64,000 bases of DNA from Cyanobacteriota bacterium (lineage in GTDB: Bacteria > Cyanobacteriota > Cyanobacteriia > Thermostichales > Thermostichaceae). The notes below the pieces were generated by a model. It saw nothing but the letters and a program-made list of their open reading frames with translations. It was not told the origin of the DNA and searched no databases. Numbering within the stretch: position 1 is the stretch's first letter; every line of letters starts with the position of its first letter. Positions 1 to 64,000 of this stretch are shown here, in pieces. The stretch is from the NCBI GenBank assembly GCA_033764955.1, contig JANRIL010000024.1, positions 64,001-128,000 on the forward strand. The letters are read 5' to 3'. The position numbers were made by a program, and so were the translations under genes.

Positions 1-55
1 AAGCCATATCTTTGCTCGACATTCTTTACGTTTGTGCAGATGGGAGAGTTTAGCG

Positions 56-508
56 ATGTCAAATCCGGTCAATAGTGCAGAACAATTGCTCAAAGCTTAC
101 GCTTCGGGTCAACGGGAATTTGCCAAATCTAACCTGAGTGGAGCCAGTCTGAGTGGTGTCGATCTGAGCGGTATTGATCTGAGTGGCGCTAATTTGCAGG
201 GGGTGGATTTGCGGGAGAGCAATCTCAGTCGGGCTAACCTGGCTCATGCTGATCTGCGGGGAGCTAGACTACGCCGTACTAACCTGATTGGAGCCAACCT
301 CAAGGAAGCCGACTTTCGGGGAGCGAATATGTATCGCGCCAAGCTCAACAAAGCCAACCTGAGCGGAGCCGATCTCAACAAAGCCGATCTGAGAATTGGT
401 GCTGATCTGCGGGAGGCTGAGATTGCTGGCACCAACTTCAAAGGGGCATTTTACGATGAATACACCAAGTTTCCCGATGGCTTCAGCCCCCCCGAAGCAG
501 GTATGTAA
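56..508 (+). CDS. Pentapeptide repeat protein
   Basis: Tandem A(D/N)LxG-type repeats after an 'LLKAYASGQREF' leader typical of cyanobacterial pentapeptide proteins; ATG at 56 preferred over 32. Confidence 0.9.
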   Translation: MSNPVNSAEQLLKAYASGQREFAKSNLSGASLSGVDLSGIDLSGANLQGVDLRESNLSRANLAHADLRGARLRRTNLIGANLKEADFRGANMYRAKLNKANLSGADLNKADLRIGADLREAEIAGTNFKGAFYDEYTKFPDGFSPPEAGM

Positions 509-533
509 AACCTTGCCCTCACCCAAAATTCCT

Positions 534-641
534 GCTTGTTCAGGAATTATCCATGACACGCCAGGGATCGGGATCCCCCTAAATTCCCCTTAAAAAGGGA
601 GGCTTTGCATCCTTTCCCCCTTTGATAAGGGGGTTAGAGGG
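534..641. repeat. Degenerate copy of a short dispersed palindromic repeat/MITE
   Basis: 534-577 GCTTGTTCAGGAATTATCCATGACACGCCAGGGATCGGGATCCC matches the reverse complement of 10741-10784; it continues into CCCCTTAAAAAGGG palindromes also seen at 10690-10740. Confidence 0.75.
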
Positions 642-676
642 GCGCTCCCTTTTGCTTTGCTAAAGATCAACACCAC

Positions 677-1702
677 CTAGTCCAAATGCAATTGGGCAAT
701 TGTTTGTTGCAAAATTTCCCCAGAACGAGAGAGTTGCTGTTGCTCGGAAGGGGTGAGAGAAAGGGACAACACGCGGGACACGCCCTGCCGATCCACAATC
801 GCAGGTAAGCTGAGGCAGACTTCTTTCATGCCATACTGACCCGTGAGTAGGCTGCTGATGGTCAAGACCCGCCGTTGATTGTGTAGCACAGCCTCGACGA
901 TTTGGGTTACCCCCAGACCAATCGCATAACTGGTGGCTCCTTTGCGCTTGATGATCTCATAGGCGGCGTTTCTCACCTGCTCATAGATCTGGTCAATTTC
1001 CTGCTGACGAACGGGATCCTGCCATTCGGGGAACAAATCGGTGATGGAGGTTCCGACTACGTTGACCTTGCTCCAGACCGCCACCTCACTGTCGCCATGC
1101 TCGCCGATAATGTAGGCATGGAGACTACGCGGATCCACCTGAATTTTTTCGGCCAGCAGATAGCGAAAACGAGCGGTATCCAAGACAGTGCCGGATCCCA
1201 TGACCTGACTGGCTGGAAACCCCGATAGCTTGAGGGAGACATAAGTCATGATGTCAACGGGATTGCTGACGATGAGCAGAATGGCATCAGCACAGTGCTC
1301 TACCACCTGCGGAATCAAGCTCTTGAAAATTTCGGCGTTCCGCTGCACCAGATCAAGGCGGGTTTCACCCGGGCGCTGTTTAGCTCCGGCGGTGATGATG
1401 ACGATATCGCAGCCTTGACAGTCAGCTAGAGATCCAGCGCTGATGCGGGTGGGTTGAATAAAAGGGATCCCATGCACCAGATCCATGACTTCGCCCTCCG
1501 CTTTATCCCGATTTTGGTCACAGATCACCAGTTCATCGAGGGTATTTTGGATCAACATGGCATAAGCACAAGCCATGCCCACTTGTCCGGCACCAATGAT
1601 CGCTCCTTTGTGCAGGCGACGATCCACAACCGCAGGGCTAGACCGCAAATTTTCCATAACAGACCCCCAAGGCAATTCCACTAGTCTAGACAGAAAAAAC
1701 AT
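677..1702 (-). CDS. ldh: L-lactate dehydrogenase
   Basis: IIGAGQVG Rossmann motif, [13 protein letters not shown] loop, [16 protein letters not shown]; start may be 1657. Confidence 0.93.
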
Positions 1703-1819
1703 ATCATTCCTTCGCAGGAACGTTTTTTATTCTGTTAGAAATATGGTGGGTTTGGGCACTGAAACTGTCCTCAATTAGGGTTCAGTTGTGTTTCTAGTTC
1801 AGAGCTTAACCTCATCGTC

Positions 1820-2060
1820 GTCACGAACCCGACGCTGCCCTAAGCCCTTCGGTCAGGCTACGCCAACGGGAGAGCGCGGGCTTGTAAACAGCCAGGTTTA
1901 CAACGCAAGTCGTGACTAGACCATAAGCCAGCTAGATTGCACGGACTTCCGAGCGTTTTCCTAACTCGGATTGCCTCTAAACCCTCTGGCTGAGGGTGCT
2001 TGCAGAAAGGACATTAATCTATTTGGTGGTCGAAGGAACAAGTTGTTTTTGGATTATCTC
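1820..2060 (+). ncRNA. omegaRNA (HEARO-like) scaffold; guide predicted from the 5' flank (about 1800-1819)
   Basis: GTCACGA (1820-1826) pairs with TCGTGAC (1910-1916), enclosing CCCGACGC..GCGCGGG and TTGTAAAC..GTTTACAA hairpins; further stems TCCGAG..CTCGGA and ACCCTC..GAGGGT; directly upstream of the PLMP ORF. Confidence 0.75.
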
Positions 2061-2062
2061 CA

Positions 2063-3154
2063 ATGAACCCCAGCAGTCGCATTCCAGTATTAGCTCCAGA
2101 CGATACGCCACTGATGCCAACCTTGTACCGCAGGGCGCAAGCATGGGTAGATTCTGGCAAAGCCGAATGGGTCAGCAATGACCTCAACATTAAAGCTGTG
2201 CGTTTATATCAAGAGCCGTTTAGCCGCAACACTCAACCCATCGTGGTTGGCATCGACCCAGGTAAAAAGTTTTCAGGCATTGCCGTCCAATCCAGTCTCT
2301 TCACCTTGTTCAGCGCTCATCTGATTCTGCCCTTCCCGTCCGTCACTAAAAAGATGACGGGCAGGCGTATTCTCAGACGAGCGAGAAGGGGCAGACGCAT
2401 CAACCGCAAAGTGGCTTTCCATCTACGTGCTCACAGACAAAAACGGTTTGATAATCGCAGGCAAAAGAAGTTGGTGCCGTCAATTCGTGCCAATCGTGAA
2501 CTTGAGTTGCGACTGGTCAAAGAATTGTTGCGTCTATTTCCCGTCAGCACCATTGTTTACGAATACATTGAAGCCAGAGGAGATAAAGCTTTCAGCCCGG
2601 TGATGGTAGGGCAAAAAGTCATGCTGGAGCGACTACGCCAACTGGCTCCCACAACCACACAATTCGGCTGGGAAACGGCTAAACTCCGCACTCATCTAAA
2701 TCTGGTCAAACAAAAGGCTGATAAGTCCGCACAGACCCCCCAAACTCATGCGGTAGATGGTATTGCTCTTGCTGCGAGTCAGTTTGTGCAATACAAAGCC
2801 TTTTACACCACTCAGACACATGGGCATGACTGGGCGGGAACCGTGCGGCCAACGGCCTCTCCCTTTCGTGTGATTGCCCGTCCTAACCTGTTTCGCCGTC
2901 AACTCCACTTCGAGAACTTTGGCAAGGGTGGAATTAGAAAACGCAAGGGTGGCACTGTCACGCCATTCGGCTTCCGCTCTGGTGATTTTGTCGAAGCTGA
3001 AAAGGCTGGCAGAGTCTATCGCGGCTGGATTGGCGGCTTTAGTGAAGCCAGTAAAGTCGTTTCGGTGTATGACCACAACTGGCATCGACTAGGGCAATTC
3101 AAAGCGAACAAAGTCAACCTCATCAAGCGGAGTACAAAACTGTGTGTAGCGTAA
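2063..3154 (+). CDS. isrB: IsrB-type RNA-guided nickase (RRXRR/PLMP domain, split RuvC, no HNH)
   Basis: N-terminal TPLMPT, RuvC-I GIDPG, Arg-rich bridge helix RRILRRARRGRR, RuvC-II VYEY, RuvC-III HAVDG; 363 aa with no CxxC/HNH insert. Confidence 0.85.
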   Translation: MNPSSRIPVLAPDDTPLMPTLYRRAQAWVDSGKAEWVSNDLNIKAVRLYQEPFSRNTQPIVVGIDPGKKFSGIAVQSSLFTLFSAHLILPFPSVTKKMTGRRILRRARRGRRINRKVAFHLRAHRQKRFDNRRQKKLVPSIRANRELELRLVKELLRLFPVSTIVYEYIEARGDKAFSPVMVGQKVMLERLRQLAPTTTQFGWETAKLRTHLNLVKQKADKSAQTPQTHAVDGIALAASQFVQYKAFYTTQTHGHDWAGTVRPTASPFRVIARPNLFRRQLHFENFGKGGIRKRKGGTVTPFGFRSGDFVEAEKAGRVYRGWIGGFSEASKVVSVYDHNWHRLGQFKANKVNLIKRSTKLCVA

Positions 3155-3421
3155 ACCCATTGTCCGGCTCCGTCCCTGCGCCGGACTCGCATTCCTCCCG
3201 ACGCTCCCCTAAGCCCTTCAGGCAGGCTACGCCAACAGGAGCGCGCGGGACTCCTGCTGTTTTAGTTGAAGAAAACTAAGCAGAGAATTAGGAAGCAAAA
3301 GCCACTAGCTCCCATCCCATAGCAGCAAACCTTAATCAGGGTAGAGGCAGAAATTCGCGGCAAGAGACGGATTGGAAGGGATGCTATAGCGTGGATGGGC
3401 ATATTTTGCTTGTCAAGGATG

Positions 3422-3460
3422 GGGATGCCTCGTCGATAGGATTTACCGACGAGGCATCCC
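3422..3460. terminator. Strong 14-bp stem-loop between convergent genes (possible terminator)
   Basis: GGGATGCCTCGTCG - 11 nt - CGACGAGGCATCCC perfect inverted repeat; no clear U-tract. Confidence 0.45.
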
Positions 3461-3523
3461 AGTTGATGGGTAGGGGGATCCCGGCATTTCACCCATAAAA
3501 TTTGCCCATAAAAATGGCATGAC

Positions 3524-4030
3524 TCAAAGCTCGGTCATGCCAATCACATATTTTGACCATTCGCGGTGGGTGCCACTCCTGACCACCTTAGAAATCTCAA
3601 AGTAGAGGCTGCTGTGGGGGCGGCGAGGGGGACGCAAGAGGGGCATGTCGGCTTCGCGGGGGGTACGGCTGCCCTTCTTGACATTGCAGCGGACACAGGC
3701 ACTCACGACGTTATCCCAACTATCTCCCCCCCCACGGGAACGGGGAATCACATGATCAATCGTCAGGTCTTCGCCGGAACAGCCGCAATACTGGCAACTA
3801 TGACCATCCCGATACATGACATTGCGCCGCGTCAGGGGAATTTCTTTGTAGGGGACACTCACGTAATGGCGCAACCGAATCACCGTGGGCAAAGGAACAT
3901 CCCCATACACTCGCCGCCCATTATGCTCCACCTGCTCTGCCTTTCCTTTAAGCAAGAGGACAACGGCTCTCCGCCAACTGGTGATGTTGAGCGGTTCATA
4001 GGATGCGTTGAGAACCAGAACTTTACTCAT
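3524..4030 (-). CDS. HNH endonuclease (widespread cyanobacterial family)
   Basis: VLVLNASYEPL N-terminus, CQYC, TIDHVIPRSRGG, NVVSACVRCN. Confidence 0.93.
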   Translation of the reverse strand: MSKVLVLNASYEPLNITSWRRAVVLLLKGKAEQVEHNGRRVYGDVPLPTVIRLRHYVSVPYKEIPLTRRNVMYRDGHSCQYCGCSGEDLTIDHVIPRSRGGGDSWDNVVSACVRCNVKKGSRTPREADMPLLRPPRRPHSSLYFEISKVVRSGTHREWSKYVIGMTEL

Positions 4031-4299
4031 CAGTAGGCTAAAAAAGTTAGGGGGAGTGCCATCCTCACAGGTAAAGAGGAATTAAGCAAAATGCTAACAG
4101 GCGGGTTTTGCTCCTGCCTAGTCTCTATCATGCCCTGTCTTCCCCCCTCTGGGTTAGTTTTCGGATGGTGGGGGTCGTTGGGTTGTGATGGGTCTGGGGT
4201 TCTGTCTATCTGAAAATAACGACGAAATATGATCAGGGATCCGCCAAGACGGCGCAGGGAATTTATCCCTGAGAGTTTCAAATGACTGGATCTGCGTAT

Positions 4300-6342
4300 T
4301 TACCTGGCTTGGGATCCCTTTTCCTCTCCTCTTAGCCCACCACTTTTCAGTCCAGCCACTGGCAAGACAAAGTGAAAGGCGCTCCCCTGCTGCTCGCCCG
4401 CCGACTCCGCCCAGATCTGCCCGCCCATCGCCTCGATAATCAGACGGCAAATCGCCAAGCCTAAACCTGTTCCTCCCACCGAGCGGCGGAGGGATCCCTC
4501 CGCTTGATAAAACCGATCAAAGATGGCTTCCAGGCGATCCTGAGCGATGCCCCGTCCGGTGTCAGCAATTGTGAAACGAACGGTGGGGATCCCTGGGATC
4601 CGCTCCATCTGCCCTGCGGATGGCTGGCTCACCCGCACCCAAATCTGCCCCTCGGCGGGCGTAAATTTGCAGGCATTATCCAACAACTTACGCAGCACCT
4701 CCACCAACCATTCCCCATCCGCACTCACCCAGGGCAGTCCTTCCGGCAACTCCAGATCAATGCTGGGCAACACCTGCTGGCGACGGCGGGCATTCAGGTT
4801 GCTGACCGCCAGTTCCACACATTCTTCCGGCGACACCGCCTCAATATGCCACTGAATTCGACCACTTTCCAGCTTCGAGAGAGTAAGAAAATCTTGCACC
4901 AATTGGCGAAGCCGTCCCGCATCCTGCAAGGCCGTGTCCAACATTTCCTGGCGCACCGCCAACGGCATGTCGGGATCCGCCGCTAGGGACTCCAGGCAAA
5001 CCTGGATAGTGGAGAGAGGGGTCCGTAATTCGTGACCGGTCACAGCAATCAGATCACTTTTCGCTTGATCGAGGGCGGCCAATTGATGATTGAGTTCATC
5101 CAAATGTTGATAAGCTTCCGCCTGGATGAGCGCCACCCCCACCTGAAAAGCAATCCCCTCCGCCAACTCCACCACCGAGGGATCCCAGGGCTGGGGTTGC
5201 GCTTGGTGCAGCTCCAACAGACCCAACAAGCGATCTTGGTAGAGCATGGGTACGGCTAACCAAGCCCCAATCCCCCAGGTTTGCCAAGCAACGGTAGCTA
5301 AACGAGGATCCCGGCTGCTATCCGTCGCCAGCACAAATTCCCCAGCGGTCATGGCCTCCTGTAAAAAGGGATTTCCAGCCAGTAGCCAGTCTTGGGTCTG
5401 TAGACTGGCCGTGTCCGGTTGGCAATATTCATGCTTCACCTGCACATAGGCTTGATCCCTCTGGCAGCGATAGATCAGACAACGAGCAACAGCCGTGGCT
5501 TGCCCCAGTTCCTGCACCGCAATGTGCAGAATTTGGCTGGGATCCAAAGAGCGGCGGATAGCGGTGCTAATTCGATTCACCAAGCGTTCTTTGCGCTCTT
5601 GCAGTTGGATCGCTTTGTAGGTGCGCTGCAATTTGTATTGTCCCGCCTGCAAGTAGGTAATCAACCGTTCTGCGAAGGGGGCAGGGTTGAGATGGTAGCC
5701 ATTACGGGTTACAGAATCCTCCCATCGGTTTCGCAGACCATCCAGCAGCGGGTACAAATCCGGTCGGTAGGCCAAAATTTTGGGGATAAGATGGAGGGCT
5801 GCTTGATAAGCCACGGGGGGATCAAAAGACCAGATGCCCTCAAACTGGCGAGCCATATCGGGATCCCGACCATTGCTGCTGCTGGGGGCGCGCAGGAGTC
5901 GCTCTCGGCAAACTAGGCAGGTGGCGTAGGCGGGATCCAACACAATCAGATGCCATTCTTGGGTGAGGGGATCCGCCTCATCTAAAGCAACTGTTTGGTA
6001 GGGAGTAGGGGTTTGGGAAAAATCCGTTTCTGGCATGGCCAGCACATACACCTGCTCAGCTATTTGGCTAATCCGTTGATAACGACGGGCTTCTTGTCGG
6101 TAATAGCGCTCCTTTTGAAAATTGGCAAACACCACCGGATGGCTTTGCCCCGAAAGCACTTGATCCTCCATGGCATGACTAAGGGCAACCAAAGAAGATT
6201 TGAAGTAAAGCTGGGGGTGGAGTTGGGGGAGAGCCGCCAATAGATCCGCCAGTAGAGAAGTGCGTTGGGGGTGGGCAAGGGGGGGCGGGGGTATCGGCAT
6301 ACAAGGCTCAGGCAGCACTTTTGGGATCCGCGACGGTAGCAA
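4300..6342 (-). CDS. DICT + GAF sensor histidine kinase
   Basis: YFKSSLVALSHAMED (DICT), GAF region, GHELRTPL H-box, LLDNACKF, DTGRGI, GTGLGL; start uncertain. Confidence 0.88.
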   Translation of the reverse strand: MLPSRIPKVLPEPCMPIPPPPLAHPQRTSLLADLLAALPQLHPQLYFKSSLVALSHAMEDQVLSGQSHPVVFANFQKERYYRQEARRYQRISQIAEQVYVLAMPETDFSQTPTPYQTVALDEADPLTQEWHLIVLDPAYATCLVCRERLLRAPSSSNGRDPDMARQFEGIWSFDPPVAYQAALHLIPKILAYRPDLYPLLDGLRNRWEDSVTRNGYHLNPAPFAERLITYLQAGQYKLQRTYKAIQLQERKERLVNRISTAIRRSLDPSQILHIAVQELGQATAVARCLIYRCQRDQAYVQVKHEYCQPDTASLQTQDWLLAGNPFLQEAMTAGEFVLATDSSRDPRLATVAWQTWGIGAWLAVPMLYQDRLLGLLELHQAQPQPWDPSVVELAEGIAFQVGVALIQAEAYQHLDELNHQLAALDQAKSDLIAVTGHELRTPLSTIQVCLESLAADPDMPLAVRQEMLDTALQDAGRLRQLVQDFLTLSKLESGRIQWHIEAVSPEECVELAVSNLNARRRQQVLPSIDLELPEGLPWVSADGEWLVEVLRKLLDNACKFTPAEGQIWVRVSQPSAGQMERIPGIPTVRFTIADTGRGIAQDRLEAIFDRFYQAEGSLRRSVGGTGLGLAICRLIIEAMGGQIWAESAGEQQGSAFHFVLPVAGLKSGGLRGEEKGSQAR

Positions 6343-6438
6343 TCAACAGCAGAGAAACACTGACCGTCCAGCCACCTCTGCCCGTGTGGTTAGTTTAGCG
6401 ATTTACTTCCCTCTTTTTGGAAGCTGCTTAACGATTCC

Positions 6439-7248
6439 TCACCCCAGCACAATAAACTCTAAAGCCCGCAAAACTTCAAACCAATCCCTCGTTTCCAGAC
6501 GAACGGTTTGTTCTCCCACCAAACTGGCACTCGGATAAAAGGATTTCCGATAGGCTCTGGGGGGATGTTTGTAGGTCACTTCTAAAACAAACCAATCGGG
6601 CAAGGGTTGGGCGGTAATTTGCAAGTGTTGCCGTTTGTCGAGGGCACGCTCGACCCCGGCGCGAATCTGTTGAGTCGCTAGGCGGGTGTGAATGGATCGC
6701 GTGGATTCTCCTCTGCCCTTGAGGGTAGCCACTGTTTCGATCTGGGGGTCATAGGCGGTGACGGCAGCACAGAGATCCCCATCCCCCGCCACAAAGATGG
6801 TGGGTACCCCCTCATAGGCGGCTGTCCAGGTGACAAGGTGAAACTCGGCAATCGGCTGATGATTGATGCAAATCTGTGTAACCTCGGTGGTGTAGGTATG
6901 GGCTAGCGGATTGGCGGCGGATCCCGCCCGTGAATGATATCCCACCAAGATGAGGGCATCAAAGCTGCGATCCAAATCCTGCACCATACAGTATGGATGG
7001 CCACTCCAGCCTCGGATCAGTTCTACGGGCGGTGGTAAGTGGTGGGGAGATAAATTGCGACCCGTATCATGGGCATCTTTTACCAAGATCTCGGTTGCTC
7101 CGGCAGCGATTGCCCCTTCACAGGCCGCTACCACTTCCTCTTGCATCTGCTGACGACAGGTTTCATAGTTCCATTTGCCGACGGTGGCATCATCCCAATG
7201 GCAAATCCCCGTAATCCCTTCGATGTCGGCACTAATGTAAACTTTCAT
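6439..7248 (-). CDS. M55 family D-aminopeptidase (DppA-like)
   Basis: MKVYISADIEGITG, VKDAH, GYHSRAG, LAHT motifs; ATG at 7248. Confidence 0.9.
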   Translation of the reverse strand: MKVYISADIEGITGICHWDDATVGKWNYETCRQQMQEEVVAACEGAIAAGATEILVKDAHDTGRNLSPHHLPPPVELIRGWSGHPYCMVQDLDRSFDALILVGYHSRAGSAANPLAHTYTTEVTQICINHQPIAEFHLVTWTAAYEGVPTIFVAGDGDLCAAVTAYDPQIETVATLKGRGESTRSIHTRLATQQIRAGVERALDKRQHLQITAQPLPDWFVLEVTYKHPPRAYRKSFYPSASLVGEQTVRLETRDWFEVLRALEFIVLG

Positions 7249-7433
7249 ACCTTGATGTGATATTTTGTCAGGGCTTGGGGATAGTCGATACCGAAGAGAA
7301 ACTCTTGTCCTGAACAAAAATTGGCAAGAAGTCTTGGCCAACCTTTGCAGTGGAGCAGTGAGGAAAAACCCCTTAAGGATCTTATAATGTGAGAGCTAGA
7401 AGTTGTATGAAATTTAGCATCCTGGCTTCCAGT

Positions 7434-8564
7434 ATGTCTTTATCTGCCGATTGTCCTGCCACGCGCGTCTCCATTCAGCTTTTGTTGTTTGTGAATAGTC
7501 GGTCAGCCACGTTAGAGTTAGCCGAACAGATTCGCCTACACTTGCACCATCTGCAAGAAGCCTATCCCGTTGAACTGGAAGTAGTAGAGCTGGGAGAGCG
7601 TCCCTATTTGGCAGAACACTACAAGCTGGTGGCGATGCCCGCCCTCGTGAAGATTAGCCCTCTTCCTGCTCAGGTGTTGGCGGGAGGGGATCTCACCACC
7701 CAAATCGAGGTGTGGTGGCCGCGTTGGCAGGGGCAGGCGGCCTTGATGACCCAACAAAATCAGTCGGAGAGCCAACCGGATCGGCAACCTTCCCAACCCT
7801 CAGCCGCTTTTTTGCAATTGTCGGAAGAAGTTTTTCAGCTCAGACAAGAACAATCCCAATTGCAAGAACAGCTTGCTTTTAAGGATCGCATCTTGGCTAT
7901 GTTGGTGCATGATTTGCGTAGCCCTTTAACCGCTACATCAATTGCGATTGAGAGCCTACAGCAGGGAGAAATGGCAACTTTAGATCCTGCCACTACACAG
8001 CATCTTTTAGAGCAAGCCCGTCAGCAAATTCGCAAGATGGACTCGATGATTACCGATATTTTAGAGGCCGCACACGGAACTACTGCCGAATTAAAAATCA
8101 CCTCTAGCGAAGTGCAGTTAGGAGAACTATGCTGGTCCGTGATCCAAGACTTTATGCCTCGCATTCGTCGCCAGCAATTGACGCTACAAACGGATATTCC
8201 TACCGACTTACCGACAGTGCATGTGGATTGCGATAAGATCCGTCAGGTATTGGCTAATCTTTTGGATAATGCCATCAAATACAATACCCCTCAGGGCAAA
8301 ATTCATCTGTATGTTCTGCATCGCACAGCTCAAAAAGTACAGGTGACGGTCAGCGACACTGGCCCTGGCATTCCCGAGCCGGATCAAGAGCGAATCTTTA
8401 GCGATCAATTTCGCTTAGTTCGGGATCAACAGCAGGAGGGTTATGGAATTGGGCTGTCCTTGTGTCGCCGCATTATTCGTGCCCATTATGGACAAATCTG
8501 GGTGGATTCTCGTTTAGGTCAGGGCAGCAGTTTTCATTTCACACTACCTGTTTTTCGTACCTAG
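7434..8564 (+). CDS. sasA: Circadian clock output histidine kinase SasA
   Basis: KaiB-like N-terminus (LLLFV..PYLAEHYKLVAMPALVKISPLP), then LVHDLRSPLTA, LLDNAIKY, HRTAQKVQV, GYGIGL. Confidence 0.92.
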   Translation: MSLSADCPATRVSIQLLLFVNSRSATLELAEQIRLHLHHLQEAYPVELEVVELGERPYLAEHYKLVAMPALVKISPLPAQVLAGGDLTTQIEVWWPRWQGQAALMTQQNQSESQPDRQPSQPSAAFLQLSEEVFQLRQEQSQLQEQLAFKDRILAMLVHDLRSPLTATSIAIESLQQGEMATLDPATTQHLLEQARQQIRKMDSMITDILEAAHGTTAELKITSSEVQLGELCWSVIQDFMPRIRRQQLTLQTDIPTDLPTVHVDCDKIRQVLANLLDNAIKYNTPQGKIHLYVLHRTAQKVQVTVSDTGPGIPEPDQERIFSDQFRLVRDQQQEGYGIGLSLCRRIIRAHYGQIWVDSRLGQGSSFHFTLPVFRT

Positions 8565-8600
8565 CAGGTGTCTCTAGAGTGGCGTAGCAAGGGGTAATAG

Positions 8601-9341
8601 GTGCAAGGGATCCCTAAACTGACTGAGCAGGTCGTTCACATTTGGCAGGTTGATTTAAGAGTATCTGATTTTGCGTTTGGATCCTTGTGGAATCTTTTAT
8701 CGGAGGAGGAACAATTCCGAGCCAATCAGTTCAAGGTAGAGCAAGCCAGAAGGACTTTTGTGATCGGGCGAGGCTGTCTACGGCGCATTTTAAGCGGCTA
8801 TGAGCAAACCGATCAGCCAGATCCTGCCAAGATTCAATTTATGTATAGCCAACAGGGTAAACCGAGTCTTTCCACGATATCTTCTGGGATCCCTTTGCGC
8901 TTTAATCTTTCCCATTCTCATCAGTTAGCCCTGATTGCAGTTGGTCTCAACGCCGAGATGGGCATTGACCTGGAATATATCCGCCCAACGGCAGTAGAGG
9001 CTCTGGTTCAGCGTTTTTTCGCCCCATCGGAGTCAGTTTTTTTGCAAGGATTAAAGGGGGAGATCCAGTTAAAAACTTTCTTTCGCTACTGGACTTGTAA
9101 AGAAGCCTATATCAAAGCCAGCGGACAACGGCTTAGTCAATCGCTTAGTCAAATCGTGATTCGGTTCGATCCGGTTAGCCCAGTTGGTTATCAAGCCTAC
9201 TGGCAAGGGATCCCGATTGAGCCGGATTGGTGGATGTATGAGGTTGCTTGTCCGCAAGACTATATGGCTACTCTAGTCATTGATCGACAGATTCAGAACC
9301 TTGACTATTTCGACGGGTTTCAGGGCGATTTTTGCCAGTAA
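8601..9341 (+). CDS. Sfp/HetI-type 4'-phosphopantetheinyl transferase
   Basis: GKP, FNLSHS, GIDLE, WTCKEAYIKA motifs. Confidence 0.92.
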   Translation: MQGIPKLTEQVVHIWQVDLRVSDFAFGSLWNLLSEEEQFRANQFKVEQARRTFVIGRGCLRRILSGYEQTDQPDPAKIQFMYSQQGKPSLSTISSGIPLRFNLSHSHQLALIAVGLNAEMGIDLEYIRPTAVEALVQRFFAPSESVFLQGLKGEIQLKTFFRYWTCKEAYIKASGQRLSQSLSQIVIRFDPVSPVGYQAYWQGIPIEPDWWMYEVACPQDYMATLVIDRQIQNLDYFDGFQGDFCQ

Positions 9342-9348
9342 GAGTTCT

Positions 9349-10224
9349 CTAAATGTTGCCTTCCAAACCGATCACTCGCTCGTGACCAGCATAAATATTA
9401 AAGCGATCTCCCCGTAAAAACCCAATCAGGGTCAAACCAAATTCGTTAGCCAATTGCACCGCTAAACTGCTCGGAGCCGAAACCGCACAAATCATCGGGA
9501 TCCCGGCGGCTAGACTTTTCTGCAAAATCTCATAACTGGTTCTCCCACTCACCATTAAAATAGACTGGCTCAAAGGAATTTGATCAGCTAAACAGGCAGC
9601 CCCGATGACCTTATCAAGGGCATTATGACGACCCACATCTTCTCGAAGCCACTGCAACCGTCCATCAGCGGTGAAGAGAGCAGCAGCGTGCAGACCCCCC
9701 GTGGAGAAAAATTGTTTTTGCGCTTTTTGTAATTGTTCCGGCAGTTGAGTAATCAAATCTGGAGATATTTGATAGGTGATGGATAAGGGTTGATAACCCC
9801 GTAAGCGCAGGTGGTCGAGATGGAGTTTGCCACAGACACCACAGGCACTATTTACTATAAAATGTCGCTCAAGTTTCCACAGTTCGGGTAGATCTTGGGT
9901 CGTCAATTCAACATTGACAATATTTTCCTGTTGATCGCCGTCTAATCCAGGATCCACACAATAACTTAATCGCTTCACATCCTGACCGGAATGGAGGATC
10001 CCTTCCGTCAATAAAAAGCCTGTGACCAAGTCAAAATCAGCCCCCGGAGTTCGCATGGTTAAAGCTAAGGTTCGGGGCGGATTCACCAGACGAATCTCCA
10101 AAGGTTCTTCAACCGAAACATAATCAAGATGAGGTGAAACCTGTTGGTTTTGAACTCGCCAGAGACGAATTTCGTGTTTATTTTTTTGCTTAGTTGGCTG
10201 TGACCCAGAGTTCATTGTTAACAC
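9349..10224 (-). CDS. fdhD: Formate dehydrogenase accessory sulfurtransferase FdhD
   Basis: EEPLEI, MRTPG, SACGVCG, TGGLHAA, EDVGRHNALDK, SAPSSLA. Confidence 0.93.
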   Translation of the reverse strand: MLTMNSGSQPTKQKNKHEIRLWRVQNQQVSPHLDYVSVEEPLEIRLVNPPRTLALTMRTPGADFDLVTGFLLTEGILHSGQDVKRLSYCVDPGLDGDQQENIVNVELTTQDLPELWKLERHFIVNSACGVCGKLHLDHLRLRGYQPLSITYQISPDLITQLPEQLQKAQKQFFSTGGLHAAALFTADGRLQWLREDVGRHNALDKVIGAACLADQIPLSQSILMVSGRTSYEILQKSLAAGIPMICAVSAPSSLAVQLANEFGLTLIGFLRGDRFNIYAGHERVIGLEGNI

Positions 10225-10276
10225 TCACCAGATAGGCCAGGGTTGATCACTCAGCAGACTGGATCCCCGGACTTGA

Positions 10277-10558
10277 CTAGGGATCCCGAAAGCTCTGCTC
10301 TTCGCCAGACATGGAGGAGGGATCCCGTTGATAGTCTGGGCAGCCCTGGCAGGGGCCAGATGGATTCACCGCACAGCGCAAAAAAGAAGTGTGGGCATTA
10401 AATAAGCAGGAGGGATCCCCGAGGGAAGGAGTCGGACTTTCCCAGACATGGTGACGCATCAACAGCACTTGCCGCCGCCACTCTTGCAAAAATCGCTGAT
10501 AGGCTCGCTCCCGCAGGGAGCGCAAGGCAATGGTATCCAATGGGGGGTCTTTGCTCAT
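10277..10558 (-). CDS. Small Cys-rich cyanobacterial protein (DUF6464-like)
   Basis: GDPSCLFNAHTSFLRCAVNPSGPCQGC motif. Confidence 0.7.
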   Translation of the reverse strand: MSKDPPLDTIALRSLRERAYQRFLQEWRRQVLLMRHHVWESPTPSLGDPSCLFNAHTSFLRCAVNPSGPCQGCPDYQRDPSSMSGEEQSFRDP

Positions 10559-10627
10559 CAGGCACAGGGGAAGCACGTTGTTCTGTGTTCGACTAAACGA
10601 TAGTCTATTCAAGTAATAGCTATGAAA

Positions 10628-10788
10628 TACAGCTTATCCCTAGACTACTGAACACAGCCCTCACCCCCAACCCCCTACAAGATTAGCCCTAAAAAGGGGG
10701 GAACCGGATGCAAAGTCCCTCTTTTTAAGGGGGATTTGGGGGGATCCCGATCCCTCGCGTGTCATCGATAATTTGTGAACAAGCTGTA
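10628..10788. mobile_element. Putative MITE (about 160 bp)
   Basis: Ends TACAGCTT (10628-10635) and AAGCTGTA (10781-10788) are inverted repeats with terminal TA; internal palindromes; related copy at 534-641. Confidence 0.6.
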
Positions 10789-10825
10789 GCAGCACCAAGG
10801 TAAGAAAAACTACGTTTTGCTACTT

Positions 10826-11806
10826 TTATTGAATGATTAAATGATCCGACAGCTCAATATTCACAATCGTATTGGGTTTTAGCGTAACCACACGATCTAT
10901 ATTGGTGGTGCCCGCCGCGGCTCCCGCCATGCTGCCAGCGACAATCGGCAGCAAGCCAAATCCCCCCGTTAGGATCCCTAGTGCTAGCCCGCCTGCGGCT
11001 CCATAGCCAGCTCCCCGCACCACCGTTGTACCCAAGTCTGCTTGGGGATCCATACCCATAGGAAGCAGATCGGACTGACCATTTAATAGATAAGTGGAGG
11101 TTTGTACCGTGACGCGATTCGCCACAAAACGAGTGCCAATCAGCTTATCCTCAACCTCAGCGTTGTCCCCATCAGAGTTGAGGGGACGCCGTTTTTCTAC
11201 CACGGGCTCAAAGGTTCCCCAGACAACGCTGCCCGCCGGGATCACCACCTGACCAAACCGATCCACCACAGGCTCAGATACCTCTAGGTTACCGTTGATC
11301 GCTTGAAAAGGAGGAAAGGTGATTTCTCGATAAACTGTCAAGGGCAGCATGGTGCCAGGGGCTAGTTCCCCCCGGCTGGCTTGGTCAGCTACGGATCCAG
11401 GGGCAATTCCGGGTTGCCGTTGATAAGTATAGGCATCGCTGGTCGCCGCCGGAGCCACAGGCACCACAGGGATAGCGGGATCCACCGGATTGCTGATCAC
11501 CGCTTGATTGGGAACAGGGGGAAGGGGTTGGCTGGGGGATAGTGTGGGATCCAAGGGCAGAGAGGGCAGTGGGGTGGAATAAACCACCTGTTCTTGGCTC
11601 TCTGGCAAAATCGGCAGGGTGGGAATAGTCCCTTCGGCGGGCATGGTGGATAAATTGGGGTCTGCCGCGGTTGGGTTTACCGTCGACGTATCAACTGTCG
11701 GTTTGGTAAAGTCAAATTCTTGTGCGTAGCTGATAGAGGTGCTAAACAGACTCCAGGCAACCAGGTGGTGGGTGAGAAGTAATACCGAAGCTAAACGACG
11801 CATCAT
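10826..11806 (-). CDS. Secreted proline-rich hypothetical protein with C-terminal glycine zipper
   Basis: Signal-like MMRRLASVLLL..SYA, Pro-rich linker, GAGYGAAGGLALGILTGG. Confidence 0.7.
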   Translation of the reverse strand: MMRRLASVLLLTHHLVAWSLFSTSISYAQEFDFTKPTVDTSTVNPTAADPNLSTMPAEGTIPTLPILPESQEQVVYSTPLPSLPLDPTLSPSQPLPPVPNQAVISNPVDPAIPVVPVAPAATSDAYTYQRQPGIAPGSVADQASRGELAPGTMLPLTVYREITFPPFQAINGNLEVSEPVVDRFGQVVIPAGSVVWGTFEPVVEKRRPLNSDGDNAEVEDKLIGTRFVANRVTVQTSTYLLNGQSDLLPMGMDPQADLGTTVVRGAGYGAAGGLALGILTGGFGLLPIVAGSMAGAAAGTTNIDRVVTLKPNTIVNIELSDHLIIQ

Positions 11807-11986
11807 CAAGTTCCCCTTGCTGCGGATCGACATAGGCTGGCAGTAGCTTAACACCCTCGTGCCCATTTGCCTACTATATGTAGTAGACTTAACCACCTTA
11901 ATCTAAGGTTTGCCACTAAATGCCGCAGGGATCCATTTGCTGTTCAAGAGTAGGAAATAATCAGGCAGGATCATCGGGAGCTAGGG

Positions 11987-12601
11987 ATGCTGTTGGATGC
12001 CTTAATCTTGGCGGGGGGAGAGAGTTCTCGCATGGGATCCGACAAAGCGCTCCTGGATTGGCAGGGGGAGCCCATGCTGCGGTGGGTGGCTAGGGCGGCG
12101 GCTAGCTGCTGTGAGCATATTTACGTGCTCACCACTTGGGCGGAACGCTATCAAGCCATTGCCGATGACGACTGGATATTTTTGCCGGAATCCCAAACCC
12201 GCCGTGGCGCGCTCTTAGCCTTTGCCGAGGGGTTCCACCAGATCATGGAGCACCCAAACCGAGCTACCACCTCTCCAGCCGAACGCTGGGTATTGCTGCT
12301 GGCTTGTGATTTACCCCGCCTGGATCCCTCGATCCTCCGGTTGTGGAGTCAACAAATTCCCCCACTTTCCCCGACTGTGCAGGCGCTTGTGCCGTGGCGC
12401 TCCGGCTATTGGGATCCCTTATGTGGGTTTTATCGGTTCACCTGTCACCCCTCGCTAGCCGCTTTTGTTGAGGCGGGGGGGCGCTCCTTTCAGCGTTGGT
12501 TGGAGGAACTGCCCGCTCATCCCCTCCACCCGACGGATCTGGAAGCCTTGATGCTCTGGAATTGCAACTATCCTGCGGATCTGATCTTGCCGAACATTTA
12601 G
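11987..12601 (+). CDS. mobA: Molybdenum cofactor guanylyltransferase
   Basis: LILAGGESSRMGSDKA, LLACDLP, NCNYPAD. Confidence 0.9.
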   Translation: MLLDALILAGGESSRMGSDKALLDWQGEPMLRWVARAAASCCEHIYVLTTWAERYQAIADDDWIFLPESQTRRGALLAFAEGFHQIMEHPNRATTSPAERWVLLLACDLPRLDPSILRLWSQQIPPLSPTVQALVPWRSGYWDPLCGFYRFTCHPSLAAFVEAGGRSFQRWLEELPAHPLHPTDLEALMLWNCNYPADLILPNI

Positions 12602-12809
12602 GTCAGGTTGAAGGAGGGATCCCTTATCGGCTTTTAGAACTCATTAATCAGGCGGAATTCAACCAAGATTTTCAGTTTCTTAAGGAGTTTGAGGCTCAAT
12701 AATTGTTGTCTCTGGCACCTCTCCAATTTGCTATCTGTTGCGCATTAATGACCAAGACCAGCGGCGGCAAACAACCTCGGCAACTTGACCAAGACTCTCG
12801 ACCATCTGC

Positions 12810-13169
12810 TTCGTCGACAGGTTATATGGTCATGCATGCGTTTCCAGGTACCGTCATCCCGCCACTAGCGAAAGTAGTAGTAGACGGTGGAGGAGGGAGG
12901 AAAGTCTTTGGGCAATAAACGCCACACACAGCCAGCAACCAGAATATAGAGGATTGCCTGCAACACCTGGCATCAGTTGACTTGTCTGGAACGACCAACG
13001 TCCTTGGGGGGGAAGTAATGAGGCTAAGAGATCCCATTGGTCGGGGGTGAGGTCACTGGCATAGACTGGATGCATCGCTCTTTGGGGAGCTGTAGTTGGA
13101 AATTTCAGCCTAAACCCCAAGGAGTTTTTCTCCCCCTTGTATCTTTTGTTGAGTTTCCAAACATCCTCT
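12810..13169 (-). pseudogene. IS5-family transposase remnant with one IS end
   Basis: YASDLTPDQW (start 13075), frameshift, then [37 protein letters not shown] with TAG at 12865-12867; AGAGGATGTTTGGAA end at 13169-13155; no DDE domain or second end seen. Confidence 0.8.
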
Positions 13170-13293
13170 CAAACTGGATGCCGATTGTCTCAACCGACCA
13201 TCTTCAAGAATGTCCTCAGAGACTGCCTGAGAAGCCTAACAAGTTACGCTTCAGCCAGCCGCTACCATAACAGCCACGGATTACCTGCAAAAA

Positions 13294-14043
13294 ATGATCG
13301 ATATGTCAACTCCCACGTCAGAAGGGCTACCCAGGGATCCGGATCCCTCAGTAACCGTCTCCGTTGCTCGTCGCGTCAAACCGGGATGTGAGGCTGAGTT
13401 TGAGGCTTTTTTAGTAGGAATTACGACGGCTTGTCGTCAATTTCCGGGCTACTTGGGCAGTCAGATGTTTCCGCCCGTCAATCATCAAGATCCCGAATAT
13501 CGGGTGATGTTTACGTTTGATCGTCTCAGCAACCTACGCCGTTGGGAAGCATCGGCTGAGCGTCAGGCTTGGTTTGCGAGAGCCGAACCCCTCACCCTCA
13601 GTCCCCCACAAATTCAGGTGCTAACTGGGTTGGAAAGCTGGTTTACGCTCCCAGGAAAGCCCGCCATCACCCCTCCCCCTCGTTACAAGATGGCAGTGGT
13701 GACCTGGCTGACAGTTTTTCCTCTGATCACGTTGATCTCTGAAATCCTCCAGCCCATTCTCGGACAATTACCCCTGGTGGAGCGGGTTGCCTTGGTGACT
13801 GGGATTGCAGTTCCAGTTATGACCTATCTGCTCATGCCCCAAGTGACGAAATGGGCGGCGGGTTGGCTGTATGCTGAAGAAAGCATCCCACCATCCCCAA
13901 CGGATGAACCACTCACCCCGGAAGAACAGGAGCTAGGAGCAATCCCCTCAATCCTATTCTCCTCCTTGCCCATAACCGATAAACAGCCTGCCCCGGAAGA
14001 ACGGGATCCCGATCCCATTCACCCGTCTTTCTTCACAAGCTGA
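13294..14043 (+). CDS. Antibiotic biosynthesis monooxygenase-like membrane protein
   Basis: VTVSVARRVKPG..FPGYLG..WEASAER, TGLESWF, PPRYK and two TM segments. Confidence 0.8.
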   Translation: MIDMSTPTSEGLPRDPDPSVTVSVARRVKPGCEAEFEAFLVGITTACRQFPGYLGSQMFPPVNHQDPEYRVMFTFDRLSNLRRWEASAERQAWFARAEPLTLSPPQIQVLTGLESWFTLPGKPAITPPPRYKMAVVTWLTVFPLITLISEILQPILGQLPLVERVALVTGIAVPVMTYLLMPQVTKWAAGWLYAEESIPPSPTDEPLTPEEQELGAIPSILFSSLPITDKQPAPEERDPDPIHPSFFTS

Positions 14044-14175
14044 AGCCCTATCGATATCTGTTTTCTCGTTTTGACAAGGCCGAGAAAGGATGGGCTTGTC
14101 AGAAAGGGCAAGTCTGAGCAAAATTATGGAAGAATCCTTAAATCTTTTACCGTCGCGCGCAAGGAAGCTCTTACT

Positions 14176-14457
14176 GTGTCCACCGAGGTTCTCGTCAAGA
14201 GTTCAACAGCCCGAAAACACATGCCCATGTATCGGGTGTTGCTGCATAACGACGACTTTAATTCGATGGAGCATGTCGTCGAGGTATTAATTGCCACTAT
14301 TCCCGGAATGCAGCCCCCCCAAGCCACCGAAATCATGTTGGAAGCCCACAATAATGGCATGGCGGTGGTGATTATTGTTCCCCAGGAGCACGCTGAGTTT
14401 TATTGTGAACAACTGAAACTGCATGGGTTGTTTAGCTCGATTGAACCGGAGTGCTAA
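14176..14457 (+). CDS. clpS: Clp protease adaptor ClpS
   Basis: YRVLLHNDDFNSMEHVV, MLEAHNNG, EHAEFYCE; GTG start 14176 after AAGGA. Confidence 0.93.
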   Translation: MSTEVLVKSSTARKHMPMYRVLLHNDDFNSMEHVVEVLIATIPGMQPPQATEIMLEAHNNGMAVVIIVPQEHAEFYCEQLKLHGLFSSIEPEC

Positions 14458-14460
14458 GGG

Positions 14461-15282
14461 GTGTCTATCCTCTTGACTTGGCCGTTTCCGCTACGGTTTC
14501 TGACCTTTTTGTTGGTATTAGTGCTGGGTTGGTTGCCCATAGCCGCTCTTTTGTGGTTGAGCATCCCCCCCGCACGAGATTATGTCTGGATTCCGCTCTA
14601 CGCATGGTTGCTGATCCTGTTGTGGCAGTGGGGATCCCGTGTCTGGCGGTATGAGCGCCCTTTTATCTCTTATGGTTTGACGGGGGATCCCTTGTTTCGT
14701 CAAGAGTTAGGGTTGGGTTTGCTGCTGGGGGTAGTGGGTCTCTTTTTGCTATTTGGACTGCAAGGCTGGTTGGGCTGGTTGGAATGGCAGCCGATCGAGG
14801 GCATGACGTTGATCCTCACCCTGGGAGTGGGCTTGGTTTTGGGTCTGGGGGTGGCGCTGGTGGAGGAATTGGTGTTTCGCGGCTGGCTACTTAACGAACT
14901 GCGCCAGGATTACGGTCTGTGGAGGGGAGCCTTCATCAGTGCCCTGATTTTTGCGATAGCCCATTTTCTTAAGCCGTTGCCCCAGACTATCGAAAGTTGG
15001 CCGCAGTTTCCGGGCTTATGGATAATGGGTTGGCTGTTGGTGGAGGCTCGTCAGGAGCGGGGAGATCGCCTCAGTTTAGGCATGGGATTACATGCGGGCT
15101 GGATCTGGGGGATTACGTTGGTGAATACCCTGGGTTGGGTGGAATATACGCAGCGAGTGCCTGCCTGGGTAACAGGGGTGGGGGGCAATCCGTTGGCGGG
15201 CATCCTAGGAGTCTTGTTTTTGCTTTTGACCAGCCAAGGCTTGAAAATGTTGCCGAATCGACTGTGGCCTGCTGGGGAATGA
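14461..15282 (+). CDS. CPBP (CAAX/Abi) intramembrane metalloprotease
   Basis: EELVFRG, FAIAH, GLHAGW; multiple TM segments. Confidence 0.9.
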   Translation: MSILLTWPFPLRFLTFLLVLVLGWLPIAALLWLSIPPARDYVWIPLYAWLLILLWQWGSRVWRYERPFISYGLTGDPLFRQELGLGLLLGVVGLFLLFGLQGWLGWLEWQPIEGMTLILTLGVGLVLGLGVALVEELVFRGWLLNELRQDYGLWRGAFISALIFAIAHFLKPLPQTIESWPQFPGLWIMGWLLVEARQERGDRLSLGMGLHAGWIWGITLVNTLGWVEYTQRVPAWVTGVGGNPLAGILGVLFLLLTSQGLKMLPNRLWPAGE

Positions 15283-15329
15283 GCGCCAACTAGGCTAAGA
15301 TTTCTTCGCACCGCTTCCTCAGGGTAGGG

Positions 15330-16307
15330 ATGGATCCCGTTCAACTATTGGCTATTTTGGCAACGGCGATTGCCACCTCGACTCCCTTGGTTTTGGCTTG
15401 TTTGGGGGAAACCATCAGTGAGCGAGCGGGGGTGATCAACCTCTCGGCGGAAGGAACCATCATGCTGGGAGCCATGACCGGATTTGCGGCAGCTTATGCC
15501 ACAGGTCAGATCTGGTTGGGCTTTTTGGCGGCGGCAGGGGTGGGGGCGGGGGTAGCGCTGATTGTCGCCTTCGCCGCCATCACTCTCCAGCAATCTCAGA
15601 TCGCCATTGGCTTTGTTTTGGCTCTGTGGGCGGCGGATCTCTCCTCTTTTTTGGGCAACGCTTTTGTGCGGATCCCAGGGCCGACAGTCCCCAGTTGGAA
15701 GCTACCTATCCTGCACCAAATTCCTGGAGTGGGATCCCTTTTGTTCGCCAGTGATGGCTTGGTCTACCTCACCTACCTGCTGATTGCCATCAGCAGTATC
15801 TTCTTCTATCGCACCCGTGCTGGTTTGGTGTTGCGGATGATTGGAGAACAGCCAGCGGCTGCTTTTGCCCGTGGGATCCCTGTGGTCTATTGGCGCTATT
15901 TTTATACCCTACTGGGGGGAAGCTTGCTCGGTATCGCCGGGGCTGCTTTTTCCCTCGACTTTAAGGCAGGCTGGAGTCACCGTCATACGGCAGGTTATGG
16001 CTGGATTGCCCTAGCGATTGTGATTTTTGGGGGTTGGGATCCCCTCAAGTCTGCCCTGGGAGCCTATTTGTTTGGCATCCTGCAATCGTTGGCCAGTGTT
16101 GCTCAAAGTCAGATTCGGTTTATCCCCACCCAGGTATTTAGTGTGGCTCCCTTTGTTGTGATGATCTTGGTGCTGGTCTTGACTTCTGGACAATGGCTAG
16201 AGCGATTGTTGGATCCCTTGCCCTACCATTGGCGACATCGATTGCTGAAAATTCTTCGATCGACTCCCCCTGCTGCATTGGGTCAAAGTTTCAACCCTGA
16301 TCCCTAA
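15330..16307 (+). CDS. ABC transporter permease (nucleoside/sugar type)
   Basis: GETISERAGVINLSAEG, GEQPAAA, GYGWIALAIVIFGGW. Confidence 0.88.
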   Translation: MDPVQLLAILATAIATSTPLVLACLGETISERAGVINLSAEGTIMLGAMTGFAAAYATGQIWLGFLAAAGVGAGVALIVAFAAITLQQSQIAIGFVLALWAADLSSFLGNAFVRIPGPTVPSWKLPILHQIPGVGSLLFASDGLVYLTYLLIAISSIFFYRTRAGLVLRMIGEQPAAAFARGIPVVYWRYFYTLLGGSLLGIAGAAFSLDFKAGWSHRHTAGYGWIALAIVIFGGWDPLKSALGAYLFGILQSLASVAQSQIRFIPTQVFSVAPFVVMILVLVLTSGQWLERLLDPLPYHWRHRLLKILRSTPPAALGQSFNPDP

Positions 16308-16359
16308 CCATGAAAGCTTAGGGTAAATTTGCCAATGCTTAATCCCCCAAAATCTTCGA

Positions 16360-16893
16360 TTAAGGAAGGTGCTTAACCAAAAGAGTTTGGGTAGGAAATC
16401 CTAACCAACACCAAGCATGACGAATTTGGAGTAGGGAACGATAATGAAGCTGCTGATAAAGCCCATAAGCAGCATGGTTATTGCTCAATACATGCAGATA
16501 AAGACTGCGATATCCCCAAACTTGCACAACCCCTTCAGCCGAAAGCAGCAACTGCCGACCCACCCCCTGCCGTTGCCATTCGGGTAGCACAGCCAAGTTA
16601 GAAATATAGGGCAGTTGTCCCCGCCCTGCCATCCAGGAGAGGTAACGCAAAGAAATCTCCAACGTGCCAATAATCTGATTTCCCTGCCAGGCTGCTAAGC
16701 AACAATAATGGAGATGTCGAGAGGAGAATCGCTGCTTTAGATCCTCTCGGATACCGATTTTGCGAATGGGAAAGAGCAGTTTCTGCAACCCCCGTGGGGG
16801 ATGAAAGGCTTGGGCCAAAACTTCCGCCAATTCAGGCAAATCGGCAACTGTTGCCGGATAGATGGACAACGATTGTGGAGGGGTAAATAGCAA
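16360..16893 (-). CDS. GNAT N-acetyltransferase
   Basis: YISNLAV..RQGVGRQLL, LYLHV..N..AYGLY. Confidence 0.88.
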   Translation of the reverse strand: MLFTPPQSLSIYPATVADLPELAEVLAQAFHPPRGLQKLLFPIRKIGIREDLKQRFSSRHLHYCCLAAWQGNQIIGTLEISLRYLSWMAGRGQLPYISNLAVLPEWQRQGVGRQLLLSAEGVVQVWGYRSLYLHVLSNNHAAYGLYQQLHYRSLLQIRHAWCWLGFPTQTLLVKHLP

Positions 16894-17081
16894 AGCCCTG
16901 AGATTTTACAATGGCATCGCTACTATCTTGACCTAACCCGACAGGTCAACGCCGCTCATAAACAAAAAGTTTTTGTTAACTTACCACGGTTTATCTCATC
17001 GATCCTGTCCACGGATCTTGACGAGAGGGGAATCAGCCAGTAGAAAACTAGGGATCCCAACGCAATCCCATAGATACAATC

Positions 17082-17110
17082 AAAAGCGATGGCCGAGTTT
17101 AGACCATCGC
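17082..17110 (-). terminator. Rho-independent terminator
   Basis: Minus strand GCGAUGGUC-UAAACUC-GGCCAUCGC (9-bp stem with one G-U) followed by UUUUGAUUGU. Confidence 0.7.
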
Positions 17111-17220
17111 CTCCGATTATTTTATCGACATTCATGAAAAACAGATGTTTTTAGAGAACAGCCTCTAGGCTGTGATGAAGAGAAACTAATTCAGTTGTGG
17201 TAGCTTTTGTAGCCTCTTGC

Positions 17221-17305
17221 AGACAAAATACAGACAAAAAGGTAAACAAGGGTTAGACAATCACTAGACAAAAGTCATGGACAAAAGAAACAAAACCAAA
17301 ACAAA
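17221..17305. repeat. Array of eight RACAA motifs with about 11-bp period
   Basis: ACAA cores start at 17223, 17234, 17246, 17257, 17268, 17281, 17290 and 17301. Confidence 0.7.
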
Positions 17306-17458
17306 TGTCTTGTTTGAGCCTTCCTCGTTCTCATCATGACTCTCCCCGGTTAGAGGCTAATTATCTAGCCTAACCAGATGCTGAATCCTCTTACGTTGGC
17401 AGAACCCATGACCAGCCGCGACCCTAGTGACCAGAAAGCCTAACTCGCAAGCTCCCTG

Positions 17459-17614
17459 TTACTCTAAGTCACTGGCATAGCACGTTGAACCATCACGCTT
17501 ATAAATATCATCCGTGATGGGCTGAAATCCTACTTTCTGTAGATCTGATTCCGCAGGAGCAAACACACGAACAATAGCCTTAGCTATTTGCTGAAAGAAC
17601 CGCAACATAATCAT
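17459..17614 (-). CDS. 51-aa small protein, not in ORF track
   Basis: GGAGGG SD then MIMLRFFQQIAKAIVRVFAPAESDLQKVGFQPITDDIYKRDGSTCYASDLE; resembles a cyanobacterial 'ARIFSP..D.YP..GVQPF' microprotein family as I recall it. Confidence 0.65.
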   Translation of the reverse strand: MIMLRFFQQIAKAIVRVFAPAESDLQKVGFQPITDDIYKRDGSTCYASDLE

Positions 17615-18690
17615 GCCCTCCTAAAGCGACACTACTTGGGTTCTGCTCAAGCTTGACAACACTTATCCTAAATTAACCTCGGAATAAAGTGTTATGGGTG
17701 ACGATGGAATGCTCAACAATGACGATAGACTTATTTTGGCTCACTATAAAAGCAAAAGCACTCAGCTAATCAATCTCAATCTTTAATGAAGAGAAAAATT
17801 GAAGTTCAAACAAGATGTTAATCATAACTCTTGATGATTAATCTTGATGGCTGACTTCCGTGAAACATGAAGGGAGAAACGATTAGCCAATGTGATTTGC
17901 TGTGAGTCTATTGCTTGCCGGATCTAATACTTCGGGATCCGAAATCGGGTCTGAGTTTAGGCTGTAGTAAACATCAGAGGGAAGGGTGATCGACAGAGTA
18001 TAGATCGACTGATTTGAACCAACCAGATTGATAACCTCCTTTCCAGAAACCCTACATCCTTAATATAGTTATTTCAACTTCTCATGACAAGTGAATGCAA
18101 ATGTTCTTAACGAGCGAAGTCAATCCTTAACCTATGCTATGAAATCCTCTATCAATCCCCTCAAGTTTCTGCAATATTATCCAGCCTGCTGACTAGATGT
18201 AGTATCATATTAAAGCCTTTACGCCAATCAAAGCTTTGCCTAGAGGGAGTTTTCGATTCTTTTAGGCTGAATAACTATTCACCACAAAAACTGGGATCCT
18301 CAGAGCAGGCCCACTAGCCTGTGGTTAATTGATGATTAATTTATGTGGCCATTTTGCCACTTTCATCAGACTCTTCTACCGTCTTTATGCTAAAATTCAA
18401 TAGCCTCCTATTTGAAATTAGACTTCCACGTCAAATCCTTTCAGCTCTACTTGCTTCCGCCTGATATCCCTTACTGGATATCTCTTCATAAGATCTCGCG
18501 CAAGTGTCATGAAATCTGGGTAAATCTGTGGGAATCTGGCTTTGTTAAGGGAGGGGAAGGAGCTTTACGACTTGTTTGCCGGCTCACCCTTGTTTCCTTT
18601 ACATTTTGTAATTTCCTGAGACCGGATCCCACCCATGTTAAACTCTGTTGCAATGCTGAGTCATTGCGTTTTCTGAGGACACACTTACCT

Positions 18691-18828
18691 ATGCAAGCCA
18701 TGCTCCTGTTGGCTAGCCTGCCCGAAGGCTACGAACTGTTTGATCCCCTCGTGGATTTGCTGCCTGTGATTCCCCTGCTATTTTTCCTGCTAGCCTTTGT
18801 TTGGCAAGCAGCGGTTGGATTTAAGTAA
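18691..18828 (+). CDS. psbK: Photosystem II reaction centre protein K
   Basis: [39 protein letters not shown]. Confidence 0.97.
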
Positions 18829-18968
18829 AATGATGATCTAGCTGGGATCCTTCCTCCCCTTTGAATGACCTGTAGGACTTCAGAAGGAGCGTGCAAAGGG
18901 ATCCCTATCCAGTCTAAAATTTTTCAGGTCGGGCGCAAGTCCGGCCTTTTTGAGTGGAGTGAAAGGGG

Positions 18969-20534
18969 ATGGAGCAGCCACGGCGCTCGTTACTATCGAT
19001 TGCGGGGTTAGTGGCCGCTGCCACCCTCCTTAGTAAAGGGATCGGGTTTATTCGGCAATCTCTGATCGCTGCGACGTTTGGCTCTGGCTCGGATTACAGT
19101 GCCTTTGCGGTGGCTTATGTGCTACCGGGGTTCTTGCTGATCCTCTTGGGGGGAATTAATGGGCCGTTTCACAGCGCCATGATCAGTGTCCTGAAAAAAC
19201 GCACGGATCCTAATCAATCGGATTGGATTGACTCGATCACAACCTTGGTAACCTGTTTGTTGCTGGGGGTCACGGCCCTGCTGATGGTGTTTGCACAACC
19301 ACTGGTGGTACTGATGGCACCAGGAGCCAGTTCAGAGGTGCATCGATTGGCGGCAGAACAGCTACAGATTATGGCTCCCCTGGCGGTTTTTGCCGGATTG
19401 ATCGGCATTGGCTTCGGCACCTTAAACGCCAGAGAGCAATTTTTGTTGCCTGCTTTGAGTCCCCTTTTATCCAGCCTGTTGGTGATTGTTGCGATTGTGA
19501 TCTGGGGTCGCTCCGGCCAGAGTCAGGTCTTAGCTTGGGGAACTTTGGCGGGAGCCGTGGCGCAATGGCTGGTGCAGGTTCCCGTGCAAGCCAGATTGGG
19601 CTTGGGTCAGTTACGAATCTGCTTTGCCTGGGGATCCCCTGAAGTCAAAACGGTGGGTTTACTGATGCTGCCAGCGGTCATTTCCTCCGGCATGGTGCAT
19701 ATCAATGTCTATGTCGATATGTTTTTTGCCTCCTTTGTGCCGGGGGATCGGACGATTGGTAACTTAGGGTATGCCCAGTTGTTGGTGCAAACCCCCCTAG
19801 GGATCCTTTCTAATATGGTGCTGGTTCCCCTAATGCCCCTTTATGCCAGCCTTGCCGTTCCGGATCGCTGGCCGGAGTTCCGCCAACGCATTCGCCAGGG
19901 TGTTGTTTTGACCGCCCTGTTGATCCTACCCATGTCGATGCTCTTATCGGTGTTGGCACAGCCGATTGTGCAGGTGGCCTATGAACGAGGGCGCTTTACC
20001 CCCGACATCACTCAGGAGGTGGCAGCGCTTTTGACCGCCTATGGGGTGGGGATGGTCTTTTATCTGTTGCGGGATGTGGTAGTACGGATTTTTTATGCCT
20101 TGGAGGATGGACAGACTCCGCTGCGGGTTAGCCTGCTGGCGATCTTTTTGAATGCTGGACTGGATTGGGTAGGGCTAAAGCTGTTTGGCGCGCCCGGACT
20201 AGCCTTGGCTACCGCCGGCGTTAATGCCATCGCGCTACTGGTGCTAGGTATTGCCCTACAAAAGCGGTTGGGAGATTTGCCCTGGCAGTCAATCACTAAG
20301 GTTTTGGGGCAGCTTATGGTTATTACCCTGGGATCCGCCACCTGTACCTGGCTGACTTGGCAACAACTGACCGCCTGGGGATCCACCTGGGGGTGGCTGG
20401 GGCATCTGGCGGGAGCCTGTGGAGCGGGAATCATTGGCCTGTTAGTGTTTGGGATAGCCGCCGTATTATTACGGATCCCAGAAGTTCAGGAATTACGGAA
20501 TTATGGCTTAACTCGTCTCCGCAAATCTGAGTAA
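18969..20534 (+). CDS. murJ: Lipid II flippase MurJ
   Basis: ATLLSKGIGFIR, GGINGPFHSA, YERGRF, RIFYALED, GLALAT. Confidence 0.93.
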   Translation: MEQPRRSLLSIAGLVAAATLLSKGIGFIRQSLIAATFGSGSDYSAFAVAYVLPGFLLILLGGINGPFHSAMISVLKKRTDPNQSDWIDSITTLVTCLLLGVTALLMVFAQPLVVLMAPGASSEVHRLAAEQLQIMAPLAVFAGLIGIGFGTLNAREQFLLPALSPLLSSLLVIVAIVIWGRSGQSQVLAWGTLAGAVAQWLVQVPVQARLGLGQLRICFAWGSPEVKTVGLLMLPAVISSGMVHINVYVDMFFASFVPGDRTIGNLGYAQLLVQTPLGILSNMVLVPLMPLYASLAVPDRWPEFRQRIRQGVVLTALLILPMSMLLSVLAQPIVQVAYERGRFTPDITQEVAALLTAYGVGMVFYLLRDVVVRIFYALEDGQTPLRVSLLAIFLNAGLDWVGLKLFGAPGLALATAGVNAIALLVLGIALQKRLGDLPWQSITKVLGQLMVITLGSATCTWLTWQQLTAWGSTWGWLGHLAGACGAGIIGLLVFGIAAVLLRIPEVQELRNYGLTRLRKSE

Positions 20535-20778
20535 GGTCATACCTTTGTCACAAATGTAACGAATCGCAGCATAGAATCACTCATCTTGGCGTGGGATCCC
20601 TGAATGGCAGGTTATTGTCTGACTCAGAAAGGGTAGATTTAACATAATCGGATCCCTCGAATGGCGCTTCTCTACCTCCAAACCGGTTCAGATATACTTA
20701 GAGATAAGAGGTATCAGCCTAGGTTCAATTCGGATCCGGATTATCTGTAGTTCCTGAAGTTTTGTGGGAGAGTCACCG

Positions 20779-21333
20779 ATGACTACTGAACAACCTCCTC
20801 CTAAAGAACCCATCGGGCAAGTTTTCAAACGAGCCGGGCTGCTAAGTGAAGCTCAGGTACAGATAGCCCTGATGGATCAAGCTCAATATGCTGGCACCTT
20901 ATTTGGCGAGATTGTGGTGATGCGCGGGTGGATCAAACCCGAGACCCTGGCCTTTTTCCTAAATACCATCCTACCTACCCTGCAAGCGGCTCAACCCAGC
21001 CAGACCCCACCCTCCACCTCGGCACCTCAGGCAGAGGATCTCTCCCAATATGCTTCAGTGCAAGCTCCCGCCATCAATCGGAGAATGGGTTCGGGAGCAA
21101 CGCCCAAAGCCACCACTCCTCAACCTCCCACTGCTGGCAAAACAACGGCTCAACCGCAAAAAAAGCAAGCGCAGCAGTCCTCCAAAAAGGCAGGCTGGGG
21201 GGGCTTGGATAGCTCGTTGGCGGCGGAACTGCGCTCGATGCGGGTGGAGGGATATGAAGTGGGCAGTGAGGATGAGTCGGAAATGTTGCTTGAGCAAGAT
21301 CTCTCGGAAGACGATTTAAAGAAGCTGCTTTGA
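20779..21333 (+). CDS. MshEN-like N-terminal domain protein with low-complexity tail
   Basis: IGQVFKRAGLLSEAQVQIALMDQ..FGEIVVMRGWI tandem motif; Pro/Gln/Ala linker and acidic C-terminus. Confidence 0.7.
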   Translation: MTTEQPPPKEPIGQVFKRAGLLSEAQVQIALMDQAQYAGTLFGEIVVMRGWIKPETLAFFLNTILPTLQAAQPSQTPPSTSAPQAEDLSQYASVQAPAINRRMGSGATPKATTPQPPTAGKTTAQPQKKQAQQSSKKAGWGGLDSSLAAELRSMRVEGYEVGSEDESEMLLEQDLSEDDLKKLL

Positions 21334-21433
21334 CCGAGAAGATATCCGGTCGAAATCTCCAAAAGATCCCATTGACCGCTTCCTGCTAGGCTAACAAAGC
21401 CCAGATACCAGCCTACTTGTGGGTTACGTTGCT

Positions 21434-22066
21434 ATGCCAATCGGACTAACTCGCCGTGTTCGCAATCATGTCAACCCATTTCATGTTCAGTATCAAACGG
21501 CAGCGGAACCTCCCCACTGGGAAAGGATTTATGCCCAGTTGGCTCAGCCCTTTCATCTGGATATTGGCACTGGCTGTGGGCGATTTTTGCTGGCGATGGC
21601 TGAGCAGCAACCCGACTGGAATTTTTTGGGGGTAGAAATTCGCCAACCCCTCGTCGAAAGAGCCAATCAGTGGAGACAGGAGCTACATCTGACGAACCTG
21701 CATTTTTTGGCCGCCAATATCAACGTGTCCCTGCGTTCCCTGTTTGCCCCCCAGGATCTCAGCTTGGTGACTATTCAGTTTCCTGATCCCTGGTTTAAGA
21801 AACGTCACCAAAAACGACGGGTGGTACAACCGACCCTCGTTGCGGATCTGGCTCTGTTGTTGCGTAGTGGGGGATCCGTATTTCTGCAATCGGATATCGC
21901 CCCCGTAGCCGAAGAGATGGCGGAGCGATTTAGCCAGCATCCCGCCTTTATCAACCCTAACTCCCATCCCCTTGACCACAACCCGCTAGGGATCCCTACC
22001 CAGCGGGAGAGCCAATGTGTGCGGCTGGGATTACCCATCTATCGCTACTGGTTTGATCGTCTGTGA
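21434..22066 (+). CDS. trmB: tRNA (guanine-N7)-methyltransferase
   Basis: RVRNHVNP, DIGTGCG, GVEIR, QFPDPWFKKRHQKRR. Confidence 0.95.
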   Translation: MPIGLTRRVRNHVNPFHVQYQTAAEPPHWERIYAQLAQPFHLDIGTGCGRFLLAMAEQQPDWNFLGVEIRQPLVERANQWRQELHLTNLHFLAANINVSLRSLFAPQDLSLVTIQFPDPWFKKRHQKRRVVQPTLVADLALLLRSGGSVFLQSDIAPVAEEMAERFSQHPAFINPNSHPLDHNPLGIPTQRESQCVRLGLPIYRYWFDRL

Positions 22067-22173
22067 TCCCTGCCAATAGTCCTGCTGCTTGCCTTTCGCC
22101 CAGAGGTGGGTTATCACCAGGGAATTCTTATTCACCCTGGCTCATTCCCTCTCCAGTTATTTGAGGATTCATC

Positions 22174-23262
22174 ATGCGGCGGCGGCATCTATTGCAGTGG
22201 GGAGCTTTCGGGGGATCCCTCTGGCTGGGGGGATCCGTGATGTCCCAGCAGCTATCGGGCACCGAGATCCTGGAGGGGGCTTTCCCTCTTCTGGATCTGA
22301 GGGATTTTTCCCAGCCTCTCCCCGCCCATTGGCTAACCGAAACCTCGGCGTTTTATGTGCAGTCAGCTTTTGGCACCCCAGAGGTGGATCTGGACACTTG
22401 GCGCTTAACGATTGATGGGTTAGTAAAGCAATCCCTGAGTTTCACCCTAGCGGAGATTCAGGCTGAGCCTGCCGAAGACTTTTATTGGACGCTCCAGTGT
22501 ATCGGCAATCCTGCCGGAGGAGAATTGATTGGCAATGCTCTCTGGAGGGGGTGTCGTCTTTTGCCCCTGCTTGAGCGGGTCGGCATCCCTTCCACTACGC
22601 CTGCCTTTGCTTTGCATGGGGCGGATGGCTATGTAACGGCTCTTCCCACCGCCAGCCTGCTTCACCCTGATGTGCGGTTGGCCTATCGCATGAATGGGGA
22701 TCCCTTACCTGCCCAACATGGCGCTCCCCTGCGTGTCTTCATCCCTGGCAAATATGGACAAAAACAACCGAAATGGCTGACCCAGATCACCGGCATCCCC
22801 AGTTGGCAAAAAGGGCATTGGGAACGCTTAGGTTGGTCAAATGAAGCGAATATCCTCACCCAAGCCTTGCCCCGACAACTTCAGTCGATGGCAGACCCTC
22901 CTCCTTCTCCCGCCTTATCTAAGGGGCAGCGGGTTTCCCAAAAAGTCTCTCGTCTCACCCTACCCACAGGGCGAATTGTTCTGGCTGGGGTGGCGCTGGC
23001 TAGTGGGCAGGCCATCTCGCAGGTTTTGGTGAGTGCGGATGGAGGCACCACCTGGCAGATTGCCAACCAAAATCAGCCCGATACTCCCTACGAGTGGACG
23101 CTCTGGCGTTACGCTTGGTCATTGCCGGAGGTCGGGAACTATGAATTGATGGCGCGAGCGGTTACTCCTGACGGAGCACAGCAACCGTTGAACGACATTA
23201 TTCCCTTTGATGGGACGAACGCGGTGTTGCGGATCCGCCTCAAGTTGGTGGATAGCCCGTAG
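22174..23262 (+). CDS. Sulfite oxidase-family molybdopterin oxidoreductase, probably Tat-exported
   Basis: MRRRHLL leader, TLQCIGN, IGNALWRG, HGAPLR..PGKYGQKQPKW, SADGGTTW. Confidence 0.88.
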   Translation: MRRRHLLQWGAFGGSLWLGGSVMSQQLSGTEILEGAFPLLDLRDFSQPLPAHWLTETSAFYVQSAFGTPEVDLDTWRLTIDGLVKQSLSFTLAEIQAEPAEDFYWTLQCIGNPAGGELIGNALWRGCRLLPLLERVGIPSTTPAFALHGADGYVTALPTASLLHPDVRLAYRMNGDPLPAQHGAPLRVFIPGKYGQKQPKWLTQITGIPSWQKGHWERLGWSNEANILTQALPRQLQSMADPPPSPALSKGQRVSQKVSRLTLPTGRIVLAGVALASGQAISQVLVSADGGTTWQIANQNQPDTPYEWTLWRYAWSLPEVGNYELMARAVTPDGAQQPLNDIIPFDGTNAVLRIRLKLVDSP

Positions 23263-23380
23263 ATGAGGGGTAAATCCCTGCAACGCCTCTGGGTGTGATG
23301 GCTGTAGATTTCTGTATCTGTGCGGATCCCGCTTGTCCTGCAATATGCCAGGATGCAACTAAGGATCTGGGTATCAACCT

Positions 23381-23647
23381 ATGCTTTCTGGCTCATCACC
23401 TGACCCTGTTCGTCAAAAGGCTTTAGCCGCCCTCACGGCTGAGCTGACCGCCCAAGGACACCCCAGTCCGTATGCCCAGCAGATGGCCGCCGCCCTTATC
23501 TTTCAGGCAGACCTAGACTTGTGCAGCGCTCAATTGGCTCGCTTGCTAGCTTGGCTGAAAGAGCAGCACCATCAGATTTATCCCGATGCGCTGGCTCTGG
23601 TCAACCAAACCCGTGAGGAGTTTGAACGGCGGGTACAAAACGGCTAA
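23381..23647 (+). CDS. Hypothetical protein
   Basis: 88-aa helical ORF filling the gap; no motif recognised. Confidence 0.6.
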   Translation: MLSGSSPDPVRQKALAALTAELTAQGHPSPYAQQMAAALIFQADLDLCSAQLARLLAWLKEQHHQIYPDALALVNQTREEFERRVQNG

Positions 23648-23674
23648 GCACTACTCGTTTAGGGATCCTCCCCC

Positions 23675-24397
23675 TCAGCGATCGGCGCAATAGCGATAGC
23701 CCGCTTGCGGTACACCCGTTTCTCCCGCTACATCTAAAAAACTGGAGGGAAGAGAGCGCATGGGATGGTGGGTAATCACGCTGTAGTGGAGATGAGGCAC
23801 TCCATTGCGAGAAACCCCGCTCCTGCCGATCACCTGTCCCGCCCGCACCGCTTGATGCCGCTTTACCGTAACACTACTCAAGTGTCCGTAGAGGGTACGC
23901 ACCTGGGGAGTATGGTCAATCACAATCGCCATGCCATCCCCACGGTTGGATTCAATCACGCCAATTTGCCCCGCTGCCGCCGCCGTGATTAGGGATCCCC
24001 TCTGCATGCCAAAATCCCAGGCATAGCGGTTGGAGGGGAGATAGTGGCTATAGGAGCCGTGGTTCCCTTGCAAAACAGGATGACACTGCCGACGGGGAAA
24101 GGGTAATTGATAGCCCCGCCACACCTCTGGATCAAGCAAAGCCCGCAGTTTTTCTCGATAGTTTTGCAGGGATCCCCTCTGCCTAGGGGGATAAGCCCGA
24201 ATCATCTGATCCACCAAGTCAATAGAGGCTTGCCATTGCTGCTGTCCTACCGCCTGCTGAAGTTGGGCTTGTAGCTGTTGAGTGGAAGCAGCGAATCCTT
24301 GTGTAGCCAGATAAAAAGCCCCTAACACACCACATAACATAGCTAGCCAACCGTTAACCCTCCGGAATAGGGTGGAGGAATTGTTAATATCTTTCAT
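23675..24397 (-). CDS. M23 family metallopeptidase
   Basis: AWDF, AAAAG, TLYGHL, GQVIGRSG, PHLHY; N-terminal signal/TM. Confidence 0.85.
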   Translation of the reverse strand: MKDINNSSTLFRRVNGWLAMLCGVLGAFYLATQGFAASTQQLQAQLQQAVGQQQWQASIDLVDQMIRAYPPRQRGSLQNYREKLRALLDPEVWRGYQLPFPRRQCHPVLQGNHGSYSHYLPSNRYAWDFGMQRGSLITAAAAGQIGVIESNRGDGMAIVIDHTPQVRTLYGHLSSVTVKRHQAVRAGQVIGRSGVSRNGVPHLHYSVITHHPMRSLPSSFLDVAGETGVPQAGYRYCADR

Positions 24398-24499
24398 AGC
24401 TAGTTAGTCTTTGCTTTTTGGGGATGTCTTGCGGATTTTATTCTTACCAAATACAACTCATCAATACATCATTGGCAAACTGAGCCGAAATATCTAATC

Positions 24500-25138
24500 A
24501 TGAATGCCGATCACCCAGAGCAGCTTGAGGTTTCTCAGGAACCTTTTCCTTCAATCCCCCTTCAGCAAGGGGATCCCTTGGCCATCCAAACCTGGCTCAA
24601 TCAGCAATTAACCTCCCGTGATTTGACGATCACCGCCAAACGGCAGGGGCAGGAGCTACGCCTGTTGCTGGAGTCTCCTCAGTTATTGGGGGCTGAGCCG
24701 CTCACCACCCAGATCCAGGAACTTCTCAAGAGCCTACAAACCGACTCCATTGCTCAGGTTTGGCTCTACGGCAAACAACTGGAGGATCCGATTCCCAACT
24801 GGCACTCCTCTTTTGAACTGCCCACCGATTTACCCGCCAAACCCCCTAGCAAAATTGAATTGGCTAAACAGGGGGATCCCCAGGCATTTCAACAAATTTT
24901 AGACTACTTATTGCTGTCGGAAGGATGTTCCAGCAAGATCCATCTGAATCGCCAAGTGGGATCGATGCAGGTGATCATTCAGGGGGAAGAGGTGCCCGAT
25001 CAAGCTCGTCTCACCGATCTGGTCTACAAAACCCTAACCCGCCTTGACCTGAAATTTGTCAAAAAACTCAGGATCGCTGGACAAAAACGTGGCTCTTTCT
25101 TCCCCAGTTGGAGTGGCGATCTCGATACCCGCCTTTAG
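24500..25138 (+). CDS. Hypothetical protein with internal duplication
   Basis: Two repeats QQGDPLAIQ.. / KQGDPQAFQ.., each ending in (Y/I)xGxx..P.W. Confidence 0.7.
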   Translation: MNADHPEQLEVSQEPFPSIPLQQGDPLAIQTWLNQQLTSRDLTITAKRQGQELRLLLESPQLLGAEPLTTQIQELLKSLQTDSIAQVWLYGKQLEDPIPNWHSSFELPTDLPAKPPSKIELAKQGDPQAFQQILDYLLLSEGCSSKIHLNRQVGSMQVIIQGEEVPDQARLTDLVYKTLTRLDLKFVKKLRIAGQKRGSFFPSWSGDLDTRL

Positions 25139-25351
25139 GCTAGTTTTCGTCCGAAGTCAGAGGGATTTCCAAGACTGCCAAAATTCTCCGCGAGGGAACA
25201 TCGGGCTGGGAGAGATCCGGATCCCCTGAGACAGCGTATTCTTTGGAAAGTGCTTCGTGCATGAAACACTGGCCGCTCATCTGTCAGCCTAAGCATACTC
25301 TTGGCGTTAGGGTGAGGTGGAGTCACAAAGGATGGGAGGAAAATTCTGCCT

Positions 25352-25894
25352 ATGTCAGGATCTGTTGGGGCATCCCCTCGCTCGACTGCCTTTTGGTCGA
25401 TTTGCCGCCGCGTTTATTTGGTTTGGGCTGTGATTGTGTTGGGGGGGTTTGTGGCTACCCATTTTTATCAGGCGGCTGGAGCTAACTGGTTTTGGCTGAT
25501 ACTTTCCTTAATGGGGTTGGGTTATATGATGCGACAAACCCAGTTGCCAGAGTTTCACAAAGCCGGACTGGCTCACCTGTTTTATGTGGCGATGGTCTGG
25601 ACACTCACCATTGCCCTGGGCATGGTGATTTCGGTGATCCCATTTCTTAATACCAACCCCCTCACCCCCTTGAGCCTCTATCTGGGGGCGTTTTGGTTGT
25701 TTCAGATGGGAACCGGACACCTCTTGAATGGGATGGTGGATCCTCCCCGTCAAATTTATTGGTTGACAGGAGGATTGCAGTATGTCGCGGGTGGGTTGTG
25801 TTTGGGGATCCCGGCCTTGTTGTCTTGGCAGTATCTTTTGGCCGGTGTAGTGGGAGGATTGGCGATGATCCTCTTGATTGTTTTGAGGCGTTAA
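25352..25894 (+). CDS. Membrane protein
   Basis: About six hydrophobic segments in 180 aa. Confidence 0.7.
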   Translation: MSGSVGASPRSTAFWSICRRVYLVWAVIVLGGFVATHFYQAAGANWFWLILSLMGLGYMMRQTQLPEFHKAGLAHLFYVAMVWTLTIALGMVISVIPFLNTNPLTPLSLYLGAFWLFQMGTGHLLNGMVDPPRQIYWLTGGLQYVAGGLCLGIPALLSWQYLLAGVVGGLAMILLIVLRR

Positions 25895-26910
25895 AACCTT
25901 GCCCAGGCTTTGATTAAGGATTTAATTGTTGATAACAGTGTAGGGGGAGCTGCCGATTCTGGCACATATTCGGGCAAAAAGTCTGAAGCAGGATCAAAGC
26001 GAATTTTTGAGATCTCAAACACAGAAAAGGATCCTCCCTTTGTGGGCAACTGCAGACCATTTCTATCTCCCACCAAAACTTTATCCTTGATCATTTCATA
26101 AACTGGCTCCGAAACCAATAAACTACTGCTCACTCCATGATTAGCCAGTTCAACTCGTCCGGCAAAGTTAATCGAATTTCCCACTGCCACTATCTTCGTA
26201 GAATCGTGAGGATCTACATAAATCAAGACAGCAGATCCGTAGTGAATGCCAATACTGAGGCTGATTTTTCGGTAGGACAGTTGTTGAAGTGTTTCGTTTA
26301 ATTCATTGACAGATTCAATCATTTCCAGTCCAGCTCGAATAGCTTTTTCTACAGAGCTATCTGATTTTTTTTGAGGCTGATCAATTCCAAAGAGGGCGGA
26401 CAAACGCAAGCCCATATAACCATTAATAACTCCACCATGCTGATGAATGACAGATTTCATACGGTAGTAATAACGACCCAATGTATAGATCATGTCATAG
26501 GGAAAATTAACCTCATCAAAATTAGTCAGTCCACGAATACTAGCAGAGAGAATAGCCACTGTTTTTTTTGTGCCAATGGAACCGACAGCCACTTGGTTTT
26601 TGACAACTTCAATATCTTCGTTATCAATGACTAAACGCTGAATAGAAATGTCTCCTTTTACTTTCGTCTGGCAGGCTAAACGAATATGAACAGGCAGGTC
26701 TAATTTCTCAGCTAAGACTTTCTCAGATGGAGTCATAATCGTACAATTCTCGATGCCATCTAGGATCATCACCCGACAGGTGGAGCAAATAGCGTTGCCA
26801 CCACAGGCATGAACGTGACGAATCTCTTGACTGAGCAATGATTGTAAAATAGTTTGGTATGGGCTAGCTTCGACAACAATATTGTCCGGTGAGCAGTTAA
26901 TGGTAGGCAT
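25891..26910 (-). CDS. 2Fe-2S ferredoxin fused to class III adenylate/guanylate cyclase domain (degenerate active site)
   Basis: HACGGNAICSTC..RLACQ; cyclase motifs ILSASIRGLT, HGGVINGYMG, IGIHYG, GNSINFAGRVE. Confidence 0.85.
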   Translation of the reverse strand: MPTINCSPDNIVVEASPYQTILQSLLSQEIRHVHACGGNAICSTCRVMILDGIENCTIMTPSEKVLAEKLDLPVHIRLACQTKVKGDISIQRLVIDNEDIEVVKNQVAVGSIGTKKTVAILSASIRGLTNFDEVNFPYDMIYTLGRYYYRMKSVIHQHGGVINGYMGLRLSALFGIDQPQKKSDSSVEKAIRAGLEMIESVNELNETLQQLSYRKISLSIGIHYGSAVLIYVDPHDSTKIVAVGNSINFAGRVELANHGVSSSLLVSEPVYEMIKDKVLVGDRNGLQLPTKGGSFSVFEISKIRFDPASDFLPEYVPESAAPPTLLSTIKSLIKAWARF

Positions 26911-27090
26911 ATCTATAATCCCCTCTTAAATAGATTGATTTTAACACATCAAAATCAATTCACACCCATAATTTATACCAACTCTAAAAAGAGATTCCAC
27001 CGTAAAGTCAAACTCTATTTTCCAAAACAATCTGGCTTAACATCCCCATACCTATGCTACTTTTTTTCAGGGAGCATCTTTCCACAAACT

Positions 27091-27582
27091 ATGCTGATTC
27101 GTCCTGCTCAATCCTCTGATGTTGCAGCCATCCTTGATATCTATAACGAAGCAGTTCTAAACACCACTGCTAGTTATGAGTATCAACCCCGTTCTTTTGC
27201 TTTACAAATGGACTGGTTTGCCGAGCACAAAGAATCGGGTTACCCCATTATTGTCGCTGAAAATACTGAGACTCAAATTTTGGGATGGGGATCCCTGAGC
27301 CGCTATCACAGCCGTTGGGGATATCGCTTTACAGTGGAAGACTCCATTTATGTGGCGGTGGGATCCCGTGGTCAAGGCATTGGGAAGATGCTTTTGGGTC
27401 GTTTGATCACATCGGCTCAAGAGCGCCAGTTTCATACCATTGTGGCCGCTATTGATGCTGCTAATATGGTTAGCCGCAAACTGCACGAAAAATTTGGGTT
27501 TATTCAGGTCGGATGTTTGCGTGAGGTCGGATATAAATTTGATCGATGGCTAGATGTTGCCTACATGCAGTTGTTGCTTTAG
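27091..27582 (+). CDS. GNAT acetyltransferase (phosphinothricin/methionine sulfoximine type)
   Basis: ILDIYNEAV.NTTASYE, TVEDSIYV, RGQGIG, VGYKFDRWLD. Confidence 0.9.
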   Translation: MLIRPAQSSDVAAILDIYNEAVLNTTASYEYQPRSFALQMDWFAEHKESGYPIIVAENTETQILGWGSLSRYHSRWGYRFTVEDSIYVAVGSRGQGIGKMLLGRLITSAQERQFHTIVAAIDAANMVSRKLHEKFGFIQVGCLREVGYKFDRWLDVAYMQLLL

Positions 27583-27741
27583 TCTTATCAACCCATCAAG
27601 CAGCATGGAAATACACCCACTGTTTTTCAATACAAATTCAACCGGAATTGAGCTTATGAATAGGGTTGCTTCCCGAAATTGTTTCCTATATTTCGCGGAT
27701 AATTTTCCCATTCCTTTCTCCAATTCCAGTAGCATAGAAGG

Positions 27742-28181
27742 GAAGAGATAGCAGGGGCAGGTGATCGCGTCCTAATTTTTTAGGATGAGGAAAGTCCGGG
27801 CACCCTGAAGAACACATCGCTGGAGAAACTTCCAGTGCGGGTAACCGTGAGGATAGTGCCACAGAAACATACCGCCGATGGCAGCGTGTCTGCACAGGTA
27901 AGGGTGCAATGGTGGGGCGCAAGCTTAATGTAAGAGCCCACCAGCAACATCGAGAGGTGTTGGCTTGGTAAACCCCGATGGGGTGCAAGGCCGCAACAGC
28001 AGGAACATGGCTGTTCTTCGTCCCTGTCTGTTGCACCATCGTGATCAGAGGGATCCCTTCTGACTCAACGATGGTGAAGGTGTGCCGCAAGAGGTTGGTG
28101 GTAACATCAATCCCAGATAGATGATCGCCCATGTTCAGTTTGAACACCGACAGAACCCGGCTTACAACCTGCTGTCTCTTC
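27742..28181 (+). ncRNA. rnpB: RNase P RNA, type A
   Basis: GAGGAAAGTCCGGGC, AGTGCCACAGAAA, GGTAAACCCC, AGATAGATGATC, ACAGAACCCGGCTTA; P1 GAAGAGATAGCAGG/CCTGCTGTCTCTTC. Confidence 0.97.
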
Positions 28182-28198
28182 GTCTCAAGTTTATTATG

Positions 28199-28230
28199 AA
28201 AAACCCCCCCTATTCAAAAGATAGGAGGGA
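28199..28230 (-). terminator. Probable hspA terminator
   Basis: A-run then CCCCCCCTAT..ATAGGAGGGA imperfect stem. Confidence 0.45.
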
Positions 28231-28320
28231 TGTGGTTGGATGAGTCTCTCAGAAATTATTTAGATAGAGATGCCTTGCTCATTAGAAAAATTTCAAGGCC
28301 GTTTTAGAGATACTGAAGCT

Positions 28321-28356
28321 CTCCATTGACTTATCAGTCTCCATTGACTTATCAGA
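28321..28356. repeat. 18-bp tandem duplication
   Basis: CTCCATTGACTTATCAG(T/A) twice. Confidence 0.85.
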
Positions 28357-28396
28357 CAGTGAGAGCAAGCAGTAAGAGCAGGGAGTCAGAAGCTAA

Positions 28397-28834
28397 TTAG
28401 GCAATGCTCACTTTCACCACTCTATTTTTTTCTGCTTCCGCCTTTGGCAGCGTCAAGGTGAGGATCCCATCTTTATAGTCAGCTTGCACTTTGTCGTTTT
28501 GGATTCTCACATTGAGGGGGATAACTCTTTGGAATCGTCCATAACGAAACTCGGTGCGAGTCATGCCTTTTTCTTCAGTTTTGATCTCAGATTTGCGCTC
28601 CCCAGCAATAGAAACCGCCTCAGTAGTGACCTGAATATCAAGATCTTTGGCATCAATACCAGGGATTTCTAGCTTGAGATGTAACGCTTCTGTGGTTTCC
28701 TGCATCTCCGCAGCCGGAATAAAGTGAACACCATTTTCTCTTGTGGTCGCAGGAGCTAAACGCTCGAATAGCCGGTTCATCTCTCGCTGAATCTCATCAA
28801 CTTCTCGGAAGGGTTCCCAACGAATTAGAGCCAT
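28397..28834 (-). CDS. hspA: Small heat shock protein Hsp20
   Basis: MALIRWEPFRE, FIPAAE, TEFRYGRFQRVIPL, YKDGILTLTLPK. Confidence 0.93.
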   Translation of the reverse strand: MALIRWEPFREVDEIQREMNRLFERLAPATTRENGVHFIPAAEMQETTEALHLKLEIPGIDAKDLDIQVTTEAVSIAGERKSEIKTEEKGMTRTEFRYGRFQRVIPLNVRIQNDKVQADYKDGILTLTLPKAEAEKNRVVKVSIA

Positions 28835-29177
28835 AGCCGTAACCTCTTGTTTTGGGTATCGTTTCAGAGGCTTGTTATATCTAACCTCTTTCTAGTACTA
28901 GAGTAATCTTCTCCAATAACAGAAGAAGTGCGGCAAACTATCCTAAACAATTCGCAAATACCGATCTCGTGAGTTGACTATCATATCGCTATCAATAGCC
29001 ACCAATACCTAGCAGATAAAGTCACTTAGAGAGGATCGGGATTCCGATCTCCTTTATGAATGGGGATGGGGAAAACCGTATGACTCATTCGCCCTTTTGT
29101 TGGAAGATAGTTGATGTGCTGCTAAAATCCAGACTCAATAGATACACGGCCACCTTTTCGTAACCACTAACGATCCC

Positions 29178-30098
29178 ATGACATCCTCGCCAGAGTTGCC
29201 GATTACCGGAACCTTTTTGGATGAAATCAGCCACGATATCCCCTCTGCCAACTGGGGATCCCAAGCATGGGCTAAGGAATTTGCCTCAATGCAGGCGGAT
29301 GGGATTGATACTGTGATTTTGATTCGGGCTGGTTATCGAGATCGCGCCACCTTCCCCTCCCAGGTGCTGAGTCAGCTACACCCCCATTTGATTGTTCAGG
29401 AAGATTTGGTCGATCTATTCTTACGATTGGCAGATCAGCATCATATGGCTTTTTATTTCGGCACTTATGATTCGGGTCTTTATTGGCAACAGGATAATTA
29501 TCAACTGGAGTTGGATATTAACCGAGCTTTTGTCGATGAAGTATGGCAACGTTATGGAGACTATTCAGCTTTTCAGGGTTGGTATATTTGCCATGAGATC
29601 AATACTTTCTCAGAGGGCATGATGCAAGTTTATGAACAGCTTTCTCGTCACCTCAAAGATCTCAAAAATTTACCTATCTTAATTTCTCCTTATATTCGTG
29701 GCTCCAAACAATTTGCGGACGCGATTAGTTTGACTCACCATGAACAGGAGTGGCGGGAAGTTTTTGCCCGTTTGGATGGCCTAGTGGATATTGTGGCGTT
29801 TCAAGATGGGCAGGTAGAGTTTGCCGAATTGCCCGACTATTTGGCGATTAATGCTCAATTGGCTCGTCAACACCACATCACCTGTTGGTCAAATATTGAA
29901 ACATTTGATCGAGATGTCTATATTAAATTTCCACCTATTGCTTGGCCAAAACTACGCTATAAAATTGAAGCGGCTCGCTCGGCGGGGGTAGATAAACTGA
30001 TCACTTTTGAGTATTCCCATTTTCTCAGCCCAAACTCAATGTTTCCATCCGCTCATCATTTACGGGACTGCTATCGGGAGTGGTATAGATCAGCCTAA
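29178..30098 (+). CDS. DUF4434-like glycoside hydrolase fold protein
   Basis: ITGTFLDEISHDIP, GIDTVI, GWYICHE, AFQDG, WSNIETFDRD, ITFE. Confidence 0.75.
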   Translation: MTSSPELPITGTFLDEISHDIPSANWGSQAWAKEFASMQADGIDTVILIRAGYRDRATFPSQVLSQLHPHLIVQEDLVDLFLRLADQHHMAFYFGTYDSGLYWQQDNYQLELDINRAFVDEVWQRYGDYSAFQGWYICHEINTFSEGMMQVYEQLSRHLKDLKNLPILISPYIRGSKQFADAISLTHHEQEWREVFARLDGLVDIVAFQDGQVEFAELPDYLAINAQLARQHHITCWSNIETFDRDVYIKFPPIAWPKLRYKIEAARSAGVDKLITFEYSHFLSPNSMFPSAHHLRDCYREWYRSA

Positions 30099-30217
30099 TC
30101 TTCTGAAGAAGTATCCCAAAGATATCTAGAATTCACTAGTTCTATGACAGTAACCCTGCCCTCTCATGAAATCAGAGGTTGACATTATCCCAAGGGGATC
30201 CCATTCGTTAGCACACA

Positions 30218-30259
30218 AAAATCCCCCCTGCTCTCCGGGATGTCGAGAAAGGGGGAAAA
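30218..30259. terminator. Probable terminator between convergent genes
   Basis: AAAATCCCCCT..AGGGGGAAAA stem. Confidence 0.5.
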
Positions 30260-30279
30260 CCCATCAACGATCCCATCGC

Positions 30280-30450
30280 CTAGTGGCAACAGTCGGATGT
30301 GACGCAGCAGACGGAAGGGTGATCATGGTCGTGGGTAGCACAAGCTTCGCTACAAAATAGTTGGCCTGCAAAACTAAACCCCTGGCTAGAGTCAAAACTG
30401 CACTGGCAATGGTCACAGGCGCAGCGTACCAATTCAGCAGTAGCAGACAT
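30280..30450 (-). CDS. smtA: Prokaryotic metallothionein (SmtA/BmtA family), not in ORF track
   Basis: GGGAG SD; MSATAELVRCACDHCQCSFDSSQGFSFAGQLFCSEACATHDHDHPSVCCVTSDCCH has CxCxxCxC and F/YCSxxCA signatures. Confidence 0.9.
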   Translation of the reverse strand: MSATAELVRCACDHCQCSFDSSQGFSFAGQLFCSEACATHDHDHPSVCCVTSDCCH

Positions 30451-30557
30451 ACGCTATCAACTCCCTCTTAAAACAGTAGAATTAGCCTAGCAAGGTAGCA
30501 GGCTGGCTCCTGAAACCAAAATCATTCTCACTCTTATCCAAAGATTTCTAAAGTAGG

Positions 30558-31808
30558 CTAATTGGGGGCAATTTGTTTTTGCCACTCCTGCTCTAGGCGG
30601 GTAGTATATTCCGCATTCACTACAGGAACGGCCTCCTGAATGAGAGGTTGCAATGGGACTCCATAACGGACTTCTACCTCTGCGAAGGCAGCTTGTTCCT
30701 CCGCTGAGAGGTCTGCCACCCTGATCAGCGGGGGATCCCCCCAGACTTCTGGCTTGAGTTTTTCCAGTTGTCCGGCGGGACTGGCTAAGAGATTAGCTAG
30801 AACCATTGCTCCGGCTGGATTGCTGGCATTGCTGGGAATGGCGGTAAATGAGGGGTCATTGAGGGTAGATCCTGCCATTGTGAAGGCACGAGTGGTCGTA
30901 GGAAATTGTTTTGCTATGATGCCAAGGGCGATGTTGCTGACAAAGGTGGGCATGATCCAAATCTCACCATTGGCAAACAATTCGGCTAAGCGGCTTTGAC
31001 TGGGAGGATAGCTAACCCCTTTCTGCCAAAGGTAAGGTTCCAGTTGGCGGAGATAGGCCAAAACCTGTGGGGACTTCTCCACCCAGAGATCCGCATTAAA
31101 CTCCGCTCCGGCATATTGCTCATAGCCACCCGTCGTGCCATAGAGAGCTGTCAAGACAAAACGGCTGCCATCAAAGGCAGGGGGAGCCACATAGGTAAAT
31201 CGTCCGGGATTAGCCTCCGCCCACGTCAGCAGTTCAGCAAAGCTCTGGGGGGGCTGGCTGACCCGTGCTGAGTCATAGGCCATCAAATAATAGCTGCCCG
31301 TGTAGGGAGCTTCGTAGCCATCGATGGGCAAGCCAAAGTCGCTCTCAACACTGAGATTATTTTGGTAGTAAGCCATGCTGGGCAAGGGATCCGTAAAAGG
31401 GCCAAAGAGCAAATTGCCCTGTTTGAGGGTACGGAAGTTCTCGCCGTTGATCCAAATCAAGTCAATGCTGCCACCCGTGGTTAAGCCAGCTTGCACTTCT
31501 CCCACCACCTTGTTCACCGCCTCGACGGTATCGCTGAGGGGAATGCGGTTGAGGGTAATCTGGTAGTTTTGCTTGAGTTGGGTTGCCACCCAGCCATCGA
31601 CAAAGCGGTTGATCTGATCGCTGCCACTCCACATTGCCCAGTTAACAGTGGTGCCACGACTGCGCTCAACAATCGCATCCCAACTGGCGGAACGGGGATC
31701 CCAAGTTTGGGTGTATCCTGTTAGTCCGCTCAATCCTGACCATCCCAGCCCTAAGAGCAATGCCACTAGCCCCAACAGGGAGCGGCGGGATCCCTTTCCG
31801 TTTCGCAT
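30558..31808 (-). CDS. ABC transporter substrate-binding protein (YnjB-like)
   Basis: Signal peptide, GSIDLIWINGENF, NPGRFTY, QLEKLKPEVWGDP. Confidence 0.82.
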   Translation of the reverse strand: MRNGKGSRRSLLGLVALLLGLGWSGLSGLTGYTQTWDPRSASWDAIVERSRGTTVNWAMWSGSDQINRFVDGWVATQLKQNYQITLNRIPLSDTVEAVNKVVGEVQAGLTTGGSIDLIWINGENFRTLKQGNLLFGPFTDPLPSMAYYQNNLSVESDFGLPIDGYEAPYTGSYYLMAYDSARVSQPPQSFAELLTWAEANPGRFTYVAPPAFDGSRFVLTALYGTTGGYEQYAGAEFNADLWVEKSPQVLAYLRQLEPYLWQKGVSYPPSQSRLAELFANGEIWIMPTFVSNIALGIIAKQFPTTTRAFTMAGSTLNDPSFTAIPSNASNPAGAMVLANLLASPAGQLEKLKPEVWGDPPLIRVADLSAEEQAAFAEVEVRYGVPLQPLIQEAVPVVNAEYTTRLEQEWQKQIAPN

Positions 31809-31891
31809 AGGTTCTTCCTCAAGATCGTTGAATCATGATCGTTAGCGCAACACTTTGAATCCGCTTGAACCCCCCTTTTGATAGCCCTCGG

Positions 31892-32989
31892 TCACGCGGC
31901 AAGGATAGGTGGCCTCACCGAAACAGGTGCTTCTGGCAACGGCCAAAGAGCGGCGGGAGGCAGTGCAACCCACACCTCATCGGTGACCTTCACCGCTGGA
32001 TCAATCCCCAGCCACGCCTGCAAGCGCCAACCGGAAGCATGAGTGAGGGTGAGACGGTGTTGAGTGCCCAGGAAACGCAGACTGTCCACCCGCATCACCA
32101 AGGCATTGACACAGCCGGGATGGGATCTCGATACCTGCACCCGTTCAGGGCGGATTGTTACCGTGACTCGCCCCTGCCGAGCATGAGCGCAGGTTAAGAG
32201 GGATCCCTGCATCAGTTCCAGCCGATGCCCGTCAGCCTCAGCTTCAAAAAAATTCACTCCACCAAAAAAGCGGGCGGCGGCCTCGGAGGAGGGAGTTTGG
32301 TAAAAGTCAGAGGCAGATCCCAGTTGATGCAAGGTTCCCCCAAACATGAGAGCAATCCGATCCGCCATCGCTACGGCCTCCGCCTGATCGTGGGTGACAA
32401 TCAGGGTAGTAACCTGGGTTTCGGCCTGTAGTGTCAGGATCAAATCCTGCATTTCCTGTCGCAGACTGGCATCCAAGGCAGAAAGGGGTTCATCTAGCAG
32501 CAAGACTTCTGGCTCGATCACCAAAGCACGTGCCAGGGCAACCCGTTGGGCTTGTCCCCCCGACAATTGCGTCGGCTGCCGATGGGCTAGGGATCCCAGT
32601 TGCACCCGCTCCAGCATCGCCAGTGCCTTGGCTTCCCGCATCCCTCGACTTTCTCCCCGCATCCTCAGGCCAAAGGCGACATTTTCTAGCACAGTGAGAT
32701 ACGGAAACAACAAGCCCTGTTGGAAAACCATCGCCATGCCCCGTTTTTCCGGTGGGATGCGATTGAGGCAGCGATCCCCTAACCAAACCTCCCCGCGATC
32801 CGGCTCGATCAGTCCACCAATCATTTGTAGAGTGGTGGATTTGCCACAGCCAGACGGCCCTAGCAAAGCCAGAATCTCTCCACCAGCCAACTTGAGGGAA
32901 AGATCCTGAACAACCGCCAAGTGGCGAAATGATTTGTTGAGGGCGACCAGCGAGAGGGAACTGCTCAAGGTGGGCTTTACCCCTAGCAC
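31892..32989 (-). CDS. ABC transporter ATP-binding protein (PotA-like, TOBE C-terminus)
   Basis: [33 protein letters not shown]. Confidence 0.9.
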   Translation of the reverse strand: MLGVKPTLSSSLSLVALNKSFRHLAVVQDLSLKLAGGEILALLGPSGCGKSTTLQMIGGLIEPDRGEVWLGDRCLNRIPPEKRGMAMVFQQGLLFPYLTVLENVAFGLRMRGESRGMREAKALAMLERVQLGSLAHRQPTQLSGGQAQRVALARALVIEPEVLLLDEPLSALDASLRQEMQDLILTLQAETQVTTLIVTHDQAEAVAMADRIALMFGGTLHQLGSASDFYQTPSSEAAARFFGGVNFFEAEADGHRLELMQGSLLTCAHARQGRVTVTIRPERVQVSRSHPGCVNALVMRVDSLRFLGTQHRLTLTHASGWRLQAWLGIDPAVKVTDEVWVALPPAALWPLPEAPVSVRPPILAA

Positions 32990-33015
32990 AACGATTTCTC
33001 AAGATTATCGGATAT

Positions 33016-33031
33016 ATCTAGATATCTAGAT
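33016..33031. promoter_or_regulatory. Perfect 16-bp palindrome, candidate operator
   Basis: ATCTAGATATCTAGAT, about 26 bp upstream of the ABC ATPase start. Confidence 0.45.
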
Positions 33032-33395
33032 GAGTAAATCCTGAGAATTACCTGATGGGGTTGATTTCTGAGATGTTCGAGGCTATTTGCTGCCGCTGCC
33101 TTTTGCCGCTGGACTTTGGAACCCTCCAGTCGTCTGCTCGCAGGCTGGGGAATTTTTACAAAAATGCTTATACGTTACAAAATTTGCAGCAACATCGGAG
33201 ATAGTAAGGATCACACCCCCATCTGCTAGGGAGGCAGTCATGCCTATAGGCGCTAAAAAACAAGGTAACTCGCCTGGCACCTGTAACTGCTGACCGGATC
33301 CCGAATGATTTTTCTCTTGAGAAAAACCTGGTGAGCAGGGATGAGGAGTAATCGATTGACTAACTATTGACTACAAACTTAGGAATGGGGAGGGC

Positions 33396-34154
33396 GTGGC
33401 TATCGTGTATCTTGATGGATCCAGTTGGACGGATTGGTTAGATTGGCTGCCTTCCTCCTCCGATATGTCCTCGTTGCTCTTGGCACAAACGGGGTTTCGT
33501 CTAGATTTTGGCAAGATTTGGGATAGAGTTCCTTTTATTTTGGGTGGCATCAACGTTACTCTTCAATTCACTCTCCTGTCAGTGGTGTTTGGCTTTACCT
33601 GGGGAATTATCCTGGCTCTTCTCAAAATCTCGAATATCCCCCCGGTTAAGTGGTTGGCTGCCGCCTATACCTCGATCTTTCGCGGCACTCCCTTGATCTT
33701 GCAACTCAGCCTGATTTATTTTGCTACCCCCCAACTCACGGGCTATAACATCTCCCCTCTGCAAGCGGGCGTCCTGACCTTCAGCCTCAACTCAGGAGCC
33801 TATACCTCCGAAACGATTCGGGGGGGTATCTTAGCGGTAGATAAAGGGCAGTGGGATGCCTCCGCCTCTCTAGGGATCCCTTATCGCTCGATGATGCTCG
33901 ACATTATCTTTCCACAAGCCCTGAAAAATATCCTGCCCGCTATGGTCAATGAGAGTATTGCCCTTCTTAAGGATTCGGCGTTGGTGTCGGTGATCGGTGT
34001 TGTGGATGTGATGCGGCGGGCACAAATTGTCGGCTCAGAAAAATACATTTATTTTGAGCCTTTGTTAATGGCAGGATTGATTTACTATGTGATGGTAATT
34101 GGCTTAACCTCGCTGGCTCAGACGTTTGAATTGAGGCTACGGAAAAGTGATTAA
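33396..34154 (+). CDS. Polar amino acid ABC transporter permease
   Basis: [30 protein letters not shown]; true start probably downstream. Confidence 0.92.
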
Positions 34155-34869
34155 AGTTGAGAATCTCCACAAATCTTTTGGATCCCTGCAAGTTCTGAAA
34201 GGTATCACCACCGAAATTGAGAAGGGCACCGTTGTTGCTGTGATTGGGCCTTCCGGCTGTGGCAAATCCACTTTCTTGCGCTGTCTGAATCGCCTGGAGG
34301 TAGCCACCTCTGGACAGATTACGATTGATGGCGTAGAGGTGACCCATCCCAAAACGGATATCCTCAAGTTGCGGCAAAAAGTGGGAATGGTGTTTCAACA
34401 TTTCAACATTTTTCCCCACATGACGGTGTTAGAAAATTTGATGTATGCTCCCGTCAAGGTCAAGCGGGTGAGCAAAGCCCAAGCCGAGCAAAAGGGTAAA
34501 GACCTCTTGACACGGGTAGGTTTAGCCGACAAAGCAGATGTCTATCCCAACCGTCTCTCCGGTGGACAAAAGCAGCGGGTAGCGATTGCCCGTTCCCTCG
34601 CCATGGAACCAGAGGTGATGCTCTTTGATGAACCCACGTCGGCGTTGGATCCGGAAATGGTCAGGGAGGTCTTGGATGTGATGAAGGCTCTGGCGCGGGA
34701 ACACATGACGATGGCGATTGTCACCCATGAGATGGGCTTTGCCCGCGAAGTGGCGGATCGCGTCTGCTTTTTTGACAGTGGTTATTTGGTGGAAGATGCG
34801 CCTCCGGCTCAATTTTTTAGCCATCCCCAGGCCGAACGAGCCAAGCAGTTTTTAGAAAAAATGCTCTGA
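34147..34869 (+). CDS. Polar amino acid ABC transporter ATP-binding protein
   Basis: [40 protein letters not shown]. Confidence 0.95.
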
Positions 34870-34885
34870 AATCATTCTCCGAACT

Positions 34886-35980
34886 TTAGGTTTGAATTTG
34901 CTCAACAACCGCTTTGGCTCGGTTAGCAACATCGATGGGCAAGGGCAAGTAACCGAGATCAGGAGAACGATTTTGTCCGTCTGTGAGTGCCCATAACAGA
35001 ACCTGCTTGAGGGCTTCTGCTTTATTGGGATCCTCATAACGACGATAGGCCAAAATCCACGTATAGGTGACAATCGGGAAGGCTGTGGATCCGGTTGGAT
35101 CATCCACAAAGGCTCGTAAGTTTTCAGGGAGCTTGACTTCATTCAGGGCGCTGAGAGCCGATTCTGGGGTCGGCAAAATATAGTTGCCCGCTTGATTTTC
35201 TAGAGCGGCCATCGAGAGATCCAATTCTTTGGCATAAACATATTCCACATACGCAATCACCCCCTCGGCCAGTTGAACTTGGGCACTTACCCCTTCATTG
35301 CCTTTGGCTCCCGCTCCCGTCGGCCAATTCACCACCACTCCGGATCCCACCTGCTCCTTCCATGCGGCGTTGATAGCACTCAAATGTTTGGTAAAGGTGG
35401 CGGTGGTTCCGCTGCCATCAGCTCGATAGACCACAACAATGGGTAGATCCGGTAGGCTTAGATCGGGGTTAAGTTCAGCAATTTTGGGATCCCGCCATTG
35501 GGTGATTTTCCCTAGAAATATCTCGGCTAGTAGAGAACGAGAAAGCTTCAGTCCACTGCTAATCCCAGGGAGGTTATAGCAGACCACCACACTGCCTGCT
35601 GTCATGGGAATTAACAATGCCCCCTGCTTGACTTGCGCCATTTCTGGATCGGTCATGGCGATATCACTGGCTCCAAAATCGGTAGTGTTATCGATAAACT
35701 GCCGGATCCCGGCGGCAGTACCTACCGCCTGATAATTGACTTGAATGGAAGGATTGATTTGATTAAAATCCACAAACCAGCGTTGATACAGTAAGGCCGG
35801 AAATGTTGCCCCTGCCCCCGTGATGGCAATGATGGGTTGCTCAGGTGACTTGCTTGACTGGGATCCCGTAGTGGAGGGGAAGGGAGAGGGCGCTCGTCGT
35901 TCACAAGATATCCAACCTAAACTCAACATTGAGGTTAAGCCTGTGAGAACCGTTCGCCGATGCAAAGATCGTTTTTCCAT
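34886..35980 (-). CDS. pstS: Phosphate ABC transporter substrate-binding protein
   Basis: GAGATFP, NYQAVG, DFGASD, RADGSGTT, GAKGNEG. Confidence 0.93.
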   Translation of the reverse strand: MEKRSLHRRTVLTGLTSMLSLGWISCERRAPSPFPSTTGSQSSKSPEQPIIAITGAGATFPALLYQRWFVDFNQINPSIQVNYQAVGTAAGIRQFIDNTTDFGASDIAMTDPEMAQVKQGALLIPMTAGSVVVCYNLPGISSGLKLSRSLLAEIFLGKITQWRDPKIAELNPDLSLPDLPIVVVYRADGSGTTATFTKHLSAINAAWKEQVGSGVVVNWPTGAGAKGNEGVSAQVQLAEGVIAYVEYVYAKELDLSMAALENQAGNYILPTPESALSALNEVKLPENLRAFVDDPTGSTAFPIVTYTWILAYRRYEDPNKAEALKQVLLWALTDGQNRSPDLGYLPLPIDVANRAKAVVEQIQT

Positions 35981-36064
35981 AAGATAATACTCCCAAATTT
36001 GAATTTTTTACTTGTCAGTTTAGCTATTTTTGATAGTTGTTTTTGAGTATTAAGCCTGACAAAA

Positions 36065-37249
36065 TCAAGCCTGACAACGATCTCCAATTCGGCTCTGACA
36101 CTGGGTAATTTCTTGAGGGGTTAAGTCTTGCCATTCGACATCACGGCGCAACACCAACCCGTTATGTCCGGTTAAGAAACGGGGGAGTTCTCCCTGATCA
36201 ATAACCACGAGTGTTTGCATGTTATAAGTTGTATAAATGGTATCAGATTTTTGAAAATCAACATCCACGAGAGTGAGGGTTTTGCGGGGGGGTAGAGGGC
36301 TGTTCACGAGTGGGCGAGGGCCACTTCCCAAAATACCGCTGTGCAACAGTTGCAGTTGACCTTTGTGACCGGGATAGTAGGAATGATGATGACCGCTAAT
36401 GTAGGTATGGACGCGATATCGTTCTAATAATTCCCGCTTTTGATCCGCTTCGCTTAAGACCTCTCCCGGCTCATCTCGCCCCACAGAAATGGCATAGAGA
36501 GGAAGATGTCCGATCACCATTCGTAATTTGGCCGATTGAGCCAGTTCGCTAGCCAAACTGGTTTCAGCCCAAGTGATTTGTTCGGGTGGGATCCGGTTGG
36601 AAGAAGCATCCCAAACCAGGTAAAAAATATCTCGATGGCGAAACGTATAGTAAAAGGGAAATCCGGCTCGATCCACAAATTCAACGCCCGGATCATGATC
36701 GGGATCATTCCAATATTCCGAGGCTAAATCCCGCTCCTGTTGAAAGAGAAACTTGTTGGTCACGGAGAGGGCACTTGAAGCATCGTGGTTGCCAACCGTG
36801 AAGCCATAGGGAAGCTTAGCTTGCCGAAGTGGAGCCGCCACATGCTGATCAAAGGCTTGCCACATGGCTCGAATTCGTTCCGGTTTGAGGCGTGGATCCT
36901 GGCCTGCCACCATATCGCCACCGCCCAAGACAATATCGGGATCCCAGTGGGGAAGGAGCGCCATCGCCCGATCAACCTCTGGGTCGTAATCTACCGATCC
37001 ATACATGCTGTTCATATCGCTGATCACCATCAACCGCACATCGCGGCGGGACGGGATCCACAGCCCTTGGGGAGCCTCCGCCACAGTTAAAACGGTGGGG
37101 GTACTGGCGGGAGTTGCTGGGGGAGGGGAAATGACGGGAGGGGAGGAAACGTTGGGAGTTTGTCGAACTGGACGCTGACTCAAGCCCAGACCTGCTCCTG
37201 CCATCAGACCCCCCGCTAGGCTGGTCCAGATCAATGCTCGGCGTCTCAC
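36065..37249 (-). CDS. Metallophosphoesterase, probably Tat-exported
   Basis: MRRRAL leader, VISD, GDMVAGQ, GNHD, GHLP, SGHHH. Confidence 0.88.
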   Translation of the reverse strand: MRRRALIWTSLAGGLMAGAGLGLSQRPVRQTPNVSSPPVISPPPATPASTPTVLTVAEAPQGLWIPSRRDVRLMVISDMNSMYGSVDYDPEVDRAMALLPHWDPDIVLGGGDMVAGQDPRLKPERIRAMWQAFDQHVAAPLRQAKLPYGFTVGNHDASSALSVTNKFLFQQERDLASEYWNDPDHDPGVEFVDRAGFPFYYTFRHRDIFYLVWDASSNRIPPEQITWAETSLASELAQSAKLRMVIGHLPLYAISVGRDEPGEVLSEADQKRELLERYRVHTYISGHHHSYYPGHKGQLQLLHSGILGSGPRPLVNSPLPPRKTLTLVDVDFQKSDTIYTTYNMQTLVVIDQGELPRFLTGHNGLVLRRDVEWQDLTPQEITQCQSRIGDRCQA

Positions 37250-37294
37250 CCTTTCACCTCATCCGCCTTACTTTAGGAGTCGCAGCAGGGATCC

Positions 37295-37696
37295 CTAAAA
37301 CCACTGCTGGGCATAAAGCCGTTGCACTATATAAAACACCGCTAGCGGCACATCAACTTTCCGCTCGTCAATCATAAACGATTCGACGGTGCTGACCTCT
37401 ACCCCGTCACTGCTGCAACTAAAAAACTTAGCTCCACTCAAAGATTGTTCGGCAAATAGGATCGTAAAGCTGCGTCGCCCCTGCCCGAAGCTACCCACAA
37501 GGGTTTGTCCATCGAGGGTGAGTTGCAGATCGGTTACCCCGCGCTTGGCAAAAGCAGCTTGGGCAACCGGAATCAAATCCTCCTGGATCATCTGGGAAAA
37601 AGGTTTTTCCGGTTTTTCTTCTTTGGGCTTTTTGGCTTTCGTCGAAGCTTTTGGGGTTAATTCGGCTTCGGGGGTTAGGTTGGCATCGCTGGGCAT
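37295..37696 (-). CDS. DUF2996 family protein
   Basis: KPEKPF, VESFMIDERKV..FYIVQRL.AQQW. Confidence 0.8.
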   Translation of the reverse strand: MPSDANLTPEAELTPKASTKAKKPKEEKPEKPFSQMIQEDLIPVAQAAFAKRGVTDLQLTLDGQTLVGSFGQGRRSFTILFAEQSLSGAKFFSCSSDGVEVSTVESFMIDERKVDVPLAVFYIVQRLYAQQWF

Positions 37697-37810
37697 TCGA
37701 TTCTCCTCATGACTCAGGGCACAAAACGATTCCCCGCTGGGGGTGATGGGCTGGTGACTCGGTAGGGATCCCGAAGGTAGGCATCCGCAAACCGTCGGCG
37801 GGTCGCTGGC

Positions 37811-38176
37811 TTAACTGCTGGGTAGATATTGCCCGCTAATTTGTTCAGCAGGCACCTGGGGAAAGCCCATGCTGTAATTCAAAACGCGACTGTTCAGATT
37901 GTAGGCAAGTTTGCCCTGCCGTAGCAGGGAGCGGATCAAGTGTTCCACATCAGAGCCAATGCGCCGCAGGTTGTATTCGGTTAAATCCCGTCCGGCAAAA
38001 TCAGCCACCCGCTGGTCAAAGTAGTCGTAAACCGCCTGTAAAGCCTGATCGTTCCAAACCAATTCGTTGTCGGGATCCACATCCAACGTCAGTAAATTAT
38101 CTCTGGGCACCATCTCTAGGCTGTCGGTAATCTCAGCCGCAAAAATATGCACATGGCGAGTGATTGACTTTAACAT
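37811..38176 (-). CDS. ndhM: NDH-1 subunit M
   Basis: MLKSITRHVHIF, LTLDVDPDNE, LTEYNLRRIGSD, RVLNYSMG. Confidence 0.95.
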   Translation of the reverse strand: MLKSITRHVHIFAAEITDSLEMVPRDNLLTLDVDPDNELVWNDQALQAVYDYFDQRVADFAGRDLTEYNLRRIGSDVEHLIRSLLRQGKLAYNLNSRVLNYSMGFPQVPAEQISGQYLPSS

Positions 38177-38266
38177 CCGCGTTTCTCTTCCGGTTGAGTT
38201 AAGGAGGCTTCCTAGGGCGAAAGCACTCTCATCCTACCGTCAGTCTCAAATTTTGGGGGAGGGTTT

Positions 38267-38470
38267 TTAGCGGCGCTTGCGGGATCCCCAATACTGCAAG
38301 ATCCAGGCGGCGGCAGAGGGATCCCCCTCATCCCAGGCAAGCCGCTCAATCGTGGCAATCACCTTGGCGCGAATGGCATCCGCATGCATGTGGGACTGAA
38401 GCTGAGCAATCGCCAGTGTCGCTTGATCCAGATTGCGAGTCCGAATGGCACGAGTCAGCAGATCTGACAT
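38267..38470 (-). CDS. Small hypothetical protein
   Basis: 67-aa helical ORF co-oriented with ndhM; no motif. Confidence 0.5.
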   Translation of the reverse strand: MSDLLTRAIRTRNLDQATLAIAQLQSHMHADAIRAKVIATIERLAWDEGDPSAAAWILQYWGSRKRR

Positions 38471-38833
38471 AAGCGGATCCACAAGTTGATTGGATCCCTT
38501 TTGCCATAGAATTTAAGGCAATTAAGAATTCCTTTAGGGTTTCTTCCGCTTGCCATAAGTGAATGTAAACCAATCGTTGGCAGACGGATCGAAAGATTGC
38601 TTTTTATCGAAAAGATTACCAAGCAACGGGTGAGATTTACTCGACTTCATCGTCACGATCAAAAGTTTACGGTTGCTTTACAGCTAAAGCTTGCCACGAT
38701 TTCCCCCACCTAGCTGGGTGTCACTAGTTACGGTTTTTCTCCCTCCCCCGGCACGAGCAGTCAAGCCGTGTTGAAATCACTTCCCTGACAGTGCTAGATT
38801 TGCTGCACCACTATGTATCAAATCGTTGCGAAG

Positions 38834-39427
38834 ATGAACGATCCCTACCAAATCCTGGGTGTTTCTCATCAAGCTGATTGGGCTGAAATTAAGGCCGCTT
38901 TTCGCCGACTTGCCCAGAGATACCATCCCGATGTGGCCGGACAAGCCAGTGAGGAAACCTTCAAAACCATCAATGCCGCCTATCGTCTCTTGATCGATCC
39001 TCACCAACGCCAAATTTGGGATGAGGAGCATCTGGTCTCCTCTGGGATCCCTCGCTCCTCCTCTCGCACCAACACCTCAGTAGGGGTGCGCGTCACGGTG
39101 CAACCAAGGGTGGAGGAGCCGCAGCCCCCCCCTGCCCTAGAGCCGCAGATCCTCAAAAAAATTCAGATAGTTCGAGAGGCGATGCGCAACCAGAAATTGA
39201 TGTTTGCTGTGCATCAAGCCGAACTTCTCAAGCAGACTTATCCCGATCACCCGCGAGTCAATCATGTCTTGGCGCTCGCTTACTATCGCTTGGGACACGC
39301 CTTTGCCCAAAGACGGGAGAGAAAGTTGGCCGAGTCCTACTTAGAAAAAGCCCACCTGACGGATCCCGATGATCTGGGTTTGGCCTTTGATATTCAGCGG
39401 GCACGGGCATTGCTTGAGAGAAAGTAG
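38834..39427 (+). CDS. DnaJ-domain protein with TPR-like C-terminus
   Basis: DPYQILGV, YHPD, INAAYRLL. Confidence 0.88.
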   Translation: MNDPYQILGVSHQADWAEIKAAFRRLAQRYHPDVAGQASEETFKTINAAYRLLIDPHQRQIWDEEHLVSSGIPRSSSRTNTSVGVRVTVQPRVEEPQPPPALEPQILKKIQIVREAMRNQKLMFAVHQAELLKQTYPDHPRVNHVLALAYYRLGHAFAQRRERKLAESYLEKAHLTDPDDLGLAFDIQRARALLERK

Positions 39428-39506
39428 CCTACCTCCAGGGTAATAGCAATCGCATCTAATCCGTGAGGAGATTCCTTGTCCAAATGTAAACTGTTCGCAG
39501 TAAGTT

Positions 39507-40274
39507 TTATTCAATCGCCCCGTAGCTCTGCAACAATTCAACAATACTGCGGTGCTGGCGGCGCAGGGCATAACTGAGGGGAGTCAGTCCCTCTTGGTTG
39601 CGAGGGTTGAGGGTGGCACCTTTATGAATCAATAACTCTACTACCGGTAGGTGTCCCTCCCAAACTGCCCAGTGGAGGGGAGTGGCTCCGTGGCGGTTGG
39701 GGGCATTGATGGCAGCTCCGTACATTAACAAAAAGCTAACAATTCCCTGATGGCCACGGGCGGCGGCCTCGTGCAGAGGGGTACGTCCATCCGCATCCGC
39801 TACATCCACCTGTGCTCCTTTCGACAAGAGGCGAGCCAGGATTCCTTTCCGTCCCGTGCTAGCCGCCCAGTGCATCAAGACTCCACTATCACCCCCCTTG
39901 TTCAAGAGCATCTCGATCACTTCCACCTGATCGGAGAGGGCTGCTCGGTGCAAAGGCGTATAGCCGTGGCGATCCGGCAGGTTGAGGTCGGCTCCCTGTT
40001 CAATTAAAAACAAGGCCAGATCCCGATGTCCCAAAAAAACCGCCACATGCAGAGGGGTAGCTCCGTTTAGGTCTTGGGCATCCACTACCGATCCCAGATT
40101 GATTAGATATTTTGCCAACCCCAGATGTCCCCAGGCGGCTACTTTGTGCAGAGGGGTATGGCCATAGGGATCCGCCAGTTGGGCATTTTCTCCCGTCTGA
40201 AGGCATCTTACCACCGCTTCTTCATCCTGTTTGTCAAGGGCTTGGTGCAGTGTGTCGCTGTTCATGTCACCCAT
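39507..40274 (-). CDS. Ankyrin repeat protein
   Basis: Repeated G.TPLH.A...GH motifs. Confidence 0.93.
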   Translation of the reverse strand: MGDMNSDTLHQALDKQDEEAVVRCLQTGENAQLADPYGHTPLHKVAAWGHLGLAKYLINLGSVVDAQDLNGATPLHVAVFLGHRDLALFLIEQGADLNLPDRHGYTPLHRAALSDQVEVIEMLLNKGGDSGVLMHWAASTGRKGILARLLSKGAQVDVADADGRTPLHEAAARGHQGIVSFLLMYGAAINAPNRHGATPLHWAVWEGHLPVVELLIHKGATLNPRNQEGLTPLSYALRRQHRSIVELLQSYGAIE

Positions 40275-40448
40275 CTAAAAAGCCTGCTTGGACACGGGGA
40301 TCCTGGGCAAAGTCTAACACTGAACTTCTTGGTTACCTCAAGGGAAAATCTGCTGGGAGGGGGGGGTAAGAAAGCAAAGGGGGAGGATCTGGATTTGGGA
40401 TCCCTTCCTCCGGTAGGATGCTGAATAGACCTAGCCTGGAGAACAATC

Positions 40449-40856
40449 GTGACCTTAGCCGTTCGTGTGATTACGCCCGACCGCACCGTCTGGGATACCC
40501 CCAGTGATGAGGTGATTTTGCCCGCCACATCTGGACAATTGGGGGTATTGACAGGACACGCCCCCCTTTTAACCGCTATTGGAACTGGCGTTATGCGGAT
40601 TAAGGTGGCGGGAGAATGGTCAGCGATTGCCGTCATGGGGGGATTTGCCGAAATCGAAGCCAACGAAGTCACAGTTTTGGTGAATCGAGCCGAACGGGGA
40701 GAGAATGTCAACCAAGCGGCGGCTGAGGCTGCCCGTACCACTGCCGAGCAGATTTTGCAGACCAGCACCGACAAACAGGAACGCCTGCAAGCCAAAACCG
40801 ATCAACAGCGGGCGGTCGCCCTGCTGCAAGCGGCTCAAATGGGCAGCAAAGGTTAG
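40449..40856 (+). CDS. atpC: ATP synthase F1 epsilon subunit
   Basis: [38 protein letters not shown]. Confidence 0.95.
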
Positions 40857-40883
40857 AAATGGGAGATCGTCAACGATAGGTTT

Positions 40884-42353
40884 TCAGGTAGAGGATTTTA
40901 GCCATGTCATTAGTTCGCTGGCCTGCCTCTCCGCTTGTTTGACGCAATCCCCCAGGGAAACTCCCTCCTGATAGTTGGCGCAAAGAAAAAAGCCAGGGAT
41001 CCCGGCCTGGATTTCTCGGATGCGCTGCTGTCGCTGTCGATGACCGAGGGTGTATTGAGGGATGGCCGGTTGCCAGAGGCGTTCCCCCAAAAACTGGGGA
41101 TCGGCGGGGCGAGTTAACAATATTTGGCTTAGCTCCTGGTGGATAATCTCCGTTCGCTGGGCGGTGGAAAGTGCCGTAATGGGTGGGATCCCACGGGATC
41201 GGGCGTAGGCGTGATCCGTAGCCCCACCAATAAAGTTAAGAAAACAATGGTAGCCCTGGGGGGCACGTCCTTCAAACAAGCAGGAAGCCCAAATGGTGCC
41301 AAGGGTACGTAGTCCTTGGGAGCGGGGAATGAGATGGCCAAAACCCCGCAGGGGTTGAGGGAGGGCATCGCTAGGATAGCCAAGAGCCACCACCGCCACC
41401 GGAGCATAGGGAATTTGCCCCAAGATGTCGGCCAGATCAGGTTGCCAAGCTTGCAGGAGAGGAGAAGCTACATAAGCAGGAACAGTCAGCACTAGCGAGC
41501 GGGTTTGCAGGAGAGCGGAGCCTGTGGGGGTTGTGCCCTGGAGGAGATACCCTGGGTGGGTGGGCTGGATCCCCGTGACCCGCCAGTTTAAGTGGAGGTG
41601 GGATCCGAGCCTTTGGGCGAGCGCCTCAGGAAGTTGTTGTAACCCCTGGCGAAAATTTCCCAGTTGTCCACGGCGAGGGCGGGGCTGTATATGGGGAGAG
41701 ATGGGTTCTGGGGGGATACGGGGAGCCTGCCAAAACCCCGCCAACAAACTGCCATAGTTGGCCTCTAGGTCGGCAATGCGGGCAAAGGCGGCGGCGGCAC
41801 TTAACTGAGCCGCATCTCCGGCATAAACCCCCGACACAAACGGGATCACCAACCGCTGCACCACTTCGGATCCCAGTTGCCGCCGAAAAAACTGCTCGAC
41901 GCTCTCCTCTCGCCCTGGTGGGGATCCAACAAACCCCAAGACCCCCAACAAAGCCCTCAATTTTCCGCCAATACTCAACAACCGCGAACCGAGCAGGGAT
42001 CCCGGACTCATGGGAATGGGTAGCAGTTCTCCCTCCCAATAGACAAAGCGGGGCAGTTTCCCATCCGCCAGCAGCAGTTGATCCGCTAGCCCCACCTCAG
42101 CAATTAGATTGAGGAGGGCAGGGGTCGGCATAAAGCTGTTGGGGCCTTCCTCCCAACGGTATCCCCCAGCCGAACGGGTAGAGATACACCCCCCAGGGCA
42201 ACTCTGGGCTTCCACAACCACCACACGGATCCCTTGCTGGTGCAGACGCAGAGCTAACGTTAATCCCGTAATGCCCGCTCCCACCACGACTACATCGGCC
42301 TGTTGGGGATCCCCACCAGGGGATGACGATGATAAAAATTCCGTTGAGGACAT
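40884..42353 (-). CDS. hemY: Protoporphyrinogen oxidase (HemY type)
   Basis: VGAGITGL, WEEGPNSF, FVSGVYAGD, TLGTIWAS.LF, AIPQYTLGH. Confidence 0.92.
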   Translation of the reverse strand: MSSTEFLSSSSPGGDPQQADVVVVGAGITGLTLALRLHQQGIRVVVVEAQSCPGGCISTRSAGGYRWEEGPNSFMPTPALLNLIAEVGLADQLLLADGKLPRFVYWEGELLPIPMSPGSLLGSRLLSIGGKLRALLGVLGFVGSPPGREESVEQFFRRQLGSEVVQRLVIPFVSGVYAGDAAQLSAAAAFARIADLEANYGSLLAGFWQAPRIPPEPISPHIQPRPRRGQLGNFRQGLQQLPEALAQRLGSHLHLNWRVTGIQPTHPGYLLQGTTPTGSALLQTRSLVLTVPAYVASPLLQAWQPDLADILGQIPYAPVAVVALGYPSDALPQPLRGFGHLIPRSQGLRTLGTIWASCLFEGRAPQGYHCFLNFIGGATDHAYARSRGIPPITALSTAQRTEIIHQELSQILLTRPADPQFLGERLWQPAIPQYTLGHRQRQQRIREIQAGIPGFFLCANYQEGVSLGDCVKQAERQASELMTWLKSST

Positions 42354-42389
42354 AAAAATTCCTTAGGGGATGGCGGGATCCCGCAGGGA

Positions 42390-43235
42390 CTAGCCCTCGT
42401 TTCGCTCTTCGGCTACCGGATCGGGAGTAGACACCTCAGCCCGAACTTCTGGGGCAACATATTCCTCTTGCCAGTCAGGGGCAGGTTCTGATACTGGCGG
42501 ACGTTGAGGCTTGGGTTGACGGCTCACCGGCTCCTCTTCGGCGTAGATGTCATCCTCTTCTTCGGTGTATTCGTCTTCATAGTCTTGTTCATAGTCATCC
42601 TCCTCTTCGGCGGCATTGTCAGCCACGGCGCTGGGCAAAGCAGGAACCTCATTAGACTCTTCCCAGGGAGGTTTACCGATACCAAATTGTTCTAAAAAGC
42701 TTTTGGTCAGTTGAGTCAAACGGGCTTCTGCACCATCCGCTACGATCAAACGATTGGATCCAACGGAAACAATTTCGTCGGCTGACATTTGATAAGTGCT
42801 GAGGATAAATCCTGGCAGGAAGGAAATACCCAGGCTGGAAAGGGTGAGGCTACTGATCACACCAGACGCGGCATTAAACTCAAAGTCTTTGACTTTCCCT
42901 AGGCGAGTGCCAGTTTCGCTCACCACGTCACTGCCCACCACCTTCGATAGCCCCTCTAGATCCAAATTGTCAAAAGCTGCTTCGCTGGGGATCAAAATAG
43001 CATCTCGACCCAGGGCTGCCACCTGGCGTAGTTCGATGGAGGCGGGCACACCCGACAACGCTTGTTCTCTCACCCGCAAAACCAAAACTTGTTTGGCTTC
43101 TAGATCGACCAAGACATCGCTGATCACCCCTAAGCGGGCTGCATTACCTTGGCTAATCACCTGGGTTCCCAGAATCTGGGATCGCCGACGCGCTTCAGAC
43201 CGCACCAGTGCAACAGATTCTTTACCCGTCGTCAT
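42390..43235 (-). CDS. PRC-barrel domain protein
   Basis: Two PRC repeats (RLGVISD; G..LGKVKDFEFN) and acidic tail. Confidence 0.85.
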   Translation of the reverse strand: MTTGKESVALVRSEARRRSQILGTQVISQGNAARLGVISDVLVDLEAKQVLVLRVREQALSGVPASIELRQVAALGRDAILIPSEAAFDNLDLEGLSKVVGSDVVSETGTRLGKVKDFEFNAASGVISSLTLSSLGISFLPGFILSTYQMSADEIVSVGSNRLIVADGAEARLTQLTKSFLEQFGIGKPPWEESNEVPALPSAVADNAAEEEDDYEQDYEDEYTEEEDDIYAEEEPVSRQPKPQRPPVSEPAPDWQEEYVAPEVRAEVSTPDPVAEERNEG

Positions 43236-43412
43236 GGTATTGACCTCGTCCTGAGTTAAACCAAACTCATTAAATCAGAATTGGATGCTATTTTTGTAGG
43301 GCTTATTGCCGGACTCAAGGGAGGCAACGCTCCTGTCAATCCCTGAATAGCTTATCACGAAGCCCCTCGCTCCTAGACTTGAGGGATCCCTAAATCTGTC
43401 TGGGAGGGGAGC

Positions 43413-44507
43413 CTAGGTGTCATCGGTTCCACTCTGGAGAACCTCACGGATCCAGAGGCGAAATTGCTCTGCCATGACTTCTATGGAATAAAACTGCTCA
43501 GCGTGCTGGCGACAAACTCGGCGATCAATTTTAGGAATGTCTGACAACGCCCTCACCATCTCTTGCCAGTTGTCCGGCTCGACAATCCAGCCCGTTTTAC
43601 CTGGCTCGACAATCTCGGCGGGTCCCCCTCGTCCATAGGTCACCACCGGCACACCACAGGCCAGAGCCTCCACCACCACCATGCCAAAGGCTTCGATCCA
43701 TTTGGGAGTCATCAGGAGGGCGCGGGATTGACCCAGTAGGGTCTGCATTTGAGCTGTTGGCAAAAATCCTTGGTAATGGAGGGGGGCGGCAGGATAACGG
43801 CTTTGGATCTGCTGCCAATAGGCGGGATCCTGCATATGACCGAGCACCCAGACGGGCAGCCCCGTGGCTTGGGCAACGGCGGCACAGTCTTCTAACCCTT
43901 TTTCGGGGGCAATCCGCCCGATCCAGCACAAAGGACCTGCCTGGGTGGGGTTGAATTGATACTGACTCAGATCCAGTCCACAGGGCAAAACCACAAAGGG
44001 ATCCCTGTCCGTTCCTGAATAGGACCAGCCAAAGGTTGCTGCCTGCGCCCGTGAGTGCAGGGCAATCCGGCGGGGAAAGCGGCTCAAGGTTTCATTGAGG
44101 ATGCTATCCACACCATCAGAAAGGGATCCCATACTGACGATATGGACAACGGGTGTATTAAAAAAAGACGTGAGATAGAACGGTAACCAATCATAGCCCC
44201 AGTTAACGATGATATCGAACTCGGTTTGCCGTTGGTGGGCACGTTGCCAGAGGTTAGCCAGTAGAGAGGGCAAGCGAATTTCGGTGGGGGCAGTGCGGGC
44301 TTGATGTTGGGCATAAGGGGGGGGAAAGCCTTCTACAGGGGTGCAGTCTAAACCAGGGGTTTGGGATCCACTTGCCGCCAAGACTTGCACCTGATCTCCG
44401 GTGGCTTGCAGGTGCCGCCCCAGGTTGAGCAGGTTAAGTTCCACCCCACCCCCCGCCCCCGATCCGAGGGATCCCACCGCTGTCGCCACAAACAGATACC
44501 GTGTCAT
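43413..44507 (-). CDS. Glycosyltransferase family 4
   Basis: GRIAPEKG, EAFGMVVVEALACGVPV. Confidence 0.92.
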   Translation of the reverse strand: MTRYLFVATAVGSLGSGAGGGVELNLLNLGRHLQATGDQVQVLAASGSQTPGLDCTPVEGFPPPYAQHQARTAPTEIRLPSLLANLWQRAHQRQTEFDIIVNWGYDWLPFYLTSFFNTPVVHIVSMGSLSDGVDSILNETLSRFPRRIALHSRAQAATFGWSYSGTDRDPFVVLPCGLDLSQYQFNPTQAGPLCWIGRIAPEKGLEDCAAVAQATGLPVWVLGHMQDPAYWQQIQSRYPAAPLHYQGFLPTAQMQTLLGQSRALLMTPKWIEAFGMVVVEALACGVPVVTYGRGGPAEIVEPGKTGWIVEPDNWQEMVRALSDIPKIDRRVCRQHAEQFYSIEVMAEQFRLWIREVLQSGTDDT

Positions 44508-44571
44508 GGTTTGCCATCGCTCGCCAACGAAAAAGCCTAGTCTTATCCCACCCGTCTTATTTTCAGATGTA

Positions 44572-44895
44572 TCAGAGAAAGGGGAAAATCGAACGATAGG
44601 CTTTGCGTAGCTTCAGCAAAAAGATCAAGCGTTTCACTTCGGGAGCAACCTCCGGCTCGGCGCTGGGTCGCTCCCGCAAATCCTGCTGTAGCTGTTGATA
44701 TTGGCTCGGGGTAAGGGGTTGATTGTCAATGGGGGAACGAGCAGCAAGGCTGGGTTGAATGCGGAGGATCTCTTCCGGGATATCCTCCGGTTCCGGCAGG
44801 GCGTCAGCAGCCAGAGAAGCAACAATCCCGACTAAACCGATCCCCAGCACTATGAATAGCCGGATTGGTAGCAACATTATGGATTCTCTCCTCAA
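44572..44895 (-). CDS. Conserved cyanobacterial hypothetical protein
   Basis: LP.PEDIPEEILR..ARSPID.QPL..IFLLKLRK; N-terminal signal/TM. Confidence 0.7.
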   Translation of the reverse strand: MRRESIMLLPIRLFIVLGIGLVGIVASLAADALPEPEDIPEEILRIQPSLAARSPIDNQPLTPSQYQQLQQDLRERPSAEPEVAPEVKRLIFLLKLRKAYRSIFPFL

Positions 44896-45339
44896 GCGCT
44901 TTGGTCTGAATCGGGGCTTAGCTATCCTGACCTATGGTTAGCAAGGTGAGTGACAAATGGAAGGAAACATTTATCCTACCGAATGACCACAGGATGAAGC
45001 TCTTGTCAAATCCATCAGAATTCTTAATTTGGATACATTATGGATCCTCAGGTTGGACGCTAACGCTTCACATCGGCGGCGGCAGATTCCTCGACAACTC
45101 CACCAGCAGCTTTCAGCCGTCCGCTAGATTGGGGTTGCTAGAAAAGTGGATTGAACGGCTAGTTGCTCTCCTTCAGCAAAGATAGCTTCGATACAGGAGC
45201 TTTGAATTTGCACGAAGCCTTCTCTCTGTCTGAAAAGCTGATAGCGAGGTGCTCTGATTTCTGGGTGGGGGAGTCTGAATCCAAATCGTGTAAAGTATTG
45301 TGTAGAAGCTTAATATAGAAAATAAGGGATCCCTCCATC

Positions 45340-46518
45340 ATGCAGCGGATTATTTTGATGACAGGCAAAGGTGGTGTTGGCAAAACCTCAATGGCTGCTG
45401 CCACCGGATGGCGCTGTGCTGAACTGGGCTACAAGACCCTGGTGCTGAGTACGGATCCCGCCCATTCGCTGGCAGATAGCTTTGATCAACCTCTGGGGCA
45501 TGAACCCGTGCAGGTGAAACCCAATCTCTGGGGAGCGGAGTTGGATGCCCTGATTGAACTGGAACAAAACTGGGGATCCGTCAAAACCTACATCACACAG
45601 GTCTTGCAAGCACGGGGGTTGGATGGAGTACAAGCGCAAGAACTCGCTATTTTGCCGGGGATGGATGAAATCTTTGCCCTAGTTCGTGTCAACCGCCACT
45701 ACGACGAAGGGGAGTTTGATGTGTTGATTATTGATTCCGCTCCCACCGGAACGGCGCTCCGCCTCCTCAGTTTACCGGATGTGTCCGGCTGGTATATGCG
45801 GAAGTTTTACAAACCCTTGCAGGGGTTAGCGCAAATTTTAAGGCCAATTGCTGAACCAATTGTCAAAGGCTTGACAGGCATTCCTTTACCCGACAATAAA
45901 GTTATGGATGCGCCCTACGAATTTTATGAAAAGATTGAGCGCCTAGAAAAGATTTTGACTAATAATTCCATCACTTCTGTTCGGTTGGTGACCAACCCCG
46001 AAAAGATGGTAATCAAGGAATCATTGCGTGCCCATGCTTATCTCAGTCTTTATAATGTAGCAACCGATTTGGTGATTGCCAACCGGATTTTACCTGATCA
46101 TGTGGTAGATCCTTATTTCGCTCAATGGAAGGCTTCCCAGCAGTATTATCGCCAACAAATTCACGAAAACTTCTCACCACTGCCTGTTTTTGAAATCCCA
46201 CTTTATGCGGAAGAGATGGTAGGTTGGGAAGCTTTACATCGCCTCAAACAGGATCTCTGGCATGACCGAAATCCAGCAGATGTCTTTCATCAAGAAACTA
46301 CCATGTCTGTGGTCACAGATAATGGCCAGTATCGCCTCGATCTCTATCTGCCTGGGATCCCTAAAGAGCAGATTGAGCTAACCAAGACGGGAGATGAATT
46401 GAATATTCGTATTGGCAATCATCGGCGGAATTTAGTGTTGCCACAAACCTTAGCCGCCATGCAGCCTGCCCGTGCCAAAATGGAGCAGGATTATCTGCAA
46501 ATTCATTTTGCGGCTTAA
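45340..46518 (+). CDS. ArsA/GET3-family ATPase with Hsp20-like C-terminus
   Basis: [36 protein letters not shown]. Confidence 0.93.
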
Positions 46519-46706
46519 CAAAGATGAGGTCAATGTTAGCTTGCTTAGGCTGACGGCTAGGACAAAGCAGTTAATTGATCTTCAAGTTCGGGTAGCGGCA
46601 ACGGTTCTATGAATAGCCATACACAACGTCTAACTTAGAACCATTTTGAGTTTGCAGTTAGCATAGTGATTGGTTGATAGCCTGATAGCTGGAGAAGTCA
46701 ACTTAA

Positions 46707-47270
46707 ATGGTACAAACTTCATCTAAAAGACTCACCCTAGCGGATTTTTTGAAATTACCAGAAACCAAACCTGCCAGCGAATACGTTGATGGTCAAATTA
46801 TTCAGAAGCCCATGCCTCAAGGGAAACACAGTGCTATTCAAGGAGAACTAGTAGCCGCTGTCAATGGTGTCCTTAAGTCTCAGCGTATTGCTCGTGCATT
46901 CCCTGAGCTACGTTGTACCTTTGGAGGTCGTTCAACTGTTCCTGACATTGCCGTTTTTCTTTGGAATCGCATTCCCCGTGATGAGAATGGAGAGGTTGCC
47001 AATACATTTCCGATTGCTCCCGATTGGACAATTGAAATCCTGTCTCCTGATCAAAGCCAAACAAAAGTAACAAAAAATATCCTTCACTGTCTGCGGCATG
47101 GAACGCAAATGGGTTGGTTAATTGATCCCGATGAACAAACTGTGTTTGTCTATCGTCCCAAACAAGAACCTGAAGTGTTGGACGAGCCAGATGAAGTTGT
47201 CTCTTCCCCACCATTTGTCAGCAATCTACAGCTTACGATCCACACTTTGTTTGCTTGGTTATTGGAGTAA
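46707..47270 (+). CDS. Uma2 family (DUF820) endonuclease
   Basis: LPETKPASEY, PELRCTF, VPDIAV, PDWTIEILSP. Confidence 0.92.
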   Translation: MVQTSSKRLTLADFLKLPETKPASEYVDGQIIQKPMPQGKHSAIQGELVAAVNGVLKSQRIARAFPELRCTFGGRSTVPDIAVFLWNRIPRDENGEVANTFPIAPDWTIEILSPDQSQTKVTKNILHCLRHGTQMGWLIDPDEQTVFVYRPKQEPEVLDEPDEVVSSPPFVSNLQLTIHTLFAWLLE

Positions 47271-47350
47271 GCCTTGATTAGCACGTTCCAGCGCACCCCA
47301 ATCGGATCGGAACTAGGCCAAAATAGCTTCGTTGGGTTGAGAGATCGGCC

Positions 47351-47719
47351 ATGAGCTTGATTGGAAATATCATCTGGCTAGTGTTTGGAGGCTTTTTTGC
47401 AGGTCTCGGCTATATCTTGGGGGGGATCACCCTCTGCCTGACCATCATCGGCATCCCCTTTGGCATTCAGTCCATCAAATTAGGCATCGCTACCTTCACC
47501 CCGTTCGGGCGAAAGATTGTGGAATCGGATAATGCCAATGGTATTTTAGCCACGATTTTTAACATCATCTGGCTGATCTTGTTTGGCTGGCCTCTTGCTC
47601 TCAATCACCTGTTTTGGGCGGCTGTGCTGGGCATTTCCATCATCGGGATCCCTTTTGCCATTCAACACCTCAAGTTGATCGTGCTGGCGATTTTCCCGTT
47701 TGGTCGTAATTTGCGCTGA
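47351..47719 (+). CDS. YccF domain membrane protein
   Basis: Duplicated NIIWL.FG..TIIGIPF..PFG repeat. Confidence 0.92.
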   Translation: MSLIGNIIWLVFGGFFAGLGYILGGITLCLTIIGIPFGIQSIKLGIATFTPFGRKIVESDNANGILATIFNIIWLILFGWPLALNHLFWAAVLGISIIGIPFAIQHLKLIVLAIFPFGRNLR

Positions 47720-47725
47720 CGACTC

Positions 47726-49171
47726 CTAGCCTAGCGAGCGGAGGAAGGAAAACAGGTTTTGCAAGAGATTCTGCTGCCAAAGATTTTTGGCATATTTTTG
47801 TTTGGCCAGTTGAAGGGCGGCTTTGGCGTTGACCTCTGAGAGGGTAGGGTAAATGTGCATTCCCGTCAGGGCGGAAACCGGCAACTGATAATTCATGGCC
47901 AGCACAATTTCGCTCAAGAGTTCTCCCGCTGAGGCTCCCACCAAATGCGCCCCCAAGATTTCTCCCTTGCGGCGACAGATCAATTTGGCAAAGCCAACCG
48001 TAGCCGCCTCTGCTTGGGCACGATCCACCTCGGCAAAATCGTGCTTTAGCACCACCACATCGGTGTATTGCTGACGAGCTTCTGCTTCGGTTAGTCCTAC
48101 CCGCGCTAACTCTGGATCGGTAAAGGTAGCCCAGGGAATCACCCGATACTTAGCTTTGACCAAGGGCAACAGCAGGGCGTTCGTGGCCGCCACAAACCCT
48201 TCATAGCCCGCCACATGCGTAAATTGATAGCCGCCGATCACATCCCCACAGGCATAAACTTTGGGATTGGATGTACGCAGATGCTTATCCACTTTGATGC
48301 CGGATGGGTCGTAGCCCACTCCAGCGGCTTCCAGGTTGAGTTCCTCCACATTCGGTACTCGCCCCGCCGCCACGACGATTTCATCCACTGTCAACACCTG
48401 CCCACTCACTCGGAGCTGTTTTTTGCCCTGCTGCTGGCTGGCGGACTCGGCTCTGGCCTTGCTGATAATCTCGATCCCTTCCCGTTGCAGTTGTTGCTGT
48501 ACAACACGGGCAGCTTCTGGGTCTTCTTTGGGAAGAATGGTCTCCCGGCTGGCAATCAAGATAACACGGGATCCCAACCGGCTGAGAGCCTGCCCCAGCT
48601 CACAACCAATCGGACCAGCCCCAATCACAGCCACACTGGCGGGGCGGTTGGTCAGATCAAAAATCTTTTCGTTGGTGAGATAGCCCACTTCCTCTAGCCC
48701 AGGCACAGGCGGCACCTGCGGACGGGATCCCGTAGCGATGATAAAGGCGCGCCCTTTCAGTTGGCGTCCATTCACCTCAAAGGTTTGTTTGTCGAGAAAA
48801 CGGCCACTGCCAAAGATCAGATCTACCCCCAACTTGCGAAATCGGTCCGGAGAATCGGCGTGATTGGCAATAAAATTCTGCGCGGCTTTGATGTGCTGAT
48901 AAACCTTGAGATAGTCAACATCAGGGCCGGAACCATTGATCCCACTGTTCAAAATCAACCCCGTTTGGGCGGCTTGCCGCGTCTCATGCGCCAGACGAGA
49001 CACATGAATTAAGGATTTGCTGGGAACACAGCCATACCACAAACAATCTCCGCCAATCCGCTCTTCTCGCTCCACCAAGGCAACCTTGGCCTTCAACTGA
49101 GCGGCAAAGCTGGCGGCCACCAACCCGCCGGAACCTCCCCCAATCACCACAATATCGTAGGGTACTGCCAC
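47726..49171 (-). CDS. Pyridine nucleotide-disulfide oxidoreductase (mercuric reductase/dihydrolipoamide dehydrogenase-like)
   Basis: GGGSGG, GGDCLWYGCVPSK, GAGPIG, GD, HIYPT. Confidence 0.9.
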   Translation of the reverse strand: MAVPYDIVVIGGGSGGLVAASFAAQLKAKVALVEREERIGGDCLWYGCVPSKSLIHVSRLAHETRQAAQTGLILNSGINGSGPDVDYLKVYQHIKAAQNFIANHADSPDRFRKLGVDLIFGSGRFLDKQTFEVNGRQLKGRAFIIATGSRPQVPPVPGLEEVGYLTNEKIFDLTNRPASVAVIGAGPIGCELGQALSRLGSRVILIASRETILPKEDPEAARVVQQQLQREGIEIISKARAESASQQQGKKQLRVSGQVLTVDEIVVAAGRVPNVEELNLEAAGVGYDPSGIKVDKHLRTSNPKVYACGDVIGGYQFTHVAGYEGFVAATNALLLPLVKAKYRVIPWATFTDPELARVGLTEAEARQQYTDVVVLKHDFAEVDRAQAEAATVGFAKLICRRKGEILGAHLVGASAGELLSEIVLAMNYQLPVSALTGMHIYPTLSEVNAKAALQLAKQKYAKNLWQQNLLQNLFSFLRSLG

Positions 49172-49371
49172 GGTCTGACCTCAGAGAACGATGGGGCTGA
49201 CTTCAAGAGCTGACCTCAAGACCATCCAGCTCCCACCAGGATGATAAGGGCATCCCTAGGGGGAAAAAGTGAGATTCTCCTAAATTCATGCTAAGGATCT
49301 GGCAAAACCTCCCCTCACCCGCAGCAGCACCGATGGGTTAAGGGATCCCTAACTATTCGGTCACCCGTTGT

Positions 49372-49860
49372 TTAGAGCTTTGTTTTGAAGACCTGAATGG
49401 CTTCCGCCAGATCTTGATATTCCTCACAGGTGGTGTTGCCACAAATTTGTTGCAACCTTTGCAGTTGAGCTTCCGCCTGGGGCAAATTATTGGCTTGCAG
49501 ATAAGCCTCCCCTAGATATTCTAGGGCTTGTTTGTGGTCGGGATCCCATTTGAGGGCTTGGGCATATCCCGCAAAGGCTTTGTCGAGGTTGCCCTGTTGG
49601 CGATAGCTGTAGGCGAGGTAGTTCCAGGCATCGGCATTTTGGGGATCCTCGGCCACGGCTTTTTCCAGATGGGTAATAGCGCTTGACCAGTTTTTGGCCT
49701 TGACCGCTTTGGCTCCCTGTTCATAGTTAGTGGTGGTTTCAGACTCAGAAGGAGCCGATTCTTCCCACCCACTGGGAGCCGCCCAAGCAATAGGAAGGCT
49801 TATTCCACCAGCCAGCCCCAGCAGAAGAACGAGATACGCTAGACGAGAAGTGGCAGACAT
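49372..49860 (-). CDS. Secreted TPR protein
   Basis: Signal peptide, NADAWNYLAYSYR, HKQALEYLGE. Confidence 0.85.
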   Translation of the reverse strand: MSATSRLAYLVLLLGLAGGISLPIAWAAPSGWEESAPSESETTTNYEQGAKAVKAKNWSSAITHLEKAVAEDPQNADAWNYLAYSYRQQGNLDKAFAGYAQALKWDPDHKQALEYLGEAYLQANNLPQAEAQLQRLQQICGNTTCEEYQDLAEAIQVFKTKL

Positions 49861-49985
49861 AAGCAGCAAACCCCTGGAAAATTTACCTCCTTTCTATCCT
49901 GCAAGGCCAGCAACGACAATCCGCACGATCAAGAGAGGATGCCACAATAGAGAGCAACTTTGGTCTGTTTCTCGGCGCAAGATCC

Positions 49986-52358
49986 ATGTCCCCATCCCTA
50001 CCCCCTTTGCTCAACACTCTTAATCCTTCCCAACAACAAGCGGTACAGCATTTCTGTGGCCCTTTGCTGGTGGTAGCGGGAGCGGGATCCGGCAAAACTC
50101 GCGCCCTCACCTGGCGGATTGCCCACCTGGTGTTGCAGCATCGGGTGGATCCGGGGGAAATTTTGGCGGTGACATTCACCAACAAAGCCGCCCGCGAAAT
50201 GAAAGAGCGCATCGAAAAGCTGTTTGCTCAGCAGGAAGCCCTACAAAACCACGGGATCCCCTTAGAAAAGCTGGAGCCATCTCAACAAACCCGCCTCCAA
50301 TCCAGCGTGTATAAACGGTATCTCAAGCCGTTATGGATTGGCACGTTTCACAGCTTGTTTTCTCAGATCCTACGGATGGATATCGAAAAGTTTCAAGACT
50401 CACAAGGGCGAAAATGGAACCGTAATTTTTCTATTTTTGATGAGTCTGACACCCAAAGTCTGGTCAAAGATATTGTTACCAATCAACTCAAGTTGGATGA
50501 CCGTAAATTTGAACCGAAGTCCGTTCGCTATGCCATCAGTAATGCTAAAAACCAGGGCTGGACACCTGCTGACCTAGAAGTTGAGCAGCCTACTTTTCGG
50601 GGCCGCACGATTGCTCAGGTTTATCAAATTTATCAAAATCAACTGGCGGCCAACAACAGTCTCGATTTTGATGATCTGATTTGGATCCCTGTCCAATTAT
50701 TCCGGCAAAATGAACAAGTATTAGCCTATTGGCATGAACGATTTCGCCACATCTTGGTAGATGAATATCAGGACACTAATCGCACCCAGTATGAACTGAT
50801 TCGCCTGTTAGCCACCAATGGTGAAACCAGTAAAAACAAGCTGAATTGGCAACATCGCTCCATTTTTGTTGTGGGAGATGCCGATCAAAGCATTTACCGT
50901 TTCCGGGGGGCAGATTTCACCATTTTGATGGAGTTTCAACAAGCCTTTGGGGATGGATTGCCCGATGCAGACACCCGCACGATGGTCAAATTAGAAGAAA
51001 ACTATCGTTCCACCTCGACTATTTTGGAGGCGGCCAATCACCTCATTCAAAACAATACTGAACGCATCGATAAAACCCTGCGTGCCACACGCGGCGAAGG
51101 AGAATTGGTATTTTGTCATCAAGCCGATCATGAATTGGCGGAAGCGGAATTTGTCGTTAATGCCATTCGCCGCTTAGAACAGCGGGATCCCCAGTGGGAC
51201 TATGGCAGCTTTGCCATTCTCTATCGCACCAACGCCCAATCCCGTCCGTTTGAAGAAATGCTCCTGCGTTGGGGGATCCCTTATACAGTCGTGGGAGGAT
51301 TACGGTTTTATGACCGCAAAGAAATCAAAGATATCTTGTCCTATTTGCGAGCGATTCATAACCCTGCTGATTCCCTAAGTCTATTGCGAGTGATCAATAC
51401 CCCTCGCCGTGGCATTGGCAAGTCTACCCTCGATAAATTAGCCAGCGCCGCCGCCAGTTTGAATGTTCCGTTGTGGGAAATTTTGAGTGATGAAACCTCT
51501 GTGGCGACAATTGCGGGGCGTTCTGCCAAACCGGTTCAACAATTTGCCCAGATGATCAGCCATTGGCATGAACGCCTGAACCAGGACTCCGCCTCCGTCA
51601 TTTTAGAAGGGATCCTGCGCGATACCGGATATGTCGAGGATCTGAAAGCTCAGGGCACCGACGAAGCCAACGAACGCACCCAAAACGTCATGGAACTTTA
51701 TAACGCTGCCCGCCAGTTTGAGGAGGATCAAGAGGATCCCAGTTTGGCGGCTTTTTTAGCCAATGTATCGCTGGCTTCCGATCTGGACAATCTGCCGGAG
51801 CAAACCCAGAAAGTGTCCCTAATGACCCTCCATTCCTCCAAAGGATTAGAATTTCCGGTGGTCTTTTTGGTGGGGGTCGAACAGGGGCTTTTCCCCAATT
51901 TCCGCTCCCTCGAAGATCCCGTTGCTCTAGAAGAAGAACGCCGTCTTTGCTATGTGGGCATTACCCGCGCCCAAGAACAACTGTTTCTCACCCATGCCCG
52001 TGAGCGCCGTCTTTACGGACAACGGGAAGCGGCTATCCCCTCCCTCTTTTTGGCGGAGTTACCCAAAAACCTCTTAGCCACCGACAAAGCAGGGACGATT
52101 CCACGTCAACTCGCCCGCACTAGCCCTGCCGCCAAGCCCACCCCCTCCACCCCTGTCTCCCTTCAATCTCGTCCATCCGCTGCCCTGACCTGGGCTGTCG
52201 GCGATCAACTAGAACATCGGCAATTTGGACAAGGCCAGATCACCCATGTCTTTGGGAGTGGGGATAAAGTAACGCTAGCGGTGAAATTTGCTGGGCATCC
52301 TTCCCCAAAAATTTTAGATCCACGGGTTGCCCCCATCCAAAAACCATCGGGATCCTGA
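49986..52358 (+). CDS. pcrA: DNA helicase PcrA/UvrD
   Basis: AGAGSGKT, TFTNKAA, VDEYQDTN, GDADQSIY, ENYRS, EEERRLCYV. Confidence 0.96.
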   Translation: MSPSLPPLLNTLNPSQQQAVQHFCGPLLVVAGAGSGKTRALTWRIAHLVLQHRVDPGEILAVTFTNKAAREMKERIEKLFAQQEALQNHGIPLEKLEPSQQTRLQSSVYKRYLKPLWIGTFHSLFSQILRMDIEKFQDSQGRKWNRNFSIFDESDTQSLVKDIVTNQLKLDDRKFEPKSVRYAISNAKNQGWTPADLEVEQPTFRGRTIAQVYQIYQNQLAANNSLDFDDLIWIPVQLFRQNEQVLAYWHERFRHILVDEYQDTNRTQYELIRLLATNGETSKNKLNWQHRSIFVVGDADQSIYRFRGADFTILMEFQQAFGDGLPDADTRTMVKLEENYRSTSTILEAANHLIQNNTERIDKTLRATRGEGELVFCHQADHELAEAEFVVNAIRRLEQRDPQWDYGSFAILYRTNAQSRPFEEMLLRWGIPYTVVGGLRFYDRKEIKDILSYLRAIHNPADSLSLLRVINTPRRGIGKSTLDKLASAAASLNVPLWEILSDETSVATIAGRSAKPVQQFAQMISHWHERLNQDSASVILEGILRDTGYVEDLKAQGTDEANERTQNVMELYNAARQFEEDQEDPSLAAFLANVSLASDLDNLPEQTQKVSLMTLHSSKGLEFPVVFLVGVEQGLFPNFRSLEDPVALEEERRLCYVGITRAQEQLFLTHARERRLYGQREAAIPSLFLAELPKNLLATDKAGTIPRQLARTSPAAKPTPSTPVSLQSRPSAALTWAVGDQLEHRQFGQGQITHVFGSGDKVTLAVKFAGHPSPKILDPRVAPIQKPSGS

Positions 52359-52423
52359 GTGCCTCTGTCCGGCAACAGCCCCCAACCATCTTCAAAGAAT
52401 CTTTCAAAAACTTAAACCCTTCT

Positions 52424-52885
52424 ATGGTCGATACCCTCTTTGCTTTTGAAGCCGACTTTGCGGGAACCCTGCACTGCATCCCGATGGTGGTGCGGTTTAA
52501 GTTGGATCGTTGTGGGGTCAAGCTGAAATTAAGCCAATGGCAAGCCTTCTCTGCAGAACAAAAGGGATCCCTGATCCGCTTACCGTGCCAATCGGACTCC
52601 GAAATCGCCGCCTACCGCACCACTCTCTCCACCTGGATTAGCGAAAACCAGAGCCAGGTTAGCCTGTTTGAGCCAGAGACCCATCCCCTGTGGGCGGATG
52701 CTAGCTCGATTCCGGCGGAAGTGGCGGGGCGGATCGAGGAATTGGGGGGATCCCTGGCTATGGCAGACTGGCAAGCCCTGAGCGAATTGCAGCGCTTTGC
52801 CCTAATTAAACTGGCTCGTTCCCAGCACGAACACCGCAACTTTCTCCCCGCTTTGCTGGAATTTAATTTGCCAATTGAGGGGTAG
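52424..52885 (+). CDS. Nitrate reductase associated protein (NarM-like)
   Basis: FEADF..LHCIPMVVRFKLD.CGVKLKL..LQRFALIKL..H.NF. Confidence 0.85.
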   Translation: MVDTLFAFEADFAGTLHCIPMVVRFKLDRCGVKLKLSQWQAFSAEQKGSLIRLPCQSDSEIAAYRTTLSTWISENQSQVSLFEPETHPLWADASSIPAEVAGRIEELGGSLAMADWQALSELQRFALIKLARSQHEHRNFLPALLEFNLPIEG

Positions 52886-52972
52886 GCGGGATCCCTTATG
52901 GCAAGATTTGTTCAGAGGTAGGTTTTGTCCAGCCTTCTCCATCACACTGTCTGGCTTGAAGGGGATCCCGTC

Positions 52973-54082
52973 ATGGATGTGAAAGCTGCTGTTGCCCACG
53001 CTGCCGGAAAACCCCTGTCGATTGAGACGGTGCAACTGCAAGAGCCGCAAGAAGGGGAGGTCTTGTTAGAGATCAAAGCCACCGGAGTCTGTCATACCGA
53101 TGCGTTTACCCTCTCCGGAGCGGATCCTGAAGGGTTATTCCCAGCGATTTTGGGGCACGAAGGGGCAGGCGTGGTGGTGGAAGTGGGGCCAGGGGTAAAA
53201 TCCCTCAAACCAGGGGATCATGGGATCCCGCTCTACACGCCGGAATGCCGGAATTGTGATTATTGCCTGAGTGGCAAAACCAATCTTTGTCAAGCTATTC
53301 GGGTCACCCAGGGCAAGGGATTGATGCCCAATGGCACGAGCCGCTTTTCTCAAGATGGACAAATGCTCCATCACTATATGGGAACCTCTACATTTGCCCA
53401 GTATACTGTTTTGCCAGAAATTGCTGTGGCTAAAATTCGAGAAGATGCCCCTTTTGAAAAAGTTTGCTATATCGGTTGTGGGGTGACTACGGGGATTGGA
53501 GCTGTCATCCATACTGCCAAAGTGGAACCAGGATCCAACGTGATTGTCTTTGGTTTAGGGGGCATTGGCCTGAATGTCATCCAAGGGTGTCGGATGGTGG
53601 GAGCCAATCAAATTATTGGTGTGGATCTCAATCCCAAAAAACGGGTATTGGCAGAGAAATTAGGTATGACTCACTTTGTTAACCCACAAGAGGTTGAGGG
53701 GGATCTCGTTCCTTATTTGATAGATCTAACCAAGGGTGGGGCTGACTATACTTTTGAATGTATTGGCAATGTCAAGGTGATGCGACAGGCGTTAGAGTGT
53801 TGCCACAAAGGATGGGGGGTCAGTGTGATTATTGGAGTGGCTGGAGCCGGACAAGAAATTAGTACCCGCCCCTTTCAATTGGTGACCGGACGAGTCTGGA
53901 AAGGCTCAGCATTTGGAGGGGCAAAAGGCCGTACGGATGTTCCTAAAATTGTTGATTGGTATATGAACGGCAAGATCAACATTGATGATCTGATCACCCA
54001 TGTTATGCCACTAGAAAAGATCAATGATGCCTTTGATCTGATGCACCAAGGGGAGTCCATTCGCACCGTTATCACCTTCTAA
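52973..54082 (+). CDS. frmA: S-(hydroxymethyl)glutathione dehydrogenase (class III ADH)
   Basis: [29 protein letters not shown]. Confidence 0.96.
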
Positions 54083-54088
54083 TAGTTC

Positions 54089-55396
54089 ATGAGTCTTGCT
54101 AACAATCAGCACAACCCAACATCCGCTGTGCTCGTCGTGGGAGCCGGAGCGGCAGGGGTAGCGGCGGCTCATCGCTTGCAGGCAGCGGGAGAGACGGTGG
54201 TGGTCTTGGAGGCTCGCCATCGACTGGGGGGTAGGGTTTGGACGGATGAACAGTTTGCCAACTTCCCGGTGGAATTGGGGGCGGAGTTTATTCATGGGGA
54301 GCAGGCTCCCACCCACCTCCTGCTGAAAGAATCGGGTTTGCAGGGGATCCCGGTATCGTTGAAACCCAATTTGTGGTGGTCGGAAGCAGGGCAAGCGGCT
54401 CGACCCATTCCCGATCTTTCTCCAGCTTGCCAGTCCATCTGGCAGGGATTGCAGGCTGATTATCAGCACTTGTTGAACAGTCACCTCAACGAAGACGATT
54501 CTCTGGGGAACTATTTACGGACGCGAGGTTGGCAGGGGGAAGCCTTGGGGATGGCAGATGTGTTGTTGGCACAAACCTGCTGCGCCCCATTAGACTCCCT
54601 CAGTTGTCAAGACTTGATCCGCGAAGCCCAGGTGGATCAGGCTGGCGCTGGTGAAGCCAGGATTGCAGAGGGCTATCACCGTTTATTGACCTACCTGGCC
54701 CGTGATCTCTCCATTGACTATGGCCAAGTGGTGCAAGGGATCCACTGTTCATCCTCCCGCGTTCAGATCCACACCGCCCAGCAAGACTATCAAGGGAAAG
54801 CTTGTATCGTCACGGTTCCGGTCAGTTTGTTGCAAGGGTCAACTATCCGATTTGATCCTCCCCTCTCACCAGAAAAGCGACGAGCTATTCAGTCCTTTCG
54901 CATAGAGCCTTCCAGCAAGTTGATCTACCGCTTTCGTCAACACCTGTGGCCCGACTCCCTCACCCTGATGGCACATCAAGGCTTAGTAGCGCGTTGGTGG
55001 ACTCCCGCCTATGCTCGTTCGGGAGCCGATGCGGTGATCGCCAGCCACATTACTGCCCAGCGTGCCCATCACATTGACCGTCTCCCCCTAGCCACCGCCC
55101 TGGCCCTGGGATTGCGGGATCTCAGCCTTCTCCTGGGCATCTCTATGGCTCACCTGCAAGCCGAGTGTCTGGATGCCCGCCGCCTCAGTTGGGGAGCGGA
55201 TCCCTACACGCTGGGGGGATATGCCCATATTCCGCCCGGTCAAGCTGAGGCAAGAGTAGTGTTGGCGCAACCGGAGGGATCCCGTTTATTTTTTGCCGGA
55301 GAAGCAACGGCCTACGACAGCAATCCCCAAACAGTGCATGGGGCGATGGTGAGTGGTTGGCGAGCCGCCCAATCCTGCTTGGAGGCGGTGGGGTGA
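54089..55396 (+). CDS. Flavin monoamine oxidase family protein
   Basis: VGAGAAG, LEAR.RLGGR, ELGAEFIHG, FFAGEAT, TVHGA. Confidence 0.9.
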   Translation: MSLANNQHNPTSAVLVVGAGAAGVAAAHRLQAAGETVVVLEARHRLGGRVWTDEQFANFPVELGAEFIHGEQAPTHLLLKESGLQGIPVSLKPNLWWSEAGQAARPIPDLSPACQSIWQGLQADYQHLLNSHLNEDDSLGNYLRTRGWQGEALGMADVLLAQTCCAPLDSLSCQDLIREAQVDQAGAGEARIAEGYHRLLTYLARDLSIDYGQVVQGIHCSSSRVQIHTAQQDYQGKACIVTVPVSLLQGSTIRFDPPLSPEKRRAIQSFRIEPSSKLIYRFRQHLWPDSLTLMAHQGLVARWWTPAYARSGADAVIASHITAQRAHHIDRLPLATALALGLRDLSLLLGISMAHLQAECLDARRLSWGADPYTLGGYAHIPPGQAEARVVLAQPEGSRLFFAGEATAYDSNPQTVHGAMVSGWRAAQSCLEAVG

Positions 55397-55460
55397 AGGC
55401 TTGCTCTGGATCCCAGATGTGGTCTAATGGGCAACTAAGGATGACAAGGATTCAGAAACT

Positions 55461-56678
55461 ATGACGGCAGAGTGGCAGGTCATTTCCGGCGGCATCACGG
55501 CTCCCCGCGGATTTCGAGCAACGGGCATAGCGGCAGGACTGAAGCCGTCGGGTGCTCCCGATCTCACCCTGATTGTCTCGGATGTGGCGGCGGTAGCGGC
55601 AGGGGTGTTTACCACCAATCAGGTCAAAGCTGCCTGTGTTACCTATGGGCAAGCGGTGATCGCTCAACAACAGCCTGTGCGGGCGATTGTCTGTAATGCG
55701 GGTCAGGCCAATGCCTGTACGGGCAGTCAAGGGGATGTCGATAATCAAGAATTGGCACGCCTGGTGGCGGAGCAACTGGGGATCCCTGCTGAGCAGGTGT
55801 TGACGGCCTCTACGGGGGTGATTGGGCGACGACTGGCCATGGATAAATTGCAGCAGGCCATGCCTCATCTGGTGGAAAGCCTATCGGTGGAGGGGGCAGC
55901 TCAAGCGGCGCGGGCCATTTTGACCACGGATCTGGTGGAAAAAACCATTACATTGCAGGCAGAAATTGCCGGGATCCCAGTGCGCTTGGCGGGCATTGCC
56001 AAGGGTTCTGGCATGATTCATCCCAATCTGGCCACCATGCTGGCCTTTATCACCTGTGATGCCAGTGTCTCCCCCGCCCTTTGGCAAAACATGTTGGCGA
56101 CAGCCGCCGATCTGAGTTTTAACCAGATCACCGTAGACGGCGATACCAGCACCAACGATATGCTCTTGGCGCTGGCCAACGGACAGTCGGGATCCCCCTT
56201 GATTCAGGCCGATACTGCTGAGGCAGAGCAGTTACAGACCATGCTCAATGCCGCCTGCATCCATCTGGCTAAGGCGATTGCGCGGGATGGGGAAGGAGCC
56301 AATAAATTGCTAGAAATTCGGGTAAGAGGAGCGGCTAGCGCCGCCGCCGCCCGCCAAATTGCCCGTGTGATTGCCAGTTCTCCCCTCGTCAAGTCGGCGG
56401 CCTTTGGCTGTGATCCCAACTGGGGGCGGGTGGTTGCCGCGGCGGGGCGGGCGGGGGTAACTTTTGATGCACGGTTGATTGATCTTTGGTTAGGGGATTT
56501 TCAGATGATGCAAGCGGGGATGCCGCTGCCTTTTGATCGGCAGGCTGCCTCCGACTATTTGAAAGGGGATCCCGTTACCTTCCTCGTGGATTTGCATCAG
56601 GGATCCGGGGAAGGAATCGCCTGGGGCTGCGACCTCAGCTACGACTATGTCAAGATCAACGCCGAATACACTACTTAA
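55461..56678 (+). CDS. argJ: Ornithine acetyltransferase / N-acetylglutamate synthase
   Basis: ANACTG, STGVIG, KGSGMIHPNLATML, DGDTSTND, DGEGA, INAEYTT. Confidence 0.96.
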   Translation: MTAEWQVISGGITAPRGFRATGIAAGLKPSGAPDLTLIVSDVAAVAAGVFTTNQVKAACVTYGQAVIAQQQPVRAIVCNAGQANACTGSQGDVDNQELARLVAEQLGIPAEQVLTASTGVIGRRLAMDKLQQAMPHLVESLSVEGAAQAARAILTTDLVEKTITLQAEIAGIPVRLAGIAKGSGMIHPNLATMLAFITCDASVSPALWQNMLATAADLSFNQITVDGDTSTNDMLLALANGQSGSPLIQADTAEAEQLQTMLNAACIHLAKAIARDGEGANKLLEIRVRGAASAAAARQIARVIASSPLVKSAAFGCDPNWGRVVAAAGRAGVTFDARLIDLWLGDFQMMQAGMPLPFDRQAASDYLKGDPVTFLVDLHQGSGEGIAWGCDLSYDYVKINAEYTT

Positions 56679-56769
56679 ACCTCCCCATTCAAATCTCGAC
56701 GATTCTAAGTGGCAATCTCTGGGAACGTCCTTGAATGACTCCGAACTATTCCATCTACCGTGAGCTGTT

Positions 56770-57717
56770 ATGACCCCTGCTCCCCCGATTTTACAGACCA
56801 CCAGCCGGATCCCACTGGGTTCCAGTGAGGTCTGGGTCAGTCCGCTAGGAATTGGCACCTGGGCGTGGGGGGATCGTCTCTTTTGGGGCTATGGCGGTCA
56901 GTATCGAGACGAGGATTTACAGGCCGCTTTTGCCACCTGCCTAGAGGCGGGGATCAATTTTTTCGATACGGCGGAAGTGTATGGACTGGGGCGTTCGGAG
57001 CAGTTGTTGGGTCAGTTTGCCAGCGGACAATCGCTAGTGATGGCCAGTAAATTTATGCCCTATCCCTGGCGGTTCGCCCCCCAAAGCTTGCGGGATGCCC
57101 TCCGCCATAGTTTGCAGCGGCTGGGGTTAGATTGCCTAGATCTCTATCAAATTCATTGGCCTATTCCACTCTTGGCGATTGAGGTCTGGGTGGAGGCTCT
57201 GGCGGATGTGGTGGAGGCGGGGCTGGCGCGGGCGGTGGGGGTTTCTAACTATAGTGCGGATCAAATGCGTCGCGCCCACGCGGTGTTGCAGGCACGCGGG
57301 ATCCCGTTAGCCTCCAATCAGGTGCAGTACAGTTTGCTGCATCGACAACCGGAGCGGGATGGGGTAAGGCAAGCCTGTCAAGAACTGGGGGTGACGCTGA
57401 TTGCCTATAGTCCTTTGGGAATGGGCTTGCTCACAGGCAAATATAACCCAGAGCGGCTACCGGCGGGGCCACGCCGTTGGACAGCCGCCACCAAACTGGC
57501 TCAGGTCAAACCCCTCCTCGATGCCATGCAGCCGATAGCCACCCACCACGGCAAAAGTCTGGCTCAGGTTGCCCTCAACTGGACAATAGCCAAGGGATCC
57601 CTGCCGATTCCGGGAGCCAAAAATGCCCGCCAAGCCGCCGAAAATGCCGGAGCTTTGGGCTGGTCACTCACCGCCGAGGAAGTTGGCGCTCTTGATCAAG
57701 CCAGTCAAGACTTTTAG
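56770..57717 (+). CDS. Aldo/keto reductase
   Basis: GTWAWG, FDTAEVYG, DLYQIHWP, GVSNY, AYSPL. Confidence 0.92.
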   Translation: MTPAPPILQTTSRIPLGSSEVWVSPLGIGTWAWGDRLFWGYGGQYRDEDLQAAFATCLEAGINFFDTAEVYGLGRSEQLLGQFASGQSLVMASKFMPYPWRFAPQSLRDALRHSLQRLGLDCLDLYQIHWPIPLLAIEVWVEALADVVEAGLARAVGVSNYSADQMRRAHAVLQARGIPLASNQVQYSLLHRQPERDGVRQACQELGVTLIAYSPLGMGLLTGKYNPERLPAGPRRWTAATKLAQVKPLLDAMQPIATHHGKSLAQVALNWTIAKGSLPIPGAKNARQAAENAGALGWSLTAEEVGALDQASQDF

Positions 57718-57723
57718 AGGTTT

Positions 57724-59016
57724 TTATCCGAAAACGGGGACTTTTTGCTGGGGAGGATAGATCAGATAAACTGTACCCCCAGAAGCCCCTAGCCACAGCT
57801 TCTCCAGTTGGGCGCGGGGATAAGTCCGCCGCACCTCACTATCACGGGCAGCAGCAGGATCATGGACGATGGGATCCCCTTGGGTGTTAAAGCCCACCAG
57901 CACCGCCAAATGCCCATCACTTTTCGGAATAGCGGCTCCGGCTAGCTCCCCCTCTTGCCACGCAAAGCTAAACACCACCGGAACCTGGGCGGCAATCCAG
58001 GGTTCGGCGGCGGCTAAGCTGTTGAGGCGAGCCACATAGCCCAGTAACCCCTGACTGGTGGCATGAGCCACATTAAACGCCCAGTTGCCATGCCCGTCGT
58101 AGAGCCAATCATAAACCCCTGCGACAGTTGCTCTCACCTGCGGTTCACAGGCTGCCTGACTGGATTGCCAGTAGGCTTTGACCATCGCCACCGAGGTAGG
58201 ACTGCACCATACCTCCCCCCCGTCGGCATAGACCATCTGAGAGCATTCGGGTAACGATAAAGAGCGGTTCCAGAGGGCAGGATTACCTGAGATCCCCGAT
58301 TCCGCCTGGATAGGGATAGTAGAGGTAGCCACCGCCGCCTGCCGCAGCACAGGTATCGCCGTCTCCTGCTCGCTAAATAAGCGCACTTTCACTTGCAGGG
58401 CGGAGGATCCCTGTATCTCATCTTTTAAGACCAAGAGATCGGTGTAGAGATTGCCATGCTCGTCCGCCTGCTCATCGATGGAGTGGGGTTGCACAGTCGC
58501 GGAAGGGTGAGAAGTCCAGACGCCATAGCTATACCATTTTGTCCAGCCATCTTTAATTTGGGCACGCAATTGCACTTCCACCCAAGATCCGGCGGGAGTA
58601 GTGGTGTTCCAGGAGGCGAGTGCCCCCACAAACCCAAAGGTCGTCGGGGTGATCGGGCTGATGGCTTCTCCCAGCCAAAACTCCCCGCCATTGTAAAAAT
58701 TACCCTCCCGATAGCCTCCTGCCGGATAGGGATCCCGTTGCCACTCTGCGGTTGGGGGATCCAATTGCAGCGTCCCCTCAGGGGTGATCTCAATCCCCGC
58801 CAACTGCCAGTCGGCAAACCCCTGCTCAGCAGCTTGCCAAACCACCAATCCCGTTTGATAGGAAGACTGTTGCGCCATCACCGATTGCCCCGTTGTTGGG
58901 GATCCCATCATTCCCCCTAATCCTAAAACGAGGAGGCCGATCAGCCACGGAATCGAGTAGCGACCGATCCAGCGATAGAGGCTGTGCAGCATAGTTTGGG
59001 GATCCCGACACTCCAT
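57724..59016 (-). CDS. Secreted C39-like peptidase family protein
   Basis: SQM, WCSPTS, GNW.FN, GHLAVLVGF..GD..VHDPA; start uncertain. Confidence 0.82.
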   Translation of the reverse strand: MECRDPQTMLHSLYRWIGRYSIPWLIGLLVLGLGGMMGSPTTGQSVMAQQSSYQTGLVVWQAAEQGFADWQLAGIEITPEGTLQLDPPTAEWQRDPYPAGGYREGNFYNGGEFWLGEAISPITPTTFGFVGALASWNTTTPAGSWVEVQLRAQIKDGWTKWYSYGVWTSHPSATVQPHSIDEQADEHGNLYTDLLVLKDEIQGSSALQVKVRLFSEQETAIPVLRQAAVATSTIPIQAESGISGNPALWNRSLSLPECSQMVYADGGEVWCSPTSVAMVKAYWQSSQAACEPQVRATVAGVYDWLYDGHGNWAFNVAHATSQGLLGYVARLNSLAAAEPWIAAQVPVVFSFAWQEGELAGAAIPKSDGHLAVLVGFNTQGDPIVHDPAAARDSEVRRTYPRAQLEKLWLGASGGTVYLIYPPQQKVPVFG

Positions 59017-59065
59017 TTGCCCTTCACTCTACAGCAACTCCCTAACGTGAAAAACAGAGGCATTC

Positions 59066-60461
59066 TTGACATCCTCTTCCGCCAAACGCTAGGCGATGTG
59101 GCGGGAGATTCCCAAGCCTCACGACTTGGTTTTCTGTTTCCTTCCCTTGCGGGTTTTACGCAACTGCCCTCCAGACTCATGCCTAGCTTCGCACGACGTT
59201 CCGTCTACAGGTCTTACGTTCGCTCCGCAGACTGTCACTGCTTGTCCAGCAGCCAAGATGTTGCAGGCAGCATTGATATCCCGGTCATGGACTGTCTGAC
59301 AGTGGGGACATTCCCACTCCCGGATGTCCAATGGCAAAGACTCAACAATATGCCCACAATGTCCACATCGCTTGGAACTGGGAAACCAGCGGTCAATTTT
59401 GACCAAGGTTCGCCCGTACCAAGCGCATTTGTAGTCCAGCATCCGCACCAGCTCCCCCCATCCCGCATCGGAGATGGAGTTGGCCAGCTTGTGATTCTTG
59501 ACCATGTTCCGCACAGCCAGGTCTTCCACGACGATGGTTTGGTTTTCACGCACCAATCGCGTACTGAGCTTGTGCAAGAAATCTTTGCGACTATCGGCAA
59601 TTTTGGCGTGTTGCCGTGCCACTTTGCGTCGCGCTTTGTCTCGGTTCTTGGATCCTTTCTGCTTGCGGCTCAGGGATTTCTGAACCTGACGCAATTTGTG
59701 GCGATATTTGCGAAAGTGGCGGGGATTGGAGATTTTCTCTCCACTGCTGAGAGTAACCAGACTGGTCAATCCTGCATCCACCCCGACAGATCCTTCAGTC
59801 TTGGGCAATGCCTCAACAGTGGGATCATCCACCAACAGCGACACGAACCAACGTCCACAGGGATCCAGCTTCACCGTCACCGTGGAGGGACTCACCCCAT
59901 CGGGCAAGGCACGGCTCCAGACAATCGGCAAGGGCTGTTCGCACTTAGCCAGAAAGAGTTGACCATTGCGGTATTTGAACGCCGATTTGGTGAACTCTGC
60001 ACTGCCCCCATTACGTTTCTTCTTGAAACGGGGGTAGCGGGCGCGCCCGTCAAAGAAGTTGGCAAACCCCTTTTGCAAGTGGCGCAAACCCTGCTGCAAG
60101 GGAACACAGCTCACCTCATTGAGAAACTGCAAGTCTTCTTGCCGTTTCCACTCAGTCAGAGCCGCCGATGTCTGAACATAGTCCACCCGCTCTTGGCGTT
60201 CATACCAAGCCTCGGTTCGCAAGGCCAATGCTTTGTTGAATACCAGCCGCACACAGCCCAGCGTCCGACCCAGCAAGGCTTCTTGCTCCGGTGTTGGATA
60301 GAAGCGGTAACGGTAGGCTCGTTCAGTCATTCCTCACACTATAGTGCAGCCAATGTGAGGACTATTGTATTGCTGGGCGATGGGGGATTGACCCCCATCG
60401 CCCAGCCTCCTATCCCTCTCCCGCCACAGCCCAGCTTGGCGGAAGTCTCTCGGAGTTCAAG
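59066..60461 (-). mobile_element. tnpB-only (IS1341-like) IS200/IS605 element
   Basis: Minus strand: TCAT (60465-60462), then left-end hairpin CTTCCGCCA..TGGCGGGAG; right-end hairpin CTCCCGCCA..TGGCGGAAG ending GGATGTCAA at 59066; no tnpA. Confidence 0.85.
59119..60330 (-). CDS. tnpB: RNA-guided endonuclease TnpB
   Basis: YRYRFYPT, RuvC GVDAG / VVEDL / DRDINAA, CGHC..CPHC zinc ribbon. Confidence 0.95.
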   Translation of the reverse strand: MTERAYRYRFYPTPEQEALLGRTLGCVRLVFNKALALRTEAWYERQERVDYVQTSAALTEWKRQEDLQFLNEVSCVPLQQGLRHLQKGFANFFDGRARYPRFKKKRNGGSAEFTKSAFKYRNGQLFLAKCEQPLPIVWSRALPDGVSPSTVTVKLDPCGRWFVSLLVDDPTVEALPKTEGSVGVDAGLTSLVTLSSGEKISNPRHFRKYRHKLRQVQKSLSRKQKGSKNRDKARRKVARQHAKIADSRKDFLHKLSTRLVRENQTIVVEDLAVRNMVKNHKLANSISDAGWGELVRMLDYKCAWYGRTLVKIDRWFPSSKRCGHCGHIVESLPLDIREWECPHCQTVHDRDINAACNILAAGQAVTVCGANVRPVDGTSCEARHESGGQLRKTRKGRKQKTKS

Positions 60462-60526
60462 ATGATGGGGATCCCTAGCCCACGGCAGACCCCCGCTAAG
60501 ATTAAGAGGTTGTATTCAAAACGGCT

Positions 60527-61792
60527 ATGTCTAGCGAACAGCCAACTCAGGCTGAAATTCTCTGCATTGGCACGGAGCTGTTGCTGGGGGAAATCACCAA
60601 TACCAATGCCCAATATCTGGCTCAAGAGCTAGCCAAATTAGGGATCCCCCACCACTTCCAAACCGTTGTGGGAGATAACATCCCGCGCATTCACCAAGCG
60701 CTCGCCATAGCCGCTCGCCGCAGCCGCTTGATCCTGATCACGGGTGGATTAGGCCCTACCCCTGACGATCTCACCCACGAGGCTATGGCCTCCTACTTTC
60801 AAGTTCCCCTCGTCGAACATCCGCAACTGTGGGAAGAAATCCAGCGTAAATATGGGCAACGGGGCATTGTCCCCTCCCCCAGCAACCGCAAACAAACCCT
60901 TTTGCCGGAGGGGGCGCAAGTTTTACCCAATCCAGTGGGGAGTGCCTGCGGCGTGATGTGGGATCCCTCTCCCCACCTCAGTCTGTTTACCTTTCCAGGG
61001 GTGCCCCAGGAAATGCAGCCGATGTGGCAGCAAACGGTTGTGCCCTATTTGCGTGCCCAGGGCTGGGGGCAAGAGGTTTTTCACAGTCAGGTGTTGCGCC
61101 ATTGGGGAATTGCCGAGTCGGTTTTGGCAGAACGCGTGGGATCCCTGTTGGATAGCACGAACCCGACGGTGGCTCCCTATGCCGGACGGGGGGAGGTGCG
61201 CCTGCGGGTAACGGGGCGAGCCGCCACTCCCGAAGCCGCCCAAGCCCTCATGGATCCGCTGATCCAGAAGCTCAAAGCGGTAGCGGGCGAGGATTATTTT
61301 GGCAGCGATGACGATACCCTGGCCTCGGTGGTGGGATCCCTGCTGCTAAAACGGCAACAAACCCTGGCGGTGGCGGAATCCTGCACAGGCGGCCTCTTGG
61401 GGGAACAGATTACTGGCATCCCCGGCAGTTCGGCCTACTTTATGGGTGGGGTGATTAGCTACGACAATCGAGTCAAACAACAGCTTTTGCAGGTGGAGTC
61501 CGAGACCCTAGCCAATTACGGAGCCGTCAGCGAGCCAGTTGCCGCTCAAATGGCTTTGGGGGTGCAAACATTGCTGCAAACCGACTGGGCACTCAGCATC
61601 ACGGGGATTGCTGGCCCCGGCGGCGGCAGCCCCACCAAGCCTGTGGGATTGGTGTTTATTGGCTTGGCGGATCCCCACCAGCAGGTACAGGTCAGTCGCC
61701 ATTCGTTGGGATCCCTGCGGGGACGGGAAGGCATCCGCTGGTCAAGTGCCCAAACGGCTCTCGATCTGCTGCGGCGGCGGCTACAGCGCTAG
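60527..61792 (+). CDS. cinA: Competence/damage-inducible protein A
   Basis: IGTELLLG, VGDN, TGGLGPT.DD, AESCTGG, SITGIAGP. Confidence 0.94.
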   Translation: MSSEQPTQAEILCIGTELLLGEITNTNAQYLAQELAKLGIPHHFQTVVGDNIPRIHQALAIAARRSRLILITGGLGPTPDDLTHEAMASYFQVPLVEHPQLWEEIQRKYGQRGIVPSPSNRKQTLLPEGAQVLPNPVGSACGVMWDPSPHLSLFTFPGVPQEMQPMWQQTVVPYLRAQGWGQEVFHSQVLRHWGIAESVLAERVGSLLDSTNPTVAPYAGRGEVRLRVTGRAATPEAAQALMDPLIQKLKAVAGEDYFGSDDDTLASVVGSLLLKRQQTLAVAESCTGGLLGEQITGIPGSSAYFMGGVISYDNRVKQQLLQVESETLANYGAVSEPVAAQMALGVQTLLQTDWALSITGIAGPGGGSPTKPVGLVFIGLADPHQQVQVSRHSLGSLRGREGIRWSSAQTALDLLRRRLQR

Positions 61793-61921
61793 ACCTCTGC
61801 TTGAGCATTGCCCTTCTTGTCGTTGATTTTTCTAGACAGTCTAGCGATCAGCGATCCCCCCACTCCCAAACGGGTAGGCGCTACAGTGAGCAAGGTGAGC
61901 GGTGGGAGGAGCAACACACCC

Positions 61922-63304
61922 ATGAGCGCGACGACAGCCCGATATGGAACCACCGCCGCCAAAACGGAGCGGCTGCTCACTCTAGACAACGTGGGCAAAT
62001 CCTATATCCAGCCCAGCGGCCAAAAGATCTCGATCATGGAAAAGATCTCCCTCGAACTTTACACCGGAGAAATTGTTGCCCTGCTGGGGCCATCGGGATC
62101 CGGGAAATCCACCTTAATGCGGATGATTGCCGGATTGGTTCCGCCTTCCTCAGGACAAGTCCTCTACCGCCAGCAGCCGATGCTGGGTCTCAATCCGGGC
62201 GTAGCGATTGTCTTTCAAAGTTTTGCCCTCTACCCCTGGCTGACCGTTCTGGAAAATGTGGAACTGGGTCTGAAGGCTCTAGGAGAACGCGCTGACTCGC
62301 GCCGCCGTAAAGCCCACCAGATGATCGATGTGATTGGGCTGGATGGCTTTGAGAATGCCTATCCCAAAGAACTCTCTGGGGGGATGCGACAACGGGTGGG
62401 GTTTGCTCGTGCCTTGGCGGTGGAACCCGAACTGCTCTGCATGGACGAACCTTTTTCGGCGCTGGATGTGCTGACGGCGGAAAACCTGCGCTTTGAACTA
62501 TTGGATCTCTGGCTAGAAAAACGGATCCCGACCCAAGCCATCTTGATTGTTACCCACGGCATTGAAGAGGCGGTTTTGTTGGCTGACCGCATTATTGTTT
62601 TGGGGCGCAATCCCGGACGGATTCGAGCCGACTTGCCCGTGACGTTACCCCATTATCGGGATCGCAAAAGCCCAGGCTTTCAGGCATTGGTAGATCAGGT
62701 CTACAAAATTTTGACTCACCCTGAGCAGGATGTGGAGGCAGCGGCTCCCGCCGTGACCTTTGCCCAACCCGCCAAACCCGAAAAATATCAATCCCTTCCC
62801 TCTGTGCGGATTGGTTCCATCGCGGGTTTGCTGGAGTTGCTCGAAGATCGGCAAGGGGATCTCTATCGCCTCGGTCAGGAACTGCAACTGGAGGTGGATG
62901 ATATCTTGCCGATTGTGGAAGCCGCGAAATATATGGAGTTGATTGCCCTGCAAGAGGGAGATGTCACTCTCACCCCCTTGGGTGCCCAGTTTATTGAAGG
63001 CAACACCGATCAGCGCAAACAGATTGTGCAACGCCAACTACTGGCTCATATCCGCTTGGTACAACAAATCTTTCACCTGCTGCAAGCCAAACGCAATCGG
63101 CGCATCCCTGAGGAGTTGATCCTCGATATTTTGGCTGCCCATTTCAGTCCCCAAGAAGCGGAGCGACAACTGGCAACCGCCATTGACTGGGGTCGTTATG
63201 CTGAGCTTTATAGCTATGATGAACCTGCGGGAGAAATTTTCCTGGACAAGGAGGATTATCCCCCCACCGATACCGGGATCCCCCATGCTGCCCGCCCCCT
63301 CTGA
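61922..63304 (+). CDS. Nitrate/sulfonate-type ABC ATPase with C-terminal AAA-associated domain
   Basis: GPSGSGKS, LSGGMRQR, DEPFSALD, IDWGRYAELY. Confidence 0.9.
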   Translation: MSATTARYGTTAAKTERLLTLDNVGKSYIQPSGQKISIMEKISLELYTGEIVALLGPSGSGKSTLMRMIAGLVPPSSGQVLYRQQPMLGLNPGVAIVFQSFALYPWLTVLENVELGLKALGERADSRRRKAHQMIDVIGLDGFENAYPKELSGGMRQRVGFARALAVEPELLCMDEPFSALDVLTAENLRFELLDLWLEKRIPTQAILIVTHGIEEAVLLADRIIVLGRNPGRIRADLPVTLPHYRDRKSPGFQALVDQVYKILTHPEQDVEAAAPAVTFAQPAKPEKYQSLPSVRIGSIAGLLELLEDRQGDLYRLGQELQLEVDDILPIVEAAKYMELIALQEGDVTLTPLGAQFIEGNTDQRKQIVQRQLLAHIRLVQQIFHLLQAKRNRRIPEELILDILAAHFSPQEAERQLATAIDWGRYAELYSYDEPAGEIFLDKEDYPPTDTGIPHAARPL

Positions 63305-63369
63305 AGGAACTTCAGGGATCCCACGCTGACCGCGGGCTAACTGACCACAAGGGCTAAACCATCCGAAAT

Positions 63370-64000
63370 ATGACAACAGGACATCGGATCTTGCTGGTGG
63401 ATGATGAACCGGGCTTACGGGAAGCGGTGCAAGCCTACCTAGAGGAGCACGGGTTTTTGGTGACTCCAGCGGCCAATCCTCAGCAAGCCTTTCAACTCCT
63501 CAGCACCGTTCAGCCGGAAGTGGTGATCTCTGACATCATGATGCCGGGTATGGATGGCTTTCAATTTTTGCACCAACTCCGCCAACTGGAACTCTACAGC
63601 CATCTACCTGTGATTTTTTTGACGGCCAAAGGCATGACTGCTGACCGCATTCAGGGCTACCGCGCTGGGGTCGATGCCTACCTGCCCAAACCCTTTGATC
63701 CCGATGAGTTAGTGGCGATTGTCCAGAACCAAATCGACCGTGCCCAGACCCTAGCTCCGCCCGCCGTGATTGCCCGTGAGTTAGCCTCAATTCGAGCCAT
63801 GCTGACCGAGAAAGGGGATCCCGAAATGGTGACCAGCGGTCAGCCCTCCCCTCCCCCCCCCCCAACTCCCCCCATTCAGGTGGATCTCACCCCCCGTGAA
63901 CAGGAGGTCTTAGAAAAAGTGGCGGAAGGACTCATGAATAAAGAGATTGCCAAACAACTGCAAACTAGCATCCGCAATGTCGAGAAGTATGTAACCCGCC
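63370..64000 (+). CDS. NarL/LuxR response regulator (Ycf29/Rre1-like), runs off the window end
   Basis: MTTGHRILLVDDEPGLREAV, SDIMMP, FLTAKGMTADRIQGY, LTPREQEVL..GLMNKEIA..RNVEKYV. Confidence 0.9.
   Translation, partial: MTTGHRILLVDDEPGLREAVQAYLEEHGFLVTPAANPQQAFQLLSTVQPEVVISDIMMPGMDGFQFLHQLRQLELYSHLPVIFLTAKGMTADRIQGYRAGVDAYLPKPFDPDELVAIVQNQIDRAQTLAPPAVIARELASIRAMLTEKGDPEMVTSGQPSPPPPPTPPIQVDLTPREQEVLEKVAEGLMNKEIAKQLQTSIRNVEKYVTR

Follow-up and report, generated by a model that had tools for sequence, protein, structure and literature searches.

The window, the whole 64,000-nt stretch of DNA that was analysed, carries a cyanobacterial mobile element of ∼1.45 kb that comprises an omega-RNA scaffold and isrB, and is bounded by subterminal hairpins. 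The element lies between genes for an L-lactate dehydrogenase and a stand-alone HNH endonuclease. The features of the locus, together with the RNase P RNA encoded further along the window, are listed in Table 1.

Table 1. Features of the isrB locus and its surroundings, in window positions.
Feature	Position	Strand	Remarks
ldh, L-lactate dehydrogenase	677-1657	-	Flanks the element on the left
Guide segment, predicted	1800-1819	+	Host flank; 20-nt length by analogy with DtIsrB
Omega-RNA scaffold	1820-2062	+	S1, SL1, SL2, S2, S3, S4, SL4, SL5 and a 3' part with the ribosome-binding region; no SL3
5' boundary motif GTCA	1820-1823	+	TGAC on the strand that TnpA is inferred to cut; transposon right end
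SL1 / right-end hairpin	1828-1880	+	Private insert of ~24 nt, about 1842-1865
DNA guide tetramer for right-end cut, predicted	1881-1884	+	First-base rule
Adaptor pseudoknot, SL2 loop	1890-1894	+	Pairs with SL5 loop, 1987-1991
Nexus pseudoknot, SL4 loop	1958-1962	+	Pairs with 2034-2038
isrB	2063-3154	+	363 aa; PLMP, split RuvC (D65, E167, H229, D232), arginine-rich bridge helix, N285 as phosphate lock, R342 and Q345 for TAM reading; no HNH
Subterminal segment with small hairpin	3159-3196	+	Common to sibling IsrB elements and TnpB-type element ends of family relatives
Left-end hairpin, inferred TnpA site	3197-3249	+	Same insert as SL1; C3242 where siblings have A
DNA guide tetramer ACTC for left-end/target cut, predicted	3250-3253	+	First-base complementarity
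Terminal spacer	3254-3265	+	3265 is the last element base
TTGA	3266-3269	+	Tetranucleotide targeted in the host and predicted to serve as TAM; not part of the element
Stand-alone HNH endonuclease gene	3524-4030	-	260 bp downstream of the element
RNase P RNA	27747-28180	+	Class A by Rfam (216 bits); the later model part contains a long insertion

The protein encoded by isrB

A Pfam search of the 363-aa ORF returned only RRXRR (E 2e-40) and no HNH family, and the protein is collinear through the HNH-linker region with DtIsrB, the IsrB of Desulfovirgula thermocuniculi. In phmmer comparisons DtIsrB (PDB 8DMB) is the best match among solved structures, aligning over its full length to residues 5-359 (E 1.8e-48), while IscB structures align only to the N-terminal half. 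The NCBIfam IscB model matches residues 9-168 only, below its cut-off, and the HNH domain between RuvC II and III that defines IscB (HEARO) is thus absent. The PLMP motif, at residue 16, aligns to that of DtIsrB, and D65, E167, H229 and D232 are common to 80, 81, 81 and 79, respectively, of the 81 aligned proteins. These data bear out the initial description of the protein as one with a PLMP domain and the RuvC acidic residues (D65, E167 and D232) that lacks HNH. R342, Q345 and N285 align to DtIsrB R323, Q326 and N265, equivalences that were numbered by hand from the phmmer alignment. In DtIsrB, which uses a 20-nt guide, R323 and Q326 are reported to read the TAM (PMC9581776); R342 and Q345 are each kept in 80 of the 81 aligned proteins.

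The protein has no departures from the consensus at 113 conserved columns among 82 distinct proteins, for which the median is 3, and synonymous codon differences outnumber non-synonymous ones against each of five close relatives (for example 145 versus 49). Counted against activity was Q134, which occupies the position of DtIsrB R124, a residue whose mutation reportedly lowered activity (PMC9581776); Gln is the commonest residue here among relatives (46/81). The fold returned by AlphaFold2 without an alignment was uninformative (pLDDT 42, pTM 0.22). The protein is predicted to be a guide- and TAM-dependent nickase of the non-target strand.

The omega-RNA scaffold

The preliminary description identified a structured upstream region that starts with GTCACGA at 1820 and proposed a covariance-model search. 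The heptamer pairs with 1910-1916. At both gathering and E-value thresholds Rfam matched no relevant family on the upstream region, and single-sequence folding of that region alone was no better than that of shuffles (z −0.45); covariation was therefore tested. The source set consisted of 80 genome loci and one family locus, from which 54 upstream regions were parsed; 40 of these were aligned with the window after removal of near duplicates and of regions whose inserts were large or whose starts or ends were doubtful. When the DtIsrB layout served as the template for a structure on the window, 81.5% of alignment cells were paired, compared with 63.7% in shuffles and at most 49.5% when the structure was slid, and 47 of the 61 pairs change on both sides in the 41-row alignment, which includes the window. 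As related sequences may exceed such shuffles without structure, and as the structure was drawn on a single row, the result of unguided RNAalifold carries particular weight: it returned 33 pairs, 30 with compensatory changes, and recovered the S2, S3, S4, SL4, SL5 and SL1 helices. All five pairs of each pseudoknot are formed in the window. In the adaptor pseudoknot 77.6% of alignment cells are paired and 4/5 pairs change on both sides, the respective values for the nexus pseudoknot being 99.5% and 3/5. The lower scores of SL1 (73.8% of cells paired) and SL2 (53.4%) reflect an alignment offset in that part. The upstream structure is thus upheld by covariation and by both pseudoknots, but not by folding energy. 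In one metagenome locus (L207) the omega-RNA core is near-identical to that of a further locus, L209, but the S1/SL1/SL2 module and the 3' end are of the window's type, which suggests that end modules have been exchanged between IsrB elements.

Element boundaries and target

Three sibling elements on metagenome contigs (L206-L208; 83-87% amino-acid identity) match the window at both ends: the agreement begins at G1820 and, on the other side, extends to A3269, and beyond these positions the sequences differ. The GTCA start at G1820 and the TTGA located 3' of the terminal hairpin are invariant in all four siblings (the window and L206-L208). Among relatives, conservation is 0.01-0.17 bits at positions −12 to −1 before the start and 1.1-1.4 bits at the unselected positions +7 to +9, in a profile of the 52 regions parsed out of 78, which include a few with evidently misplaced starts. 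At the other end NTGA follows the terminal hairpin in 66/72 anchored loci, compared with 57/205 control windows.

Empty sites were identified for three relatives, in which the left flank runs straight into TTGA, with no duplication, at 8 of 11 (L035), 5 of 11 (L029) and 8 of 9 (L018) loci; the ninth L018 locus is filled, and the other non-matching loci have diverged or lack an anchor. For a further relative (L016) the comparison, of four loci, was uninformative. As the empty sites keep TTGA without duplication, the tetranucleotide is host DNA and 1800-1819 is the predicted guide. A one-base shift of the boundary is formally possible for the three relatives because G precedes both motifs, whereas the siblings fix the exact boundary, since the base before GTCA varies among them and the G before TTGA is constant. 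Insertion beside a conserved tetranucleotide without target duplication is thus seen through empty sites in three relatives and through the siblings here. The boundaries proposed initially, a start at 1820 and TTGA directly after the 3' end, are in agreement with both lines of evidence, and the other copies, L206-L208, have the same boundaries. Of the guide and empty site first put forward, the position of the guide and the TTGA target find support in the relatives; for the junction of this locus itself no spanning match was present in 40 relatives, and the left flank has no exact match in metagenome contigs. As ldh does not adjoin the HNH gene at the loci of 13 relatives, these offer no syntenic empty site for comparison.

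The target motif also covaries with the ends of the element. In a count of 86 rows, from which 19 unparsed and 12 ambiguous rows were left out, the 3' hairpin-foot tetramer and the target motif have complementary first bases in 51 of the 55 unambiguous elements that remained. The corresponding 5' rule holds in 39/41 elements, the first base of the tetramer being C in 36/36 elements that start with GTCA and A in 3/5 that start with TTCA. The window obeys both rules. It is therefore very hard to sustain the view that TTGA is the element's own end, and hence silent on the TAM: its invariance in all four siblings would fit, but the motif is retained in real empty sites of three relatives and covaries with the hairpin-foot tetramer, as expected of a target. 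With respect to the NTGA-type TAM proposed in the preliminary description, the TTGA target and the retention of R342 and Q345 speak for it, but the TAM of the enzyme may be looser, for example NTG, as reported in vitro for two cyanobacterial IsrBs (PMC9581776). By their 3' ends, L016-L097 fall into a TTGA-target and an ATGA-target group, a split that follows a protein motif immediately preceding the TAM-reading arginine, and many ATGA-type elements seemingly lie at start codons of host genes, as judged by eye and uncounted.

The end hairpins and their private insert

Both end hairpins fold as DNA and there are no terminal inverted repeats, as is typical of IS200/IS605 elements. The two hairpins constitute a 53-nt direct repeat with 90.6% identity. 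The presence of hairpins at both ends, noted at the outset, thus stands, but they are weak when compared with shuffles (z −0.62 and +0.23; the hairpins of the siblings reach −2.4 to −3.4); the bulged foot of each is present in the minimum-energy fold. The siblings have near-identical S1, SL2 and termini and the same TTGA target, but lack the ∼24-nt insert found in both hairpins, which is the sole private feature of the window copy. The 5' and 3' tips differ from each other in the siblings but are near copies in the window, so that one of the two window tips probably arose as a copy of the other. Some of the insert is also present next to two tnpA genes of relatives, in one case at a different position, which suggests that it is a small mobile repeat; small mobile repeats of such a kind have been described in cyanobacteria. 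Given that DtIsrB RNA is reported to support nicking after deletion of SL1 (PMC9581776), the insert should affect mobility at most. An end swap specific to this host was also considered, as the five closest relatives in the genome collection have another hairpin type and TnpB elements of the family match the 3' segment at 84-95%. A recent event in the host was rejected because L206-L208 carry the same ends.

Proposed mode of action

Sequence evidence establishes the protein, the fold of the RNA including its two pseudoknots, the two ends of the element, the lack of a target duplication and the location of the TTGA target beyond the element. The locus has all the features of IsrB and of IS200/IS605 ends that can be examined by sequence, a transposase source excepted. 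The region is best interpreted, with a probability of about 0.8, as a non-autonomous IS200/IS605-family element with an intact-looking isrB and omega-RNA scaffold, which likely provides an RNA-guided nickase that would act on the site emptied by excision of the element. The initial view of a complete-looking IsrB OMEGA system is largely borne out by homologues, siblings and the empty sites of relatives.

By analogy with known systems, a Y1 TnpA acting in trans would have recognised both end hairpins on the minus strand. On that strand the 3' end of the element would be the left end, beside TCAA (TTGA on the plus strand), and the 5' end the right end, with the hairpin-foot tetramers serving as DNA guides for insertion beside TCAA. 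A transcript beginning in the left flank would give rise to an RNA in which the first ∼20 nt (1800-1819) are the guide, followed by the scaffold. Loaded IsrB would spare the filled locus, since GTCA rather than a TAM adjoins the guide match there. When 1819 is rejoined to 3266 a nick by the enzyme would be expected 8-11 nt upstream of TTGA, in the strand with the TAM, and repair from the sister chromosome may then copy the element back. Such restorative retention has been demonstrated for TnpB and IscB, IsrB not being among the cases listed in a 2026 review (PMC13565253). In the host assembly there is no full guide match with up to four mismatches before NTG and no match to the last 16 nt of the guide with up to two mismatches; one 12-nt match with one mismatch is present.

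No sigma-70-type promoter that could account for a guide-bearing transcript was found in 1600-3560, and the genes flanking the element lie on the opposite (minus) strand, which counts against the preferred interpretation. It lends appreciable, if lesser, plausibility to the view of a stranded, silent element whose structure is intact, with no promoter for the guide, no TnpA and altered hairpins that bind TnpA poorly, so that the enzyme may work in vitro and yet be idle in the host. Consistent with such a state, and likewise counted against the preferred interpretation, no Y1 transposase is present in the element or was found in the 89%-complete assembly, the IsrB element is single-copy within that assembly, and the hairpins carry the insert, plus C3242. 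The protein and the RNA core, however, have no signs of decay, and the bulged hairpin feet are kept in the minimum-energy fold. A Y1 transposase match is present in 19 of the 22 family relatives, and two of the 20 that were fetched lie beside similar hairpins; the ends of L188 and L190, each with a Y1 gene, resemble those of the window element. The host genome (G000) contains TnpB-only elements with the same hairpin family (L105 at the end of contig C45, L106 on C47, and others at the end of C39 and the start of C2), some at contig ends where tnpA could be unassembled. The targets of these TnpB elements, which lie on the opposite strand, are TTGA or CTGA; two of the elements' ends are at contig ends and the L106 tnpB contains an internal stop. 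The exact ends and undecayed protein make the element well suited to a test of whether nicking by itself can drive transposon retention, although many relatives are equally suitable.

Host and origin of the element

IsrB falls in a supported six-member clade with elements of other cyanobacterial families, to which its nearest named relatives also belong, and there are no host palindromes inside isrB. The clade placement and this lack of host palindromes are consistent with horizontal arrival.

The preliminary description reasoned that a thermophilic host would imply a thermostable nickase. The host groups with a lineage that includes hot-spring strains, and its genome contains ∼1,290 copies per Mb of GGGATCCC, the palindrome that PMC4390886 and PMC13756078 report from hot-spring Synechococcus lineages, compared with ∼29 per Mb of canonical HIP1. 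While the density of this palindrome favours a thermophile, the proteins point the other way. In 93 orthologue pairs a family relative (G001) has a higher IVYWREL content than the host (0.423 versus 0.406; higher in 78 pairs, lower in 12, equal in 3) and exceeds it in charged versus polar residues in 81 pairs, being lower in 6. Compared with a member of another family of the order (G023), the host is similar in IVYWREL (31 versus 23) and lower in charged residues. These comparisons used 200-kb samples and crude proxies, composition being shaped also by differences in G+C. A crude estimate from the genome gives ∼41 °C, with a tRNA GC content of 57%, and the window IsrB ranks 41st of 80 homologues in IVYWREL, which is average, its nearest named relatives being in other cyanobacterial families. 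A thermophilic host with a thermostable nickase is therefore improbable; the inference finds no support, the host proteins being clearly less thermophile-like than those of G001 and the IsrB average among its homologues. The window IsrB is most likely mesophilic, and a thermostable enzyme is unlikely. In G000 GGGATCCC replaces HIP1 as the dominant palindrome despite a proteome that is not thermophile-like, and the host may represent a non-thermal branch within a family that is known for members from hot springs.

A more ambitious scenario, to which we attach little credence, is that of an active, moderately heat-tolerant IsrB from a branch beside hot-spring cyanobacteria, in which one insert copied to both ends made the end hairpins a 53-nt direct repeat, and nick-triggered homing would keep the element in place without a resident transposase. 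If true, nick-triggered homing would be a role so far without demonstration for any IsrB.

The neighbouring HNH gene

The downstream HNH gene is 80-88% identical in all 13 family loci checked, indicating that it is a conserved host gene unrelated to the element. The proposal that it pairs with IsrB as a split IscB that makes double-strand breaks, prompted by a match of the gene to the HNH portion of the IscB model that falls below the cut-off (E 3e-18), was rejected as exceedingly improbable, as the gene lies beyond the end of the element, none of the 13 family HNH loci has isrB nearby, and any weak HNH match within 1.2 kb occurs at only 2 of 161 IsrB loci. The sequence directly after the element (3277-3460) copies, in decayed and frameshifted form, a short ORF located elsewhere in the host (G000:C34:69978-70298), which has a THNHP motif at its end and a weak RadC/JAB-like score (E 0.05). 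The 3' part of the copy is a near-perfect inverted repeat (about 3424-3460) in a terminator-like placement for the HNH gene.

Comparison with known systems

IsrB was reportedly first described by Altae-Tran in 2021. Relatives of the window protein are encoded on at least 171 genome and at least 134 metagenome stretches, and viral contigs contain one partial IsrB relative. One genome (G042) has 30 matches to the IsrB query, comprising several full-length IsrB-like copies and many IscB-like partial matches. PMC9581776 reports one solved structure for the family and activity for five more orthologues, of which two are cyanobacterial and have NTG TAMs. IsrB is also reported to have been used in diagnostics (PMC12188381). 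Cyanobacterial IsrBs have thus already been characterised, and the window element, while precisely delimited, is an ordinary addition to a well-populated family. As a tool it would extend the list of compact nickase candidates by one, with a guide that can be read off and a TAM predicted to be TTGA, or possibly NTG; because the motif is that of the thermophilic DtIsrB it brings no new targeting range, and a heat advantage is not evident either.

The window IsrB resembles DtIsrB (PDB 8DMB; Hirano et al. 2022, PMC9581776) in its full-length homology, PLMP motif, split RuvC and lack of HNH, and the two RNAs share S1/SL1/SL2, S2-S4, SL4, SL5 and both pseudoknots in group-B order, as well as the TTGA motif. 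In contrast to DtIsrB, the window scaffold is ∼243 nt rather than 262 nt, lacks SL3 and has a longer, branched SL1; the R124 position is Gln and the host is not evidently thermophilic. Closer in RNA architecture are the group B2 enzymes of Crocosphaera watsonii (CwIsrB) and Dolichospermum sp. (DsIsrB), which are reported to nick in vitro (PMC9581776). Compared by their published description, these are likewise cyanobacterial, lack SL3 and have SL2-SL5 and SL4-3' pseudoknots, but their measured TAM is NTG, in contrast to the TTGA predicted here. In its mobility the element resembles the IS200/IS605 elements of Geobacillus stearothermophilus that carry TnpB or IscB (Meers et al., bioRxiv 10.1101/2023.03.14.532601), with which it shares subterminal hairpins, an outside TAM, an inside TEM and covarying DNA guides, and for which non-autonomous copies moved in trans and a scarless donor joint are described. 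The nucleases of these G. stearothermophilus elements, unlike IsrB, make double-strand breaks, and it is for them that retention has been demonstrated (bioRxiv 10.1101/2023.03.14.532601).
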